DNA of 64,000 nucleotides from an uncultured Candidatus Binatia bacterium (GTDB lineage Bacteria > Desulfobacterota > Binatia > UBA9968 > CAXXLF01). This document shows, one piece after another, positions 1 to 64,000 of this stretch; positions within the stretch are counted from its first letter, which is position 1; every line of letters starts with the position of its first letter. The notes under the pieces were generated by a model that worked only from the letters and a program-made list of their open reading frames with translations, had not been told where the DNA came from and made no database searches. The stretch covers positions 401,680 through 465,679 of the forward strand of contig CBDCDW010000003.1 of assembly GCA_965215595.1 (NCBI GenBank). Reading direction: 5' to 3'. The position numbers and the translations under genes are program-made.

Positions 1-8
1 TGACTCTG

Positions 9-1184
9 TTGCGCAGGGCATTGGAACCAAACGTGCAGCGCCTCGGGGACATTCCAGACTTTGATCTTGCTACAGCTTACGGTCTCTACGCACGAATACT
101 CAAGCCAGTCGTGTCAGGCTGGCAAGACTCGGAGAATCTGCTCGTGGTTACTCAGGGTATGCTTGGGCAGCTTCCCCTGGCTTTATTGCCAACCGAGCCG
201 GTGGACCAAGGACCGAAAAAAACACCTTTATTCTCCGAATATCGGACGGTTCCCTGGCTGGTGCGCAGTCATGCCATAACGATCCTTCCTTCGATAGGGT
301 CATTGAAAACCGTACGGTTGTTACTAGGTAGACAGAAGGTCCGCAAAAGATTTGTTGGTTTTGCAGATCCTTGGTTTAGCCCACAAAAAACCCCTGTGAC
401 ACCACAGAGAGAAGCAGAATCTTCTACCCAACTCGCGGCGCGCAGCGACTCTACGATTGGCCGATTTCGAATTCATGTACGCGCAGCTCCCAAAACGGAG
501 AACCTCATCAGTGCCCGATTAGCACAACTTCCCAGGCTTCCGGAGACGGCAGCAGAGGTTGAGTCTATCGCGCTCGCCCTCGGCGCCGATCCAGCGACCA
601 GTGTTTTTACTGGCCCCGCAGCGAATGAAGAAAACGTGAAGCGCATGGATCTTCTCGGAGTTAACGTCTTGGCTTTTGCTACCCATGGCCTAATACCGGG
701 GGACCTTGATGGCCTAATGCAACCGGCGCTTGCCTTGTCATCTCCTACCGTGGCGGGTATTCAGGGCGATGGTCTGCTCACGATGGGGGAGATTCTAACC
801 CTCAATCTGAGTGCTGATTGGGTTGTCTTGTCCGCATGCAATACGGCGGCGGGCGATGGTGCTGGGACCGAGATGTTGTCTGGCCTTGGGCGTGCCTTTT
901 TTTACGCCGGTGCTCGAGCGCTTTTGGCCAGCAACTGGCCAGTGGAGACGAGCTCAGCCAAGGCTCTTACAACAACACTATTCTATCTCCAGTCAGAGAA
1001 CCGAAAACTGAGCCGGGCCGAAGCGCTTCGCCAGTCAATGTTAAATCTGGTCGATGGTCCTGGCTTCAGGGGCCAACAGGGGCGGACAGTGTTCAGCTAC
1101 GCCCATCCGATATTCTGGGCACCATTTACGCTCGTTGGCGACGGGGCTGGTACTTTTGCGACGAAAGCCGCTGATGGCAGTTGA
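9..1184 (+). CDS. CHAT (caspase-like) domain protein, C-terminal part; gene probably begins upstream of the window
   Basis: Catalytic-type motifs FATHG and VVLSACNT, GLGRAFFYAGAR, and C-terminal HPIFWAPFTLVG typical of CHAT domains. Confidence 0.9.
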   Translation: MRRALEPNVQRLGDIPDFDLATAYGLYARILKPVVSGWQDSENLLVVTQGMLGQLPLALLPTEPVDQGPKKTPLFSEYRTVPWLVRSHAITILPSIGSLKTVRLLLGRQKVRKRFVGFADPWFSPQKTPVTPQREAESSTQLAARSDSTIGRFRIHVRAAPKTENLISARLAQLPRLPETAAEVESIALALGADPATSVFTGPAANEENVKRMDLLGVNVLAFATHGLIPGDLDGLMQPALALSSPTVAGIQGDGLLTMGEILTLNLSADWVVLSACNTAAGDGAGTEMLSGLGRAFFYAGARALLASNWPVETSSAKALTTTLFYLQSENRKLSRAEALRQSMLNLVDGPGFRGQQGRTVFSYAHPIFWAPFTLVGDGAGTFATKAADGS

Positions 1185-1282
1185 GCTTATTATAGTGCCT
1201 AGGTTGGTCTTGCGCGATCTGCAACGTTTTGATAATTTGAGCCAATTCGAACGTTTTTGATTGATTAAGAGGAGGACATATC

Positions 1283-1756
1283 ATGAGACCATGCCTCGCA
1301 ATTAGGGTTTCTACTCATCTCAGAAGCGTCTGTCTAGGTCTGGCTATCGTGATGAGCGTGATGGGAGGCACGGCACCTGCCTTCGCAGAACAGCGCATCA
1401 ACAAGACGTACTTCCGTGATGTGGCGATAGATGGCTATGATCCGGTTGCCTACTTCATACAAGCTAAAGCAATGAAAGGGTCGAAGAAGTTCGCCTACAA
1501 ATGGTCAGGTGCAAACTGGTACTTTGTGAGCGCTGATCATCGCGACATGTTTGCGGCCAACCCGGAGAGCTACGCACCCCAGTATGGTGGCTTCTGTGCT
1601 AATGCCGCATCATCGGGGAGACGGACAAGGGTTGACCCCGCAGCGTGGACGATATGGCAAGGTAAACTATATCTGAGCCAAACCCAGGAGGCTGCCGAAG
1701 GGTTCGCAGCCGATGCTGCCGATTATGTAAAAGAAGCGAACGCGAACTGGAAATAG
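1283..1756 (+). CDS. Secreted YHS-domain protein
   Basis: Signal peptide ending AFA; AIDGYDPVAYF and YAPQYGGFCA motifs; GAGGAGG RBS. Confidence 0.85.
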   Translation: MRPCLAIRVSTHLRSVCLGLAIVMSVMGGTAPAFAEQRINKTYFRDVAIDGYDPVAYFIQAKAMKGSKKFAYKWSGANWYFVSADHRDMFAANPESYAPQYGGFCANAASSGRRTRVDPAAWTIWQGKLYLSQTQEAAEGFAADAADYVKEANANWK

Positions 1757-1830
1757 GTATTTGTGCGTCATTGAAAACAGCTACACTTAGCCGTTACTTC
1801 ATTCATTTCGATGGCAGGAGGTCTTCACAA

Positions 1831-2787
1831 ATGGCAAAAATAGTTCTCGGGTTGGGTACCTCCCACAGTCCCCAGTTGAGTGTACGGGCAACGCGGTGGT
1901 CCTTGATGAGAGAAAAGGATGAACGCGATCCGCGCATGGATTACCAAGGACTGCTTAAACGTGCAAAGGCTGGAATCGACCAGGACCTTACGCAAAGCAA
2001 GATGCAGGAACGGGATGATGCGTGCCTTAAGGCCATCGGTGATCTGGGGCGTATGCTGGAGGATGCTCGACCTGATGTGGTAGTTATTTTCGGTGATGAC
2101 CAGAAGGAACAATTCTATGACGACAATATGCCCACGTTTGCCATCTACCATGGAAAATCGATTCCGGTGGTAAGACATTCCGGACGAAACACCTCGGACT
2201 GGAAGGCTGAGGAGATAAAGGGTTGGGCCGAAACGGAGCCGGAGTATCCCGCGTGCTCAGAGTTGGGGGAGCACTTGATCAAATCTCTGGTGGATAACGA
2301 ATTTGATGTAACCCGTTGCAATCGTTTGCGTGAAGAGATTGGTGTAGGACACGCATTCAGTTTTTTGTACCGTCGATTACTTCCAGGGAGTCACGTGCCA
2401 ATGGTTCCCGTGATGATCAATACGTATTATCCGCCCAACCAACCGACCCCCAGGCGGTGTTATTCTCTGGGGCAGACGGTGCGCCAAGCCATCGAATCCT
2501 GGGACGGCGATAGTCGAGTGGCCGTAATCGCTTCGGGAGGCTTGAGTCATACGGTCATCGACGAAGAATTGGACCAGATAACCATCAAGGCGTTAACGAA
2601 TCAGGATAAGGAAGGACTGTATCGATTACCCAGGGAAAAGTTGCGTGGGGGAACTTCCGAGATTCTCAACTGGGTTGCCCTGGCAGGAGTGATGGAACGG
2701 AGTCCCATGAAACTGATCGACTACATTCCGACGTATCGTTCACCCGCCGGGACCGGTTGTGGCATGGCTTTCGCCTATTGGGCGTAG
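1831..2787 (+). CDS. LigB-family (class III) extradiol ring-cleavage dioxygenase
   Basis: GTSHSP, GDDQ, GHAF, ASGGLSH and SEILNW motifs; start moved to the ATG at 1831 behind AGGAGG. Confidence 0.88.
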   Translation: MAKIVLGLGTSHSPQLSVRATRWSLMREKDERDPRMDYQGLLKRAKAGIDQDLTQSKMQERDDACLKAIGDLGRMLEDARPDVVVIFGDDQKEQFYDDNMPTFAIYHGKSIPVVRHSGRNTSDWKAEEIKGWAETEPEYPACSELGEHLIKSLVDNEFDVTRCNRLREEIGVGHAFSFLYRRLLPGSHVPMVPVMINTYYPPNQPTPRRCYSLGQTVRQAIESWDGDSRVAVIASGGLSHTVIDEELDQITIKALTNQDKEGLYRLPREKLRGGTSEILNWVALAGVMERSPMKLIDYIPTYRSPAGTGCGMAFAYWA

Positions 2788-2832
2788 TCCTGCCCAGCCT
2801 TTCAACCGGCGTCTCGCCACGGGGTTGCCAAG

Positions 2833-4287
2833 TTACCACCCTATGGCTTGTTTAGGCGCTTCCTTGAAGAGCTGCTGCCATTTCGCGTAAGTCTGATTTC
2901 TGAGCTCGTCGCTGGCCCGGCTGACAGCGGGAAAATCGTTAATCCATTCCCATGGACGGCAGGCAATGATCAACGCCCTGCTCGATCTCAGATCTCCCTG
3001 GTTCTTCTTTTCCGGCGGCATCATGGGGTCCAACCAGGTGGATGGGCAGTCGGTTTGGATCTCAAAAGTCGACGCAGGGTCGCTCCGAGTGGCAATAGCC
3101 CAGAGCACTTCGCCTGCGTTAGAAGGATCTATATCTTCCTCAACCACCACCATCATCCGGCACATGCTGTGCATCAAACCTGAGGCAACCCGGCCCACTT
3201 GCCTTGCGTGGCCTGAGTATTGTTGTTTCATAGATACCACTGTAATAAGGCCTCCACCCGCGTTGAGTGAGTAAACGCCTTTGACACCGGGGACCCCGGA
3301 TTTCTCCAGTCCCTCCCAGACCGCCAGGATGCTGCCTGAAGGGAGGCAAGCCCAATTTTCCACTGGTGGTTTCATGGGAGGCTCGCCGTGGAAGATGGGG
3401 TTGTTGCGATGGTACAGGGCCTTAACACGAATCACTGGCCTCATTCTTTCCCCTCCGGCGTAGTAGCCGGTGTATTCGCCGAAGGGCCCTTCAATTCTCT
3501 GCTCTTCAGTTAGGGGTGGGACCTCGCCTTCGATGATCATTTCGGCGTTAGCCGGTATGGGTAACCCGGTTATCGGAGCGGTAATAATTTCTTCGGCCTC
3601 GCCGCGGATAAATCCGGCAAGCTCGTACTCGGACCTTGCCCAGGGGGCCCCGCTGGTGGCTGACCAGAACAGATAGGGGTCGGGGGTGATGATGAGGGCG
3701 ATGGGACAGCTCTTACCCTGTGCCCAGTACTTTTTCATCATCAAGTTGCCATGATGATAGGGCGCGATCTGAAATCCCAGAGTCTGATTGTCGTGGACCA
3801 TTACCCGATATGTGCCGACATTAACCCATCCCTCCTCCGGATCCTTGGTCACCACGGCGCATCCGGTGCCGATGTAGAGGCCCCCGTCTTCTTCATGCCA
3901 TTTGGGAACTGGGAATTTTTTAAAGTCGATGTCTTTAGCTTCCAGCACATTCTCCATGACTGGGCCGGTAGAGACCGAAACGGGCTTCACCGGTTGGTAG
4001 TTCTTGAATCTATCCCTCCAGGCTTGAAACATCTCGAATGGGGAGACGTCTTCCGGCAAGCCGAGGGCTAAAGCGCCCCGTGCCGGTGTGGAGTATGGTT
4101 TGGCGGCGATTCGATAGCCTTTGGGAAAACCCTTTATTCGGTCAAAGAGCAGCATGGGTCCATGCCGTTCGGCCATCAGCTCAGTTAAGGTTCCGATTTC
4201 CAGATGGCAATCGGCTCCCTCGACATGGGTCACATCTCCGCGTCGTTCAAACTCCGTTAAAAGCGCACGAAAATCATACCAACTCAT
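2833..4287 (-). CDS. UbiD-family prFMN-dependent (de)carboxylase
   Basis: NVGTYR, EGPFGEYTGYY and EDIDP...WAIATR motifs. Confidence 0.93.
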   Translation of the reverse strand: MSWYDFRALLTEFERRGDVTHVEGADCHLEIGTLTELMAERHGPMLLFDRIKGFPKGYRIAAKPYSTPARGALALGLPEDVSPFEMFQAWRDRFKNYQPVKPVSVSTGPVMENVLEAKDIDFKKFPVPKWHEEDGGLYIGTGCAVVTKDPEEGWVNVGTYRVMVHDNQTLGFQIAPYHHGNLMMKKYWAQGKSCPIALIITPDPYLFWSATSGAPWARSEYELAGFIRGEAEEIITAPITGLPIPANAEMIIEGEVPPLTEEQRIEGPFGEYTGYYAGGERMRPVIRVKALYHRNNPIFHGEPPMKPPVENWACLPSGSILAVWEGLEKSGVPGVKGVYSLNAGGGLITVVSMKQQYSGHARQVGRVASGLMHSMCRMMVVVEEDIDPSNAGEVLWAIATRSDPASTFEIQTDCPSTWLDPMMPPEKKNQGDLRSSRALIIACRPWEWINDFPAVSRASDELRNQTYAKWQQLFKEAPKQAIGW

Positions 4288-4481
4288 CGGATACTCCTTT
4301 CACCTTTGCGACATTGTCCAGTGAACTCGACCTGCAAAGTATTGGATGGCGCGATCCCTGTCAACCCTGGCTCCCACAAGGCTAGGAGTTTTCACGGTTG
4401 TCTCTTTGCAGCTGTAGGGTCGTGGCAAAGCATCATTTCCGCGACCTGAAACTAACTCGAATGTTGGCAGCAACCCGTGGA

Positions 4482-6254
4482 TTAATTGCCTAACATTGCT
4501 CGCCTACCGATGATCCAGTAAAGGAGAACCAGTGGTGCGAGACAAAGCAGTAGAACCAGGGTAATGGATGAGGCAACTCCATAATTACCGCTGCTCCAGA
4601 TGCTCCATATCACCACGGGCATAGTAACGTTATTGGGGGTAAATAGGATCGTTGCCAGGGTAAGCTCGCGTAGCGTTAGGAGACCCATCCACAACCAACC
4701 GCTCAGGATCGCGGGCCAGACCAATGGTGCCAGCACACTACGAGCCACTTTGAGTCCGGTGGCACCGCAAACGGTGGCAGCCTCCTCAAGATCGTGGTGC
4801 ACTTGTATCAAAGCTGAGTTTAGCAGCCGGGTTCCAAAGGTTAGTCGATCAACAACATAGACAATTCCCAACAAGGTCAGCGAACCGTACAACGGTATTC
4901 CCGTTAGAATAAATAGCGCCACAAACAAAGCACCCACGCCGAAAATAATGCTTGGAACGGCATGGGGCAGAAACGCGAAGAAATCTAGAATCGTGCGGAA
5001 GCGAAAGTTAGAACGGACAACCATCCAGGAAAAACCGAAACTTATGGCCACGGCTACGGTAGGAACTGTGACCATGAGTATGGCCGTGTTCAACCCGCTT
5101 CGAGCTAGCAAGTCGAAGGGCATGTCACGAAAGTTTTGCAAGGATACACTGCTAAAGGCCTGCATGGATGGCGGCTGGAAATATTGAAGCAGCGATGCCC
5201 AGATCAACAATAATAAAGGAAGCAACTTGCTCAAGAAAAAGTACAATCCAATGAAGCACCAAACCGGCCCCGTCCAGCCCCCCAATTTGTACAGATTCGG
5301 CCGGTAGCCTTTACCTGTGACCACCTGATATTGGTAGCTCTTTTTGATAACGCCACTGTAAAAATAGGCCAACAGGATCGCTAAAGATGTCATGAGCGCA
5401 CTCATGGCGGCAACGGCGCCGTAATTGGGCAGGGCATCCTCGGTGATGCTCTGGGTGTAGACGTAGGTGCTAAAGGTAAAGATCCGGTTACTCAAGCCGA
5501 TGATGGCGGGGGTATCGAAGACTCCTATGCTGATGGTGAAGATATAAATAGCGCTGGCTGCGAGACCCGGAAGCATCAGGGGTGCAAACACGGACCGTAG
5601 CATCTGGCTGAAACTGGCCCCGTGAACCGTGGCGGCCTCCTCCAGCGCCGGGTCCATGGAGCGAAAACTTGCAGTGGTCATGATGAAGGCGAGGGCTGTG
5701 AGATTAAGGCCCTGTACCCATCCCATGCCTATCAGGTTGGTAATGCTCAGGGGTGCTGTGGTGAGTCCTGTGAAGTCCATAATCCAACGATTGATTATCC
5801 CAATTCGCGGATGCAGCAAGAAGAGCCAACCCATGGCAGTGAAAAAGCCGGGCAAAAGGATTCCGAGGCTCATTACCGTGTAGATGGAGGATTTTCCCGG
5901 AAGGTCGGTTCGTTCCACAAACCAGGCAATGGATACACCAAAAAAAAGGGCAACAAACATCGTGGTCATTGCAAACCCGAGGGTATTTACCAGAGCAGTG
6001 ACAACGAAAGGATCCGCGTACAATGTAATGTAGTTATCGATGGAAAAATGGGCCTCGGGTGTGCCAGGGAGGCCCACGATAAAACTCATCCAGAAGATGG
6101 TGACCAGCAGTACGACGATGGTGAGCACCATGGGTGCCACCACGAGCCAGAGGGGGCTAATTTCAAGGCGCCAATAGGCGCTAGAGAGGGCACTCCACCG
6201 TTCACGAAGCCGTTGTGTTCCCGCAGAAGCTTGAATGATCGCTTCGGATTTCAA
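4482..6254 (-). CDS. ABC transporter permease, fused double-module (FbpB/ThiP type)
   Basis: Many transmembrane segments and two EAA loops (LEEAATVHGA, LEEAATVCGA). Confidence 0.92.
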   Translation of the reverse strand: MKSEAIIQASAGTQRLRERWSALSSAYWRLEISPLWLVVAPMVLTIVVLLVTIFWMSFIVGLPGTPEAHFSIDNYITLYADPFVVTALVNTLGFAMTTMFVALFFGVSIAWFVERTDLPGKSSIYTVMSLGILLPGFFTAMGWLFLLHPRIGIINRWIMDFTGLTTAPLSITNLIGMGWVQGLNLTALAFIMTTASFRSMDPALEEAATVHGASFSQMLRSVFAPLMLPGLAASAIYIFTISIGVFDTPAIIGLSNRIFTFSTYVYTQSITEDALPNYGAVAAMSALMTSLAILLAYFYSGVIKKSYQYQVVTGKGYRPNLYKLGGWTGPVWCFIGLYFFLSKLLPLLLLIWASLLQYFQPPSMQAFSSVSLQNFRDMPFDLLARSGLNTAILMVTVPTVAVAISFGFSWMVVRSNFRFRTILDFFAFLPHAVPSIIFGVGALFVALFILTGIPLYGSLTLLGIVYVVDRLTFGTRLLNSALIQVHHDLEEAATVCGATGLKVARSVLAPLVWPAILSGWLWMGLLTLRELTLATILFTPNNVTMPVVIWSIWSSGNYGVASSITLVLLLCLAPLVLLYWIIGRRAMLGN

Positions 6255-6297
6255 GGCCTCATGCCCCGTCCTCTACACGGTAAAGCCCGTCTCAGCC

Positions 6298-7380
6298 TCA
6301 GCGCTTTTTTCTGAGAATTTTGGATAGCGCCCGTCCAAGCTTCCGTTGCTCGGGATGATTGGCGATGTATTGGGCATCCACTTCTAAGATGGGGATTCCC
6401 CTTGCCTTGTACTCTTTCAGCTCCGCCGCCCATTGCGAACCAGGCAACGCGTGGTGATCCGTGGCATAGTTCTTATAGACCACCTTTTGACCCTCTTTGC
6501 TCATGGCCATATTGATGAAGAGCTTGGCCAGATTCGGCGTGGCGGCATTGCGGGGAACTCCCCAGTAAAAGAAGGAAACTGTGCCCCCGTCTTGCAAGAT
6601 GACATGCCCCAGGGGGGCGCCCCTGGCCTGCTCCAATCGCACGGCATAGCTCCCGCAGCCCATGACCATCATGACGAACTCGCCACTGGTAACACGTGAA
6701 AGCTCACCGCAGCGAATCAACCCGCCGACGTTGGTCGAGAGCTTGGTGATATAGGTCTTCATCCTTTTGTCCCCCCAACCAGGAAGCAGGGCTACCCGGT
6801 CGAATTGGGCGGCATAAGGGGTGGACGCAATTTTCCCCTTCCACTTGGGATTCAGCGTATCCTCCAGTTTCCTTGGTGCCTCCGCTGGCGTGACCAATTT
6901 GGTATTATAGACGACGCCAGAGATGAATGTGGCAACTTCGACACCGATATTTTTGGGAGCCATGACCTCGTCGGTGATACGCGGGGACATATTTCTAAAG
7001 TCATATCGCTCCATTACGGATCTTTTCATGAGCGAACCATAGTGTGATTCGGTTCCTAGCAACACGTCCGTTGAGGCCCGGTTCCCGGCGGCCGCTTCCT
7101 GGGTTACTTTGCCCACCAAACGCGGCATTGACGGTCCGGGGGTAAAGTTCACCTTGATGTTGGTGCCATACATTCGGTTGAAGAGGGCCTCGAACCTTTT
7201 TGCACCCTTGCTGCCGCCCATGGATTGTGCGCCCCAAGAGACGTTGAGAGCCGTCTCACCTTTCTCCTTCGCAGCCGTCAGGAGGCGCTGGACTTCCGAG
7301 GCCGTGGAATTCCGTACCTGAATGCCCGCAGCCAGAAATGTAACAGCGATGAAAATTAGCGCAGGTTGCAGTCTAGCCAT
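6298..7380 (-). CDS. ABC substrate-binding protein (AfuA/FbpA-like)
   Basis: Signal peptide; YNTKLV, PKWKGKI and PNLAKLFIN motifs. Confidence 0.88.
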   Translation of the reverse strand: MARLQPALIFIAVTFLAAGIQVRNSTASEVQRLLTAAKEKGETALNVSWGAQSMGGSKGAKRFEALFNRMYGTNIKVNFTPGPSMPRLVGKVTQEAAAGNRASTDVLLGTESHYGSLMKRSVMERYDFRNMSPRITDEVMAPKNIGVEVATFISGVVYNTKLVTPAEAPRKLEDTLNPKWKGKIASTPYAAQFDRVALLPGWGDKRMKTYITKLSTNVGGLIRCGELSRVTSGEFVMMVMGCGSYAVRLEQARGAPLGHVILQDGGTVSFFYWGVPRNAATPNLAKLFINMAMSKEGQKVVYKNYATDHHALPGSQWAAELKEYKARGIPILEVDAQYIANHPEQRKLGRALSKILRKKR

Positions 7381-7405
7381 GTTCGGTCTCCTTTCCCTTT
7401 GGGGG

Positions 7406-7430
7406 CTTGGGGCCCTCAGATTGCCCCAAG
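7406..7430. terminator. Intergenic hairpin between tandem binding-protein genes
   Basis: CTTGGGGC ... GCCCCAAG 8-bp stem. Confidence 0.35.
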
Positions 7431-7470
7431 GACAGTTGCTAAATGAACATTGATGAGCTTATGGGTCTGG

Positions 7471-8556
7471 TCAGTTTTTCTTCCTGAGTATCTTTGAAAA
7501 TGCACGTTGAAGCTTCTTCATCTCGGGGTGATCGTAAACAAATTGGGCGTTGATTTCCATAATGCTTGCTCTTGCGGATTTTACCTTTTTTAATGCTTCG
7601 GCCGCCTGGGAGCCAGCCAGCTTGTGATGATCGGTGAAATAAGTCTTATAGATGATTCTTTGCCCCTCTTTGCTAACCACCATGTTGATGAAAAGCTTGG
7701 CTAGGTTGGGAGCAACTGCGTTCCGGGGTACTCCCAAATAGGCAAAATTAACCGTAGCGCTATCCTCGGGAATAACAAATCCTAACGGCGCACCTCTGGA
7801 CTGCTGTTTTAGTGCACCCTGGAATGGGGCCATAACGAACAAAGCAAACTCCCCGCTGCCGATGCGCTGGTCTTCGCCAACACGTAGTAAACCGCCTACG
7901 TATTTCGATAGTTCCACTCCAAAGGCTTTCATTTTTTCAATGTTCCACTCGGGTCGCATGGCGACGCGGTCAAAGTAGGCCGCATAGGGGGTTGAGGCAA
8001 TCTTGCCTTTCCATTTCGGCTTGAGGACTTCGTCCAAACTCCTTCTTGGAATTTCGTCGGGGGAGACGAGTTTGGTATTGTACACGATGCCTGGAATGGA
8101 GGTGTATACTTCAACACCGATATTTTTGGGCGCCATCAGATGCTTGGTAATCCGCGCAGACAGCTTGGTGTACGGGTAGGATTCGAGCACGTTTCGATCC
8201 ACCAGACCCGCATAGTGGTCCACCATGCCGATCAACACGTCCGTTGAGGGCTTTCGGCCAGCAGTTACTTCCTGAGTAATTTTCCCGGCCATCCGCGGCA
8301 TGGATGGGCCTGGTGTAAAGACCAACTTGATGTCAGTTCCATACATCTCGTTAAAAAGGGCCTCGAACATCTTGGCTCCTTTGGGTCCACCCAATGAAAC
8401 CTGACCCCACGAGAGATTGAGTTTCGATTCACCGTTTTTCTTTGCGGCCTCTACCAGATGTTGGCTTTCCGAGGCATGGACCATAGGTGCCTGGTTGGGT
8501 TTAACAAAGCAGAGGGTTCCGGCCACGAGGACCAAGGTTAGGAGTTTGTGAGACAT
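7471..8556 (-). CDS. ABC substrate-binding protein, tandem paralogue of 6298-7380
   Basis: Shared blocks FTPGPSMPR, STDVL, APKNIGVEV and KWKGKIASTPYAA. Confidence 0.88.
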   Translation of the reverse strand: MSHKLLTLVLVAGTLCFVKPNQAPMVHASESQHLVEAAKKNGESKLNLSWGQVSLGGPKGAKMFEALFNEMYGTDIKLVFTPGPSMPRMAGKITQEVTAGRKPSTDVLIGMVDHYAGLVDRNVLESYPYTKLSARITKHLMAPKNIGVEVYTSIPGIVYNTKLVSPDEIPRRSLDEVLKPKWKGKIASTPYAAYFDRVAMRPEWNIEKMKAFGVELSKYVGGLLRVGEDQRIGSGEFALFVMAPFQGALKQQSRGAPLGFVIPEDSATVNFAYLGVPRNAVAPNLAKLFINMVVSKEGQRIIYKTYFTDHHKLAGSQAAEALKKVKSARASIMEINAQFVYDHPEMKKLQRAFSKILRKKN

Positions 8557-8700
8557 TTACAATCTCCTTTCGGCATTCTGGATTTGGGGCGATTCAAGTT
8601 GCTTACTACACCGGTCACTGCATGTTGTCAAGGAACACACGGATTTGACTATGACTGGTATGATCTACACTTTGGGATTGTTAGTTCTGCCGCAGCCAAG

Positions 8701-10146
8701 CGTGTTAAGCCATCAAAAAATCTAACCCTAGCGGGATTCGTTGCGTCATTACAAAATCTTACCGAAGTCGTCTCGCATCTGTCGTTTCATGTCCTGTTGT
8801 TGGCGCTGTAGTTTCTTGCTGAAGGTCCAGTTTCTCCACGGCGTTTGTTTCAGCGGTGGTCTCTCTCGTGGGGCTCTGTCTGCATGGCTGGCCAGCTTGT
8901 AGATCCGCTGCAGTTGCTGATCGATTCGGGTAGAGAGCTCGAAGGGATCAGTTGTCTTAAGCGTGTGCTTGAGGGCTGCCAGCTTTTTGGGGTCTCCCTT
9001 TCGGGACTCCACGACCCGTTCGAACGGGGTACGAGGCGTGTCATAGCGGCGAATAAGTCGAGAGCCTATACGGATCTTGCATCGCAGCTTCATGGAGGGC
9101 TGGAACAGATTCTGGAAGATCCTAAGCTCATCATAGAGCTGGTTGGCGGCCTCTTGGGCCTTTGCGGTGTCGTAGCGATCCCAGCCCATAAGCTTTCTGA
9201 CATGGGTCCAGTTTTTCTGCTCGATGTGCGCGTTGTCATCTTTTTTGTAGGGACGCGAGCGGGTGAACTGAATGGTGTGGCCAGCTGGGCGTTGTTGACA
9301 GAAGGCAAGAAGGCGGTTGTTGATAAACTCACTGCCGTTGTCGGAGTCGATCCCCTTGAGGGGAAAAGGAAGCTGGTGTTCGATCTCGGTGACCGCATTC
9401 AAGACACCCAAAGCGCTCTTACCCATGACGGCCTTGCGCTCTACCCAGCAGGTAGCAATGTCGACACAGTCCAGACTATGGACAAACTCCCCAACCGCTG
9501 AGGCCCCTGAGTGTGACACCAGGTCAATCTCCAGATAGCCCGGCCGGTTCACATCCCAGTGATCGGTCTTAATCGGGATCATCTGCTTTAGTAGCGATCC
9601 GGGCCGAGTGGTGCCATAGAGTCGGCGTTTCACGATGTGCTTGGTTTCCCTCAGGCGCCGATCCATCTGACGGGCGCTGATGGCCAGGAGCTGATCCTCT
9701 AACGGTTGGGTCAGCTCGAAGTGTTGCCTTATCCAGGGCAACCAGTGTACAAGGGCGGCCTTCAGACGTTGGGAGCACAGATACCCCGAGGCCTCCCACA
9801 CCTTTGCCAAAATCCTTACCATTGCCCGATTGTATGTAGGAGAGCGAGGTGCACCCCGTTTGCGTACAGTTGCCTCGGGCAAGGGCCGGTTTAAAAGCCA
9901 GATGGCATATTTGCGGTTGTAGCCGCAAACCTTGCAGAATTCCTCTAGCATCGTTCCCTTCTGTGCCCGTGGTGCGTGCTGATAACGATCATAGATGGAT
10001 CGTAAATACTCCTGCTTGGATCGTCGTGCCATGGTGAACCCTTCCATTGTTGCCCTCCTTGAGCTCTAATGTGAGCCCTTGGAGGGTTAGAATCACAAAT
10101 GGCGCAACGTATCGCCCTTGGGTTAGATTATACATGGCGCAATACG
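8701..10146 (-). mobile_element. 1446-bp DDE (rve) insertion sequence, copy 1; family not assigned
   Basis: Nearly identical to 61733-63178; imperfect terminal IR CGTGTTAAGCCATCAAAAAATCTAACCC / GGGTTAGATTATACATGGCGCAATACG; 4-bp TSD CAAG at 8697-8700 and 10147-10150. Confidence 0.95.
8749..10047 (-). CDS. Integrase-core DDE transposase
   Basis: EIDLVSH, DSDNGSEF and SRPYKKDDNAHIEQKN motifs; N-terminal HTH-like region. Confidence 0.93.
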   Translation of the reverse strand: MEGFTMARRSKQEYLRSIYDRYQHAPRAQKGTMLEEFCKVCGYNRKYAIWLLNRPLPEATVRKRGAPRSPTYNRAMVRILAKVWEASGYLCSQRLKAALVHWLPWIRQHFELTQPLEDQLLAISARQMDRRLRETKHIVKRRLYGTTRPGSLLKQMIPIKTDHWDVNRPGYLEIDLVSHSGASAVGEFVHSLDCVDIATCWVERKAVMGKSALGVLNAVTEIEHQLPFPLKGIDSDNGSEFINNRLLAFCQQRPAGHTIQFTRSRPYKKDDNAHIEQKNWTHVRKLMGWDRYDTAKAQEAANQLYDELRIFQNLFQPSMKLRCKIRIGSRLIRRYDTPRTPFERVVESRKGDPKKLAALKHTLKTTDPFELSTRIDQQLQRIYKLASHADRAPRERPPLKQTPWRNWTFSKKLQRQQQDMKRQMRDDFGKIL

Positions 10147-10211
10147 CAAGACTATATTCCCGTTGACCATCGAATCTCTGGTTTGCTACCATCCCTCGCG
10201 GGAATGAGACC

Positions 10212-12464
10212 ATGAAGAAATCAGTGCTCGGACAAGCGATTGCCCGTGTGGAAGGTGTCAGTAAAGTGACCGGGGCTTGCCAGTATTCGGCGGACATCCA
10301 CCGCCCGGATGCCCTCTGGGGTGGATTCCTACGAAGTCCATACCCCCATGCTCGGATCTTGAATGTGGATGTGAGTAAAGCCCAGAGGCATTCAGGGGTC
10401 GCTACCGTACTTACGGCCGGAGATGTTTCGCCTCGACTCGAGGGGTTTGCTCTGCGGGACCAACCCATATTCGCAAGGGACCGCGTGCGTTATATCGGTG
10501 AGAAGGTGGCGGCTATCGCCGCTTTGGATAAGGAAGCCCTGGAGGAGGCGCTGCAGCTCATTGCTGTCGAATATGAAGAGCTACCGGCTGTTTTTGATCC
10601 CATGGAGGCTATGGAACCGGACGCTCCCGTTCTCCACCCCGATTACGACAGCTATAAGGGTCCCTTCAAGGAGTCTTCTTCCCGCAACGTCCGCTCAGCC
10701 CACCGCTCCAACAAGGGTAACATCGAAGAAGGATTCAAGGAGGCAGACTATATCTTTGAGAATACATTCCGCACCCAGATGGTTCATCAGGGTTATATTG
10801 AACCTCGTGCCGGCGTTGTAGAGATGGATTCCCAGGGCCGGGTCTCTATCTGGCATTGCCATCAGGCGCCCTTCCTCGTTCGGCGATGGTTGGCCGCGCA
10901 TACGGACATCCCCGAAGAGAGGATTGTCGTTCATCCCGTATCCACGGGAGGCTCTTTCGGGGGGAAGTTGGGCTACGACGATGTCCTCTACATTTATTAC
11001 CTGGCCCGGGCCACTGGTAAGCCGGTCAAGGTTGTGAATCATTATTCGGAAGACCTTTCAGACGGTGAACCCCGTCATGCAGGTGTGGTTAAACTGCGTA
11101 CAGGTGTGAAGAGCGACGGGCGATTGTGGGCCTGGGATGGCCAGATCGTCTACAACGGGGGTGCTTACGGATCGCGCAATCCTCAAAACGCCATGACGGG
11201 AACATTCATGCTGGCAGGGTCCTATCGTACCCCTAATGTTCGCATGGAGGGTTTGATCGTCTACACCAATCAGGTTCCGTGCGGATATTTTAGAGCGCCT
11301 GGAGAGGTGCAGTCTCTGTTCGCTGTTGAGAGTCACATGGACATGATGGCGGAAAAGCTGGGGATGGATCCACTGGAGTTCCGCTTGCGTAATGTTCTTC
11401 AGGAAGGTGACAGTCAGCCCAGTGAACGACCTCTGCGTGATCCGCAAGGCCGGGAGGTTCTCGAGCGAGTTGCTAAACTCACACGATGGCGGAATCTTAG
11501 ACCTGGTGGATCCAAGGATCGGTCTCGTGTTCTTAAGGGACGTGGTTTGAGCATGGGAAACCATCACATTGGACCGGGTGAATCGACGGCGGAGCTTTTT
11601 CTCCAACCCGATGGATTCCTACGATTGGTAACTTCGGTTCGGGATGTAGGGGTGGGTGCCCACACGATGCACAAGCAGGTGGTGGCGGAAACCGTGGGTG
11701 TGGATCCGGACGTGGTCCAAATCGACCTACAGGGCACCGATAGCGGGGTCTACGACGGGGGAATACGAGCGCAAAGGGGAGTGCACATTGAAGGACGGGC
11801 GGTCGCCTGGGCTGCGGAGTCCATGATCGACCAGTTACGCAATTTGGCCGCTACCATCTGGAAGGTTGAGATGGAAGGAGTGCGGTGGGAAAGAGGTCGA
11901 GCCTGGATTGCAGGCTCAAAGAAAAGATTCTTGACGCTACAGGAGTTGGCGGGTCAACCTAGGGAAATTCCACTCAAAGGAGTTGGATATTGCGAGGATA
12001 GGGCCTCCGATCTGTATTCTTTTTATGCGGTGGTGGTTGACGTGGAAGTGGACTCAGAAACCGGTCAGGTCAAGCTTGAGCAGATCCATTTTGCCATCGA
12101 CGTGACGAAAGTGATCAACCCAGTCATCCATCAGGGACAGATCGACGGTGGGATTATGCAGGGTGTTGGCTTTAGCTTGATGGAGAGTCTGGAGGTGGAT
12201 GATGGTCGGATCACAACCCTCAATTTGGGCGACTACAAAATTCCCAATATTCGTGACGTCCCAAGATTGACCACATCCCATGTGATCGCGAACGCTGGAC
12301 CAGGACCTTTCGGTGCCAAGGCAGTCGCCGAGTGTGGTATCGGTGTCATAGCTCCAGCCATAGCCAATGCCGTGTATAATGCCACAGGTGTGAGAATTAT
12401 GGACGCTCCGATTACATCCGAAAAGATCATGCAGGCTCTCAACGAGGGCAGGGCATCCCATTGA
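10212..12464 (+). CDS. Xanthine dehydrogenase family molybdopterin-binding subunit
   Basis: RSPYPHARI, HQGYIEP, GGSFGGK, YFRAPG, GQIDGG and GAKAVAE motifs. Confidence 0.93.
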   Translation: MKKSVLGQAIARVEGVSKVTGACQYSADIHRPDALWGGFLRSPYPHARILNVDVSKAQRHSGVATVLTAGDVSPRLEGFALRDQPIFARDRVRYIGEKVAAIAALDKEALEEALQLIAVEYEELPAVFDPMEAMEPDAPVLHPDYDSYKGPFKESSSRNVRSAHRSNKGNIEEGFKEADYIFENTFRTQMVHQGYIEPRAGVVEMDSQGRVSIWHCHQAPFLVRRWLAAHTDIPEERIVVHPVSTGGSFGGKLGYDDVLYIYYLARATGKPVKVVNHYSEDLSDGEPRHAGVVKLRTGVKSDGRLWAWDGQIVYNGGAYGSRNPQNAMTGTFMLAGSYRTPNVRMEGLIVYTNQVPCGYFRAPGEVQSLFAVESHMDMMAEKLGMDPLEFRLRNVLQEGDSQPSERPLRDPQGREVLERVAKLTRWRNLRPGGSKDRSRVLKGRGLSMGNHHIGPGESTAELFLQPDGFLRLVTSVRDVGVGAHTMHKQVVAETVGVDPDVVQIDLQGTDSGVYDGGIRAQRGVHIEGRAVAWAAESMIDQLRNLAATIWKVEMEGVRWERGRAWIAGSKKRFLTLQELAGQPREIPLKGVGYCEDRASDLYSFYAVVVDVEVDSETGQVKLEQIHFAIDVTKVINPVIHQGQIDGGIMQGVGFSLMESLEVDDGRITTLNLGDYKIPNIRDVPRLTTSHVIANAGPGPFGAKAVAECGIGVIAPAIANAVYNATGVRIMDAPITSEKIMQALNEGRASH

Positions 12465-12497
12465 GGTGAACGTTAATCAAATAAGAGGATAAACCTT

Positions 12498-13244
12498 ATG
12501 AGATTAGAGAACAAGGTATCCCTGGTTACAGGTGTTGATTCCGAAATAGGGCAGGCCATTGCTGGAACTCTTGCTCGAGAGGGATCCAAGATTGCCGGAT
12601 GTTACAAATCTTTGGAGCAGGCGCAGGAGACCCTTCGCTCCGTCGAGGCCCTGAGCGGGAGCTGTACACTGTTGGCAGGAGAAGTGAGCCGCCCAGAGGA
12701 TGCGGAATCCATTGTCAAGAATACAGTTAAACAGTTTGGCCGGATCGATATTTTGGTGAACTATGGCGCCACTCGGCGTGTGGTGGGTTCGGTGATGGAC
12801 ATTGCGGAAAAAGATTTTGACGAGGAGATGACCGCAGATCTGAAAGGCCTTATCACGCTTTCCCGCACTGCCATTCCCGTCATGGCCAATGGGGGTGGAG
12901 GAGCCATCGTTAACCTATCTTCCATTGCCGGCTCGGGGGTTAAAGGTCGAGCCCTTCGATCCGCAAGCAAGGCGGCGGTAAATGCCCTTACGGTAGCCAT
13001 GGCTTCCGACCACGGGCATCAAAATATCAGGGTCAATGCGGTCTTGGTCGGACCGACTCTCACTGCACCGATCCGACAGAGACCAGAACAGCTAAAGCAA
13101 CTTGAAGAGGATGCGGTGTTAAAGAGACTCCATACGCCTGAAGATGTGGGCGCTGCGGTTTTATTTCTAGCTTCGGACGATGCCAGAAACATTACCGGTG
13201 TCCTGTTACCCCTGGATGCCGGTAGATCGCTTCCTACCTATTAA
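12498..13244 (+). CDS. SDR-family oxidoreductase-like protein with atypical catalytic residues
   Basis: FGRIDILVN, GAIVNLSS and IRVNAV motifs; YxxxK appears as RSASK. Confidence 0.85.
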   Translation: MRLENKVSLVTGVDSEIGQAIAGTLAREGSKIAGCYKSLEQAQETLRSVEALSGSCTLLAGEVSRPEDAESIVKNTVKQFGRIDILVNYGATRRVVGSVMDIAEKDFDEEMTADLKGLITLSRTAIPVMANGGGGAIVNLSSIAGSGVKGRALRSASKAAVNALTVAMASDHGHQNIRVNAVLVGPTLTAPIRQRPEQLKQLEEDAVLKRLHTPEDVGAAVLFLASDDARNITGVLLPLDAGRSLPTY

Positions 13245-13304
13245 AAGTCGAGATACGTACCAAATTTTGGCTTGAGTGTGGATTGAATAGGACTCCGGGG
13301 CTCC

Positions 13305-13526
13305 GTGCTCCTCGGTTAACGAGTCGTCAGACCGTGGGCAATATATCTGTACCAAGAGGGCTTCGGCACTCCCCTCGTTCCACGGGACTCCCGCAGCGAC
13401 CCACCGGGCCTGCGCTCGCACGAACCTTCCGGATCTCAGATTAGCCGTGGGCGGACTCCGGCTTTCATGCGGCGCCGACCACGGTGGGTATCCCGCTGCT
13501 CCGTCCATGTTCCTCTCGGGGAGCAC
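13305..13526. ncRNA. Candidate structured non-coding RNA, unassigned
   Basis: Closing stem GTGCTCCTCG/CGGGGAGCAC with nested stems GAGTC/GACTC, CCGTGG/CCACGG, GCAGCG/CGCTGC, ACCCACCG/CGGTGGGT, AGCCG/CGGCT. Confidence 0.45.
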
Positions 13527-13557
13527 CTTCAGCCAGTTCTGACTTCGTTTCTTTCTC

Positions 13558-13592
13558 CACTTAGTACTCAGCACTCGTTACTCATTGCTCAC
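13558..13592 (-). repeat. Degenerate heptamer tandem repeat (5 units)
   Basis: Minus strand reads TGAGCAA TGAGTAA CGAGTGC TGAGTAC TAAGTGG. Confidence 0.55.
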
Positions 13593-13883
13593 CTTGGGGC
13601 GAAGGGGGCCTGGCACGAATAAAGGGAGACGTCCGATACTATACGCTAATGCCAATTTGGGCTGTCGAATCAAATGACGGGGCCTCGAGTAATAAACCCA
13701 TCGGCTCCCACTGAGGGGCAGGGCCGCGAGCCGCCATGCGTGGCTTTCCGTTTCTAGGCGAAAGGGGCTGAGAGGTACTGGGAGCTGAAATGCGTGGACC
13801 AAAGTTTGGTTGAGAAGAGAATCCCTCTATGCTATCGTTGTGCGTTGATCAATTGTAGAATGTCTGCCAAACGGAGGTTCTCT

Positions 13884-14987
13884 ATGGCTATTGCAGCGGC
13901 TAAGAAAATAATCGGAAACGAGCTCGGATGTATCAGTGCCTATGATCAATTTCTGAAAGAGGAAAATTTACCCGTGGTGGGTGGGTTTTTTATCCCGGAC
14001 GTACGCAAGGTAGAGTTAGCTCCCTGGAAGCGGATGGGTGCCATGGGCTCCTATTTGAATCTGGAAGGAAGCCAAGGAGTCAACGACAGCTTTATCCTGG
14101 AGATTCCACCCGGTAAGTCGACCAATCCGCAAAAGCATATGTATGAACAATTCATATTCGTAGTGAGCGGTCGAGGAGCGACTACGGTGTGGACGGACGA
14201 AAGTAAAAAACAGACCTTTGAGTGGCAAGAGGGGAGCCTCTTTTCGACACCACTGAACGTCCACTATCAGCACTTCAACGGTCAGGGGAACGAGCCGGTG
14301 AGGTTTCTGGGCATGACCGATGCCCCCACGGTAATGAATTTATTCCATAACCAGGATTTTATCTTTAATTGTGACCATGTCTTCAACGACCGATACACCG
14401 GCGAGGATGATTTCTTCAGCGGTAAGGGTCAGTTTCTTGCGGAGAGGTTCTGGGAAAGCAACTTCATCCAGGACGTAAAAGGGTTTCAATTGAAGGATCA
14501 GAGCGCCCGCGGTGCAGGCGGCACTGGGATCATGCTCGAAATCGGCAACAACGTGATGTCCTCTCATATCTCGGAATTTCCCGTGGGCACGTACAAAAAA
14601 GCCCACCGCCATGGCGCCGGCGCCCATGTCATCATTCTCAGGGGCGAAGGATATTCGATGATGTGGCCGGAAGGAGACAAATTCGAGAGATACGACTGGC
14701 ACGATATGAGCCTATTTGTCCCTCCCGAGATGTGGTATCACCAACATTTTAATAAAGGTGCCCATTCGGCCCGTTATCTGGCATTGAAGCCATTCACCAG
14801 TAGGAAATTCCCCGGTCTGAAAAAACAGTTTGGTACCTCGGAGGACGTGAAACAAGGCGGAAGCCAGCTCGAGTATGAAGACGAGAGTCCGGAAATCCGT
14901 AGGATTTTTGAGGCAGAGCTGGCAAAGATCGGCGCCCCAAGTCACATGGATGAGGTGCTCAAGGGGATCCAAAAGAAGTCCGCTTAA
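13884..14987 (+). CDS. Bicupin protein (gentisate 1,2-dioxygenase-like fold), paralogue 1
   Basis: KHMYEQ...QHFN and AHRHGAGAH...WYHQHFN motifs; ATG at 13884 behind GGAGG. Confidence 0.85.
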   Translation: MAIAAAKKIIGNELGCISAYDQFLKEENLPVVGGFFIPDVRKVELAPWKRMGAMGSYLNLEGSQGVNDSFILEIPPGKSTNPQKHMYEQFIFVVSGRGATTVWTDESKKQTFEWQEGSLFSTPLNVHYQHFNGQGNEPVRFLGMTDAPTVMNLFHNQDFIFNCDHVFNDRYTGEDDFFSGKGQFLAERFWESNFIQDVKGFQLKDQSARGAGGTGIMLEIGNNVMSSHISEFPVGTYKKAHRHGAGAHVIILRGEGYSMMWPEGDKFERYDWHDMSLFVPPEMWYHQHFNKGAHSARYLALKPFTSRKFPGLKKQFGTSEDVKQGGSQLEYEDESPEIRRIFEAELAKIGAPSHMDEVLKGIQKKSA

Positions 14988-14997
14988 GCAGAGCTGT

Positions 14998-15867
14998 TTA
15001 GGTATCGTTTTCCTCGAAATCGATCACGATCTGCCAATTGTGATCGGAAAATACTTGGTGAGCCGCTTCGGCACCGGGTAGTGTTAGCCCCAGTTCCTTT
15101 GCCATCTTGAGCGCGGTGCCTGTTCGGCCGGGTCGAAGGTTGAGTCTATACTTACTCTTTCCTTGGTTGAATACGCCGTCCACGAGTTCATCCAGTCGCC
15201 AGGTTTGGGCGCAGCCGGCGGAGGCTGCGCGGGCGAACTTTTTCAGAGGCAAATTTACTTCCTTTGCCAGACGTAGCCCTTCATGGATGGCTAGTTCACT
15301 CATGGCTTGCATCAGTTGATTGATGCGTTTCCCCAGTTGTCCGTTCCCATTCTTGCCAAGGTGGGTGACCATTCGCCCCACCTGTTGGAGCACGGGTAAG
15401 GACCGTTGATAGGCTTCATAGCTTCCTCCCACAAAGATGGTGAGGTTGCCGTTGGTGGCGCCGATATCGGCTCCACTCACGGGTGCGTCCAGCATTTCGA
15501 TTCCTCGACTTCGTAGGTCGTCGGAGACCTTGATCGCCATTTCAGGAGGAGTGCTGCTAAGGTCTACGAAAACAAGGCCAGCCTTTCCCCCCGCTGCAAT
15601 GCCATCCTTGCCACAGGCCACATCTTCTAGGGATTCCGCTTGGAGTGATGCTAGAATGACACTAGCTTTCCTTGCAATTTCCTTAGGCGACGAGGCCCGT
15701 GAAGCACCTTCTTTGAGTAGCGGTGCCATCTTTTGATTGTCCAAATCGCAGACAGTCATCCGGTAGCCGGCGCGCAAAAGACGTAGGGCAATGGCGCCGC
15801 CCATATTCCCCAGGCCAATGAAACCAATATGCTCAGCTGGGATCATCAAGTTTCCAGGATTGGCCAA
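14998..15867 (-). CDS. NAD(P)-dependent beta-hydroxyacid dehydrogenase family protein
   Basis: IGFIGLGNMG, DLSS and LDAPVSG motifs. Confidence 0.9.
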   Translation of the reverse strand: MANPGNLMIPAEHIGFIGLGNMGGAIALRLLRAGYRMTVCDLDNQKMAPLLKEGASRASSPKEIARKASVILASLQAESLEDVACGKDGIAAGGKAGLVFVDLSSTPPEMAIKVSDDLRSRGIEMLDAPVSGADIGATNGNLTIFVGGSYEAYQRSLPVLQQVGRMVTHLGKNGNGQLGKRINQLMQAMSELAIHEGLRLAKEVNLPLKKFARAASAGCAQTWRLDELVDGVFNQGKSKYRLNLRPGRTGTALKMAKELGLTLPGAEAAHQVFSDHNWQIVIDFEENDT

Positions 15868-15875
15868 CCAATTGA

Positions 15876-17093
15876 TTAGCCGGCCTCTTTCAGGTCGTTT
15901 TGGAGTTCCGGTAGAAGATCTCTAACTTCTTCCGGAGGATTGTTCATCTCAAACTCTTCAAATCCGATGTCTAGATCGATCCGATCCAGTTCCTTCTCCA
16001 ACACGCCCTTGGGTCTTCGGCCGTTGGCCACATCGGCAATGCCCTCGCGGATCATTTTTCGCAGCATTAAAATTACGCGGTCACCATATCCCGGATGCTC
16101 AAGGTTCCGATCCACGATGGGTCCCTGGCTTTCCACCATGGCCTTGTCTTCCAAAGGAACGTTGCCTCGAATGTCACCGTAAAACCGCCGATCGTAGGGT
16201 TTTCGCTCCCTCGTTTTGGCCTTGTCCATGGCCGCTCCGTAATACCTTTTATCCTGTGGTTCATCAGGATAGACGGTCAGCCTCATCTCTGAACACTCGG
16301 TGTCGTTGATGGGGATGAGCCATATGGCCTGCTGGATGTTTCCCTTTGCCCTTCCAGGAGCCTTTGTCCCGGTTTCCTCTCTCGACTTTCGACTCATGGT
16401 GGGGAGCACTGTAGTCCTCTTGCGTAATTTCACCGTATTGGGTTTCTTTCCTGGATCTACGATATAGATCTTGACGCCGTAATCGCCTTCAGTTGATTTA
16501 TATATTGGACACCGATTGTATATCCCATGCAAAAAGGCCAAATGTGAGGTATCTGTAGTGTTTTCTACCCCCTGAAGCCAATTGCATTTGTATGCTTTCC
16601 CTAATTCGGTGTCCCCGCGTTCCGCCACTCGAAATCCATCCTGTACCAGGATGTCATACCGGGGAAGAGGGGGCGGGCTTTCCTTGTCAGGGCCCAAGTA
16701 GCCAAAGACGAAGCCACCCAGTTCCTTGGCCACGTACCAATTCTGGCGAATCTGGTCCGTTGTTTTAATGGGTTCCGCTGGACGGTCGAGGATCATTCCC
16801 TGGCGGCTGATATACCAACCATGATAGGCGCACCGAATTCCCTGTTCCTCGATTCTCCCGTACTCCAGCGATGCCCTACGGTGTGGGCAGTGGGCGTCTA
16901 GCAGGACCAAATGCCCCGAGAGATCTCTGAACAGCACCAGTTCCTCTCCCAATATTCTGACAGGTACCGGGATGTCTTGCACTTCTTCGGATAACGCGAC
17001 AGGCCACCAAAAAGAGCGTAGGTATTGGCCACCCAAAGTCCCTGGGCCAACGCGAACCACATCGTCCCACGAAAGGTCACTTGCCTTGATCAT
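15876..17093 (-). CDS. Rieske oxygenase alpha subunit (phthalate 4,5-dioxygenase-like group)
   Basis: CPHR...CAYHGW; NWLQGVENTTDTSHLAFLH; EDKAMVESQG. Confidence 0.92.
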   Translation of the reverse strand: MIKASDLSWDDVVRVGPGTLGGQYLRSFWWPVALSEEVQDIPVPVRILGEELVLFRDLSGHLVLLDAHCPHRRASLEYGRIEEQGIRCAYHGWYISRQGMILDRPAEPIKTTDQIRQNWYVAKELGGFVFGYLGPDKESPPPLPRYDILVQDGFRVAERGDTELGKAYKCNWLQGVENTTDTSHLAFLHGIYNRCPIYKSTEGDYGVKIYIVDPGKKPNTVKLRKRTTVLPTMSRKSREETGTKAPGRAKGNIQQAIWLIPINDTECSEMRLTVYPDEPQDKRYYGAAMDKAKTRERKPYDRRFYGDIRGNVPLEDKAMVESQGPIVDRNLEHPGYGDRVILMLRKMIREGIADVANGRRPKGVLEKELDRIDLDIGFEEFEMNNPPEEVRDLLPELQNDLKEAG

Positions 17094-17135
17094 TTTTGTG
17101 CCTCCCTAAGTCTTCACGGCAATAAGGCGTTCAGG

Positions 17136-18341
17136 TTAAGCGAGTTCTTGCTCTTCATTCCCTCTAATACAGACCATCTCGTTTTTATGTTCGTCTCGAA
17201 TGATATGCTTTGGATCACGACCGTTTTGAACGTCTTCGATCGCAAGTAGCATAATGACACGCATGGCCGTCAACACTTTATCCAGAGCCCCTAGGTGTTC
17301 CCGGGTTCGATCCACTATGGCGCCCTGGGATTCGTTGACCATGTTGTCCTGGCAAAGGAAGCCTTTAATGGCGGATTGTGATGTCCTGAGCGGGATCCCC
17401 GAGAGAGTGTCCACCTTCTCATAGTTTCTGAAGTAGTCATTTTCGGGTCCTGGTTGGATGAAATCGCCGGCCGGCGGCCATTCATAGGGGTTGCCATTTT
17501 CCAGGAGAGGGGAGAAAGCTGCCTGGTATCGTATTGTGTGGGTGTCGTCCATGGGGACATACCACGATTGAAACTTTTGGATCAGGCCTTTCTGGAAGCG
17601 GCTCTCCTGAATTCTAACGAAGCCGGTGGGCATGAAAAAGTGGGCATAGACAGGGATCAATGCGCCTGTCGTGGCTGCCTGGATATGGGACATGGCTGTT
17701 TGCCAGATTCCATAGTGAGTTTCATTGAATTGAATCTCCCGCTTGGGCATCGCGGCGAGCTTGTGCTTCATCTTGGACCAGTTGTCAATGTGGAGAAACG
17801 AGGCGTGGGAGGTATCCAGTGCCCCCTCCACGTTTTGCAGATAGTTGCTGTTGATCTGGTAGTAGTCTACCTTACGACTCCCATCCTCTCGTACTAAGGT
17901 TTCATATCTCGGCAAGAGCGGCATCTTATCCCTTGGTCCCAGATAGGCGAAAATCATACCGCCCAGCTCCTGGCAGGGGTAGGCGGGGTGGCGGACCCGG
18001 TCTTTGATGGTTGAGTCAGGCTCGGCAGGTTGCTCCAGGCATTTGCCCTCCAGATCATAGAGCCAGCCGTGGAAGGGACAGCGAATGCCTCCATCTTCAA
18101 CCCGACCGTAGGCCAGGGAGGTGAGGCGATGGGAACAGTTGAGTCCAAGCAGGCCGGGTCGTTCCAGGTCATCACGGTATAAAACCAGGTCTTCACCCAT
18201 GACCTTGACCTGCATGGGTTTACTCCCCGCCGACACCTCGTTGGAAAGACCTACGGGTAACCAGTAGCGGCGCAGCAGTTTTCCGCAGGGCGTTCCCGGT
18301 CCAGTATGGCAAAGGAGTTCGTTTTGTTCCATTGTGAGCAC
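17136..18341 (-). CDS. Rieske oxygenase alpha subunit (phthalate 4,5-dioxygenase-like group)
   Basis: TGPGTPCG..LRRYW; CSHR...CPFHGW; DTSHASFLH; QDNMVNESQG. Confidence 0.92.
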   Translation of the reverse strand: MLTMEQNELLCHTGPGTPCGKLLRRYWLPVGLSNEVSAGSKPMQVKVMGEDLVLYRDDLERPGLLGLNCSHRLTSLAYGRVEDGGIRCPFHGWLYDLEGKCLEQPAEPDSTIKDRVRHPAYPCQELGGMIFAYLGPRDKMPLLPRYETLVREDGSRKVDYYQINSNYLQNVEGALDTSHASFLHIDNWSKMKHKLAAMPKREIQFNETHYGIWQTAMSHIQAATTGALIPVYAHFFMPTGFVRIQESRFQKGLIQKFQSWYVPMDDTHTIRYQAAFSPLLENGNPYEWPPAGDFIQPGPENDYFRNYEKVDTLSGIPLRTSQSAIKGFLCQDNMVNESQGAIVDRTREHLGALDKVLTAMRVIMLLAIEDVQNGRDPKHIIRDEHKNEMVCIRGNEEQELA

Positions 18342-18458
18342 GACGGTGCCCTCCTAGCTCATTGAATCAGCCAGTAAATGCCTAGGTTATTTGAGTTTAC
18401 CCATACCCGAACCCGGGTACGCTGTCAACGAACTCGATCCAAGGCTGAGCAAGTTGAG

Positions 18459-18500
18459 GTTGAAAATGTTCAACATTTTCTGCATATACAATGCTGGCAT
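18459..18500 (+). promoter_or_regulatory. Conserved upstream block with an operator-like palindrome
   Basis: GAAAATGTT-C-AACATTTTC perfect IR followed by TGCATATACA; same layout at 19869-19910. Confidence 0.6.
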
Positions 18501-18562
18501 GGGGTGAGGAGTACGCTGAAGTAAAATGAGACGGAGTCTTATATCATTAGGGAGGAAACGTA

Positions 18563-19699
18563 ATGGCTGATTTCCAAAGATTAATGGTTTCACTACAGAA
18601 GACCGCGTATTTTAAATGGGCAAAGGCTGAAGGCATTCCAATGCTGGAAGGCTACGCCTTGAAAGATGTCCGCGATCTGAAGCTGGCACCGTGGAAGCGC
18701 ACTGGGGGCAACGGAAGCTTTATTCACCTCTACGGGCAGGAGGGGGTTACGGGAATGTATGTCGCCGAGATCCCACCGGGAGGCGCCTTGGAGCCTGAGA
18801 AGCATATTTATGAAGAGTTGATTTGCATATTAGACGGCAATGGGGCTACAGAGGTATGGCAGGAAGGAGCCGAGAAAAAGAAACACCTATTTGAATGGGG
18901 TCCTTTGAGTGTTTTTGCCAATCCGTTGAACACCTGGCACCGTTTGGTGAACGGAGGACGTGAGCCGGTCAAATTTTTGGCGGTTACAAACGCTCCCCTC
19001 ATTATAGATCACTACCGCATACCCGAGTTTGTCTTTAACTGTCCGTATGTATTTTCCGATCGCTTTGCCGGTGAGGAGGGCTACTTCAACGTCACCAACA
19101 AAATCTATGAGTCCGGAATGAGCCATGTGTGGGAGACCAACTTCGTTCCCGATGTAGGCACGGCAAAATTGAATGCTCAAGAGAATAAAGGGGCGGACGT
19201 CAAGATCACTCAGTTTCAAATTGGGGGGAACTCCCTCATAGGACATATCTCACATTGGCCCATGGGTCGGTACCATAAGGCCCATTTTCATGGGTCCGGC
19301 GCCATCTTGCTGGGTCTCCAGTCCGAGGGATACGTTCTTCTTTGGCCCAATGAACTAGGTTCCCAACCCTACACGAGCGGACATGAGGACGAGGTTGTCG
19401 AGGTACAATGGCAGGCGGGGAGCGTCTATTGTCCACCGGCAAACTGGTATCACCAGCACTTCAACACCGGTGCGGGACCCGCGCGGCATCTGGCGCTCCG
19501 CTATGGCGGGCGAGTGTTCCCGACGGGTTTTTTCCTGTCCAGCAAACGTTTTGATGACGGTGTCCTCACTTCGATCAAAAAAGGTGGAACGTTACTCGAG
19601 TATGAGGATGAAGATCCAGAAGTGCGCCGCCGCTTTGAGGCCACACTGGCCAAGAAGGGTATTACGCCCGACATGCCACCGGTAAATATGTCAGCATAG
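18563..19699 (+). CDS. Bicupin protein, type A copy 1
   Basis: KHIYEE and HKAHFHG...WYHQHFN motifs. Confidence 0.85.
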   Translation: MADFQRLMVSLQKTAYFKWAKAEGIPMLEGYALKDVRDLKLAPWKRTGGNGSFIHLYGQEGVTGMYVAEIPPGGALEPEKHIYEELICILDGNGATEVWQEGAEKKKHLFEWGPLSVFANPLNTWHRLVNGGREPVKFLAVTNAPLIIDHYRIPEFVFNCPYVFSDRFAGEEGYFNVTNKIYESGMSHVWETNFVPDVGTAKLNAQENKGADVKITQFQIGGNSLIGHISHWPMGRYHKAHFHGSGAILLGLQSEGYVLLWPNELGSQPYTSGHEDEVVEVQWQAGSVYCPPANWYHQHFNTGAGPARHLALRYGGRVFPTGFFLSSKRFDDGVLTSIKKGGTLLEYEDEDPEVRRRFEATLAKKGITPDMPPVNMSA

Positions 19700-19786
19700 G
19701 GCAAGAAGCAGTTAAAAGCATTGTCTGAGCGGAAGTGTGCTCGTCATTCAGACTGTTGCGGTAGACTAAGTTAGCGGGAGTTTTGG

Positions 19787-19834
19787 ATGAATGAAATAAA
19801 ATGGCCTGTACTTCGACGAGTGGGTGCAACGGGA
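19787..19834 (+). pseudogene. 5' remnant of a type B bicupin gene
   Basis: Encodes MNEIKW, then after a short deletion LYFDEWVQR, matching MAEMKWNCLFYDEWVK of 21187 and 22342; GGGAG RBS. Confidence 0.7.
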
Positions 19835-19868
19835 CCGCATGTCAAAGGGAAAAGCTAATCAATTCATG

Positions 19869-19910
19869 GTTGAAAATAATCAATAATTTGTGCATATACA
19901 GGTGTGGCAT
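19869..19910 (+). promoter_or_regulatory. Second copy of the conserved upstream block
   Basis: GTTGAAAATAATCAATAATTTG-TGCATATACA...TGGCAT with spacing identical to 18459-18500. Confidence 0.6.
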
Positions 19911-19971
19911 AACGATGGGGCTGTGGTGTGTCTGAACAGAGAGTCTTAAATATTACAGGGAGGAATTAGCA

Positions 19972-21108
19972 ATGGGTGACTTCGATAGATTAATGGTCTC
20001 AATGCAGAAGACAGCTTATTTCAAGTGGGCGAAAGCTGAGGGAATTCCAATGGTGGAAGGCTACGCCTTGTCAGATGTCCGAGACTTAAAACTCGAACCT
20101 TGGAAGCGTACCGGGGGAAAAGGGAGCTTTATCCACCTCTATGGTCAGGAAGGTATTACAGGCATGTATGTGGCCGAGATCCCTCCGGGAGGCGCCCTGG
20201 AGCCAGAAAAGCATATGTATGAAGAGGTTATTTGTATATTGGACGGAAATGGTGCCACGGAGGTGTGGCAGGAAGGATCAGACGGGAAAAAGCACCTGTT
20301 TGAATGGGGCCCCTTGAGTGTCTTTGCCAATCCGTTGAACACCTGGCACCGATTGGTAAACGGGGGACGTGAGCCGGTGAAGTTTCTGGCTGTAACGAAC
20401 GCTCCGCTAGTCATAGATCTCTATCGTACATCGGAATTCGTTTTTAACTGTCCCATAGTATTTTCGGATCGATATGCGGGTGAAGACGGCTATTTTAACG
20501 TCACGAATAAGATTTTTGAAACCGGCATGACTCATGTATGGGAGACCAACTTCATCCCCGATGTGGGCTCCGCAAAGCTAGAGTCAGAAGAGGCGAAGGG
20601 GTCGGACGTGAGGATTACTCAGTTCCAGATTGGGGGGAACTCACTGATCGGACATATCTCCCATTGGCCCATGGGTCGATACCACAAGGCCCACTATCAT
20701 GGGTCAGGAGCTATTCTGCTCGGTTTACAGTCCGAGGGGTATGTTCTTCTCTGGCCCAAGGAATTTGGGCCCCAACCCTATTCGAGCGGCCACGGGGATA
20801 AAGTGCATGAGATCCAATGGAAGGCCGGAAGCGTTTACTGTCCGCCGGCAAACTGGTTCCATCAGCACTTGAACACAGGTGCGGGACCCGCACGGCATTT
20901 GGCGGTCCGCTACGGTGGCCGAGTATATCCTATGGGATTCGCCCTGGCCGGCAAGCGCTTCGATGACGGGACCCTGACCTCCATCAAGAAAGGTGGGACC
21001 TTGCTGGAGTACGAGGATGAAGATCCGGAAGTACGGCGCCGCTTTGAGGCAGTACTGGCCAAGAAAGGCATCAAACCGGATATGCCCGAGTTTAAAAAAT
21101 CGGCCTAG
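19972..21108 (+). CDS. Bicupin protein, type A copy 2
   Basis: Highly similar along its whole length to 18563-19699. Confidence 0.85.
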   Translation: MGDFDRLMVSMQKTAYFKWAKAEGIPMVEGYALSDVRDLKLEPWKRTGGKGSFIHLYGQEGITGMYVAEIPPGGALEPEKHMYEEVICILDGNGATEVWQEGSDGKKHLFEWGPLSVFANPLNTWHRLVNGGREPVKFLAVTNAPLVIDLYRTSEFVFNCPIVFSDRYAGEDGYFNVTNKIFETGMTHVWETNFIPDVGSAKLESEEAKGSDVRITQFQIGGNSLIGHISHWPMGRYHKAHYHGSGAILLGLQSEGYVLLWPKEFGPQPYSSGHGDKVHEIQWKAGSVYCPPANWFHQHLNTGAGPARHLAVRYGGRVYPMGFALAGKRFDDGTLTSIKKGGTLLEYEDEDPEVRRRFEAVLAKKGIKPDMPEFKKSA

Positions 21109-21186
21109 GTCCAAACGGTAGGAAAATTGCCTTGTGGGAACCCCCAGGTGTTGCAAGCACGGGAATTAGTATAGGGAGATACTTGA

Positions 21187-22269
21187 ATGGCTGAAATGAA
21201 GTGGAACTGCCTGTTTTATGACGAATGGGTGAAAGGTGAAGGCCTGGATCTCATCCGCGGCCACAAGGTTGACGATGTGTTTACGCAACCCCTGAAGCAC
21301 TGGGCGCGCACCGGGGGTAACGCGGTCCAGATCCAACTCCAGGGAACAGGGGAGTTAAACGCGGCCTATATTTGCGAGATTGCTCCCAAGAAGCAGTTGT
21401 CACCTCAGAAGCACATGTACGAGGAGATGGTTTTCATACTGAGCGGGCGGGGTAGCACCTCCGTTTGGTACGATGAGCGGCACAAAAACAGTTTCGAATG
21501 GCAGGCCGGCAGTCTCTTTGCCATTCCGCTGAATGCCCGCTATCAACATTTCAATGGTTCCGGTTCCGAGCCAGCGCGCTATCTTGCCGTGACTACGGCA
21601 CCTATCATGATGAATCTCATGCGCAACGAGAATTTTATCTTTGACAATGATGCCGTCTTTCCCGAGCGTTACCAGGGTGAGGATAATTATTTTTCCGGCA
21701 AGATAAAGACAGAGCTCTTTACCTTGTGGGACATGCCCCTCAACGTTAATTTCAGCAACTTCTATGCAGACGTTTACAATGTGAAGTTGCAAGAGTGGAA
21801 TCGCGGCGTAGATACCCGGGGTTACAATTTTGAGCTGGCGAACGGAGTCCTAGGGTGCCACCTCCTGGAAATTCCCGGCGGCACCTTTAGCAAGGTACAC
21901 CGTCACGGACCAGGGGCTCATGTCATATGGTTGATGGGAGAAGGCTACACGATCATGTGGCCCGACGGTGGGGAGAAGATCAGGGAAAACTGGAAGCGGG
22001 GTATGATGGTGGTTCCACCCGACTTTTGGTGGCATCAACACTGTATTGTGAGCAAAGAGCCTGCCCAACATCTAGCGCTGAAGCTCAGTAGCAAGACAAA
22101 TAAAATTAACCGAAATAGCATGAATACCCTGAAGAGCACAAAGACGGGTGGAAATCAGATGAACTATGAAGATACTCCCCCCGAGTTAATGGCGGAGCTC
22201 AAGGAGCTCTTTGCTCAAGAATGTGAAAAACGAGGCACCCCCATCAATGACGCAGTGGTGGACATGTGA
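21187..22269 (+). CDS. Bicupin protein, type B copy 1
   Basis: KHMYEE and HRHGPGAH...WWHQHC motifs. Confidence 0.85.
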   Translation: MAEMKWNCLFYDEWVKGEGLDLIRGHKVDDVFTQPLKHWARTGGNAVQIQLQGTGELNAAYICEIAPKKQLSPQKHMYEEMVFILSGRGSTSVWYDERHKNSFEWQAGSLFAIPLNARYQHFNGSGSEPARYLAVTTAPIMMNLMRNENFIFDNDAVFPERYQGEDNYFSGKIKTELFTLWDMPLNVNFSNFYADVYNVKLQEWNRGVDTRGYNFELANGVLGCHLLEIPGGTFSKVHRHGPGAHVIWLMGEGYTIMWPDGGEKIRENWKRGMMVVPPDFWWHQHCIVSKEPAQHLALKLSSKTNKINRNSMNTLKSTKTGGNQMNYEDTPPELMAELKELFAQECEKRGTPINDAVVDM

Positions 22270-22341
22270 ACAGGCCTTGCTTTGAATCTTTAACGAAAAA
22301 ATACCTTGGATTAAGTGAGATTTGGTTTAGGAGGAGTTAAA

Positions 22342-23433
22342 ATGGCAGAGATGAAATGGAACTGTTTGTACTATGACGAGTGGGTGAAAAATGAAGGCCT
22401 GGACCTGGTCCGAGGTGCCAAGGTCGACAATGTTTATACCGAACCCCTAAAAGACTGGGACCGCACCGGCGGTAAAGCGGTGCAAATTCAACTGGACGGC
22501 ACCGGCGAGATGAACAGCGCCTACATCTGCGAGATCCCGGTGGGGGGTGAATTGAAGCCGCAGCGCCATGTATACGAAGAGATGCTATTTATTCTGAGCG
22601 GCCGCGGTAGCACCAGCGTGTGGCTGGATCCAAAGAATAAGAATTCTTTTGAATGGCAGGCAGGGAGCCTCTTTGCCGTTCCGCTCAATTGCCACTATCA
22701 GCACTTCAATGGATCGGGGACGGAACCGGCTCGTTATCTGGCGGTAACCACGGCGCCCATCATGATGAACCTGATGCGAAACGACGACTTCATCTTCAAC
22801 AACGATGCGGTCTTTCCCGAACGATTCAACAGTGAGGAAAACTATTTTTCCAGCAAGATCAGAAAAGAGAAGTTTGATCTTTGGGACATTCCCGTGGACA
22901 TTAGCTTTAGCAATTTTTTTGCCGACATCTACAATCTCGAATTGCAGGAATCCAATCGCGGTGTTGATTCGAGGGGATACTCCTTTGAAATGGCCAACGG
23001 CGTCCTCGGGGCGCATATCGTAGAGCTGCCTGGCGGCACCTTCAGCAAGCTCCATCGCCATGGACCCGGTGCCCATGTGATCTGGTTGAAAGGGGATGGC
23101 TATTCCTTGATGTGGCCGGACGGAGGAGAGAAGAAGAAGACCAAGGAGTATTGGGGACCAGGGACCATGATCGTACCTCCCAACTGGTGGTGGCACCAGC
23201 ACTGTGTCATCAGCAAGGGCCCGGCAGAGCATTTGGCCCTGAAGCTCAGTAGCCGGACTAATAAAGTGGACCGAAGTACTTTCTATACCATGAGAAGTAC
23301 AAAACGAGGCGGGAACCAGATGAACTACGAAGATATCCCGCCCGAAGTGATGGCTGAAGTGAAAGAGATCTTCCTCGCTGAGTGCGCGAAGCGGGGAACC
23401 CCCGTTAATATGGGGGCAGTCATCAACGTTTGA
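22342..23433 (+). CDS. Bicupin protein, type B copy 2
   Basis: Paralogue of 21187-22269; ATG at 22342 behind AGGAGG. Confidence 0.85.
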   Translation: MAEMKWNCLYYDEWVKNEGLDLVRGAKVDNVYTEPLKDWDRTGGKAVQIQLDGTGEMNSAYICEIPVGGELKPQRHVYEEMLFILSGRGSTSVWLDPKNKNSFEWQAGSLFAVPLNCHYQHFNGSGTEPARYLAVTTAPIMMNLMRNDDFIFNNDAVFPERFNSEENYFSSKIRKEKFDLWDIPVDISFSNFFADIYNLELQESNRGVDSRGYSFEMANGVLGAHIVELPGGTFSKLHRHGPGAHVIWLKGDGYSLMWPDGGEKKKTKEYWGPGTMIVPPNWWWHQHCVISKGPAEHLALKLSSRTNKVDRSTFYTMRSTKRGGNQMNYEDIPPEVMAEVKEIFLAECAKRGTPVNMGAVINV

Positions 23434-23466
23434 TGGTTCAGCCTGACAGATAGGTGAAGATTGGCT

Positions 23467-23507
23467 AACCACCGGTTGGTTGCCAGGTTGGGTATTCACC
23501 GGTGGTT
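23467..23507. terminator. Inverted repeat between convergent genes
   Basis: AACCACCGGT ... ACCGGTGGTT 10-bp IR. Confidence 0.4.
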
Positions 23508-23520
23508 TGCTTAAGCAGTC

Positions 23521-24432
23521 CTAAACCCGGCTCATTCCGGGCCCGGGCCTTTGCCCGGGTTGGGGAATGGGGGGTGCCCAGTGTCCTTCCTTTCGCTCGC
23601 CATACCCTTTGGTAAAAAACTTTGCCCGTCCCAACTTCTCCACCTCGATTTCCAGCACATCGCCGTCATTGATGGGACCTAGCCCTTCGTGAAAGGTGCC
23701 CGTGGTAATCACATCGCCGGGGTAGAGGGTGACAAAGCGGGTCACCCAGGCGATGAGTTGCGGAATTTTCTGAGCCATGTCCCGAGTGTTGTAGTCTTGA
23801 CGCGGTTTCCCGTTAACCCAGGATTTGACCTGAAGAGTGTGGGGGTCACCGACTTCGTCTGCGCTGGTTATCCACGGACCGCAAGGTCCCCATGTGTCCA
23901 GGCCTTTGCCAAGGAACTGAGTTCGACGAACCATGCCCCGGGACGAAACGTCCACAAACGGCATGTAGCCAAGTACGTAATCCAGGGCGGTGGACTCGGC
24001 CAAGTCTTTGCCCCCTTTTCCCATAACAAAACCAAGCTCCGCCTCCGGCTGGAACACAGTTGCCGGGGGAATGTCGGGGATGATGATGGTTCCTTCCGGT
24101 CCCAACAGCTCAGGGGACTTGTAAAAGAATTCGATGGGTACGTTCCCAGGCTCCGCGCCAGGTCGGTCCAGGTAGTTGACGAATGCGGCGAGCACCTTGC
24201 TGGGTCGCGGGATGGGTGCCAGTAGCTTCACGCTGCTCAACGGGAGCGTCTTTGCCCGCGCGGCGGCCTGCTCGATCTCGCTACGAGCGGAGCCGAGCCG
24301 CTCGATGAACTCTTCCATGGCACGGTTTGGGCCCTTTTCCGTCCTGTGGCTTATGACGTCACTGACGTCCGCTACCGAATTTCCGTCCTTTGAGATTCCG
24401 ATCCTGTCATCGTTAAAGCGTAAAATTTTCAT
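23521..24432 (-). CDS. Fumarylacetoacetate hydrolase family protein
   Basis: EAELG, DVSSR, GKGLDTWGPCGP and PGDVITTGT motifs; start at 24432 behind GGAGG. Confidence 0.92.
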   Translation of the reverse strand: MKILRFNDDRIGISKDGNSVADVSDVISHRTEKGPNRAMEEFIERLGSARSEIEQAAARAKTLPLSSVKLLAPIPRPSKVLAAFVNYLDRPGAEPGNVPIEFFYKSPELLGPEGTIIIPDIPPATVFQPEAELGFVMGKGGKDLAESTALDYVLGYMPFVDVSSRGMVRRTQFLGKGLDTWGPCGPWITSADEVGDPHTLQVKSWVNGKPRQDYNTRDMAQKIPQLIAWVTRFVTLYPGDVITTGTFHEGLGPINDGDVLEIEVEKLGRAKFFTKGYGERKEGHWAPPIPQPGQRPGPGMSRV

Positions 24433-24528
24433 TGGCTGCCTCCAATGCTCTTTTGTGACTGCCCCGCACGGGTTGCAATGGCGAACCATAGTCTTTTTCC
24501 AATTTTAGATCAAGGCTTGGAACGGGAT

Positions 24529-25923
24529 GGTGATGTATCAGTCTATGTGTAAATTTTGGTGGGGGGAAGGGAGTGGAGAGGAAAATGGCTTTCACATTTG
24601 TCGGAGAATCGAAGATCTCGAGGTGGTTAAGGGATAGGCCTAGGGTATTTTTTGATTGGGAAAAGACAGAAGGGGTGCTAACTCCAGAGTTGCACGACAA
24701 ATACAAACATGAGGAGGGCACCCCTATGCTGCTCGAGCAAGCAACACCAAGCAATGTATCGCGAGCGATTAAAGAGATCAATGCCTTTGAGTGGGAGGGC
24801 GACTTTAAACCGATGGCCCGCCAAGCTCTAAAACACCTGGTGGAGAAGCGGCTGGACGAAGAGATGGCCCAGTACATAGGACTATCACGCTACGAGCATG
24901 GGGCGGACCGAGTGGACTACCGCAATGGCCACTATACCAGGCATCTGTTGACCGAGATGGGAAACTTAGAGCTTTTAGTGCCAAGGAGCCGTAAGGGAGG
25001 GTTTCCCACCAAGCTCCTTGAGCGTTACGCCCGAAGGTGCCGTTCGGTGGATCGGGTGTTGTTAGCCTGCTTTTGTTTGGGACTATCCACCCGAAAGGCC
25101 GCTTCGGTGCTGGTTCCTATTGTAGGGGAGCGGGTCTCGGCCACAACGATTTCCAGGATTGCCCGGGATCTGGATAAAGAGGTTAAGTTTTACCATAGCC
25201 GTCCCCTTAGGGATCAGTACCGCTATCTGTTCTTTGATGGGGTGGTGTTAAAGAGCAAGGGGGCTGCCAAGGTACAGAAAAAGATATTACTTTGTGCCTT
25301 CGGGATCACGGTCGATGGGAGGCAGGAGATGATCGATTTCTATGCGGCCCCAACTGAATCTGAAGCCTGCTGGGAAGCGTTGTTAAGGGACCTGTATCAA
25401 AGGGGGCTAGAGGGGGGGTGTTGTGAGCTGATTGTGACCGATGGGGGAACGGGGCTGCATGGAGCCTTACAGATTGTCTATCCTAAGATCCTCGCCCAAC
25501 GCTGCTGGGCCCATAAGACAAGAAACGTGTTGGACAAGGTAAAAAGGGCCGATCAACCAGCGGTCAAAAAAGCTCTAAATCGTATCAGTCATGCCCCTAA
25601 TTATAGAAAAGCTACGGAAGCTTACTGGCGGTTTGGTTCACGCTGGAGGAAGGCTTATCCAAGGGCTGTGGCCTGTTTGGAAAAGGATCTCGATCAATTG
25701 CTTTACTTCTTTCAGATCAAGCGGCCTGAGCTTTGGAGCCGCTTGAGAACCACCAACCTCATAGAAAGATCGTTCCGGGAAGTCAGGCGCAGGACTCGCC
25801 CTATGGGGGTGATGGCAAATACCCAAAGCATACAAAGAATCGTTTTTTCTGTCTTTCATCACTTGAACCAAAATTGGAGTGAGAATGCCCCTAAGAAATT
25901 TACACACAAGTCTTGACGCTTCC
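24529..25923 (+). mobile_element. IS256-family element, copy 1 (1395 bp)
   Basis: Ends GGTGATGTATCAGTCTATGTGTAAATTT / AAATTTACACACAAGTCTTGACGCTTCC; 8-bp TSD AACGGGAT. Confidence 0.95.
24573..25916 (+). CDS. IS256 (Mutator-type) transposase; real start probably the ATG at 24726
   Basis: YRNGHY, GLSTRK, YLFFDG, VTDG, QRCWAH and RTTNLIER motifs. Confidence 0.95.
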   Translation: MERKMAFTFVGESKISRWLRDRPRVFFDWEKTEGVLTPELHDKYKHEEGTPMLLEQATPSNVSRAIKEINAFEWEGDFKPMARQALKHLVEKRLDEEMAQYIGLSRYEHGADRVDYRNGHYTRHLLTEMGNLELLVPRSRKGGFPTKLLERYARRCRSVDRVLLACFCLGLSTRKAASVLVPIVGERVSATTISRIARDLDKEVKFYHSRPLRDQYRYLFFDGVVLKSKGAAKVQKKILLCAFGITVDGRQEMIDFYAAPTESEACWEALLRDLYQRGLEGGCCELIVTDGGTGLHGALQIVYPKILAQRCWAHKTRNVLDKVKRADQPAVKKALNRISHAPNYRKATEAYWRFGSRWRKAYPRAVACLEKDLDQLLYFFQIKRPELWSRLRTTNLIERSFREVRRRTRPMGVMANTQSIQRIVFSVFHHLNQNWSENAPKKFTHKS

Positions 25924-26034
25924 AACGGGATCCTTTCGGTCTTTGATTGATATGGTGGGGGTGGTGTGTTAATAGGGAGCCATCTCACACGATTGTACCG
26001 CTGAAGTATAAGCAAAATAGCAGGGAGGAAGTGA

Positions 26035-27192
26035 ATGAGATCGAGCGTGATGGATAAAACCTGGGATGAACAACGTCTCAAGCGGGATCGCGTGCGCAAT
26101 CTCCAGGAGGTGATGCAGCGGGAAAATGTGGGAGGCATGTTTCTTACTGACAGGATCAACGTGAGGTACGTGCTAAATCTGCGCATCCCCGGGGGCACGG
26201 CGTTTGTACCGGCGCAGGGCGAACCCATTGCATTTGTGAGATCCATGGACGAAGGGTACGTAAAACTTTCCCATTCGGATGTCCGTCCCATTATCTATCG
26301 GGTAGACCCCTCGGATGCAGAGGCAGATCAAAAGGCCCTGAAGTGGGCCGATAAACTCAAGGACCTCATGAGAGAGTTTGACGCGGCCGGGAAAAAGCTT
26401 GGAATTGATACTTTGGATCCCATTGCGTTTATGGCCCTGAGCCATCACGAGATGCCGCTGGTAAGCGCAGAAAAGCTCATCTTGCCGTCAAAGACGGTAA
26501 AAACCAAAGACGAGATACTCATTTATAAAGAGGTGGCCAAGATTTACAGCAGTATCATGCGTAACTTCCGGGACCTGCTAAAACCGGGGGTCAGTGAAGA
26601 GGAGCTCATCAGCGTCATCTATTCCCGCGTTGTGGAAATGGGCGCCGAAAGTCTTTTACAAATCAACGTTTGCTCGGGTGAGAATATGAACCCGTGGCGG
26701 CGTTGGCCCACTGAACGGAAACTCAAAGACGGCGACCTGGCAGGCCTGGATCTTCACGTTTACGGTCCCTGCGGATATATCTTTGACTCGTCTCGCACTT
26801 ATCTCTGCGGTACCAAGGGAACCGAAAAGCAGCGCGATCGATACCGGCGAGCTCACGAGTACATCAACGGGGTTATGGGGTTGCTCAGGCCGGGACTTCC
26901 CATCGCAGAATTCAAGTCAAAGCTACCACCTGTACCCGAGAAATTTCACAAATTGCTTTACTCTTTTCACATCGCTCACTCTAATGGACTCACACCTGGC
27001 GAGTATCCCAGTATCATGAAAAATCAAAAGGACGTGGATGACACCATCAAAAAGGATCAGATCCTGTCGGTGGACTGTTTTATGGGAGAAGAGGGGGATG
27101 ATGTTGCCGTGAAGTTAGAGGAACAGGTGCTGATAACAGACAATGGCGCCGTCAAGATGGCGGATATGCCCTATGACGATCGGTTGTTGTAA
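26035..27192 (+). CDS. M24 (Xaa-Pro peptidase-like, pita-bread fold) protein
   Basis: VKTKDEI, GYIFDSSRT, AHSNG and KLEEQVLITD motifs. Confidence 0.85.
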   Translation: MRSSVMDKTWDEQRLKRDRVRNLQEVMQRENVGGMFLTDRINVRYVLNLRIPGGTAFVPAQGEPIAFVRSMDEGYVKLSHSDVRPIIYRVDPSDAEADQKALKWADKLKDLMREFDAAGKKLGIDTLDPIAFMALSHHEMPLVSAEKLILPSKTVKTKDEILIYKEVAKIYSSIMRNFRDLLKPGVSEEELISVIYSRVVEMGAESLLQINVCSGENMNPWRRWPTERKLKDGDLAGLDLHVYGPCGYIFDSSRTYLCGTKGTEKQRDRYRRAHEYINGVMGLLRPGLPIAEFKSKLPPVPEKFHKLLYSFHIAHSNGLTPGEYPSIMKNQKDVDDTIKKDQILSVDCFMGEEGDDVAVKLEEQVLITDNGAVKMADMPYDDRLL

Positions 27193-27206
27193 GAAAGAGC
27201 ACTTCT

Positions 27207-28220
27207 ATGGCTGTCCAAGCACACGAGTCGATTAAGGGGCCTTATCGAACCTGGCATTCGGTGGATGGTGAAAAGGGCTCCCGTCAAAGGCCCTTTCGCA
27301 TCTCTGCCGCCCATGATGAATGGAACCATCTGGCGATCCCGTTGGTGGCCATGGAGAGGGGTTTCTTTGTCCAGGAAGGACTCTCCCACGTGGAACTGGT
27401 GGCCACCGGAGAAGAAGAGGCACAGGTCACCGGGGTGGAAAATGGATGGATCGATCTCGCAGTGGATCCTTTGACCTCCATGATTTTGTCGGCCAATGAT
27501 CAGGGAAAACCGGTCTACATCGGCGGTTCGAGGCGTAAAGGGCATACCTTCCATCTTTACGGTGCCAAGGACATCCGGCAGATGGAGGACCTCATAGGTA
27601 AGCGTGTGATTATCGGTACGCCCAATGGGGCCACGGATATCCAGTTCCGTGAAATCTTGCGTCGATTCGAAATGGAACCGGACAAAGATGTTGAATTCGT
27701 TTACCATGGTACCATGCACGACATGCTTCAGACTTTGAAATTCCTCGAGGAGGGGAAGGGTGAGGCAATTATGGTCAGCGTCTCCTTCGCGCGTCACATG
27801 GACAAGGCGGGCTATCCCCAGCTGGTGGATGGCGGACAGTTCTTTGCACCGAGGCAAGATCGGGTTACCGCTGTTTCTGATCATGCGTTGCAGGAGCGAT
27901 TTGATGATGTGGTGTCGTGCTTTCGCGGAATGATGCGCGCTGCAAAGGTGGTTATCGATCATGGAGAACGTGAGGCTATCCGCCAACTCGTACAGGCCAG
28001 CGGATTTTCCACGGAAGGGCCCGAGGATCGGCACCGTTTTGACGAGTTAATGGATTCCCTCTACGGGCGCATCGATCCAACATTCACTTTGCCCATCGAG
28101 GGATTGACTGAGATAGTCAAGGAAAGCCAACGGGACGGACTGCTCTCTTCCAGTTTCGAGCTTAAAAGCGCTCTACGCCTCGATGCCCTGAAAGTGGCAC
28201 AGGCCTCATCCGGTGCCTAG
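27207..28220 (+). CDS. ABC substrate-binding protein, SsuA/NMT1-like; no obvious signal peptide
   Basis: VAMERGFFVQEGL and DLIGKRV motifs. Confidence 0.75.
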   Translation: MAVQAHESIKGPYRTWHSVDGEKGSRQRPFRISAAHDEWNHLAIPLVAMERGFFVQEGLSHVELVATGEEEAQVTGVENGWIDLAVDPLTSMILSANDQGKPVYIGGSRRKGHTFHLYGAKDIRQMEDLIGKRVIIGTPNGATDIQFREILRRFEMEPDKDVEFVYHGTMHDMLQTLKFLEEGKGEAIMVSVSFARHMDKAGYPQLVDGGQFFAPRQDRVTAVSDHALQERFDDVVSCFRGMMRAAKVVIDHGEREAIRQLVQASGFSTEGPEDRHRFDELMDSLYGRIDPTFTLPIEGLTEIVKESQRDGLLSSSFELKSALRLDALKVAQASSGA

Positions 28221-28238
28221 GCCAATGGCATTAGAATC

Positions 28239-29975
28239 CTAGTTGAGTTCCTGTCTGCCCCCGAGTAGCCGGGCTGCTATAGCTGCAACGATAACGATCA
28301 GAGTCGTTACCAGCCCAATGGCAAATGCGGATTCCATCCTACCAGAAGCCCAAAGCTCGTAATTTAAAACGGACAACACTTTGGATTTGGCCGAGTAGAG
28401 GAGAATCACTGTGCTTAAATCCCGTACCGCCGCCAGGAATATGATGATCCATGTGGCGATGAATGTCGGTGCAAGAAGCGGCGCCACAATGGATCGAAAG
28501 GTCCGGACAAAAGAAGCCCCGTGAACACGGGACGATTCTTCGAGTTCATTGCTCAATTGCAGTAAGCCGCCGCTCATGGCCCTTATGCCGATGGGCATTT
28601 CCTTGATGATCATGGCCATCACGAGAATCCAGAGGGTCCCGTACAGGGCGAAGGGAAGACGGATCCCTCCCACATAGGCCCAGAAAATTCCCAATCCCAA
28701 AACGATTCCGGGCACTGCCCAGGGGAGCCAACTCAAAAATTCTAGGGCCTTTCGACCGCGAAAGGAAGATTTAATGATCACGTAGCTGATCATGGAATGG
28801 AGGAGCAGGCCAATGGTTGCCGCTGCCACGCCCATGAGTAGAGTGTTTTTGAGACTGAACCAGAAGCTCGGGTCCTCCAGAAGATAAACCCAGTGATTGA
28901 TAGTAAAGGAGCCGGCGGGTAAAAAAACGCCGAATATTTTCATGAAAGAGCCGAACATCAGAGTGAGTACCGGGAGCAACGTTCCAACGGCCAGCCATAT
29001 CAGGCAAACTCCGAAGGTAACATATCTCCACCGGCCCAGTGAGATGGGTCTTACAGAAAAACCCCGGCCCCCAATAGTGGTATAAGATTTTCCCCTGATG
29101 AATCGATTCTGAAGATAAACCATTAAAAATAGGGAAAGCAAAAAGACGTTGGTCAGAGCCATTGCCGGAGGAAAGGCGGGGGGTTCCTCATGCAAGAGGT
29201 CGTACAATTTGGTTCCATAGACATGAATCCCCACCGGGAAGCCCAATATCAACGGGGTCTCAAAGGACTCGATGCCCCTGATAAAGGTCAGGAATAAAAC
29301 CCCAAGGATGGTGGGTGCCATCAAGGGGATCATGATCTGACGCACGGTGGTGAACATGGAGGCGCCGGCCAGGGTGGATGCTTCCTCCAGACTTGCCTCC
29401 ATCCTGCGAAAGGCGGGGGTTATAAGGAGCACCATGAATGAAGTGCTGGTCAAGGTGCTGGCCCAGATAATGCCTCCGTATGAGTGGACGTTAAAAACTG
29501 AGCCTTTGATGAATGGAAGCTTCTGCAACGCCTGGTTAATCAGTCCAAATTCCGGTGCCAACAAAAGCACCCATGTCATTGCCAGTGGCATAAATGGCAT
29601 GAAGAAGTACAGCCAAAAGCCCACTTCCAGCCAGTCCCGTCCAGGTGTGTCAGTTCGGGCGATGACCCAGGCAAAGAAAATGGCCAGGACAACAGAGATG
29701 AACTTGACCAGCAAGGTTAGCCAGTAGGTAGTCCACAGGGCCTTCAAAAGTCCCGGTTGAGTGAAGGCCTGAACATAACCATCGAAGGTCAAATGCCCTG
29801 GCTCTCCAGGCATGGAACTCCAGAAGGCACCGAAGACGATCATGGTCATGGGATAGATGACCAGGATACCTACGAGGGCAAGGAGTAACCACTGGGGAAG
29901 CGCAAGAAAGGTTTCCGACCAGAATATCCGGCCTTTCTCCTGTGTTGCGTCCCATGCGCGAGCGACAGACTCCAC
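28239..29975 (-). CDS. ABC transporter permease, fused FbpB type
   Basis: Two EAA loops (LEEASTLAGA, LEESSRVHGA) and multiple transmembrane segments. Confidence 0.92.
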   Translation of the reverse strand: MESVARAWDATQEKGRIFWSETFLALPQWLLLALVGILVIYPMTMIVFGAFWSSMPGEPGHLTFDGYVQAFTQPGLLKALWTTYWLTLLVKFISVVLAIFFAWVIARTDTPGRDWLEVGFWLYFFMPFMPLAMTWVLLLAPEFGLINQALQKLPFIKGSVFNVHSYGGIIWASTLTSTSFMVLLITPAFRRMEASLEEASTLAGASMFTTVRQIMIPLMAPTILGVLFLTFIRGIESFETPLILGFPVGIHVYGTKLYDLLHEEPPAFPPAMALTNVFLLSLFLMVYLQNRFIRGKSYTTIGGRGFSVRPISLGRWRYVTFGVCLIWLAVGTLLPVLTLMFGSFMKIFGVFLPAGSFTINHWVYLLEDPSFWFSLKNTLLMGVAAATIGLLLHSMISYVIIKSSFRGRKALEFLSWLPWAVPGIVLGLGIFWAYVGGIRLPFALYGTLWILVMAMIIKEMPIGIRAMSGGLLQLSNELEESSRVHGASFVRTFRSIVAPLLAPTFIATWIIIFLAAVRDLSTVILLYSAKSKVLSVLNYELWASGRMESAFAIGLVTTLIVIVAAIAARLLGGRQELN

Positions 29976-30013
29976 ACCCCTCCTTATAGTCTAAGGCTAG
30001 TGCTTTCGAGCTG

Positions 30014-31108
30014 CTATTTTCCCTCTATGAATATCTGTTTGCCGAGCTTCAAGAGTTCCCTTGGTTTTGTCCCCTGTTGGTCCTCCAGGGCCGCCATTAA
30101 ATACGGTTTCCCCTTTACATAGCGTTCATTAGCCGGAATAAAATCCTGCGAAACATCATTCCTAACGGAGATTGCCTGGGTACTCGTAGCGTAAATGGTT
30201 TGGCCCTCCTTAGTATAAAACCAATGGTAAAAGAGCTTGGCAGCATTGGGATGGGGCGCGTTAAGAATAAAGCAGGTCCCTTGACTTGCCATATGGGAAC
30301 CCTCTTTTGGCTGTAGAAACTTTACTGGAGCCCCCTCATTGATGAGTCGACGGGTCCGTGTGGTGGAAGCGGCGAGCCCGATGGGGTATTGACCCCTAAC
30401 CACACCTTGGGGAGTGTCATTTACTTTAGCAACGATTACTACTTGCTTTGCCAGGGCCCTCATATATTTAAGGCCCAGGTGTCTGTGGGTGGCTCGAAAC
30501 CAGCCGGATCCCGTCCCGCCCCTCCCGGGGGTCTGAAAGACGATCTTGCCCTTCCACTTTGGGTCTAAAAGATCCTGATAGCTTTTGGGCTCCTCACCGG
30601 GTGGAATCAGATTTGTATTGATTAAGAAACTGGGACGCAAGGGCATGTTGACAAAAAGCCAGTCCCTTGCCTTGGGCTTTACGGATGTAGGATCCAAGCG
30701 CCATACCCCTTTTTCAAAGGTAGAAGGAGGGAGGATCGGCACAACGTAACCCTTTGGTTTCAATTGACCATAATGACCGGCGACACCAGACATCGTAATA
30801 TCCACTGTGTACTGTTTGGTCCGCTGCTCAGCGAAGACGCGAGGCGAGATATCCCTGGCGCTTAAGGTTGTCCATTCGATGGTGACTCCGTATTTGTCCT
30901 GGAAAACCTTACCAATGGCACGCTGGGCTTTTCGGTTGGCATGCCCCGGCGCTGCATAGATGACCAGTTTACCCTCCTTGCGGGCAGCCGACTGGATTTT
31001 ATCCATGGAGCTCCAGGGCGAGGCGGCAGAGGCCTTGTTGACCAAAATAGGAAAAAGGAAAACCAGTAACAACAAGCTTGCGGATAGGGAAACGATTTTT
31101 GTTTTCAT
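30014..31108 (-). CDS. ABC substrate-binding protein (AfuA-like)
   Basis: Signal peptide from MKTKIV; ARKEGKL, DLLDPKWKGKI and APHPNAAKLF motifs. Confidence 0.88.
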   Translation of the reverse strand: MKTKIVSLSASLLLLVFLFPILVNKASAASPWSSMDKIQSAARKEGKLVIYAAPGHANRKAQRAIGKVFQDKYGVTIEWTTLSARDISPRVFAEQRTKQYTVDITMSGVAGHYGQLKPKGYVVPILPPSTFEKGVWRLDPTSVKPKARDWLFVNMPLRPSFLINTNLIPPGEEPKSYQDLLDPKWKGKIVFQTPGRGGTGSGWFRATHRHLGLKYMRALAKQVVIVAKVNDTPQGVVRGQYPIGLAASTTRTRRLINEGAPVKFLQPKEGSHMASQGTCFILNAPHPNAAKLFYHWFYTKEGQTIYATSTQAISVRNDVSQDFIPANERYVKGKPYLMAALEDQQGTKPRELLKLGKQIFIEGK

Positions 31109-31164
31109 AACGCTCACTCCTCCCATAAACTGAAATTGACGTACAGAGTCTTTAACAAACGAGC

Positions 31165-31599
31165 TCATACACGTGCGGCAAGCATCAGAGTGCATTGACC
31201 TGTGAGTATCTGACGGTCTTCTTGATTTTTTCCGATCAGCTCACAGACAACCCAGGGTTCCAACGCATTAGGAGATTTCTCAATGACCTTTGCGGAAAAA
31301 CGCATGAGGTCCCCTTCATAGGTTGGAAACGTCTGGCGTAGACTCAGCTTTCGGATTGTCCCTCGAGGACCTATCCAGTCTGTGAGCACACGCATCAAGA
31401 GAGCCTGGCGGTATTCCCCACTGGCAATAAAGGTCTTAAGTCCACTGTGGCTCCTCGCGTGCTCACGATCGTAATGGAGTTGTGCGGAGTTTTCCTGAAA
31501 CCCCGCCCATCGAACGGTGTCCTGAATGGTTAGGGGCCCAAACTCCCGTTCGGGTATTTGGTCCCCCAGCAGGGTCAGTTCAAAGTTAGCCTGTTCCAT
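31165..31599 (-). CDS. MaoC-family hotdog dehydratase subunit
   Basis: VRWAGFQENSAQLHYD...A and LTDWIGPRG motifs. Confidence 0.8.
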   Translation of the reverse strand: MEQANFELTLLGDQIPEREFGPLTIQDTVRWAGFQENSAQLHYDREHARSHSGLKTFIASGEYRQALLMRVLTDWIGPRGTIRKLSLRQTFPTYEGDLMRFSAKVIEKSPNALEPWVVCELIGKNQEDRQILTGQCTLMLAARV

Positions 31600-31611
31600 G
31601 GTCGGTACTCG

Positions 31612-32133
31612 TTATTTCGACTTGTCCTTTCTCGGGAAACGAACCGTGGTCTGCTGGCGCTTGAGAACGATCTCGCTATTACCGTCTGAGATCCGATCCT
31701 CGCGGGTGACATAAATGCCTATGCCTGATTTTCCCCGCCGTGCCACGATACCAACGATAAAGGTCTGTGCCTGAAGCTGCTCGCCGAAATATACTGGCCT
31801 GAGCCATTCAATCTCCGCGTTGGCATTGCGCGCGTCCGTATATTCAGGTGGTAAAGGGATCTGTTTTACAATGTCCTCGGTAGTCTCTTTACCATCCGAT
31901 CCTCTTATACTAAAAGGTTCCCAACCTACCAGGAGGGGAGGGAGGAGGCGGCCGCGGTACCCGTGGGTGCTGGCGTATTCGTCGTCTAGCCAAAGAGGAT
32001 TGGTATCACCTGTGGTATCCACGTAACGCCGAATGTCGGAAGCGGTCTTCTTTTCTATGGATCGTGGCGGCGTTGTCCGGCCTATCCAACTTCGCATTTC
32101 CTCCGTTACGACTGAGCCTGGATCCTGTTTCAT
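31612..32133 (-). CDS. MaoC-family dehydratase N-terminal-type partner subunit
   Basis: DIRRYVDTTGDTNPLW.D and EIEWLRPV..G motifs. Confidence 0.8.
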   Translation of the reverse strand: MKQDPGSVVTEEMRSWIGRTTPPRSIEKKTASDIRRYVDTTGDTNPLWLDDEYASTHGYRGRLLPPLLVGWEPFSIRGSDGKETTEDIVKQIPLPPEYTDARNANAEIEWLRPVYFGEQLQAQTFIVGIVARRGKSGIGIYVTREDRISDGNSEIVLKRQQTTVRFPRKDKSK

Positions 32134-32197
32134 AGCACCGTACCTCAATTGGACAGTATTTGAGTAAACTCCTCCTGTCAAGTCAGATGCGAGGGAC

Positions 32198-33592
32198 GGT
32201 GATGTATCAGTCTATGTGTAAATTTTGGTGGGGGGAAGGGAGTGGAGAGGAAAATGGCTTTCACATTTGGCCGAGAATCGAAGATCTCGAGGTGGTTAAG
32301 GGATAGGCCTAGGGTATTTTTTGATTGGGAAAAGACAGAAGGGGTGCTAACTCCAGAGTTGCACGACAAATACAAACATGAGGAAGGCACCCCTATGCTG
32401 CTCGAGCAAGCAACACCAAGCAATGTATCGCGAGCGATTAAAGAGATCAATGCCTTTGAGTGGGAGGGCGACTTTAAACCGATGGCCCGCCAAGCTCTAA
32501 AACACCTGGTGGAGAAGCGGCTGGACGAAGAGATGGCCCAGTACATAGGACTATCACGCTACGAGCATGGGGCGGACCGAGTGGACTACCGCAATGGCCA
32601 CTATACCAGGCATCTGTTGACCGAGATGGGAAACTTAGAGCTTTTAGTGCCAAGGAGCCGTAAGGGAGGGTTTCCCACCAAGCTCCTTGAGCGTTACGCC
32701 CGAAGGTGCCGTTCGGTGGATCGGGTGTTGTTAGCCTGCTTTTGTTTGGGACTATCCACCCGAAAGGCCGCTTCGGTGCTGGTTCCTATTGTAGGGGAGC
32801 GGGTCTCGGCCACAACGATTTCCAGGATTGCCCGGGATCTGGATAAAGAGGTTAAGTTTTACCATAGCCGTCCCCTTAGGGATCAGTACCGCTATCTGTT
32901 CTTTGATGGGGTGGTGTTAAAGAGCAAGGGGGCTGCCAAGGTACAGAAAAAGATATTACTTTGTGCCTTCGGGATCACGGTCGATGGGAGGCAGGAGATG
33001 ATCGATTTCTATGCGGCCCCAACTGAATCTGAAGCCTGCTGGGAAGCGTTGTTAAGGGACCTGTATCAAAGGGGGCTAGAGGGGGGGTGTTGTGAGCTGA
33101 TTGTGACCGATGGGGGAACGGGGCTGCATGGAGCCTTACAGATTGTCTATCCTAAGATCCTCGCCCAACGCTGCTGGGCCCATAAGACAAGAAACGTGTT
33201 GGACAAGGTAAAAAGGGCCGATCAACCAGCGGTCAAAAAAGCTCTAAATCGTATCAGTCATGCCCCTAATTATAGAAAAGCTACGGAAGCTTACTGGCGG
33301 TTTGGTTCACGCTGGAGGAAGGCTTATCCAAGGGCTGTGGCCTGTTTGGAAAAGGATCTCGATCAATTGCTTTACTTCTTTCAGATCAAGCGGCCTGAGC
33401 TTTGGAGCCGCTTGAGAACCACCAACCTCATAGAAAGATCGTTCCGGGAAGTCAGGCGCAGGACTCGCCCTATGGGGGTGATGGCAAATACCCAAAGCAT
33501 ACAAAGAATCGTTTTTTCTGTCTTTCATCACTTGAACCAAAATTGGAGTGAGAATGCCCCTAAGAAATTTACACACAAGTCTTGACGCTTCC
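32198..33592 (+). mobile_element. IS256-family element, copy 2
   Basis: Nearly identical to 24529-25923; 9-bp TSD GCGAGGGAC. Confidence 0.95.
32242..33585 (+). CDS. IS256 transposase
   Basis: Same protein as 24573-25916 apart from substitutions in the N-terminal leader. Confidence 0.95.
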   Translation: MERKMAFTFGRESKISRWLRDRPRVFFDWEKTEGVLTPELHDKYKHEEGTPMLLEQATPSNVSRAIKEINAFEWEGDFKPMARQALKHLVEKRLDEEMAQYIGLSRYEHGADRVDYRNGHYTRHLLTEMGNLELLVPRSRKGGFPTKLLERYARRCRSVDRVLLACFCLGLSTRKAASVLVPIVGERVSATTISRIARDLDKEVKFYHSRPLRDQYRYLFFDGVVLKSKGAAKVQKKILLCAFGITVDGRQEMIDFYAAPTESEACWEALLRDLYQRGLEGGCCELIVTDGGTGLHGALQIVYPKILAQRCWAHKTRNVLDKVKRADQPAVKKALNRISHAPNYRKATEAYWRFGSRWRKAYPRAVACLEKDLDQLLYFFQIKRPELWSRLRTTNLIERSFREVRRRTRPMGVMANTQSIQRIVFSVFHHLNQNWSENAPKKFTHKS

Positions 33593-33607
33593 GCGAGGGA
33601 CTGAAGG

Positions 33608-33636
33608 TTGTTTTGTTTCTTGCCTCACTCTATAAC
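33608..33636 (+). promoter_or_regulatory. Sigma70-like promoter upstream of the MFS gene
   Basis: TTGTTT-N17-TATAAC. Confidence 0.45.
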
Positions 33637-33665
33637 GTTTCACCTCACGTATTGAGTTCGCTTGT

Positions 33666-34943
33666 GTGAGTTTAATCGGAGAACCAAACCAAATGATCGA
33701 AGCTAGTCCAACCGTAGAGCATGAATGTCGTCGATGGCTGACCGTCACGGTTGTTAACGTTACCCATGGTCTCAGTCACCTGGGTTCCCAGGGGTTGTCC
33801 GTTCTTTATCCGGTCATCAGGGATCAGTTGCATTTCGGTTATACGGGAATCGCCTTTTTAGCCGTGATTAACATGTTAGTTGAGGGTCCCATGCAGATCA
33901 CCTTCGGCGTGATGACTCGTTTCCTGCGCAGGAGTCATATCCTTGGCGTGGGTACAGCAGTGGCATTTTTTGGAATGGCTTTTATGTCACTGGCGCATAG
34001 CTTCAATCATTTGGCTTTGGGTATGGCAACCCGGGGGTTGGGTACCAGTCCAAATCACCCGGTTGGCGGTTCTGTCATGGCTTACAGCTTCCCCCAGGAC
34101 AGGGCCAAGGCCCTCGCCTTTCATCATATCAGCGGTAACATAGGCGGTTGGATGGCGCCGTTGGTCATCGCCGGTTTACTTTACTATTTGGATTGGCGCC
34201 AAGCGCTCATGGTGATGAGCCTTCCTTTGATGTTAATGAGTTTCTCTTTCTTTTTCCTGGAGGAACCTTCTCCTCGGACGGAAGCTGTAGGCGGCACGAA
34301 ACAAAGGACCAGGTTGGGGCTACATGAATACAAGGCCTTGATGCGGGACCGCAGGGCTCTTCTTTTGGCCAGTGTCATGATGGTGGGTGCCGCCGGTCGT
34401 GGCACCGGGGCGCTGAACACCTATCTGGCAGTGATCCTGGTGGACCGGTTCGGTATCAGTGTATCTTATGCTGCCCTCTTTGTAGCCATGTATACTTTTG
34501 GTGGCGTGGTAGGCCCCATGGTTCTGGGTTGGTTTTCCGATCGCACCTCTCCGCGACTTGCCATTCGTATTGACCTGGTCCTTTCTGCTGTTTTTACCCT
34601 TATGATTCTAATCCCTCAGACGGCAGGAGTCGGTTTGTTTGGAATTACGTTTTTCGCCGGATTTTTTATATACGGCCGCAGTTCCTTACTGCAGAGTTTG
34701 CTAATCAGTGTTGCCCCAGCGGAAACGCGGGTGGATACTCAACTGAGCATGTTTCATACCCTCTCAGCCATTACCGGACCCATGTGGATCCTGGTGACCG
34801 GACTGATAGTGGATCGGTATGGGCTCGCGCCGGCCCTTGGGGTCATGGCGGTATCCTATATTATAGGAGTTGTAATACTCGGGTTTATCAATCCCGATAC
34901 TCCCGAGCAGGGGACAAAACCGAGCAGTCAACCTGAGATATAG
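33666..34943 (+). CDS. MFS transporter
   Basis: About 12 transmembrane segments; GWFSDR and GLIVDRYG motifs. Confidence 0.9.
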   Translation: MSLIGEPNQMIEASPTVEHECRRWLTVTVVNVTHGLSHLGSQGLSVLYPVIRDQLHFGYTGIAFLAVINMLVEGPMQITFGVMTRFLRRSHILGVGTAVAFFGMAFMSLAHSFNHLALGMATRGLGTSPNHPVGGSVMAYSFPQDRAKALAFHHISGNIGGWMAPLVIAGLLYYLDWRQALMVMSLPLMLMSFSFFFLEEPSPRTEAVGGTKQRTRLGLHEYKALMRDRRALLLASVMMVGAAGRGTGALNTYLAVILVDRFGISVSYAALFVAMYTFGGVVGPMVLGWFSDRTSPRLAIRIDLVLSAVFTLMILIPQTAGVGLFGITFFAGFFIYGRSSLLQSLLISVAPAETRVDTQLSMFHTLSAITGPMWILVTGLIVDRYGLAPALGVMAVSYIIGVVILGFINPDTPEQGTKPSSQPEI

Positions 34944-35018
34944 AAATGCCCCCCCCCTTTGGCAGGGTCTTGACATGTAGGACGGCAAACTGCCTTAATA
35001 CTTTAAGATCCCTAACAA

Positions 35019-36233
35019 ATGCCAGCTATTGTAAGGATTAGGAGGGTAACCAGATTGGCGCAGCCGGAAAGTAACATTCGAGAACATGATGCTCCTTCTC
35101 CCAGTCCTGATTTCTCCAGAGCACCTGATCTGCCTGAACTTGGCCATCGCAACTACTGGTATCCCATCATTGAAGCCCACCGTGTAAAAAAACGTCCCGT
35201 TTCCGTGAGTCTCCTGGGTGAAGAGATAGTCCTATTTCCTGATAAAAGCGGAAAGGCTGTTGCCCTTGTGGATCGTTGCCCTCACCGCGGGACGAAGCTT
35301 TCCCGAGGTCGGATTCTTTTTCCCGGTACTTTAAGTTGTGGTTACCACGGTTGGACCTATAATGAACGAGGGGAATGCGTCGCTGCTATTGTGGAAGGTC
35401 CCGAGTCTCGTGTGCCGGGACGGGTTTGCGTCAAGGCATATCCTACCGAAGAGCGTTTTGGCATCGTGTGGGCGTTTATGGGGGAGGGCGAAGCACCTCC
35501 ACTGGAGGAAGACCTACCGCCTGGATTTTTGGAACCCGAAATTCTCGTTCAGTTTGTATTCGAGTATTGGCCCTGTGATTGGAGGAACGTCACTGAAAAT
35601 TATCCCGATATGCTTCACGCAATATTTGTGCACCGAAATTCGCCGGAAGCAATCCTCCAACAAATTCCCGCGTGGGGTAATTTGATTGTAAAGCCTTTGC
35701 CCGACGGAAAAGGACTCTTTGTGCAAGGGCCTGGACGTGCAATGCAAGCGGAATATCCGGGACTCGGCAAATATCCGAGCGCCCTATGGTACCGTATCTT
35801 GAGGCGAAGAACCTCCGGAGGTGTCGGAGCCGAAGTACGCATGCCTGGTTACATTATTCTGTCGAAGAGGCGCGAGCCAATGTTTGGATTTACGTATTCT
35901 ACGTTTCAATGGCCAATCCATGTGGGACCAAATTTGACCCGTATCCTTGAGCTAAGCATCACCTTTCCTAGGAACTTCTTACACAGATGGTTTTATAAGA
36001 TTTGGTGGAGAACCTATTTCAAATACATTCACCGCTGGTTCTTTACTTATCAGGACAAACGTCTCATGGAAGTGCAAAACTATCGCGCTCCGGAAACGCT
36101 ATGTTCCACTGATGTCGGTGTGACACTATATCGTCGTCTTGCTAACAAGGTTGCCAGACAGGCCAATGGAAAAGAGTCTGAAACGGCGAAAGTGTCCGAG
36201 CGCGAGAAGGAGTTCCAGGAGGCGGCTTCCTAG
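35019..36233 (+). CDS. Rieske oxygenase alpha subunit
   Basis: RNYWYP; CPHRG...CGYHGW; ENYPDMLHAIFVH; QDKRLME. Confidence 0.92.
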   Translation: MPAIVRIRRVTRLAQPESNIREHDAPSPSPDFSRAPDLPELGHRNYWYPIIEAHRVKKRPVSVSLLGEEIVLFPDKSGKAVALVDRCPHRGTKLSRGRILFPGTLSCGYHGWTYNERGECVAAIVEGPESRVPGRVCVKAYPTEERFGIVWAFMGEGEAPPLEEDLPPGFLEPEILVQFVFEYWPCDWRNVTENYPDMLHAIFVHRNSPEAILQQIPAWGNLIVKPLPDGKGLFVQGPGRAMQAEYPGLGKYPSALWYRILRRRTSGGVGAEVRMPGYIILSKRREPMFGFTYSTFQWPIHVGPNLTRILELSITFPRNFLHRWFYKIWWRTYFKYIHRWFFTYQDKRLMEVQNYRAPETLCSTDVGVTLYRRLANKVARQANGKESETAKVSEREKEFQEAAS

Positions 36234-36479
36234 GACAGCCCACAGTCGTTCACCTTTGATTAGCTTGCCGTGTTACATAGTGTAGCTGGCGCGAACTGCC
36301 GTAACGTCTTCAATTAAACTTGTATCTGGAAGTCCAACAACGATGGAATCGTGCCTTCTCTGTATTCGCCTCAAACTGCCGAAAAAGGAGATGACCCTTC
36401 TCCAACAAAATTTCCGACGACGAGTCAAGATTGAGCACGAGTTATCTTTTTTCCAAATCTGTGTTGGTTAGCTTTCTCC

Positions 36480-37988
36480 CTACAGATTAGGAAAAGGCAA
36501 AATCGATTTGTATTTTGCCACGATCTCCGCTCGGAGGTCCTTTTCCGTTCTACTTGCCTGTGGGAACTTGTCCCTCCAGGTCCATGGGCGCACTGCATAG
36601 ATGATTGCACGGCTATTAGTATAGTCACCACTTTCCCGCTGTTCAGGTGTCATGCGGGGGTCAAGTGGCGTGCTCCAGGTTCCATCGATCAATTCGATGT
36701 CCGTGGCCGGGTTCACCCGGGTCATCATGGCCCATTCCACTTCTTTCATGTCACTGGGGTCGATGTCTTCATCTACGATTATGATGTAACGCCCATTGTA
36801 CGCCCCTTGCCGTGCGCCAAGTGCTGCATGACCAGCCTGCTTGGCGTGTCCGGCAAAGCGTTGGCGAATCGAAATCACGATCCAATAGGAGGTGTGCTGC
36901 CAGACCCCTTGGATATCCTGAATCCCAGCGCTCTCCAATTGATCCCAGAAGACTCCTGCCATGAATGGTATTGCGTATTTACATGCACCAGGCCACAGAG
37001 GTGTTGATTCCAAAATTATGGGGTTGTTGCGGTGATAGACGGCCTTAACGCGGACCACCGGCTGTTGTTCGCCAGTGCCAATGGTACCACCGGAATAATA
37101 ACCCGGCCATTCACCAAAGGGTCCTTCATCCCGCGCTTGCTCAGACGGAGGGGGAACCTCACCTTCAATGGCTATCTCGGAGTGGGCGGGAATAGGGAGA
37201 CCGGTGACGGGTCCATCGATGACCTCAATGGGCTTGCCACGTACCGCACCTAGGAGATCCAATTCCGACTTGCCCCAGGGCAGAAATGCCGTGGAGGCCA
37301 AGAACGTAAGTGGGTCATGGCCAAAGGACGCCGTGATGGGAGCGCTCTTTCCTTGCTCCCAATAGCGCTGGAGGATCAGTCGCCCGTGCTTTCCCGGACT
37401 GATCCATAAGCCCAGCAAATCCTTCTCGTGCACCTGCATACGGTAGGTTCCCGTGTTGAGGTAACCTGAGTCCGGATCCCGAATCGTTATGATGTCACCT
37501 GTACCGATGTATCGTCCACCGTCTTGAAGGTGGAATTGAGGGCTTGGAAACTTCCACATGTCTATCTTGTCTCCTGTCAGGACGTTCTCCATGACCGGCC
37601 CTGTTTTGACCTTCTTGGGTGGGGTGAGATTGATCCTTGCTGCTCCTAGCTTTTTCGTGCCCAAGCGGATCAGTTCCAGCTTGTGCTTGTCGATGGGAAG
37701 ACCCCAGGCCAGAGCTGCGCGTTTGACGGAAGCAATGGAAAGACTGACGATTCGAAACCCCTTTGGATATCCCTTGATGTTGTCGAAAATCAGCATTGGG
37801 GGGTCGGTGATCAATTCGGCTGCTGCCTCAGTGAGGGCGCCGATCTCACGATTCCAATCGGCCCCATCGATCTCGCGGTAATTGTCGATCTTCTTTGCTG
37901 TCTCGATAAAGGAACGAAGGTCGTCAAAGGGGAACTGTCCATTCACATCAGATTCGCCTACGGGTACTTTAGCTTCAGTCTTGGCCAT
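36480..37988 (-). CDS. UbiD-family (de)carboxylase, second paralogue
   Basis: NTGTYR, EGPFGEWPGYY and VDEDIDP...WAMMTR motifs. Confidence 0.93.
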   Translation of the reverse strand: MAKTEAKVPVGESDVNGQFPFDDLRSFIETAKKIDNYREIDGADWNREIGALTEAAAELITDPPMLIFDNIKGYPKGFRIVSLSIASVKRAALAWGLPIDKHKLELIRLGTKKLGAARINLTPPKKVKTGPVMENVLTGDKIDMWKFPSPQFHLQDGGRYIGTGDIITIRDPDSGYLNTGTYRMQVHEKDLLGLWISPGKHGRLILQRYWEQGKSAPITASFGHDPLTFLASTAFLPWGKSELDLLGAVRGKPIEVIDGPVTGLPIPAHSEIAIEGEVPPPSEQARDEGPFGEWPGYYSGGTIGTGEQQPVVRVKAVYHRNNPIILESTPLWPGACKYAIPFMAGVFWDQLESAGIQDIQGVWQHTSYWIVISIRQRFAGHAKQAGHAALGARQGAYNGRYIIIVDEDIDPSDMKEVEWAMMTRVNPATDIELIDGTWSTPLDPRMTPEQRESGDYTNSRAIIYAVRPWTWRDKFPQASRTEKDLRAEIVAKYKSILPFPNL

Positions 37989-38109
37989 GTTTATTTCCTC
38001 CTCAGCAGGAATAGTCGTGACATATTGGTGCTCTTGGTAAACTTTGTTTTAATCGCATACTATTACTTGAACTGTCAAGCAGTTGTGATTCTAGGTAATT
38101 TTCGTTGAG

Positions 38110-38526
38110 TCATCGCTTATCGTCGTCCCCCCAGCTGCGGGAACGGACCTGAAAATTACCTGTGGCAACCATGCGATCGAATTTCTTTCTCAGCCAGCGC
38201 TTGAAGATGTTGCGTGTGTAGGGAATAAGCAGCAAGAATCCAGCCGCATCGGTAATAATCCCCGGTGTGACAAGCACGACTCCAGCGCCAAAGATCAGCA
38301 CTGCGTCCATCAGTTCCTCGGCTGGCATGGTGCCTGTGGCGAGGTTTTTCGAAATCTGTTGGATCGTCCTGATCCCTTCCAACCGGGCCAAATAGGCTCC
38401 CAGGACACCTGTGAAGATAATAAGCAGGATCGTATTCATTGCGCCGAGGTATGAGCCAATTTCCAGGAGGATATAAAGCTCGGTGAGAGGGACGAGCGTG
38501 AACAGCAAAAAGAGCTTTACGATCAT
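38110..38526 (-). CDS. fxsA: FxsA family membrane protein
   Basis: P..ELYIL, TGVLGAYLAR.EG and PGIITDAAG motifs. Confidence 0.9.
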   Translation of the reverse strand: MIVKLFLLFTLVPLTELYILLEIGSYLGAMNTILLIIFTGVLGAYLARLEGIRTIQQISKNLATGTMPAEELMDAVLIFGAGVVLVTPGIITDAAGFLLLIPYTRNIFKRWLRKKFDRMVATGNFQVRSRSWGDDDKR

Positions 38527-38535
38527 CTGGATTTG

Positions 38536-39447
38536 TCACAATCTCCGTGCGGCGTCGGTAGTTACGTTCCAGGAAAAAAGTTCCGGGTGAATAATCTGTG
38601 CGAGGATCTCCAAGCCATCAACTAGACGAGGGCCCGAACGGTTGAAATAAGCGTGGCCGTTCACGGCAAATAGCCGTCCATTTTTTATGGCGGGTAACTC
38701 GTTCCATCCCGGAATCTCGTATAACAGATCCAGCTCCTCGAGGGTTCGGTCAACGGTAAAACCACAAGGCATCAGAATGATGATGTCGGGTTGATATTCC
38801 TGAATCGTGTTCCAGTTAAGTTTTTTTGAAGGCTGTCCCGCCTTTGCCAATCCATCGGTTCCACCAGCGAAATCTACCATTTCGGGTACCCAATGACCTG
38901 CGCTGTAAACCGGATCCAACCATTCCAAGCAGGCTACCTTCGGTCGAAAGTTTGAGGATGCGGCGCGGTGCCGTACGCTGTCGATCCGCTGTGATAGGCT
39001 GGCCACGAACCATTCGGCTTCTCTGGTTTTTCCGGTGTCACGTCCTACGTGTGAAATGTCACCCAGCACATCGGAAAGGGTGTTAGGATTAAGAGAAATA
39101 ATCTTGGGTCGCTGGGTCAGGGATCGAGCTGCCTCCACAACCTGGTCATAATCAAGCGCGCACACGTCGCAGAGTCCTTGGGTTAAAATGAGATCCGGGT
39201 TTGCTTGCTGAAAGAGGTTGAGATCGATGTTGTAAATACTTTGATTAGCTTTTACTGTTCCCGCAACGATATTGTGGATTTCACTGCTGCTGTTTTGGTG
39301 AGGATCCACTTTGCTCGTTACCACTACGGGTTTTTCTCTAGCCGCCTGCGGGAAGTCACACTCGTGACTCACCCCCACAAGGGAATCCCCAAGCCCCAGG
39401 GCAAAGGCGATTTCCGTAGCACTTGGCAACAGGGAACAGATACGCAC
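38536..39447 (-). CDS. Cobalamin/iron-complex binding protein (BtuF-like)
   Basis: MRICSLLPSATEI, GVSHECDFP, LEWLDP and FNRSGPRL motifs. Confidence 0.88.
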   Translation of the reverse strand: MRICSLLPSATEIAFALGLGDSLVGVSHECDFPQAAREKPVVVTSKVDPHQNSSSEIHNIVAGTVKANQSIYNIDLNLFQQANPDLILTQGLCDVCALDYDQVVEAARSLTQRPKIISLNPNTLSDVLGDISHVGRDTGKTREAEWFVASLSQRIDSVRHRAASSNFRPKVACLEWLDPVYSAGHWVPEMVDFAGGTDGLAKAGQPSKKLNWNTIQEYQPDIIILMPCGFTVDRTLEELDLLYEIPGWNELPAIKNGRLFAVNGHAYFNRSGPRLVDGLEILAQIIHPELFSWNVTTDAARRL

Positions 39448-39529
39448 CTAAAGACGATTAGCCTAAAATATCCGTTTTTCCAAATTCTTAAGGCTACGAA
39501 ATGGAGCCTGATAATATTGCGGTAAGGAC

Positions 39530-39569
39530 TTGCAACGTAGACCTGTTAGATCTATATTACATGGATCTA
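39530..39569 (+). promoter_or_regulatory. Sigma70 promoter with an overlapping palindrome
   Basis: TTGCAA-N17-TATATT; TAGATC...GATCTA IR straddles the -10 box. Confidence 0.5.
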
Positions 39570-39685
39570 CGGCACCGACGTTCAAATGTCGTGGCCACGC
39601 ATGTGTAATAGCATGCATCAGTCGGGAAAACGGGCTGGGCAGATTTACTTGCAGCTAGTGAAGGCAGTGAAAAGCATAGAGGGGA

Positions 39686-41308
39686 GTGATGGGAATTACG
39701 ATCAAGAATGAGGGCGGTCAAGATGGAGTATCCCATGGATCGGGGAGTGGAATAGAGGAGGTCCCTTCATCTCTTTGTGCTCCCGATCTCGCGGTGATGG
39801 AGGATCAGGAAGATCTTTTGGACGTGGGTCCGGCCCAGTCTAACGGCAAGGGTGAAAGCGAAGAAGATGAACTAGAAAAAGATCCCGATGAGGGAATTCC
39901 TCCGGGTAGCAGTACCGTTGAACTCTACCTTCGCGAAATCGGTTCCGTTCCCCTACTCACCCGTGAGGGTGAGGTGGCAGTAGCAAAGCAGATCGAAGAA
40001 GGGGAGATCCAGATTCATACGGCTGTACTTTCATCGATGGTGGCATTGCAATGCGCCCTTGAGCTGGGCGATAAAATTGCGAATGATGAGCTCAATGTAT
40101 GTCACGTATTAATGGAGACTGCGGACAGTGATGACTCCACCAGCGCCGCATATTCAGGGGACCACGAAATCTCTCACCGTAAACGCTTCCTAGCAACCAT
40201 TGCGAAGCTCCGCCGGCTCAATCGAGACATTGTCGCGGCTCAGAGGGAATCGAGGAGAGGAAGGATTTCAGTGCGACGCAGGGTTCAATTTGAAAAAGAA
40301 CTCACAAGAAAGAGGGCACGTGCAACTCAATGGATCGCAGCCCTCGGCCTTTCAAAAATTGAAATTCAAAGGATTGCCGAGAGATTGAAGGATTATCACT
40401 ACCGTTTGACAGAACAGGAAAAGAAAACTCAAGATTGTAAAAAAACCAGTTCCCGGAACGAAATTCTTTCAACCATAGGAGCCATTGAAGACCAATTGAA
40501 GTCCTCACGGGAGGAGCTAGAAGTTCGAGTGAGCACCATCCTGGAAGGGGAGCGAAAAGCGGATGCGGCGAAGAAACGATTAACCCAGGCCAATTTGCGC
40601 CTGGTGGTGAGTATCGCAAAGAGGTATGCAAATAGCGGTCTTCAGTTCCTGGACCTAGTACAGGAAGGAAACATTGGCTTGATGAGGGCCGTGGAAAAAT
40701 TTGACTACCGGCTCGGGTATCGATTTTCAACATACGCAAATTGGTGGATTCGTCAGGCTATTCGAAGGGATATTTTCAATTCCGGGCGAACCATTCGAAT
40801 ACCGGTTCACGTGATCGAGGAAAGGACCAAATTGATTCGCACGTTTCGGAGTCTCATTGAGAGGCTTGGACGGGAACCGAGCCCTGAGGAAATTGCCAAT
40901 GAAATGGGACTTTCTTTAAAGGAAGTCCGCAGGGTCATGAAACTGGAAGCAGAACCAGTCTCCCTCGATGCACCCAGTGGCGAAAATGGGGAAGGTCTTC
41001 TTTCCGATTTCGTAGAAGACAAACATGCCTTGAAACCCTTGGAACGTGCCATGGAGGCCAATTTGGGTGTGAAGATTAAGAAGGCTCTGGCTACCCTACC
41101 GCCCAGGCAAGAGGTAGTCCTACGTTTGCGATTTGGCATCGGCATGGCGCGTGACCACACGCTTAAGGAATTGGCCGAGAGATTTTCACTCACTCGTGAG
41201 CGGATTCGGCAGATCGAAGAGAAAGCACTTCGAAAGCTTCGGTTTCCCATCAGTTCGCTCAAACGGGTGGGAAGGTTTGGAGGAACACCTCGAACAAGAA
41301 CCCTCTAG
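39686..41308 (+). CDS. RpoD-like sigma-70 factor, divergent paralogue
   Basis: YLREIGSVPLLT, ANLRLVVSIAK, DLVQEGNIGLMRAVEKFDY and TRERIRQIE motifs. Confidence 0.92.
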   Translation: MMGITIKNEGGQDGVSHGSGSGIEEVPSSLCAPDLAVMEDQEDLLDVGPAQSNGKGESEEDELEKDPDEGIPPGSSTVELYLREIGSVPLLTREGEVAVAKQIEEGEIQIHTAVLSSMVALQCALELGDKIANDELNVCHVLMETADSDDSTSAAYSGDHEISHRKRFLATIAKLRRLNRDIVAAQRESRRGRISVRRRVQFEKELTRKRARATQWIAALGLSKIEIQRIAERLKDYHYRLTEQEKKTQDCKKTSSRNEILSTIGAIEDQLKSSREELEVRVSTILEGERKADAAKKRLTQANLRLVVSIAKRYANSGLQFLDLVQEGNIGLMRAVEKFDYRLGYRFSTYANWWIRQAIRRDIFNSGRTIRIPVHVIEERTKLIRTFRSLIERLGREPSPEEIANEMGLSLKEVRRVMKLEAEPVSLDAPSGENGEGLLSDFVEDKHALKPLERAMEANLGVKIKKALATLPPRQEVVLRLRFGIGMARDHTLKELAERFSLTRERIRQIEEKALRKLRFPISSLKRVGRFGGTPRTRTL

Positions 41309-41372
41309 CTAGAACGGAACAGCCAAGGTAAAATTAAAGTCGTGATTTTAAAATAATGGAGGAGGTTTTGAA

Positions 41373-41696
41373 ATGGCAGATGACGTAATCAAAAGCATTG
41401 ATGAGCAGGTGAAGAAAAGCAATGTACTCGTGTTTATGAAGGGAAACCGTCAATTCCCTCAATGTGGTTTCTCGGCACATACCATGGAAATTTTACAATC
41501 CTATGGAGTTCCATTTGAGACAGTGGATGTGCTGGAGGATTCCAAAGTTCGCGAAGGGATCAAGCAGTACTCCAAATGGCCAACTATTCCGCAGGTTTAT
41601 GTCAAGGGAAAATTCATTGGAGGTTGCGATATCATTCACGAAATGCACGAGCGAGGTGAGCTCGCCCCGATACTGAAAGAGGCCAACGAGAAGTAA
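41373..41696 (+). CDS. grxD: Monothiol glutaredoxin Grx4
   Basis: FMKG...PQCGFS, WPTIPQ and GGCDI motifs. Confidence 0.95.
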   Translation: MADDVIKSIDEQVKKSNVLVFMKGNRQFPQCGFSAHTMEILQSYGVPFETVDVLEDSKVREGIKQYSKWPTIPQVYVKGKFIGGCDIIHEMHERGELAPILKEANEK

Positions 41697-41736
41697 TGTG
41701 CCTTAGGTTGTCGCAATAGGATCGTCGGTCCATTGC

Positions 41737-42879
41737 ATGCTTACTCATGGACAAAACCAAACCCTGACCCAGGTGGGACCCGGTACCCCCATGGGGCATC
41801 TTATGCGCCGATACTGGCACCCAGTGGCAGCAGTCGCGGAGGTAAACAATCATCAGGTAAAGAAGGTCAATGTCCTGGGCGAGCCGTTAATCATTTGCCG
41901 TGATAAAAAAGGCCGGGTTCGGGTTCTGGCCGAGACCTCGGTCCATAGGAATGGGTCTCTGGCCGTAAGTATTCCCGAACACAAAAAACTGCGCTGGACC
42001 TACCAGGGATGGTTGTTTAATTCCGTAGGCCGGTGTGTGGATCGGCCCATGAAGCGATGGGGAAGTCTATTCAAGGATCGGGTTAGGACAAGGGAGTATC
42101 CCGGTGCGGAATTGGGAGGGCTAATCTTTGCATACCTCGGACCGGAGCCAGTACCAAAATTGCACCGCTACAACACACTGGTTTGGGACGATGCCATGCG
42201 TGAGATCAACGGTACGGTGATCGACTGTAATTGGCTACAGGTGATGGAAAATCTTCTTGACCCGTATCATGTGGAGTTTCTTCACGGTCGGTATTTTGAG
42301 CATATTCTTCGACTCAAGGGCGGCGGACAACTGGAGGAATTCCTGGGGCGCTACGCTCCGAAACCCATTAAGAGGATTACCTTCGATCTGTTTGAAAACG
42401 GTATCATCGAGCGACACATGATCCAAAGCGAGGCGGAAATCAGCTGGAAGTTTGGGGCTCCCACTTTTTTCCCCACCACAACACTGGTGGGTTCAGTTGA
42501 AAGCAGTAGAGTAATCAATTTTGTGGTTCCATTGGATGATACGCACACATGGTTCGTCGTGTATCTGGCCGAGCGAACGGGTATCACAATTCCCTGGGTC
42601 GAAACGCCAAAACTTGTGGATGTACCGGGGGTGCGTGACAGCGGGAAATTTGTCCTGGACACGGCCAACGGTCAAGACCACATGGCGGTAGTAACTCAGG
42701 GAGAAATAGCGAGGCGTGAGACCGAGCACCTTGCGACTTCCGACAAGGGAATCGCCCTTTACCGTCAGCTGTTGATCAATCAAATAGAACTGATGGAAAA
42801 GGGTGAAGATCTCATGAATATTTACCGTGAGCCGAATAAGGACTCAATGGAAGCGGAAGAGTTCCTTGAGATTGCCTGA
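41737..42879 (+). CDS. Rieske oxygenase homologue lacking [2Fe-2S] ligands
   Basis: VGPGTPMG.LMRRYW and ENLLDPYHVEFLH retained, but CxH/CxxH read SVH/WTYQ. Confidence 0.85.
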   Translation: MLTHGQNQTLTQVGPGTPMGHLMRRYWHPVAAVAEVNNHQVKKVNVLGEPLIICRDKKGRVRVLAETSVHRNGSLAVSIPEHKKLRWTYQGWLFNSVGRCVDRPMKRWGSLFKDRVRTREYPGAELGGLIFAYLGPEPVPKLHRYNTLVWDDAMREINGTVIDCNWLQVMENLLDPYHVEFLHGRYFEHILRLKGGGQLEEFLGRYAPKPIKRITFDLFENGIIERHMIQSEAEISWKFGAPTFFPTTTLVGSVESSRVINFVVPLDDTHTWFVVYLAERTGITIPWVETPKLVDVPGVRDSGKFVLDTANGQDHMAVVTQGEIARRETEHLATSDKGIALYRQLLINQIELMEKGEDLMNIYREPNKDSMEAEEFLEIA

Positions 42880-42896
42880 GGCGCGCTTCTGTCTCC

Positions 42897-44444
42897 ATGA
42901 AAAACCGCGAACGCGAAGCCGCATGGGACTATCATAATCATACCAAACATTCGGATTACAGCATACGCACCAACCCGCATTTCATGGACTGGGAAAACCA
43001 GCCAATCCCTTTCAAAATCTATTCCACGTTAGATGCGATTTCTATACCGCAGGACATTTCTTCATCTGGGATAGCTGCTCTGACCGCCATTTCTACCATT
43101 GGCCACAGGCAAAACGGACAGCCTGAAATTAATAAACAGATTCTGGCCGAAATCTTTCATTTCTCAGCCGGGATCACCAGACGCAAGACCTATCCAGGCG
43201 GAGAAGTTCTCTTCCGTGCTGCCGCTTGTACAGGGGCGCTCTATCACATTGATCTTTACCTGGTCGCAGGTGAACTATCCGATCTGGAAGCCGGGGTCTA
43301 TCATTTTAGTCCCAACGACTTTACCCTGAGAAAGCTCCGCTCCGGGGATTACCGGTCCGTTATTATAGCGGCTAGTGGTCAAGAGCCTTCGGTGGCCAGT
43401 GCGCCGGTGACGTTAGTCTGTGCTTCCACCTATTGGCGCAACGCGTGGAAATACCAGGCTCGGGCCTACCGTCATTGCTATTGGGACAGCGGTACGATAC
43501 TTGCCAACCTGTTGGCCGCCGCGGCGGCGCGCAGAGTTAGCTCCAGTGTGGTCATGGGTTTTGTGGATATCACCATTGCTGAACTCTTGGGTCTCGATCC
43601 TGAACGGGAGGGCGCACTGAGCCTTGTCCCCCTTGGATTCGATGCATCCACGCCGCCCGCTCCATCACCCGGGATAACGCCGCTTCATTTGGAGACCATG
43701 GCCCTATCCAAGCACGAAGTTGACTATCCGGCCATTCGAAAGATGCACACCGCGTCGTCTCTGGAGAGCGGGGAAGAAGTTGCCACCTGGCGCCAGCAGT
43801 CTTCCGGCGGCGATCCAGGGAAGAAAGAGGAAAAGGTCAGGGGACAGGTCATACCGCTACAACCTCATTCCCAGGAGGAGATGCCGGGAGATTCCATAGA
43901 GCAAGTCATACTTCGTCGTGGCTCCGCCCGGCAGTTTTCTAAGCAAAGCATTAGCTTTGCCCAACTCTCAACCATGCTCAAGATGGCCACGGCTCGCATC
44001 CCCGGGGATTGTTTCAATGGTGGTGCCCTCAACGACCTTTACCTTATCGTCAACGCAGTGGATGACTTAGCGCCTGGTGCCTATATCTTTCACCGGGAGG
44101 CCTCGGGCCTTGAACTGATAAAGGAGGGCAATTTCAGGCAGGAAGCGGGCCACCTGGGATTGGGTCAAGAGATTCCTGCTGATGCCAGCATCGATGTGTT
44201 TTTCCTGGCCGATCTAAATATAATCTTGGAACGGTTTGGAAACCGCGGTTATCGAGCGGCCCAGTTAGAAGCCAGCATTACCGGCGGAAGATTCTATCTG
44301 TCAGCCTATGCCCAACGCCTTGGGGCCTCCGGTCTTACCTTTTTCGATGACGACGTGACGGAGTTCTTTTCGCCCCACGCGGCTGGCAAGAGCGTAATGT
44401 TCTTGGTAGCAGTGGGAAAGGCCATGAGACGCATGCGGAAGTAG
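42897..44444 (+). CDS. SagB/ThcOx-family tandem nitroreductase-domain protein
   Basis: YHNHTKH, RAAACTGALY, WKYQARAYR, RRGSAR and GLTFFDD motifs. Confidence 0.88.
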   Translation: MKNREREAAWDYHNHTKHSDYSIRTNPHFMDWENQPIPFKIYSTLDAISIPQDISSSGIAALTAISTIGHRQNGQPEINKQILAEIFHFSAGITRRKTYPGGEVLFRAAACTGALYHIDLYLVAGELSDLEAGVYHFSPNDFTLRKLRSGDYRSVIIAASGQEPSVASAPVTLVCASTYWRNAWKYQARAYRHCYWDSGTILANLLAAAAARRVSSSVVMGFVDITIAELLGLDPEREGALSLVPLGFDASTPPAPSPGITPLHLETMALSKHEVDYPAIRKMHTASSLESGEEVATWRQQSSGGDPGKKEEKVRGQVIPLQPHSQEEMPGDSIEQVILRRGSARQFSKQSISFAQLSTMLKMATARIPGDCFNGGALNDLYLIVNAVDDLAPGAYIFHREASGLELIKEGNFRQEAGHLGLGQEIPADASIDVFFLADLNIILERFGNRGYRAAQLEASITGGRFYLSAYAQRLGASGLTFFDDDVTEFFSPHAAGKSVMFLVAVGKAMRRMRK

Positions 44445-44582
44445 GGATCAGCATCTTCTATCGGTTCCGACATTGCAAAGTCTATTGAGATCAACTCTCT
44501 TGCATTACCGGCTCTGATTCTGCAGCCGTCAGCCCTTCTGATTCTCCATGTGAGTGTGTCTGGTGCATTATACTTTTGAGAA

Positions 44583-45386
44583 ATGGAAGTACCTATGAAA
44601 AAGGTCCCAGCCCTGGAACTGCGAAACGTTTCTTATACCGTAGATAAGAAAAGAATCCTGGATTCCGTTGACTGGACAGTTCAACAGGGAGAGCACTGGG
44701 TGATTCTGGGGCCCAATGGATCGGGGAAAACCACGCTTCTCAAGGCTGCTTGCGGTTATATATGGCCAAATGACGGCGGTGAAATCTACCGCAATGGCGA
44801 AGTCTTGATCAATCTTCGGGATCTCAGAAAGAGCATTGGTTGGGTGACTTCCACACTGCCATTCGAAATACCTTCGCGCGAGAAAATCTTGAGCACAGTG
44901 GTATCTGGAAAGTTTGCTCAGATTGGACTCCTGGAAGGTCCTTGGGGAAGGTCCACAAAAAAGGATTACTCCCAGGCCGAGGAATATTTAGTTCAGATGG
45001 GTTGTGCCGATCTTTTGGATCAAGAGTTTGGCACCCTTTCCCAAGGGGAACAGCAAAGGGTTCTCATCGCCCGGGCGCGCATGACCAAACCTTATCTGAT
45101 ATTTCTCGATGAGCCCTGCGCCGGGATGGATCCGGGAGGAAGAGAAGATTTTCTAGAAAGTCTCCAAGAGCTTGGTAGTCAGAAACAGGTTCCGGCTCTT
45201 ATTTACGTTACCCACCACATCGAAGAAATCCTTCCTCTTTTTAAAAAAATGCTGATCTTGAAGAAGGGTAGGGTGCTTGAGGCCGGGACCACCAGCGCGC
45301 TCTTAAAACAAGATGTTTTAAGAAAACTATATTATGTTTCGTTGACTCTCACTAAAAAGAAGGGCCGCTATTGGCCCACGGGTTAG
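44583..45386 (+). CDS. Stand-alone ABC ATP-binding protein (ModF-like)
   Basis: GPNGSGKTT, LSQGEQQR, FLDEP and VTHH motifs. Confidence 0.92.
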   Translation: MEVPMKKVPALELRNVSYTVDKKRILDSVDWTVQQGEHWVILGPNGSGKTTLLKAACGYIWPNDGGEIYRNGEVLINLRDLRKSIGWVTSTLPFEIPSREKILSTVVSGKFAQIGLLEGPWGRSTKKDYSQAEEYLVQMGCADLLDQEFGTLSQGEQQRVLIARARMTKPYLIFLDEPCAGMDPGGREDFLESLQELGSQKQVPALIYVTHHIEEILPLFKKMLILKKGRVLEAGTTSALLKQDVLRKLYYVSLTLTKKKGRYWPTG

Positions 45387-45466
45387 TAGGAACCACCACA
45401 TTGGACCAGGGTCTGCATTACGTATCTAGTAAATTCACCAGTTTCTCGATGAAGGAAGTTGTGCCA

Positions 45467-45500
45467 AAGACGCAACCAAAGCGTCGATGAATTGCGTCCT
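45467..45500 (+). repeat. 34-bp palindromic site 1 (core GCGTCG)
   Basis: AAGACGCAACCAAA-GCGTCG-ATGAATTGCGTCCT. Confidence 0.85.
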
Positions 45501-45614
45501 GAGGCGGATCGGTTCTTTCGGTGCTCGGAGCAAGCCTACGGCGTCGCTCTTTGACACCCTTCAAGTTACTAATGAACTGAGTAATACGACGGCGGAGGCC
45601 ATTGGTGGCCAGGT

Positions 45615-46355
45615 TCAGTGGGCAATGAGCTCGCACTTTCCGTACTGAAGACCGCCCACACCGTCATCCTCAACTGATTTCAGGTCTGAAAAAATCTGCA
45701 GGTTAAATTGGGAGCCAAAGGCGTAATATTTTTTAATTTGCAAGTCCTGGTTAACCTCGACCCGGTCTACCTTGTAGCGTGTGCAATCGACCTTCCCGGC
45801 AAAGTGCGAGAACGCGCAGCGGAACAGGGAAAAACCGTCCGGAAGCTCTTTCAAACGCGTGGAGAACTGCCCCTCTTTGATTTCCTCGGAACTATAGGTG
45901 GTATCGAAGTCATACTTCCTTGTCACGGGGCAGCGATACTCCACGAGGGGGAGCCTCCCCTCTTCTGTTGGAGCTCCCGCCAGAATCCAACGGCGAATAA
46001 TCTCTTTTTCACTCGCGGGAAGGGGCTCTTCCGTTTCGGAAAACGGCATTATGTCATCCATCACTGTATTGAACAGTCCGGAATCTTCAGGTCTTCCTCG
46101 AACAATTTTCTCCGGATCAGCGCTTAGCTTTCCCAAATCAAGCACGAAGCCGAAGTCTCCCCTTGGACCCTTCTTCTCTCGTACCCCTTCGGGACCATGA
46201 CACTTTGCACACTTCGTCTCAAAGACTGTTTTCACTTCTTTCGCTAGTTTCGCCTTCTCCGGCTGAGAAAGCTTTTCCTGGCCCCCGACGGAGGAAACGA
46301 TTCCAAACGCCAAGAATATTCCGAAAAGGAGCCCACTCCTCGAATACAGATTCAT
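45615..46355 (-). CDS. Secreted c-type cytochrome domain protein
   Basis: Signal peptide; CAKCH; distal MP; RRWILAGAP. Confidence 0.8.
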   Translation of the reverse strand: MNLYSRSGLLFGIFLAFGIVSSVGGQEKLSQPEKAKLAKEVKTVFETKCAKCHGPEGVREKKGPRGDFGFVLDLGKLSADPEKIVRGRPEDSGLFNTVMDDIMPFSETEEPLPASEKEIIRRWILAGAPTEEGRLPLVEYRCPVTRKYDFDTTYSSEEIKEGQFSTRLKELPDGFSLFRCAFSHFAGKVDCTRYKVDRVEVNQDLQIKKYYAFGSQFNLQIFSDLKSVEDDGVGGLQYGKCELIAH

Positions 46356-46368
46356 ATCCTTAAAAACG

Positions 46369-47502
46369 CTATTTCCTCTTTCGAGCCGCTTTGCCCGAGT
46401 CGGCTCTCGCTTTAGCGACGAGTTTTTTAAGGCCGCTCACGTCCCTGTATTTGAACAGGTTGGCAATCATATACTTGCCCCCCGGTTTGGCGACGGTAAA
46501 CTTATCGGTGATCATGTCCTTGGAAATATCCATGCGCATGGAGTTACGGTCCGCATTCTTCTGCCATGCTAATTGCCCCTCTTTGGATATCATCCAATTT
46601 GCGAAAACTGTGGCTGCATTGGGATTAGGGGCGCGGTTCACCACGGCGAGCTGCCCCCAACCGCCGGAGAGATACGCCTCGGAGGTGGGTGCACGATAGA
46701 TTTCAACGGGTAAACCCTGTCTTTTGGCAGTCGCTACCTCAGTGCCCCTGGCTGCAATGTTCAGTTCATACTTTCCCGAGGCGACCCAGTCGATCATCTG
46801 CACGATGCTTCTCCCTATGGTGATTTCCTGCTCGGCGAACAATCGCTGGATGAATTTTGGTCCCATGTTCTTGTTGTAGTAGATGCCCTTCCAGGTGGCC
46901 AGCACGCCTCGCCTCGTTGGATCATAGGACACCATCTTGCCGCGCCATTTGGGATCGAGAAGGTCCTTGAAGCTCTTAAGCTCACCGGGCTTGTGCTTCT
47001 TGGTGTTATAGAGTGCGATGGTGGACGTGACGGTCCCTTCCATAAGAAAGAGGGACTTTTGGGGAACCGCATAATGATGCTGCTTCCTGAACCAGGCGGA
47101 CTGGTCCTTGGATTCTGGTAAGATTAACCGGGGTGGAAGCGGGTCAAAGTACCCCCTTTGGGCTAAGATGCCGCCAGTTCCTGCGCCTCCAACATAAATG
47201 TCCGCAATAAATTTTCCCGCCCGACGTTCGGCGCCGAGCCGGTTGGCATGTTGGCTTCCCGAACCGGGAACGTAGACCATCTTGATTTTGGGATAGACGC
47301 CTTTAAACGTCTCAAGGGCGTTAATGTACTGGATTCCCGGGGGGCCATAGACCCTGATACGCCCCTCTTTTCGTGCCGCAGCCAGGGTTTTTTCCCAGTC
47401 GGCCTTCCAATCCGCTTGTGCGGGTTGGTAAAAAGTCATCAGAAAAAGACATAAAAGCGTACAAAATGTGAAGAAAAGTCTCAGACGATAAACCATATTC
47501 AT
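46369..47502 (-). CDS. ABC substrate-binding protein (AfuA-like), no adjacent permease
   Basis: WEKTLAAARKEG, DLLDPKWRGK and APNPNAATVF motifs. Confidence 0.88.
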   Translation of the reverse strand: MNMVYRLRLFFTFCTLLCLFLMTFYQPAQADWKADWEKTLAAARKEGRIRVYGPPGIQYINALETFKGVYPKIKMVYVPGSGSQHANRLGAERRAGKFIADIYVGGAGTGGILAQRGYFDPLPPRLILPESKDQSAWFRKQHHYAVPQKSLFLMEGTVTSTIALYNTKKHKPGELKSFKDLLDPKWRGKMVSYDPTRRGVLATWKGIYYNKNMGPKFIQRLFAEQEITIGRSIVQMIDWVASGKYELNIAARGTEVATAKRQGLPVEIYRAPTSEAYLSGGWGQLAVVNRAPNPNAATVFANWMISKEGQLAWQKNADRNSMRMDISKDMITDKFTVAKPGGKYMIANLFKYRDVSGLKKLVAKARADSGKAARKRK

Positions 47503-47693
47503 TGCCTCCTAGATAATAGGATTTTTGAGAACCCGAGCAGTCTATTTGGAATAGGCGCCACTGTCAAATCGCAAAATACTGACCATGCCTTATGAGCTCG
47601 CAATATGCGGGTTCGATTGAAGATCAAGGCAGGACCAGATCAAATAGACCATGGTGATTTAACCAGTGGAACAACCCAAGATGCATTCTACTT

Positions 47694-47727
47694 ATTAGGC
47701 AATTAATGCGTCGTTTAATTGGATTCT
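47694..47727 (+). repeat. 34-bp palindromic site 2 (core GCGTCG)
   Basis: ATTAGGCAATTAAT-GCGTCG-TTTAATTGGATTCT. Confidence 0.8.
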
Positions 47728-47794
47728 GGGATGATTGACAGCCTTTTCCCCTGCGATATTGGTCTCTTAGTATCAAGCCAATTGAGTACCGAGT

Positions 47795-47911
47795 ATGGAA
47801 CGCAAACTCACTGCCATTCTTAGTGCGGATGTCGAAGGTTACAGTCGTCTGATGGGGAAGGATGAGGAAGCGACCATTCGCACCTTGGCTCCGCGCGGGG
47901 GAGGAGATTAG
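47795..47911 (+). pseudogene. N-terminal fragment of a class III adenylate/guanylate cyclase
   Basis: Translates as MERKLTAILSADVEGYSRLMGKDEEATIRTL, then unrelated residues and a stop; too short for the ORF track. Confidence 0.85.
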
Positions 47912-48060
47912 GCAAACTCACTTTCGTTAGGTGAGCAGAGGTTATAGAGATTCAAGCCAGCTTCAACGTATAGAGAGGATAAAATCAGAGTTGGGTCAAG
48001 ATTTTGTCAACGATTCGTGTATGATTCAGGTTGAAGTGTTCGAGTGCCAACCAAGTGGTT

Positions 48061-48366
48061 TCATTTCTTAAATACGCTAAAAAATTTCCCCAGTGCACCT
48101 TTGTCCATTTCAGACACAACCTCCAGTTCTCCGGCATCCAGCCATACACCTCCGCAGGAAGAACATTTATCCACAGCGATTCTCTTATAATCAATTTGAA
48201 TTAACTGCATTCCGCATTTGGGGCAGCGCATATAATGAAGTTCCTTGAGCTTCCTTTTGTCTTCCTCCACGAACTGTGCTTGTTTGTCTGCTTCCCGCTT
48301 TTTTCTTCTTTCAAATTCTACCTTGGCAAAATATTCTTCTTCCGTTTCGGTTGGCTTTCCAGGCAT
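48061..48366 (-). CDS. Zinc-ribbon (zf-TFIIB-like) protein
   Basis: EEEYF, CPKCG and CSSCGGVWLDAGEL motifs. Confidence 0.85.
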   Translation of the reverse strand: MPGKPTETEEEYFAKVEFERRKKREADKQAQFVEEDKRKLKELHYMRCPKCGMQLIQIDYKRIAVDKCSSCGGVWLDAGELEVVSEMDKGALGKFFSVFKK

Positions 48367-48775
48367 ACCCTATTCCTTTCTTCTGTCGGTTAGCAAAGGT
48401 CCATTGTGTCTTTGTGAAGCATTCTTACTTCGATGCGTTAAGCACTCTCATTGCGGTGATACCGCTACATATATAAAACCAATGTGTTGGAGTCAATGGG
48501 AGTGACCCCCATCAGTTAGTCAGTCAGGGGAGGGGTAAAAGTTAGAGCGCTCTAGGTGGGACAGAGTTGAGTTCGTTTTACGATTTGTTTACGATTGAAG
48601 TGTAGCCGGCCAGCGTCGATCTTTCGTACGACCAGCTAATTGAAAACCCTCATTACTCTAAGGGGTAGAAGATGTCCAGGTCCCCCCTGCAGTGCTCCAC
48701 ATCGGGCCGCCGTTTTCGTTTCAGGAAAGCATGCAGTAGGCCAATCGAAAGAGGAGTTTGAGTCGGGAAACGTCT

Positions 48776-49552
48776 TCAGTTGATTTCAAAGTCAAAATAG
48801 CGATTGGGAAATGGCTCGCCCCTTAAAGCGTAGTGCCACCATTCCTCTGGCAAATTTGTAAATCCGTACTTTTCCATAATCAATTTAAGGAGCAATCTGT
48901 TTACTTTTTGAATCCTCCCGATCTCTGGGTTGAGAGTATGTGATAGTGGGTGAAAACAGTCGTAAGCCGTTCCCATATCCAAGCTGTTGTCTTTGAAGCG
49001 CGTCTCATAGGGAAGATAACATTCAACCAATCCCTTCCTATCCTCGTAACCTGGTTGTTCAGGGAAAGGTAAGGGGACTATGGTGAGGTCAACCGTGCTT
49101 CCTCGGCTATGGCTGGATTTTTCAGCTATATACCCTTCCCTAAATAGGTCTCTCTTGGCTACAGTCGGATAAAACTCCTTCTTCATTCGGGTATCGGACA
49201 AATCTTTTGCCCACTCGACAAAGTCGCCAACCGCTCTTTGCGGTCGGTAGCAGTCGTAGATCTTGAGAGACAGCGAAAAGGCTCTTAGTTCTGCCTGCAC
49301 CGCAGCGAGGGCTTCTGCAGCCTGCCTTGTGATAATACATTTTGGAGCGTTGTATCCCCTGATTCTGTGACCGACAAAGTTGTAATTGCTGTAGTACCGG
49401 GCCTCAACAATGATGCTGGAATCAACATCTTGAAGCGAAACAAAAGTTTTCTTGAAGTCTTTTTCGTCTTCTGCAACTTCAGCGAGCGTGTGATGACTGA
49501 TTGCAAAACAAAAAAGCAAAACAAAAGCTCCACTAAAGGCAAGGAATTTCAT
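48776..49552 (-). CDS. ddpX: D-alanyl-D-alanine dipeptidase (VanX/DdpX, peptidase M15D), secreted
   Basis: YDCYRPQRAV, SSHSRGSTVD and EWWH motifs. Confidence 0.9.
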   Translation of the reverse strand: MKFLAFSGAFVLLFCFAISHHTLAEVAEDEKDFKKTFVSLQDVDSSIIVEARYYSNYNFVGHRIRGYNAPKCIITRQAAEALAAVQAELRAFSLSLKIYDCYRPQRAVGDFVEWAKDLSDTRMKKEFYPTVAKRDLFREGYIAEKSSHSRGSTVDLTIVPLPFPEQPGYEDRKGLVECYLPYETRFKDNSLDMGTAYDCFHPLSHTLNPEIGRIQKVNRLLLKLIMEKYGFTNLPEEWWHYALRGEPFPNRYFDFEIN

Positions 49553-49597
49553 GACGTCTCCTTATCGCTGAGGTCGTTCTGTGTCAAGGAACCTGTC

Positions 49598-49631
49598 AGG
49601 ACTCAATTAAAGCGTCGATTAATTGCGTCCT
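49598..49631 (+). repeat. 34-bp palindromic site 3 (core GCGTCG)
   Basis: AGGACTCAATTAAA-GCGTCG-ATTAATTGCGTCCT. Confidence 0.92.
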
Positions 49632-49721
49632 GGGGAGGATCAGTTCTCTTCGTGCTCAGAAAAAGCCTACCGCCTAGCCCTTTAGACACCCGCTCATCTC
49701 AATGTCTAACAATATAGGCAC
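49632..49721 (+). repeat. About 90-bp flank repeat following some palindromic sites (also 54336-54426 and, degenerate, about 45501-45570)
   Basis: Shared AGTTCTCTTCGTGCTCAGAAAAAGCCT..CGCCTAG...GACACCC...AATGTCTA-N6-TAGGCAC. Confidence 0.85.
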
Positions 49722-49938
49722 ATAGCTCATTTCTGGTATATACCTTCTCTGAGTTGGGCCTTCAATTATTCCTTAAATTTCAATGCACCAGCTGCTTTGC
49801 TGGTGGCTCAACCAAACACATCCATCTGGTTGGCCTGAGCCATGCTCTGTAAGCATTGTCGGACAAAATAGCCTCCCACATCGATGGTAAGTGTACAAAT
49901 TCTGACGTGAAGCCCCAATGTTCCAACGGAGGGTAAAA

Positions 49939-50823
49939 ATGGACAAATCATATGCATTATTTCTTCTTATATTCACTCTAGGCGCGATTGTAGTTCGTGC
50001 TTTAGCGTGGATTGTAGTTCTTATAAGTGAAAGGAGCAAAAAAGAAACTGCTGAGGTGAAGCTTAACATTCTGATTCGGTTGTCGAGGGACAATTCCATA
50101 AGGGAAGACGAAGATTTTGCGCAGTGGAATAGTACTTGCACACGAAGCGCGGAATTGTCATGGGAAGCCAAAACCTATTGTGCACTAACTGTTGTGAAGG
50201 ATTTCACTGAGGAAGGTCTTAAAGAAAAGGATTATACTGTTATGAAGTGGTGCCTTGATTTCGTACGGCCTGACAGATTTCACATCACGCAGGAGATGTG
50301 GGACCGCGAGCTTGGAGACCTTTATGATCAATGGGTGACCATCGGATAAGATAATTATCAGAATTTCGGATTATAGACTCACGATGAGGACGGGAAGCAT
50401 GACGGAATCAGCCAGGGACTTTTAGTCAATAAATATTTGGGAATTATTCGAAATCAAAACCCTGAGCGCTACAGCGCACACAGGTATTTAGGGGAGCGTT
50501 TTCTTCTTTTAGAGTACGATCCCCTTGCGTTGCCTGAGGAGCATGCGGGAATCAGTGACCTCTGCAAAGAAGTTCAGCAAAGCAAAGGTGAATTCTATAT
50601 CTGGATTAATGTAGATACAGGCTTTCTTGCGAAGGCTCAAGTTAAAGTTCAAGGTAGGAGCAAAGAAGGAGAACGGGTCGATATGGAGCTAAATTCTGTG
50701 TTTAGCTGCTATAATGAGAAAATAATTGTAGAACCACTTCCTTGGCTCAATGCAGTCTCGGATTCGGGCGGTGACAAAAAGATTGTAAATACCAAGGTAC
50801 CGATCCTACCTCATCATGAATAA
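49939..50823 (+). pseudogene. Membrane-anchored hypothetical protein interrupted by two in-frame stops
   Basis: ORFs 49918-50349 and 50437-50823 share a frame, separated by TAA at 50347 and TAG at 50374. Confidence 0.7.
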
Positions 50824-50897
50824 CGGAAAGTGAATTATGACTAACCGTTTGTCGTTCCGAAACAAAAACTAAATCCGCGCTCATAAACAGGTAGGGA

Positions 50898-52079
50898 ATG
50901 AAAAAGGTTCGCTACTTTCTATCATCGTCCATAATTGTCCTAACTTTTATAGCTGTTGTCGCGTTCTTTGGCATTGTTCCAGGCGTGGTTACAAAACGGA
51001 TGAATCCAGTAGCTTCTCAGCCACCTTATAACGCCTCTGAGCTAGCCACCAAGTTTCATCAGAAGTTGTTCATCGTCGATCTTCATGCCGATTCCCTGCT
51101 CTGGAATCGTGACCTTTTGGACTACGGAATCTATGGCCATGTAGATATTCCGCGCCTGCTGAAAGCCAATGTGGCGCTACAGATTTTCACTGTGGTGACA
51201 AAAGTTCCGCGGGGCCGAAGAATCGACGGTGGTACCTCTAGTGATACCCTCGACCTAATCACGCTGCTGTCACTAAGCCAGCGCTGGCCAGTGTCAACCT
51301 GGACGAGTCTAAGGGAGAGAGCCCTATACCAATCGCGCAGACTACGAGAGACAGCGGGCCGGTCCAACGGGAGGCTGGTACTCGTTAAGTCAAGTAAGGA
51401 TGTCAGACGATTCATGGAGAAACGAAGGGACAATTCAAACATGCTTGGGGGCCTTCTCGGAATTGAGGGTGCACACTCCCTTGAGGGCAAACTGGAAAAC
51501 GTGGATGTCCTATTTGATGCAGGTTTCCGAATGATGGGACTCACACATCATTTTGACAACGAACTGGGTTGCTCAGCTCATGGTAAGCGACGGTGTGGGC
51601 TGTCTCAATTCGGGAAACAGGTCATTCAGCGCATGGAAGAACTTAACATGATAGTTGATCTAGCCCACGGCTCTCATGCTCTTATCGAGGACGTTCTCGA
51701 CCTGGCCACGCGTCCAATTCTAGTTTCCCATTCAGGCGTACGGGGCACGTGCGACAACCAGCGAAATCTGCGCGATGAACAGATTCGCCGTATTGCCCAA
51801 TCTGGAGGCGTCATCGGAATTGGTTACTGGGAAAAGGCTGTTTGTGGCACCGACGCCAGATCCATAACGAAAGCGATGAGGTATACCGCTGACCTTGTTG
51901 GGGTGGACCACGTTGCGCTTGGATCGGACTTTGATGGTGCAGTCCGGGCTGCTTTCGACACCACGGGGATTGTACTAATCACGGAGGCGTTAATGGAACA
52001 AGCTTTTACAGAAATCGAAATCCGTAAGATCATGGGTGAAAATGTGCTTAGGGTTCTGAAAGAGTCGTTACCCAATTGA
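50898..52079 (+). CDS. Membrane dipeptidase (peptidase M19)
   Basis: DLHAD, GIEGAH, DLAH, SHSG and LGSDFDG motifs. Confidence 0.92.
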   Translation: MKKVRYFLSSSIIVLTFIAVVAFFGIVPGVVTKRMNPVASQPPYNASELATKFHQKLFIVDLHADSLLWNRDLLDYGIYGHVDIPRLLKANVALQIFTVVTKVPRGRRIDGGTSSDTLDLITLLSLSQRWPVSTWTSLRERALYQSRRLRETAGRSNGRLVLVKSSKDVRRFMEKRRDNSNMLGGLLGIEGAHSLEGKLENVDVLFDAGFRMMGLTHHFDNELGCSAHGKRRCGLSQFGKQVIQRMEELNMIVDLAHGSHALIEDVLDLATRPILVSHSGVRGTCDNQRNLRDEQIRRIAQSGGVIGIGYWEKAVCGTDARSITKAMRYTADLVGVDHVALGSDFDGAVRAAFDTTGIVLITEALMEQAFTEIEIRKIMGENVLRVLKESLPN

Positions 52080-52083
52080 GGCC

Positions 52084-52117
52084 AGGACGCAATTCATTAG
52101 CTCATTAATTGAGTCTT
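52084..52117 (+). repeat. 34-bp palindromic site 4 (core TAGCTC)
   Basis: AGGACGCAATTCAT-TAGCTC-ATTAATTGAGTCTT, starting 4 bp after a stop codon. Confidence 0.88.
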
Positions 52118-52121
52118 ACGT

Positions 52122-52155
52122 GAAACGTAATTAATGCGTCGTTGAATTGCGTCTT
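52122..52155 (+). repeat. 34-bp palindromic site 5 (core GCGTCG), tandem with site 4
   Basis: GAAACGTAATTAAT-GCGTCG-TTGAATTGCGTCTT. Confidence 0.88.
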
Positions 52156-52160
52156 GGAAC

Positions 52161-52205
52161 AATTGACAACCCTTTCCCCTGTGATATTGGTCTCTGAGTC
52201 AAGCC
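52161..52205 (+). repeat. Promoter-like flank repeat (also 47734-47779 and 54939-54975)
   Basis: ATTGACA(A/G)CC(C/T)TTT..CC.G(T/C)GATATTGGT shared by three loci. Confidence 0.8.
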
Positions 52206-52292
52206 CCATTAGTCAAGAGCCTCCCCCATCATTGATCAGGCTTCCGAAGCATTGTGAGGCCTCACAGAGAGATAGAGATTTGGAGGTCAGGT

Positions 52293-52733
52293 ATGTCTAC
52301 AAAAGTCCTTTTTGTATGTTTTGCAAATATGGAAAGAAGCCAGGTAGCCCGTGCGTGTTTTGATCAGCTCTCGCAGCATGACTCGGATAGTGCTGGCATT
52401 GGGGTGGACGAGAATATAGCAAGGCGGAATCCTCTGAGCAGGAAACTCAAAGACAACGGCACGGACGGAAGGCAAGTTGAGTACATCAGGAAGGCGTTTG
52501 GAGTGGATATCTCCGATAGGGAAAGGCAGCAACTGTCCCCTGAAATGGTCCATGCAGCCGACCTGGTCATTCTCATCGTGGAGAAGGACAAATGGCCTGA
52601 TTACCTTCAGGAGGGAGGATAAATAGTTTTCTGGGACATTCCAGATGCGTATAGACAAGATGATGGTTTCGCCGCCGACGTGTTTAGACAGGTACACAAT
52701 CGTGTTGAACATTTGGTCAAAGAGATAGGCTGA
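52293..52733 (+). pseudogene. LMW protein-tyrosine phosphatase / ArsC-like gene with an internal stop
   Basis: VLFVCFANMERSQ P-loop; TAA at 52620 followed in frame by IVFWDIPDAY...LVKEIG. Confidence 0.85.
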
Positions 52734-52765
52734 ACTGATAAAATTGATTAAACAGCCTATCTGCC

Positions 52766-52799
52766 CAGACTCAATTAAAGCGTCGTTTAATTGCATCCT
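52766..52799 (+). repeat. 34-bp palindromic site 6 (core GCGTCG)
   Basis: CAGACTCAATTAAA-GCGTCG-TTTAATTGCATCCT. Confidence 0.9.
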
Positions 52800-52946
52800 G
52801 CGTGAAATGATGCTTCTCGGGACTAAATAACTCTGCTGTTTAGCCTTATTGACATGGCATTTGGACTTTGATACGCGGGTAAGTTAAGAACTAAGAGATA
52901 GCCTCCCCCAGCCTTCAGTCTAAATTAAAGTGTTGGGAGGGAACAT

Positions 52947-53327
52947 ATGCCAGATAATTCCGAAGCGACACCGAGGTTGGGGTGGTTGGCGGGGACAGGT
53001 ACCATTCTGTCGATTGTTGCTTGCTACGGCACACTTGCGACAGTCGGATTGTTGTCGTTGCTGGGCGTCACCTTGGTCATCAACTCAACCGTGTGGGCGA
53101 GTACAATCAGCCTCTTTGCACTACTGGCTGTCGTGGGTGTGTTGGTGAGCTATCGTCGCCACCACATGGTGGCTCCACCAGTCATCGCCATAATTGGGGC
53201 AGCTTTAATTATTTGGGCGATGTTTGTCTCCTTCAACCGTGTCATTGAACTGACAGGATTTGCAGGACTACTGGTAGCGGCAATCTGGGACTGGCGTGCG
53301 AAGAAATGCGAGATTACTACAAGATAA
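52947..53327 (+). CDS. MerC-like four-helix membrane protein
   Basis: Four hydrophobic segments, Cys in TM1 (SIVACYG), SYRRHH loop; GGAGG RBS. Confidence 0.65.
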   Translation: MPDNSEATPRLGWLAGTGTILSIVACYGTLATVGLLSLLGVTLVINSTVWASTISLFALLAVVGVLVSYRRHHMVAPPVIAIIGAALIIWAMFVSFNRVIELTGFAGLLVAAIWDWRAKKCEITTR

Positions 53328-53380
53328 AGGACGAAATAACCACCAAAAGCATCGGTTGCTTCGTTAATTGAGTTCTCCAC

Positions 53381-53414
53381 CAAACGCAATGAATGCGTCG
53401 TTTAATTGCGTCCT
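53381..53414 (+). repeat. 34-bp palindromic site 7 (core GCGTCG), preceded by a half-site at 53363-53376
   Basis: GTTAATTGAGTTCT-N4-CAAACGCAATGAAT-GCGTCG-TTTAATTGCGTCCT. Confidence 0.88.
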
Positions 53415-53509
53415 GTATCTTCTGGTGGGTATATACCCTAGCCTGTGTATTCGCCTTATTCTTCATCTACGGGATGAATGGTCCTGAAATGACGTTCCTA
53501 TTGGCTTGC

Positions 53510-54091
53510 CTACTTCCCTTGTGGCGGGTCAACTTCAAGATGCCTGACATCGTTGAGCGACACGATGGACCAGCGGTCATCGTTCCAGACCAATTCGTTG
53601 AAGGCGATCCGCTTCCCTTCGTACACACGCTTGTCGGTGGTTTGCTCGATCACGTAGTCGAGGAACATGTGCGTCGCGCCACTATGTGAAACAACAAACA
53701 CGCGGCCACCAGGGTTCCCTTTGGTGATCTCGCCCATCACTTCGATCATCCGTGCTTGCACGTCGTTCCATGTCTCGAAGGCCCGCGGATACGGCAATAG
53801 CGGAAATTCGCTATTGTTGACCACCCTCCGGAAGCGTTTCTCACGTAACCTCATGTCTGTTTGAATACTCAGACCCTTTGCAGCGGCCAAAGGTTCGGCG
53901 GTTTCGATTGCTCTTCGGAGATCACTAGTGTAAATGGCCGTGATCTGCTCATCAGCCAAACGATTACACAGTGCCAGGGACATCTGCTGCCCATTCTCGT
54001 TAAGCGGCGTATCTATGTGTCCTTGGGCCCTGCCCTCAACGTTCCATTGCGTCTGACCGTGCGTTGTTAGGATAATTGAGCAAACAGGCAT
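53510..54091 (-). CDS. Histidine phosphatase (phosphoglycerate mutase) family protein
   Basis: THGQT.WN (RHG variant), SDLRRAIETA, LRE and VVSHSG motifs. Confidence 0.88.
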   Translation of the reverse strand: MPVCSIILTTHGQTQWNVEGRAQGHIDTPLNENGQQMSLALCNRLADEQITAIYTSDLRRAIETAEPLAAAKGLSIQTDMRLREKRFRRVVNNSEFPLLPYPRAFETWNDVQARMIEVMGEITKGNPGGRVFVVSHSGATHMFLDYVIEQTTDKRVYEGKRIAFNELVWNDDRWSIVSLNDVRHLEVDPPQGK

Positions 54092-54301
54092 GGGGTCTAA
54101 CTATTAAATGAGCTACGACGAGGATGCCAATTCTCGCGGCCTATCCTACAATGGGAAGCAGCCGATCGGAGCGTATCCGACAACGTGCAATTATGTCAAC
54201 TTGGAGTGAGCTGCTGCCATATGATCTCCAAGAAGCAGCTAAATGGCTTCTATGACAGCGGCAGTCAATACCAGGCCGCGGTTTTCATTGCCAGTGGCTG
54301 T

Positions 54302-54335
54302 AGGACTCAATTAATGCGTCGTTTAATTGCGTCTT
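54302..54335 (+). repeat. 34-bp palindromic site 8 (core GCGTCG)
   Basis: AGGACTCAATTAAT-GCGTCG-TTTAATTGCGTCTT. Confidence 0.92.
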
Positions 54336-54521
54336 GAGGTGGAATAGTTCTCTTCGTGCTCAGAAAAAGCCTCCCGCCTAGTTCCTTTGACACCCTGCCT
54401 ATCCTAATGTCTAGCCACTTAGGCACTAGACCCGGCTAGGCCGTTCTGTGCTCCCAGCATAAACCTAATTTTCCTATTCTATCTTAAGTAGTTAGCTGGA
54501 ATCTCGTATCCAGCAACCTTT

Positions 54522-54538
54522 TTGGCATATCCGTTGCT
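54522..54538 (+). promoter_or_regulatory. Sigma-54 (-24/-12) promoter
   Basis: TTGGCATATCCGTTGCT matches TGGCA-N6-TTGCW, 35 bp before the ATG at 54574. Confidence 0.7.
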
Positions 54539-54573
54539 CTACTTAGAGCTAAAGAAGAAAGGAGGGTCAGATA

Positions 54574-54912
54574 ATGAAAATTGGTCATCCGTCTAAGTTG
54601 AGAGTTCTAATGATAGCCCTGATCTTCGGGTCGGTGATGGTACTAGGACAAACCCAGCGAGCTGATGCCTACGCCGGGGGTGGTGAGGCAGGTTTGTTAA
54701 TGCTCTATGTACTATTTCTCTCCACAGCCAGTGTGGTTTGCGCCCCCGTGGCGGCTGTATCAAGCGCTGCATCGGACAAAGAGTTCGACGAGGCGTATGG
54801 GAACTGCTTCTTGCCTGTGTTGTGGTTGGGCGAACCCATCCCGGCGGAAGACGATGAGGATCTTCCTGAACCAACACCAACTCTCGTGGATGAGTATGAG
54901 GACGAAGAATAG
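54574..54912 (+). CDS. Small exported or membrane hypothetical protein with an acidic tail
   Basis: AGGAGG RBS, signal peptide and one further hydrophobic segment. Confidence 0.65.
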   Translation: MKIGHPSKLRVLMIALIFGSVMVLGQTQRADAYAGGGEAGLLMLYVLFLSTASVVCAPVAAVSSAASDKEFDEAYGNCFLPVLWLGEPIPAEDDEDLPEPTPTLVDEYEDEE

Positions 54913-55084
54913 TGTGGGCCGCCGTTTTCCATTTCAGGAATTGACAACCCTTTTTCCCGTGATATTGGTGCCTTGAAAGGATCTTCCCCTAGAATTGATT
55001 AGTATTCCCAGTAAAGTGACGCTAACGGAGGGACCCAAAGCGTTCCTGATAGAGATGTGCTGGATTCTAAAGAGGAGACCTTGA

Positions 55085-56441
55085 ATGAAAAAATATTACA
55101 CCAATTGCACGGTGTTTATCGCTGCCTTGATTTTGACCGGATGTGCGACTTTTGAACCTGGCTTACGTTACCAGGATCTGACCAGGCCGCGCCAGCCCGA
55201 TGTGAAAAGCGTGCAGGATGGTTTGGAGGTCTCGGTTGAAGAGTTTGCCTCCGAGAGCAAGGCCAAAATGGCCTTCGATGCTGATGTTGCCTCCTATGGC
55301 ATCCTGCCACTGCTGGTTCGTGTGGACAACTCTGGGTCTCAGAATTATACGGTGCTTAGGAGTGACATCAAAGTCTATCTGGGGGGTCAACTGCTATCGC
55401 CCATCATGAGTAACGAGGCTGCTAAAGAAGCGGGCACAAGAGAATATGCTGGAAAGGCGCTCGGCTGGACTGTGGCAACGGGACCGTTTTTTATTTTCTT
55501 ATGGCCTGCCACGATTGCTGGATCTGCTGCCCATACTCAGTCGGTCAACAAGAGGATAGTGCAACATTTTGAAAACCTTGCCTTCAATGATGCACGTCTG
55601 AAGCCAAAAGCAGACGGCCGCAGGGTTTGTTTACTTTAAGCTTCCGGAAGGAGTGGAAAAACTGAAGAACCTGACTGTGGAAGTTCAACCATCTGAGGAC
55701 AAAACCGGAAAGCGACTAACGTATAAACTTAATGTAAAGGGTTTATCTGTAGAGACTGGCGCAGCGGGCGCGGGAACAGCTACGACAGCCCAAACCCCAG
55801 AGGCGGCCATTGCCCCCAAAGTCGAACAAGGAAGCGGTCAGCCATCTCAAAAACTGGAGACTGCTTATGCCATCACACCGCCTGATTATAAAGTTGATTG
55901 GTCTTTGGTCAAAGAGCCTGTTTACAAAGATGGAGATTGGTGGAAGGTGAAGATGGAGAGCAAAGGCGTAGTCGGAGGGAGGTGCCGTTATGACTACTCT
56001 GATTACCTCCTGGAAATACAGGAAGGTAAGCCAAAGCTATATGGCATTGATGGCACGAACAAAGAAGAATTCGATTGCCCTGAGGTAGAGAACGAGATTC
56101 TGGGTAAGATAAAAAGGAAACTTAAATTTCCATTACACGTAGGTAATCGTTGGGCTCATCGTTACCTTTGGGAAGGACGATTTAGAGAGCGTTGGGTAAC
56201 AGTAGAATACAAAGTTCTGGGGCGGCAAAAGGTACAGACTCCAAAGGGGGAGTTTGAAGCATTTAAGTTAAGTAGTCGCGCGGTATGGCGGACCTCATCT
56301 GCCTACCATGAGCGTACAGAAAACTACTATTATTGCCCAAAGGTCAAAGCGATTATCCTGCACAAATTTATCTGGCTGGAAACAGAACAGTATAGGGCTG
56401 ACTCAACCGTCACTGTTGTGGACTTCAATGTGAGCCATTAA
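55085..56441 (+). pseudogene. Lipoprotein gene split by a 1-bp frameshift near 55610
   Basis: Lipobox LTGC; removing one base at CCAAAAG gives LKPKQTAAGFVYFKLPEG, in frame with ORF 55653-56441. Confidence 0.75.
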
Positions 56442-56471
56442 ACTCCCGTTAGTCGCAGGGCGAACGATTTC

Positions 56472-56504
56472 AGAGACGGCGTTCTACACCAGGTCGCCGT
56501 TTTC
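56472..56504 (+). terminator. Hairpin downstream of the lipoprotein gene
   Basis: AGAGACGGCG ... CGCCGTTTTCT followed by T-rich bases. Confidence 0.4.
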
Positions 56505-56531
56505 TTTCTAGTAAACTGTGCGTAACCGGCC

Positions 56532-56565
56532 AAGACGCATTTAAATAGCTCATTAATTGCGTCCT
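56532..56565 (+). repeat. 34-bp palindromic site 9 (core TAGCTC)
   Basis: AAGACGCATTTAAA-TAGCTC-ATTAATTGCGTCCT. Confidence 0.88.
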
Positions 56566-56954
56566 GGCGGTCCAACGCTGAGAAAACCCACGCCCAGAGA
56601 GGCTTTGGAGGCAATAAGGAATGGCAAATTTCACATCTATCCCACCCGGGTTTAAACGTCTTAAATAACTACGCACGAAATATGCATGAACCAATGCGAA
56701 GATGGGCAATCTAAGTCCAAATTGGGAAACCTCGGGCGTTCCATTTCACGCTTTGTACCAGTAATTTCGTTGATTAAATTAGTCTTTTCCTCCGGTTTCC
56801 ACCTGCATGACATGGCCCACGTACAAGTGATAAGAGTAGCAATATTTTTGCCAGGGAGGTTTCCTATGATTGGGCGGTTTTTAATTATTTTCGGTCAGTT
56901 CCTTATAAGTAAGGATGAACAATCGTTGGAGTGGCAAGATATCTTGCCTATGGA

Positions 56955-60644
<3,690 letters not shown>

Positions 60645-60849
60645 TACAGCCCGTTTGACTGCGAATCCAGACTATTCTAGCATAATCTCCACAGATCACT
60701 AGCGGAAGCCGGAGGCCGGTCCGAAATCCACCGGTTGCCAGGAATGGACCGGGTTCCTCAGGAATAAATCCCTTGAAACTTCAGTGCGTATGGCGTTAGA
60801 TTGTTAACTTGATTGGTATGAATCCATTGAATCTATAGGAGGTTTAGCC

Positions 60850-61431
60850 ATGTCAGAGTCCGGTACCTATACCATTGAACGTTTTATTGAGGATGTGAAA
60901 AAGGTTTTTGCCGGCACCGAGGATCCGCGCGCGCAAGCAGGTGCCATCTCGAAGCACATGGAGAGTCTTCTGGTTTCGCCGAGCCTTCCCGACGAAATAC
61001 AAAAGAGGGCCGCAGGTCGCACGGGACGAATTGACCTCCATGTGGATCCGGAGCACGGCCACCCAGGTCCAGGTTTTTGCCTGATGACCTCAATCCCCGA
61101 TCCCAATGCACAGAGCGGTTCCCGCGAACGGTATCCCCATGACCATGGCGCCTCTTTTGTGGTCTATGGCGTGTTTAAGGGTGCTACTCAACAGGTGAAG
61201 TTCCGCTGGACTTGTCCGGAAAATGGAGATCGGAAAACACCGGAGCTGAAGGAATACGACCGCTTTACCCAGGATACAGGTCAAGCAGCCTTCTTCCTTC
61301 CGGGCGAGATCCACATGACGGGCTCTGCAGGCGACGGGCCAAGTAAGATCATTCGGCTTGAAGCACAGAAACTCGACCGGGTGAAAAGACACACCTATAA
61401 ATCGAAAGGCACGAATGTGGTCTTGATGTAG
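60850..61431 (+). CDS. Cupin protein, cysteine dioxygenase-like
   Basis: PHDHG...PGEIH three-His pattern; AGGAGG RBS. Confidence 0.7.
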   Translation: MSESGTYTIERFIEDVKKVFAGTEDPRAQAGAISKHMESLLVSPSLPDEIQKRAAGRTGRIDLHVDPEHGHPGPGFCLMTSIPDPNAQSGSRERYPHDHGASFVVYGVFKGATQQVKFRWTCPENGDRKTPELKEYDRFTQDTGQAAFFLPGEIHMTGSAGDGPSKIIRLEAQKLDRVKRHTYKSKGTNVVLM

Positions 61432-61732
61432 CTGCAATAACTAAGATTGGGAAGATTTGAACGGGCTTAATGTTGCAATTATGAATCCGAAACTAGGAGA
61501 TCTAGAATCTCTCGAAACTTAACGTCGGTTGTCATTGAACCAAAATTGAAATTCTGTTCGATGCGTAGCGATTCGTCCTCTACGTCCAGGATCTTTCCCT
61601 CCCGTTCGATGCCGTCTTTCATCATAATCTTGACCCATCTACCCGTATAGGATTTAACCGCCTCCACGTCGATTCTGCTAAAAGTAATTTTCTTTGGTGT
61701 GCTTTTTGTTGGAAGTTGGCGTTGAGGCCTCT

Positions 61733-63178
61733 CGTGTTAAGCCATCAAAAAATCTAACCCTAGCGGGATTCGTTGCGTCATTACAAAATCTAACCGAAGT
61801 CGTCTCGCATCTGTCGTTTCATGTCCTGTTGTTGGCGCTGTAGTTTCTTGCTGAAGGTCCAGTTTCTCCACGGCGTTTGTTTCAGCGGTGGTCTCTCTCG
61901 TGGGGCTCTGTCTGCATGGCTGGCCAGCTTGTAGATCCGCTGCAGTTGCTGATCGATTCGGGTAGAGAGCTCGAAGGGATCAGTTGTCTTAAGCGTGTGC
62001 TTGAGGGCTGCCAGCTTTTTGGGGTCTCCCTTTCGGGACTCCACGACCCGTTCGAACGGGGTACGAGGCGTGTCATAGCGGCGAATAAGTCGAGAGCCTA
62101 TACGGATCTTGCATCGCAGCTTCATGGAGGGCTGGAACAGATTCTGGAAGATCCTAAGCTCATCATAGAGCTGGTTGGCGGCCTCTTGGGCCTTTGCGGT
62201 GTCGTAGCGATCCCAGCCCATAAGCTTTCTGACATGGGTCCAGTTTTTCTGCTCGATGTGCGCGTTGTCATCTTTTTTGTAGGGACGCGAGCGGGTGAAC
62301 TGAATGGTGTGGCCAGCTGGGCGTTGTTGACAGAAGGCAAGAAGGCGGTTGTTGATAAACTCACTGCCGTTGTCGGAGTCGATCCCCTTGAGGGGAAAAG
62401 GAAGCTGGTGTTCGATCTCGGTGACCGCATTCAAGACACCCAAAGCGCTCTTACCCATGACGGCCTTGCGCTCTACCCAGCAGGTAGCAATGTCGACACA
62501 GTCCAGACTATGGACAAACTCCCCAACCGCTGAGGCCCCTGAGTGTGACACCAGGTCAATCTCCAGATAGCCCGGCCGGTTCACATCCCAGTGATCGGTC
62601 TTAATCGGGATCATCTGCTTTAGTAGCGATCCGGGCCGAGTGGTGCCATAGAGTCGGCGTTTCACGATGTGCTTGGTTTCCCTCAGGCGCCGATCCATCT
62701 GACGGGCGCTGATGGCCAGGAGCTGATCCTCTAACGGTTGGGTCAGCTCGAAGTGTTGCCTTATCCAGGGCAACCAGTGTACAAGGGCGGCCTTCAGACG
62801 TTGGGAGCACAGATACCCCGAGGCCTCCCACACCTTTGCCAAAATCCTTACCATTGCCCGATTGTATGTAGGAGAGCGAGGTGCACCCCGTTTGCGTACA
62901 GTTGCCTCGGGCAAGGGCCGGTTTAAAAGCCAGATGGCATATTTGCGGTTGTAGCCGCAAACCTTGCAGAATTCCTCTAGCATCGTTCCCTTCTGTGCCC
63001 GTGGTGCGTGCTGATAACGATCATAGATGGATCGTAAATACTCCTGCTTGGATCGTCGTGCCATGGTGAACCCTTCCATTGTTGCCCTCCTTGAGCTCTA
63101 ATGTGAGCCCTTGGAGGGTTAGAATCACAAATGGCGCAACGTATCGCCCTTGGGTTAGATTATATATGGCGCAATACG
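61733..63178 (-). mobile_element. 1446-bp DDE insertion sequence, copy 2
   Basis: Nearly identical to 8701-10146; 4-bp TSD CTCT. Confidence 0.95.
61790..63079 (-). CDS. Integrase-core DDE transposase
   Basis: Same protein as 8749-10047 except that a SNP gives a stop three codons earlier. Confidence 0.93.
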   Translation of the reverse strand: MEGFTMARRSKQEYLRSIYDRYQHAPRAQKGTMLEEFCKVCGYNRKYAIWLLNRPLPEATVRKRGAPRSPTYNRAMVRILAKVWEASGYLCSQRLKAALVHWLPWIRQHFELTQPLEDQLLAISARQMDRRLRETKHIVKRRLYGTTRPGSLLKQMIPIKTDHWDVNRPGYLEIDLVSHSGASAVGEFVHSLDCVDIATCWVERKAVMGKSALGVLNAVTEIEHQLPFPLKGIDSDNGSEFINNRLLAFCQQRPAGHTIQFTRSRPYKKDDNAHIEQKNWTHVRKLMGWDRYDTAKAQEAANQLYDELRIFQNLFQPSMKLRCKIRIGSRLIRRYDTPRTPFERVVESRKGDPKKLAALKHTLKTTDPFELSTRIDQQLQRIYKLASHADRAPRERPPLKQTPWRNWTFSKKLQRQQQDMKRQMRDDFG

Positions 63179-64000
63179 CTCTTCTTAACCCGGCTAACCG
63201 TTTCAACCGGCTTTGGCGGTTGTTTCTTCTTAGCGACGACAATGGGTTTGGTAACATCGACAAATGTACCGGCTTGGTCGGTATAGCCGGCCAAAGTTGT
63301 TTTCCATTGTCCTGCGCTCTTATTCGATAATACGGCAACGGTCTTTTTCCCCTTGTTTCCAGATGCCTGCATTAGGAAGATTGCTTTGCCAAAATCGCCA
63401 GCGGCTGCAAATGTTCCGGTAAAGAACCAACCAATCTTGACCGGTTTGCCTACTTCTTGTTGGATTCTGGGATTTGTCTTTAGATATTGTTCGGCCGATG
63501 CATAGGCTTCTGAATCCTTGAGAAGGATTCTCATGCCTACAAAAAGACCAATAAATAGAGTCACGCTTATCACCGCCAGCGTGGCAAACAGATTAGTTTT
63601 TACTAACTCTTTTCGATGGACCTCGGTGGTGCCAACGGGAGTGGCTTTGGGCCTGATGACATATGTATTGGCAATTTTATCGTGCCAGGCCTGCTTATTC
63701 TTATCTATGGCGATCCAGAGGTATCCCAGTCCAAGAGCCAAAAGAGAAAAGAACGCGGCAAGAAATCTGAAGACGATCTGTTTGATAGTGGGTTTAGCTC
63801 CGTTGATGGATACTATCTTCATGCCCAGCAGGTGGTATCCAGCGGTTGCACCAAAGGCGAACTTTAGCCCGATCATATAGGCAAGAAAGATCACCAACTC
63901 CACGATAGCGGTTAGAAAATCAGATGAAAAACTTACGATGGCAAAGACGAGCCCTAACAATGAGCAATCGATGAGGTTGGCAAGCCCACGTTTTAAGTAG

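Follow-up and report, generated by a model that had tools for sequence, protein, structure and literature searches.

A probable lox/dif-style gene-cassette array in an uncultured Candidatus Binatia bacterium, most likely handled by an Xer-like recombinase lost from its genome

Integrons are the textbook case of the storage and shuffling of gene cassettes in bacteria. Their attC sites are imperfect hairpins with paired outer and inner boxes, measure at least 55 bp when folded, and undergo exchange at the outer 3' box. In Cre/loxP-type systems the identity of the spacer decides which sites are compatible. The dif modules of Acinetobacter form a narrower, plasmid-bound parallel to integrons; their pdif sites are 28 bp long and alternate in orientation, and to our knowledge most of the modules carry no recombinase gene inside. 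Published accounts describe them as groups of genes that move between replicons and are delimited by Xer-type sites with a central region of 6 bp, and attribute the dif-like sites to the host XerC/XerD pair (PMC6449649, PMC13141974, PMC7399989).

The locus described here lies in a window of 64,000 nucleotides from an uncultured Candidatus Binatia bacterium (assembly GCA_965215595.1, contig CBDCDW010000003.1, positions 401,680-465,679 of the forward strand). The genome carrying the window is termed G000, and coordinates are window positions unless a contig prefix (C3, C4 and so on) is given. A preliminary description had reported nine 34-bp repeats starting between 45467 and 56532; all nine were recovered at their positions, each on the plus strand. 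Eight of them match the pattern CAATTAAW-N6-WTTAATTG with at most two mismatches, compared to 0.08 matches expected by chance, and 0 of 100 shuffles reached eight. In the ninth, at 45467, the left arm is degenerate, while core and right arm are intact. A core-blind position-weight scan gave no tenth site, which agrees with the claim that the window holds no further copy. The 14-6-14 layout with asymmetric, invariant cores is the architecture of lox, FRT and dif sites. The description had to be amended in several points. The core GCGTCG is indeed present in seven co-oriented copies (type A), but the other two, at 52084 and 56532, have not drifted from it; their core is a second fixed sequence, TAGCTC (type B). 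Moreover, the 34-mers are real, but in many copies the repeat continues beyond 34 bp, with conserved promoter-like modules after A sites and, after terminal B sites, a conserved tail about 100 bp long.

The array opens with the A site at 45467..45500 (position-weight scan, score 32.3); the other eight sites were found by both pattern match and scan. Cassette 1 (45615..47502, minus strand) contains a weak cytochrome c-like ORF, under the Pfam cut-off, and a solute-binding protein. The A site at 47694..47727 is followed by a promoter-like module, TTGACA-N16-TATTGG, at about 47735-47790 and by cassette 2 (48061..49552, minus strand) with a Zn-ribbon protein and a D-Ala-D-Ala dipeptidase (M15); on the plus strand, this cassette also contains a stretch resembling an intrinsic terminator, at about 48696-48725. 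Behind the A site at 49598..49631 stands a conserved module of about 100 bp, common to sites 45467 and 54302, and then cassette 3 (50437..52079, plus strand), an ORF of unknown function and a membrane dipeptidase (M19). The B site at 52084..52117 and the A site at 52122..52155 form a fixed B-A doublet, 38 bp from start to start, a spacing that recurs 20 times in the genome. A TTGACA promoter-like module follows the A half, and cassette 4 (52254..52622, plus strand) consists of a low-molecular-weight phosphatase-like ORF. The A sites at 52766..52799 and 53381..53414 precede cassette 5 (52947..53327, plus strand), a MerC-family membrane protein, and cassette 6 (53510..54091, minus strand), a histidine phosphatase, respectively. 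The A site at 54302..54335, with its module of about 100 bp, leads to cassette 7 (54574..56441, plus strand), three ORFs without Pfam match. The terminal B site at 56532..56565 closes the array together with the conserved tail at 56566..56670 on the plus strand (tail HMM match at C3:458245-458346, E 3.5e-14, and alignment), 3' of which the sequence is unique as far as about 56925.

A genome-wide scan, proposed in the preliminary description, revealed 157 further sites outside the window, 166 in total. In its core-blind form, with a score of at least 14, it gave 167 matches in the genome and 0 in a reversed-sequence control. The 166 classified sites comprise 114 A sites and 52 with the TAGCTC core, and 160 of them fall in 28 arrays, with about 212 kb of G000 lying between sites and the arrays making up about 3.5% of the genome. 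Orientation is uniform in 25 of the 28 clusters and B stands at the end in 23, the grammar being A, cassette, A, repeated, until B and its conserved tail close the array. Core conservation matches that of the arms (136 of 178 arm-defined matches show exactly the A or the B core), and site conservation is confined to 34-36 bp, with no conserved flanking boxes. Only one of the 166 sites lies inside an ORF of at least 150 aa, though such ORFs span 80% of the genome. TTGACA occurs within 40 nt downstream of 48 of the 114 A sites, as against 1/114 upstream, and the promoter module is missing from over half of A sites; relative to the sites, 61 genes are co-oriented and 36 opposed. Covariation between the arms is absent: Watson-Crick counts equal the expectation for independence at every variable pair (for example 53 observed vs 53.6 expected, 44 vs 47.2, and 51 vs 49.4). 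Compensatory changes are thus lacking, so that a hairpin is not under selection.

Breaks of synteny and homology were found at array ends and at site cores; the preliminary description had suggested looking for breaks inside the core. Relative to the same-genus genome G001, the whole array is an insertion (45387..56925, plus strand, flank comparison, ends approximate to about 20 bp): the flanking ABC-transporter gene and metH lie 26 bp apart in G001 and 11,568 bp apart in the window, an insertion of about 11.5 kb. At a second array, G001 has a 660-bp toxin-antitoxin pair instead. Such arrays may account for part of the 1.5 Mb by which two genomes of one genus differ in size. The empty G001 locus contains neither an A nor a B site, so that simple site-by-site integration does not explain the first arrival of the array. 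The same cassette was found at 94-97% identity in different arrays in two clean pairs, where the left arms differ at 5/14 and 4/14 positions, with no differences in the core, the right arm or the DNA downstream. In 16 site pairs homologous downstream only, some of them non-independent through a duplicated C5/C6 region, mismatches averaged 3.9 in the left arm vs 2.25 in the right (Wilcoxon p = 0.01). Since core, right arm and downstream DNA are shared and the left arm is not, the exchange is placed at the core, as in lox and dif and unlike attC. Arms thus assort with their flanks on the downstream side; on the upstream side the link of the left arm to its cassette is weak (2.5 vs 3.0 mismatches, n = 4 pairs). 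Cassettes 91-95% identical to those of G000 occur on contigs of other MAGs and metagenomes. Contig-level read data at the sites revealed assembly breaks and mosaic joints only, with no recombination product, circle or empty site.

A candidate enzyme was found in relatives. In the sister genome G004, a gene for an Xer-like tyrosine recombinase (locus L126) begins 120 bp after a B site. A metagenome search with the recombinase protein alone as query returned 15 loci, 12 of which contain sites. At all six loci holding the gene start (five of the 15 metagenome loci and L126), a site lies 98-120 bp upstream of it; at the eight gene ends, an A site follows 35-71 nt downstream in four, a half site is present in two more, and a downstream site is missing at two. 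The XerC/XerD loci of the same family had sites at 0/8. The catalytic motifs of the recombinase align with XerD, its closest solved structure by sequence (E = 1e-40), and it is 31-36% identical to host Xer proteins; against the integron-integrase model it scores 59 bits, the cut-off being 265. The linkage recurs in a diverged lineage: in the sister family f2, recombinases 56-68% identical are flanked by 14-6-14 sites with different arms (ATTGAAYTGAA), with core TTCTCC upstream and GCGTCG downstream. This second palindrome was present in 32 of 90 f2 genomes and in 0 of 28 f3 genomes, with 0 control matches. Among 123 genomes of the order, only five were found to carry the recombinase itself, and the sites are far more widespread. 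It was not found in G000, G001, G002 or G003; a likely cognate gene with intact catalytic residues and linked to sites was seen in relatives and metagenomes only. A fossil of the gene's 3' end (49 nt, 90% identical) remains in G000 on contig C6, where it lies upstream of the largest array (11 sites), about 500 bp from the first A site. The preliminary description had proposed that the array is serviced in trans. No recombinase gene stands beside it, as claimed, but the linked enzyme was seen only in other genomes and metagenomes, and with a 49-nt remnant in G000 "serviced in trans" may mean "currently orphaned".

These data bear on several other readings. Host XerC and XerD could act on the sites, as proposed for Acinetobacter dif modules, leaving the cassette-borne Xer-like gene as a passenger or helper. 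The kinship of the dedicated enzyme to host Xer proteins, its absence from most site-bearing genomes and the presence of XerC-like and XerD-like genes in 5/5 f1 genomes are in line with this, but we consider it unlikely: the near-symmetric 14-mer arms suit one protein over a pair, from family f1 to family f2 their sequence shifts in step with that of the dedicated recombinase, the XerC/XerD loci lack sites, and the predicted dif (C7:395892), the only exact match to a generic dif pattern, has arms and core unlike A or B. It is very improbable that the arrays are CALINs with A and B as unusually short attC sites used by IntI, even though remnants of intI occur in G000. These are an IS-disrupted intI pseudogene at C4:148772-151187, whose nearest site is 61 kb away, and two C-terminal fragments of intI, one of which is joined to a truncated B core and lies, in divergent orientation, 50 bp from an array's first A site; only one fragment (41 residues) abuts an array. 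In family f2, intI is common (10/18 genomes at E<=1e-30), yet the exact A pattern is absent from 18/18 sampled f2 genomes, those ten included, and no intI locus scanned in G000 (C4), G002 or the f2 genomes has an A or B site. No integron integrase above the family threshold was found beside an array, the TIGR02249 matches in G000 being fragments. Exchange maps to the palindrome centre, between left arm and core, and not to an outer box; the 34-bp sites have no conserved flanking boxes or arm covariation, and cassettes have their own promoter-like modules and mixed orientation.

The promoter-like motif downstream of many A sites could also mean that the sites are operators or insulators for a dimeric regulator, upstream of stereotyped promoters in ordinary genomic islands, and the absent arm covariation would fit a double-stranded protein-binding site. 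This, too, we judge highly unlikely, as the module is missing at more than half of A sites and the A...B grammar, the co-orientation whatever the gene direction, the core breakpoints, the insertion polymorphism and the linkage to a recombinase gene would be left unexplained. Least of all do we expect terminators or REP/MITE-like hairpins spread by a Y1 (RAYT or IS200-type) transposase, a reading with hardly any probability. The genome has 32 Y1_Tnp matches, a Y1_Tnp-DnaA_C gene lies inside one array (n = 1), and an IS200-type copy is inserted at one B site; but 30 of the 32 Y1 genes are more than 6 kb from any site, no Rfam match or T-run after the palindrome was found, and the arms show no compensatory changes. 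The scattered copies, variable loops and RAYT association that the preliminary description had named as marks of a REP family are not seen either: copies are clustered and co-oriented, the "loops" are invariant, and RAYT/Y1 genes are not associated with the arrays in general.

The sites are therefore probably double-stranded, core-type recombination sites of a dedicated Xer-family tyrosine recombinase, and the segments between them cassettes. Clustered, co-oriented arrays with invariant cores and breakpoints at these cores bear out the earlier proposal of a non-integron, lox/dif-style cassette array. Two 14-bp inverted arms surround a 6-bp asymmetric overlap, and strand exchange, presumably catalysed by the Xer-like enzyme and proceeding through circular intermediates, would take place in or at the core, so that the left arm would move with the upstream cassette and the right arm with the downstream one. 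Identical arms with different cores (A GCGTCG, B TAGCTC) may serve as non-interchangeable addresses that govern partner choice, as may the rarer core C (TTCTCC) on the second arm type; this would account for the fixed grammar, in which A sites stand within arrays while B sites with the tail close the units. Many cassettes look like full transcription units: a promoter-like module comes after the site, then one to three genes and, in many cases, an intrinsic terminator ahead of the following site. In relatives, the recombinase gene is itself located at the heads of arrays, with a B (or inverted A) site on one side and an A site on the other. The sites in G000 are thus most likely the joints of swappable cassettes handled by an Xer-like recombinase that this genome has lost, and its arrays are probably frozen or reliant on incoming enzyme. 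A wider proposition, on which we are evenly divided, is that an uncultured order of Candidatus Binatia has a second cassette-capture system, evolved independently of integrons, with an Xer-derived recombinase, 34-bp double-stranded sites, arms co-evolving with the recombinase (two arm types, two families), the cores GCGTCG/TAGCTC/TTCTCC as an address code that sets single cassettes apart from units of several cassettes, self-expressed cassettes and dozens of arrays on one chromosome. In full-text searches covering the main text of openly readable articles, no description of such a system was found. If true, it would be a third route to cassette shuffling, using ordinary double-stranded sites and an Xer-type enzyme in an uncultured, sediment-dwelling lineage. 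Its confirmation would establish more than one origin of cassette capture from the machinery of chromosome-dimer resolution, and genome engineering would gain a naturally occurring collection of 34-bp sites, compatible and incompatible, together with the recombinases that belong to them.

Overall, this looks like a gene-capture system separate from integrons. Both have arrays of diverse accessory-gene cassettes between co-oriented recombination sites, a tyrosine recombinase of the Xer/IntI branch (here at array heads in relatives) and many arrays without a recombinase gene nearby. In contrast to the folded attC, however, the site here is a 34-bp double-stranded palindrome with central exchange, many cassettes come with a promoter-like module and a terminator, genes point in both directions, and two or three core classes follow a grammar in 28 arrays on a single chromosome. 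REP/BIME elements with RAYT are likewise short intergenic palindromes in over a hundred copies, whereas invariant centres, co-oriented arrays and the lack of arm covariation and RAYT linkage set the present sites apart. With Cre/loxP and with XerH, XerS or XerA and their dif sites, the system shares a single tyrosine recombinase, two inverted arms, a short asymmetric spacer and a 34-bp site; in those systems, however, each replicon has one site, at which dimers or plasmid multimers are resolved, whereas G000 has 166 sites in cassette arrays. The dif modules of Acinetobacter are similar in that Xer-type sites with a 6-bp centre delimit groups of genes, but the sites described here are 34 bp long, nearly symmetric, directly oriented, unlike the candidate dif and linked to their own Xer paralogue.

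The nine 34-bp sites counted in the preliminary description (two 14-bp arms around a 6-bp core) were all recovered where it had placed them, at 45467, 47694, 49598, 52084, 52122, 52766, 53381, 54302 and 56532 of the window (C3:401680-465679 in a 6.0-Mb genome of seven contigs), every one on the plus strand. The pattern CAATTAAW-N6-WTTAATTG with at most two mismatches fits eight of them, against a chance expectation of 0.08, and in the ninth, at 45467, the left arm has decayed. The core GCGTCG, claimed for seven copies, is indeed present in seven, which we named type A. At 52084 and 56532 the core is TAGCTC (type B), different from that of type A and just as fixed. The observation was confirmed, and the overall reading, a gene-capture array at lox/dif-style sites, is supported.

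For the whole-genome profile scan proposed earlier, a position-weight matrix was built from the arms only and was therefore blind to the core, with the reversed sequence as control. At a score of at least 14 it returned 167 matches and none in the control. Since 136 of the 178 arm-defined matches scoring at least 10 carry an exact A or B core, the centre is as constrained as the arms. The 114 A and 52 B sites that could be classified lie almost entirely (160 of 166) in 28 clusters, 25 of them of uniform orientation and 23 with a B site in last position. The distance from one site to the next is 1,376 bp in the median, and all such distances together amount to 211,935 bp; an A site follows a B site at exactly 38 bp in 20 cases and at 36 bp in two. 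Only one of the 166 sites falls within an open reading frame of at least 150 residues, although such frames make up 80% of the sequence. The first sites of arrays, that is of clusters of sites, score below internal ones in both arms (p = 0.03 and 0.002). Public contigs with sites came from metagenome-assembled genomes titled Candidatus Binatia or "Deltaproteobacteria bacterium", together with a small number of short contigs assigned to bins from other phyla; a search of viral contigs with the exact A site gave no match. In assembled-contig data of four runs, contigs end at sites, which is what repeats would cause in any case. For one sediment run, the listed joints have short sides (20-28 nt) and were not counted for or against excision; the summed contig depth on bins containing sites was thousands-fold in the same run, which suggests that the sites may be abundant in that sample.

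The cassettes, the segments between two sites, are diverse in content. In the window their products are dipeptidases of the M15 and M19 types, a histidine phosphatase and a small phosphatase-like protein, a solute-binding protein, a MerC-family and a Zn-ribbon protein, and those of several reading frames without a family. In 17 stretches covering arrays, 93 reading frames with Pfam matches represented 93 different families, the commonest, ABC_sub_bind, occurring only four times. By crude calling, 61 frames point the same way as the sites and 36 the opposite way. The hexamer TTGACA lies within 40 nt downstream of 48 of the 114 A sites and upstream of one; the best-conserved promoter-like module reads TTGACA-N16-TATTGG, with a TG one base ahead of the -10 hexamer. 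Many cassettes are closed, right ahead of the next site, by a terminator-like hairpin with a T-run, and with both signals many of them resemble self-contained transcription units. At least eight cassettes have a module of about 230 bp with nested TGTAGC/GCTACA inverted repeats after the A site (for example C6:7800-8030, C7:1256000-1256200 and C6:581290-581520), which may be the operator region of a small regulator.

No serine recombinase was found in the genome, and neither its 13 tyrosine-recombinase matches nor its 32 Y1-transposase matches include one whose location follows the arrays. The earlier proposal to look for a tyrosine recombinase or RAYT gene beside the copies gave a negative answer here, but an Xer-like recombinase does lie beside sites in a sister genome of the same family (G004) and in metagenome contigs. 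The G004 gene (at least 315 codons) begins 120 bp after a B site, and its product shares 36% and 31% identity with the two host Xer proteins. Searching metagenome contigs with the recombinase protein alone yielded 15 loci, 12 of which contain A or B sites. At the six loci that include the gene start, five of these 15 and that of G004 (L126), a B site on the plus strand or an inverted A site lies 98-120 bp upstream in every case, separated from the start codon by a conserved leader, a hairpin of which would mask the ribosome-binding site. Among eight loci with the gene end, four have an A site with a characteristic left arm 35-71 nt past the stop codon, two a half site and two no site. At the metagenome locus L149 an array of the order A, A, B-A, B-A comes after the gene. 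Sites were absent from all eight XerC/XerD loci examined in the same family. The recombinase aligns to E. coli XerD (E = 1e-40) with its catalytic motifs in place, and it remains below every NCBIfam cut-off (XerC 189 vs 335, XerD 187 vs 330, integron integrase 59 vs 265). Its relatives in metagenomes form at least 244 clusters and, where named at all, are called only "XerC" or "XerD". A class-wide protein search overlooked the recombinase (0 of 301); an order-wide search found it in five of 123 genomes, namely G004 and four genomes of the sister family (56-68% identity). In those parts of the literature that our search reached, no published description of this system was found.

Around the recombinase genes of the sister family the A/B pattern is absent, the lone three-mismatch match in four loci being at chance level. 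Instead, a left arm ATTGAAYTGAA with the core TTCTCC lies upstream in five of six copies, and directly after the stop codon four of six have the core GCGTCG with the right arm TTCAGTTCAAT; CCGTCG replaces this core in one copy, and the two copies without a full downstream site are both broken. The palindrome ATTGAAYTGAA-N6-TTCARTTCAAT was found in 32 of 90 genomes of the sister family (one of the 32 flagged unpublished), in none of 28 genomes of another family of the order and not in the control, and its cores are GCGTCG or TTCTCC. The CAATTAAW-type A pattern, in turn, occurred in all five genomes of our own family and in none of 36 sampled from the two others. The flanking sites of the two families thus indicate that a different recombinase comes with a different arm type, and that both families retain the 14-6-14 design and one of the cores. 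Our genome also holds eight sites with a TTCTCC core and ATTGAAYTGAA-type arms (none in the control), four of which directly precede a B or A site.

The gene for this recombinase is missing from the seven contigs of our genome. A 49-nt stretch 90% identical to its 3' end lies on contig C6, ahead of the largest array (11 sites) and some 500 bp from the first A site there. The arrays of this genome are probably relics, or else depend on an enzyme from outside. After terminal B sites comes a conserved tail of about 100 bp, in which a TTGACA module also occurs and for which 27 of 40 profile-HMM matches in the genome lie directly after a B site; in other metagenome-assembled genomes and metagenomes the tail sequence is the 78-nt linker from a B site to the next A site. 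The outer ends of terminal tails were searched for a degenerate half A site, and only the tail after C7:1071434 gave a convincing match. The tail was rejected as a structured RNA (alifold energies of -2.9 and -5.9, almost no covariation).

Several other features were noted. An IS200-type element at C4:525696-526350 (Y1 transposase at 525804-526166, own GC-rich hairpin) is inserted within a terminal B site and parts it from its tail. Multicopy fusions of about 320 residues between a Y1 transposase and a DnaA C-terminal helix-turn-helix occupy about 12 loci (for example C7:1761975-1762304, L065:6367-7338), one fusion gene lying within an A...B unit. A dif-like motif within a longer repeat occurs at C5:579500, C5:584348, C7:612520 and C7:616443, and a candidate for the chromosomal dif is C7:395892, the only place where the generic dif pattern is matched exactly. 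Two short, dispersed repeats are unrelated: one of 168 bp at 61733-61900, on the right side of the window, is 100% identical to four places in another relative (G002) and 84% to five in a genome of the same genus (G001), and one of 146 bp (L096:8145-8290) has at least 15 copies in G001.

Inverted arms could also reflect a hairpin acting as a folded nucleic acid. Among 110 distinct A sites, Watson-Crick pairs between the arms matched independence at every variable position (53 observed vs 53.6 expected, 44 vs 47.2, 51 vs 49.4, 63 vs 62.8), the 52 B sites likewise showed no excess, and there is no selection for pairing between the arms. An Rfam scan of 44000-58000 of the window (E ≤ 1) matched nothing. 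The independent variation of the arms speaks for a pair of protein-binding half sites on duplex DNA rather than for REP elements, terminators or folded sites of the attC type. As for the enzyme, Y1 transposases and phage-type integrases are not near arrays; a phage-type integrase homologue 4-5 kb from a site in two of 58 site-bearing contigs was judged background. Integron integrases are common in the sister family, and this genome retains an IS-disrupted intI and two C-terminal fragments, but no A or B sites were present at the intI loci scanned here (C4), in G002 and in the sister family, and IntI was set aside as the cognate enzyme. The disrupted gene (C4:148772-151187, outside the window) is broken by a frameshift as well as by an IS3-type insertion; its three pieces score 233, 70 and 124 bits against TIGR02249, and no cassette array is evident alongside. 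At C7:1723770-1723937 (L079:7770-7938), immediately before the A site that opens a small array, a B site is cut exactly at the left core edge and fused to the final ~41 intI codons, as if a deletion or an illegitimate exchange had stopped at the core.

Comparison with G001 showed how arrays differ between genomes. The ABC-transporter gene and metH are 26 bp apart there and 11,568 bp apart in the window, with flanks 86-87% identical. A second array, C5:615673-622687 with its tail, corresponds in G001 to a 660-bp antitoxin/toxin-like pair; this pair (C1:1025820-1026487, L107), whose translation by eye resembles a ribbon-helix-helix antitoxin and a RelE/ParE toxin, lies between convergent genes at an intergenic spot that varies in either genome. 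The two genomes have one single-cassette A-B unit in common, and apart from it G001 holds only a few one-gene A-gene-B units; two further comparisons, both within larger regions specific to our genome, gave no clean junctions. A near-identical 8-kb stretch shared by C5 and C6 was set aside as an uninformative duplicate at a contig start. Cassettes are also shared between arrays: those at C4:517631 and C7:1596666 agree to 97% over the whole length between sites, those at C7:1068905 and C7:1137836 to 94%, and contigs of other metagenome-assembled genomes and metagenomes carry cassettes 91-95% identical to ours. At the upstream boundaries of the two pairs, there are 5 and 4 mismatches among the 14 left-arm positions and none in the core, the right arm or the DNA downstream. 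In 16 site pairs at least 90% identical downstream only, some of them not independent, mismatches averaged 3.9 in the left arm and 2.25 in the right (Wilcoxon p = 0.01); the converse comparison, with homology upstream only, comprised four pairs and was weak. On the earlier question of whether gene-content differences break inside the core, homology between these shared cassettes was found to break between left arm and core. We infer catalysis at the sites, circular intermediates and a core-specific choice of partners. With the exchange point central and the scanned intI loci devoid of A and B sites, we take the intI remnants to belong to a different system that resides in the same genome; differing left arms with a shared core and right arm place the exchange at the core, the position known from lox, FRT and dif sites.

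Follow-up and report, generated by a model that had tools for sequence, protein, structure and literature searches.

Recombinases of the Cre type exchange strands within the spacer of their sites; matching spacers are needed, and the orientation of the spacer sets the outcome (PMC10250229). loxP and the heterospecific lox sites comprise 34 bp, in which an asymmetric 8-bp spacer separates two inverted repeats of 13 bp, and in the Cre-type systems covered by that report the site is predicted from the DNA around the recombinase gene (PMC10250229). In Acinetobacter plasmids, accessory modules are bounded by short dif sites (pdif), the modules carry no recombinase in cis, and one replicon can hold several spacer classes, the identity of the spacer deciding which sites recombine (PMC13141974). 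As described in that study, excision and exchange need direct orientation and near-identical spacers; a pdif site is 11 + 6 + 11 bp, its XerC arm differs from its XerD arm, and adjacent sites point in opposite directions, with C and D modules in alternation (PMC13141974).

We analysed a 64,000-nt stretch of DNA (the window) from an uncultured Candidatus Binatia bacterium. The window contains an array island at 45385..56925 (borders approximate), which consists of two modules with seven cassettes, nine full sites and one half site; the island and the sites, spacers, tail and promoter-like element described below are on the + strand. The GC content of the island is 0.45–0.50, below that of the upstream DNA. 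Each full site comprises 34 bp, as does a lox site, with 13-bp inverted arms flanking an 8-bp centre. A tyrosine-recombinase core site has two inverted arms around a short (6–8 bp) asymmetric centre, and the same arrangement is found here as 13 + 8 + 13 bp, with left and right arms that are alike, in contrast to pdif. The inner 6 bp of the centre falls into two classes only, GCGTCG (G class) and TAGCTC (T class).

Module 1 opens with a G-class site at 45467..45500 (AAGACGCAACCAA AGCGTCGA TGAATTGCGTCCT), contains further G-class sites at 47694..47727, with degenerate arms, and at 49598..49631, and ends with a T-class site at 52084..52117 (AGGACGCAATTCA / TTAGCTCA / TTAATTGAGTCTT). The stop codon of an M19 dipeptidase gene (50898-52079) lies 4 bp ahead of this T-class site. 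A terminator-like repeat is present near 48,700. A 4-bp spacer, ACGT (52118..52121), separates the T-class site from the G-class site that starts module 2 (52122..52155; GAAACGTAATTAA / TGCGTCGT / TGAATTGCGTCTT). Module 2 continues with G-class sites at 52766..52799, 53381..53414 (left arm CAAACGCAATGAA) and 54302..54335, and ends with a terminal T-class site at 56532..56565, behind which lies a conserved non-coding tail (56566..56665; nhmmer match). The G-class site at 53381 is preceded by the remnant of a T site (53364..53380), in which a lone right arm (TTAATTGAGTTCT, 53364-53376) is followed by a 4-bp spacer, CCAC. Remnants of the same type, half a T site followed by 4 bp and a G site, are also found at C6:315115 and C7:1723731. 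These positions agree with the original prediction, made from the letters of the window, which had placed TAGCTC within the same arms at 52084 and 56532, a TAGCTC and a GCGTCG site 4 bp apart at 52084-52155, and a right arm 4 bp ahead of a GCGTCG site near 53363 (the arm starts at 53364). It had also assigned a variant left arm to both G sites downstream of these gaps; the variant is indeed present at both, but xAAACG is not specific to doublet G sites, with 7/24 against 18/87 among the other G sites (p=0.41).

The 34-bp palindromic signal is real and recurs genome-wide. A position-weight scan with a threshold of >14 bits gives 177 matches in the genome and 0 in a shuffled genome, and the sites of the genome number 166 (111 G and 55 T), again with 0 in the shuffled genome. 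Arm pairs exactly 8 bp apart occur 113 times, while each of the other gaps that occurred (0–39 bp tried) is seen 1–2 times. The centre is the most conserved portion of the site. Specifically, its inner 6 bp is asymmetric and 96–100% invariant inside each class, and its first base is variable (A60/T42 among G sites). A CGTC motif is present in the arms, inside the paired portion, and in the G centre.

Tabulation of centres, orientation and spacing over the genome, as had been suggested together with the original prediction, yields the two centres only and a strict grammar. Arrays are kb-spaced, with nearly all sites in the same orientation, and follow the pattern (G..cassette..)n T. Among neighbour pairs of the 166 sites, G>G occurs 55 times, G>T 49 times, T>G 26 times and T>T once; 131/133 pairs have the same orientation and 2 are opposite, unlike the inversely oriented neighbours of pdif. 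The orientation is uniform inside arrays although 78/212 ORFs run the opposite way. All 24 pairs less than 60 bp apart consist of a T site and then a G site, with the 4-bp gap in 22 and a 2-bp gap in 2, and no G-T, G-G or T-T doublet is present among these close pairs of genomic sites. Outside the doublets, all spacings are at least 166 bp, with medians of 1.2–1.4 kb. The doublets are direct by their centres, and their 4-bp spacer has the genome-wide consensus R-C-G-Y. In metagenome contigs (n=70), the close pairs are T-4 bp-G in 14/14 cases, and neighbour pairs have the same orientation in 75 cases and the opposite orientation in 0.

G-bounded cassettes have a median length of 1.3 kb and hold 1–3 genes. 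A T site closes every run of these cassettes, and the next G site follows at 2–4 bp in 24/26 cases; the T-G doublets are therefore module junctions, which is what had been proposed for the composite sites of the window. The first G sites of arrays have a T remnant ahead in only ~3/30 cases (read by eye). The flanks of the window modules, compared by inspection for a target-site duplication around G...T modules, differ, and the start of the tail is constant.

Judging by their arms, sites of the two centre classes form separate pools. Arm variants are strongly class-specific, with p values from 2e-4 to 3e-14; for example, L12=C is found in 2/102 G sites and in 28/52 T sites, and L6=T in 49/102 G sites and in 4/52 T sites. 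Such a pattern would be produced by crossover classes that are mutually incompatible. The right arm of T sites tracks the downstream context, with R2=G in 21/24 doublet T sites against 6/31 other T sites (p=4.6e-7), as expected if exchange occurs in the centre. Over all site pairs, which are non-independent, the linkage of arm to flank is weak (10.4 vs 9.9 identities of 13), and its direction is as predicted. The left and right arms of a single site vary independently.

The explanation that we favour, with a probability of about 0.5, is that the sites serve recombination in the manner of lox or dif, that their spacers fall into two incompatible classes, and that the recombinase is encoded elsewhere. 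The 34-bp elements would be duplex recombination sites of the lox/FRT/dif type, in which the recombinase would bind the two 13-bp inverted arms and the invariant asymmetric inner 6 bp of the 8-bp centre would serve as the strand-exchange (overlap) region. GCGTCG and TAGCTC would be heterospecific, namely G would recombine with G and T with T. G sites would bound single cassettes, and one T site would end each module. The T-4 bp-G doublet would be the joint of two modules and the closure point of a circular module, for which every G site and every T site would be a possible point of entry. The fixed gap and semi-conserved doublet spacer would be accounted for by inheritance of the doublet from a single ancestral composite, from which it probably spread. 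A module bounded by G and T sites has the layout of a recombinase-mediated exchange cassette, as with heterospecific lox variants. In contrast to Cre/loxP, natural sites here number in the hundreds and form kb-spaced arrays, and it is from sequence that we infer recombination.

Like REP/BIME elements, the sites are short, high-copy, extragenic palindromes with more than one variant in composite arrangements. The family could thus be REP/BIME-like, consisting of palindromes that function as DNA or RNA hairpins and owe their spread to an HUH (RAYT or IS200-type) transposase, with T and G as two REP variants. The 166 extragenic copies of a 34-bp palindrome fit this reading, as do the 32 Y1_Tnp matches of the genome, of which about ten are RAYT-like long ORFs, and the CGTC motif in the arms and G centre is reminiscent of a CGTC-tagged REP super-family that lacks a dedicated transposase (PMC3733652). 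However, CGTC REPs as described have 8–9-bp stems, 4–5-nt loops and an unpaired tag (PMC3733652), whereas stems here are 13 bp, the centre is 8 nt and CGTC lies inside the paired arm. The window sites form weak DNA hairpins (-3.3 to -7.1 kcal/mol), and a T.C mismatch at L6/R8 is present in about half of the G sites. No compensating changes are seen: at every variable mirror pair the observed complementarity equals the independent-column expectation, with mutual information <=0.11, in a comparison of limited power in which 8–9 of the 13 pairs hardly vary. BIMEs show alternating orientation and short spacing (PMC2817692), whereas the orientation here is direct and the spacing is in kb. Y1 transposase genes are not enriched near sites (2/32 Y1_Tnp matches within 5 kb of a site against 9% for random positions; nearest 964 bp), no RAYT-type gene is flanked by sites, and the sites occur in islands that are absent from the sister species. 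The orientation, the spacing, the lack of arm covariation and the lack of a flanked RAYT-type gene weigh against the BIME-like mosaic that had been offered as the alternative reading, and we consider a REP-type origin quite improbable.

Both classes are conserved in the family. The G 22-mer is present in 4/4 other genomes of the family, where it is identical across three genera, and in 0/36 genomes of two sister families; the T class is also present in 4/4 other genomes of the family. The array of the window is absent in its entirety from sister species G001, in which the end of an ABC-ATPase gene and the end of metH are ~45 bp apart with no site between them. Compared with G001, the island starts ~75 bp ahead of its first G site and ends ~360 bp beyond its last T site, so that neither border coincides with a site. 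For two further arrays, the empty-site comparison with G001 showed no clean synteny and was uninformative.

The cargo of the arrays is diverse and accessory, with unrelated cassettes between identical sites. One cassette is present, at 98.6% identity, in two different arrays with different neighbours; in the site upstream of its copies, the right arm is identical at 13/13 positions and the left arm at 9/13. Cassette paralogues are mostly 70–90% identical and therefore old. An exact 8-kb duplicate (C5:454478-462480 = C6:1-8002) does not end at a site and therefore gives no crossover point. Such observations could point to relics that have no dedicated machinery, one ancestral composite repeat having been multiplied, cassettes included, through duplication and general homologous recombination, so that the grammar would reflect descent only. 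The divergence of the paralogues, the inherited appearance of the doublet spacer and the tail, and the position of the duplicate end and island borders away from sites are consistent with relics. Against them stand the inner 6 bp, which is nearly invariant, and the 22-mer, which is identical across genera, while the cassettes diverge or are unrelated; site invariance amid diverging cassettes requires purifying selection on the site. Unrelated cargo between identical sites also argues against mere descent, which we regard as very improbable.

In the window, a promoter-like element (TTGACA ... TGTGATATTGG) is located at 52163..52190, 7 bp past the G site at 52122, and precedes a low-molecular-weight phosphatase-like gene. 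A near-consensus element of this kind lies on the same strand 6–7 bp past 33/111 G sites and is lacking at the other 78. The first ORFs behind these elements belong to 26 unrelated clusters among 30, and at promoter-linked G sites the palindrome centre is ~60 bp ahead of the presumed start. Judging by their sequence, the 52163..52190 element and its kin may act as promoters.

The recurrence of this unit at a fixed distance before 26 unrelated clusters is unexplained by crossovers in the centre and fits a regulatory or architectural site, at which a dimeric protein would bind the palindrome; the site would serve genes acquired horizontally as an operator, activator site or insulator, and the arrays would have been built by another route. 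The behaviour of the arms as independent duplex half-sites and the lack of a nearby recombinase also fit such a site; the latter, together with the island borders off sites and the few T remnants at array starts, counts against recombination. However, most dimer operators have a free spacer, whereas the centre here is asymmetric and the most conserved portion of the site. A regulatory role is also at odds with the uniform orientation of sites in arrays whose ORFs face both ways and with the G sites that lack such a promoter, and it leaves the second class, the (G)nT grammar, the T-4-G doublets and the tail unexplained. We therefore judge this alternative unlikely. If it were correct, control of more than 100 horizontally acquired units by one and the same 34-bp signal would be unusual in its own right.

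If the sites are recombination sites, their enzyme would be encoded elsewhere in the genome and would most likely be a tyrosine recombinase, of which the host Xer pair is the only one found family-wide. In contrast to Cre-type systems, no recombinase is found near any array. Tyrosine recombinase genes lie within 5 kb in 1/13 cases, compared with 9% for random positions; specifically, G000 has 13 PF00589 matches, none of which is beside an array except a C-terminal fragment. A tblastn search with 11 tyrosine recombinases against 208,668 bp of metagenome array contigs is negative; among 150 of the 178 ORFs of such contigs, none belongs to an integrase, transposase or resolvase family, and no serine recombinase is found in G000 or G001. 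The only tyrosine recombinases present in all five family genomes are two Xer-like genes. Genomes of the sister families searched, in which no sites appeared, encode the Xer pair as well, and the dif-like sites of the genome look unlike the 34-bp site.

Several candidates for the recombinase were rejected. The phage-type integrase genes adjacent to arrays in G002 are unrelated and lie beside tRNA genes, the Xer-like gene directly behind a T site in G004:C174 is unique to G004, and the other candidate recombinase contigs carry no sites. No recombinant junction or circle is seen at the window locus among metagenome contigs, which drop rare forms. Apparent joints in run X2, in which site flanks are joined to the promoter-like element or to the terminator-like repeat near 48,700, were rejected as evidence of excision; they represent other loci or organisms. 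The two incompatible crossover specificities put forward in the original prediction are thus supported in part, by the separate pools, the class-specific arms and the T right arm that tracks its flank, but not by a recombinase beside the arrays or a recombinant junction at the locus. In this respect the arrays resemble pdif modules, which are likewise accessory, bounded by short sites, with several spacer classes on one replicon, and served by a recombinase not encoded in cis (PMC13141974). Unlike pdif, they are chromosomal, belong to another phylum, have only two classes in a fixed order, and possess T-4-G doublets, a tail and a site-linked promoter.

Integrons and CALIN arrays likewise comprise mobile-looking cassettes with diverse accessory roles, can lack an adjacent integrase, and have at one end a special site with a conserved platform. 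The sites might accordingly be unusual attC and attI sites, used as folded single strands by an integron integrase, with T as attI and G as attC. The polarity of the arrays is integron-like, in that one end has a special site with a conserved non-coding platform and the other is open. An integron integrase is encoded in the genome (TIGR02249 pieces of 233 + 70 + 124 bits), and a C-terminal integrase fragment lies ~50 bp from the G site at C7:1723815. However, the same genome has a classical array of ~100-bp attC sites with RYYYAAC / GTTRRRY-type ends next to an IS-interrupted intI gene (C4:148466-151214), and no G or T site is present within C4:130000-170000. An attC site is defined by R''/R' boxes (consensus RYYYAAC / GTTRRRY), extrahelical bases and a length of ~57–141 bp. 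The sites described here are 34-bp near-perfect palindromes with neither attC boxes nor extrahelical bases, and the nearest box matches are one base off (read by eye). In G001, which bears sites, the integron-integrase model matched only two Xer-like genes, and the class-specific arms argue against T x G exchange. Unlike integron cassettes, those of the arrays often have their own promoter, and their genes run in both directions. An integron origin is thus extremely improbable. Such arrays are undescribed in the results of our literature searches, and a search for Binatia with integron found nothing.

Taking recombination at two-class sites further, we tentatively propose a two-tier natural cassette exchange, in which one trans-encoded recombinase would act on lox-like 13-8-13 sites with two heterospecific spacers. 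G x G exchange would move single cassettes, and G/T-bounded modules would be stable against self-excision and would be exchanged or integrated as units via the T-4 bp-G joint; many cassettes would bring a portable consensus promoter 7 bp from the site. Such exchange would constitute an integron-like platform for gene capture with an origin separate from that of integrons, restricted to a single family of uncultured Binatia and, in the metagenome contigs and sediment-labelled runs examined, abundant. Should the sites be used for recombination, they would represent a second, independent solution to the task of integrons, that is, storing and shuffling accessory genes, relying on simple duplex sites, on a pair of incompatible spacer classes whose order is strict, and on cassettes equipped with a promoter of their own. 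Cassette exchange between heterospecific sites, a genome-engineering trick, would then exist in nature, and the recombinase/site pair would be of practical interest. The sequence rules (two centres, 4-bp joint, tail and promoter 7 bp from the site) allow automatic annotation of cassette boundaries in Binatia metagenomes.

The tail is a further conserved feature of the arrays. About 100 bp is conserved after terminal T sites, with 40 copies in the genome, 29 of which lie directly behind a T site, and the tail is found in G001-G003 as well. Considered as RNA, it matches no Rfam family at E<=1, and neither strand has a consensus fold. Plasmid Xer sites such as cer and psi consist of a core site and ~100–200 bp of conserved accessory DNA on one side, and the T site with its tail resembles this layout.

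The repeat unit is a 34-bp palindromic site. An 8-bp centre separates a 13-bp left arm, AGGACGCAATTAA by consensus, from its inverted copy, the 13-bp right arm TTAATTGCGTCCT. Nine full sites, starting at 45467, 47694, 49598, 52084, 52122, 52766, 53381, 54302 and 56532, lie in the window in the same orientation, together with a lone right arm at 53364-53376. Specifically, seven of the nine have the centre W-GCGTCG-W (class G), and those at 52084 and 56532 carry x-TAGCTC-x (class T) within the same arms, as originally noted. Both 4-bp gaps noted there are also present: in one doublet ACGT separates the T site (52084-52117) from the G site (52122-52155), and the lone right arm, which begins one base after the noted 53363, is separated by CCAC from the G site at 53381.

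We scanned the window's genome (G000; 6.0 Mb, seven contigs) for further sites. The arm at ≤1 mismatch occurs 85 times, versus once for a reversed control. Left and right arms are spaced by exactly 8 bp in 113 cases, versus one or two for each other gap that occurred (0–39 bp tried). A weight-matrix scan gave 177 sites above 14 bits, in 37 clusters, versus none in a shuffled genome; after removal of an exact 8-kb duplicate and of matches below 20 bits, 166 sites remained, 111 G and 55 T. There are only two centre classes, with the inner six bases 96–100% invariant and the first centre base unconstrained (A60/T42 in G sites). An 8-kb stretch with three G sites is found twice with one mismatch, at G000:C5:454478-462480 and at G000:C6:1-8002; one copy begins at a contig end, and the repeat may be a true duplication or may stem from the assembly.

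The sites follow a strict order. Among neighbours at most 10 kb apart, G is followed by G in 55 pairs and by T in 49, and T by G in 26 and by T in one; two pairs are in opposite orientation. All 24 pairs less than 60 bp apart are T then G, with a gap of 4 bp in 22 and 2 bp in two, and the minimum gaps are 544 bp for G-G and 166 bp for G-T. The arrays thus read (G-cassette)n-T, and beyond each T site the array stops or the G of the next module comes at once. The cores are therefore not random, and the 4-bp gap recurs genome-wide. The doublet spacer has the consensus R-C-G-Y, of which the last three bases match the left flank common to G sites in general.

The best-supported reading, with a probability of about one half, is that these are lox/dif-like sites with two heterospecific spacer classes, acted on by a recombinase supplied in trans. 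In an excerpt of PMC10250229, Cre-type sites consist of 13-bp repeats around an 8-bp spacer within which strands are exchanged, and the spacers of two partners must match; by comparison with that excerpt, the 34-bp sites share the format, and would share the logic, of Cre/lox with heterospecific spacers. They would also share the logic of Acinetobacter plasmid dif modules, which, in an excerpt of PMC13141974, are without their own recombinase and are mobile when directly oriented sites have a common spacer. A circular module with a T-4-G joint could enter any G site, giving G...T-4-G, or equally any T site, giving T-4-G...T, and such entry would reproduce the observed grammar. Descent from one composite would suffice for the fixed 4-bp gap, with no function of the gap required, consistent with the semi-conserved spacer and with a T right arm specific to doublets.

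Arm variation bears on this mechanism. The variants at left-arm positions 6, 9 and 12 (L6=T, 49/102 G vs 4/52 T; L9=A, 97/102 vs 23/52; L12=C, 2/102 vs 28/52) and at right-arm position 12 (R12=C, 38/102 vs 46/52) are class-specific, and the G and T classes appear not to exchange arms. The T right arm tracks its downstream context (R2=G in 21/24 T sites of doublets vs 6/31 other T sites, p=4.6e-7), and the T left arm does not differ between the two groups, which suggests separate histories for the two arms of T sites. Where near-identical cassette copies lie in different arrays, the right arm of the upstream site is identical at 13/13 positions and the left arm at 9–11/13; across all site pairs, arm-flank linkage has the predicted direction and is weak. 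To judge from these sequence comparisons, the tests together fit exchange inside the centre and within one class only.

The palindrome could instead represent a REP-like hairpin, which we consider quite improbable. At every variable mirror pair, complementarity is that expected from independent columns (in G sites, L6 G49/T48 opposite R8 C92 gives 0.45 observed vs 0.46 expected), in a test whose power is limited by arm positions that mostly hardly vary, and as DNA hairpins the sites of the window are weak (−3.3 to −7.1 kcal/mol). The arms thus behave as two independent duplex half-sites. Integron attC-like sites might also be considered, and this is barely credible. Tested defining features of the pdif, integron and REP/BIME families are absent from the 34-bp sites, which are therefore members of none of them.

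That the unit is a regulatory or architectural binding site is unlikely, and its main support is that the same site-plus-promoter unit stands ahead of unrelated genes, for which the recombination model does not account. Specifically, in 33/111 G sites the right arm is followed 6–7 bp on, on the same strand, by a promoter-like element close to consensus (TTGACA ... TGTGATAT); the window copy at 52163-52190, TTGACA ... TGTGATATTGG, follows a G site. The first downstream ORFs form 26 unrelated clusters among 30, and the leaders are not conserved. G000 holds 99 loose copies of the element. The recombination reading also leaves unexplained the array beginnings and the island borders, which lie outside the sites: relative to the sister species G001, the window array ends ~75 bp and ~360 bp beyond its outermost sites.

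Terminal T sites are trailed by a non-coding tail of ~100 bp (window copy 56566-56665). Of 40 copies in G000, 29 directly follow T, three follow G and eight are without a site. The tail is conserved across three genera and is also found in G001 and two further genomes of the family (G002 and G003), where it follows ~17/22 distinct T sites; it matched no Rfam family, and no consensus fold was found.

Recombinase searches of the family genomes and of metagenome array contigs yielded no assignable enzyme. G000 has 13 tyrosine-recombinase and 32 Y1 transposase matches, with no enrichment near sites, and no serine recombinase was found in it; the metagenome array contigs gave no recombinase by tblastn, nor by Pfam among 150/178 ORFs. 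The sites might be relics without machinery, a very improbable reading. The tyrosine recombinases common to the family are the Xer pair only, also present in the sister families searched, and the dif-like sites of G000 look unlike the 34-bp site. Paired 28-bp dif-like sites, identical or one base apart and 4–5 kb apart (G000:C7:612513 and 616436; G000:C5:579480 and 584328), possibly mark Xer-dependent integrated elements.

Three candidates were rejected. The integron integrase is part of a classical integron elsewhere in G000, whose attC sites are canonical (C4:148-166 kb), the integrases near G002 arrays are unrelated tRNA-island integrases, and the Xer-like gene beside a T site is unique to one family genome, G004. 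In that locus (L003, G004:C174:1767-2865), a tail-less T site is followed after ~120 bp by a complete Xer-like gene, whose 315-aa product is 36–40% identical to the family's Xer proteins; one 75%-identical fragment is its only other occurrence, also in G004. In the classical integron (L001, G000:C4:148000-166000), intI directly follows imuB-like and dnaE2-like genes and is interrupted by an IS3-like element; the dnaE2-intI neighbourhood also occurs in G002. The gene is followed by an array whose attC sites are ~100 bp long and belong to two or more types, and by a ~2.5-kb element in two near-identical copies 5.5–5.7 kb apart.

The window array is flanked by an ABC ATPase gene and metH, which in G001 are ~45 bp apart with no intervening site; the whole 11.5-kb array is thus an insertion or deletion difference. 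Its cargo includes a solute-binding protein with a cytochrome-c-like protein, a zinc-ribbon protein, a VanX-type M15 peptidase, an M19 dipeptidase, MerC, a histidine phosphatase, hypothetical proteins and a low-molecular-weight phosphatase homologue whose frame is broken by a stop. The last gene (52254-52740) has an in-frame TAA at 52620-52622, the frame running on to 52734, and is a pseudogene unless the stop is read through. The 107 cassettes of G000 have a median length of 1334 bp, 55 with a single ORF; 134 ORFs run along the G-to-T direction and 78 oppose it. Cyclase-domain proteins, ABC_sub_bind binding proteins, GFA and bactofilin recur. Just past metH, a 429-aa ORF (61790-63079, minus strand) has a weak rve (integrase core) match under the Pfam cut-off. 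A MITE-like 146-bp repeat (L054:9145-9290; G000:C7:1463144-1463289) has at least 19 copies of ~90% identity in G001.

Such site-bounded cassette arrays are of an already known kind, of which we rate the two-class G/T arrays a new form; full-text searches of literature outside the subscription journals listed no description of such arrays and no paper joining 'Binatia' and 'integron'. The G 22-mer (≤2 mismatches) has 4, 12, 32 and 76 matches in the four other family genomes and none in 36 genomes from two sister families of the order. The T class is present in all four, some sites there being counted on both strands. Most exact matches among species-representative genomes come from MAGs that bear the title Candidatus Binatia or 'Deltaproteobacteria bacterium'; a few others are singletons on short contigs of MAGs with other labels.

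Seventy metagenome contigs (208,668 bp) hold 113 G and 31 T sites, with no opposite-orientation pairs found, and 14/14 close pairs are T-4 bp-G with a spacer of the same kind as in G000. A second recurrent joint, T, ~78 bp of tail and G (start-to-start 111–112 bp), occurs in ~5 metagenome cases (L064, L068, L071, L110 and L118) and in G003 (L030, G003:C95:900-2100). In two sediment-labelled runs, bins that contain a site reach summed contig depths in the thousands, against tens elsewhere, and contigs of a near-identical organism end at the sites. A hairpin with a T run behind it, resembling a terminator (window 48690-48725), recurs just ahead of sites in sediment-labelled contigs, and a similar hairpin precedes the T site in L003.
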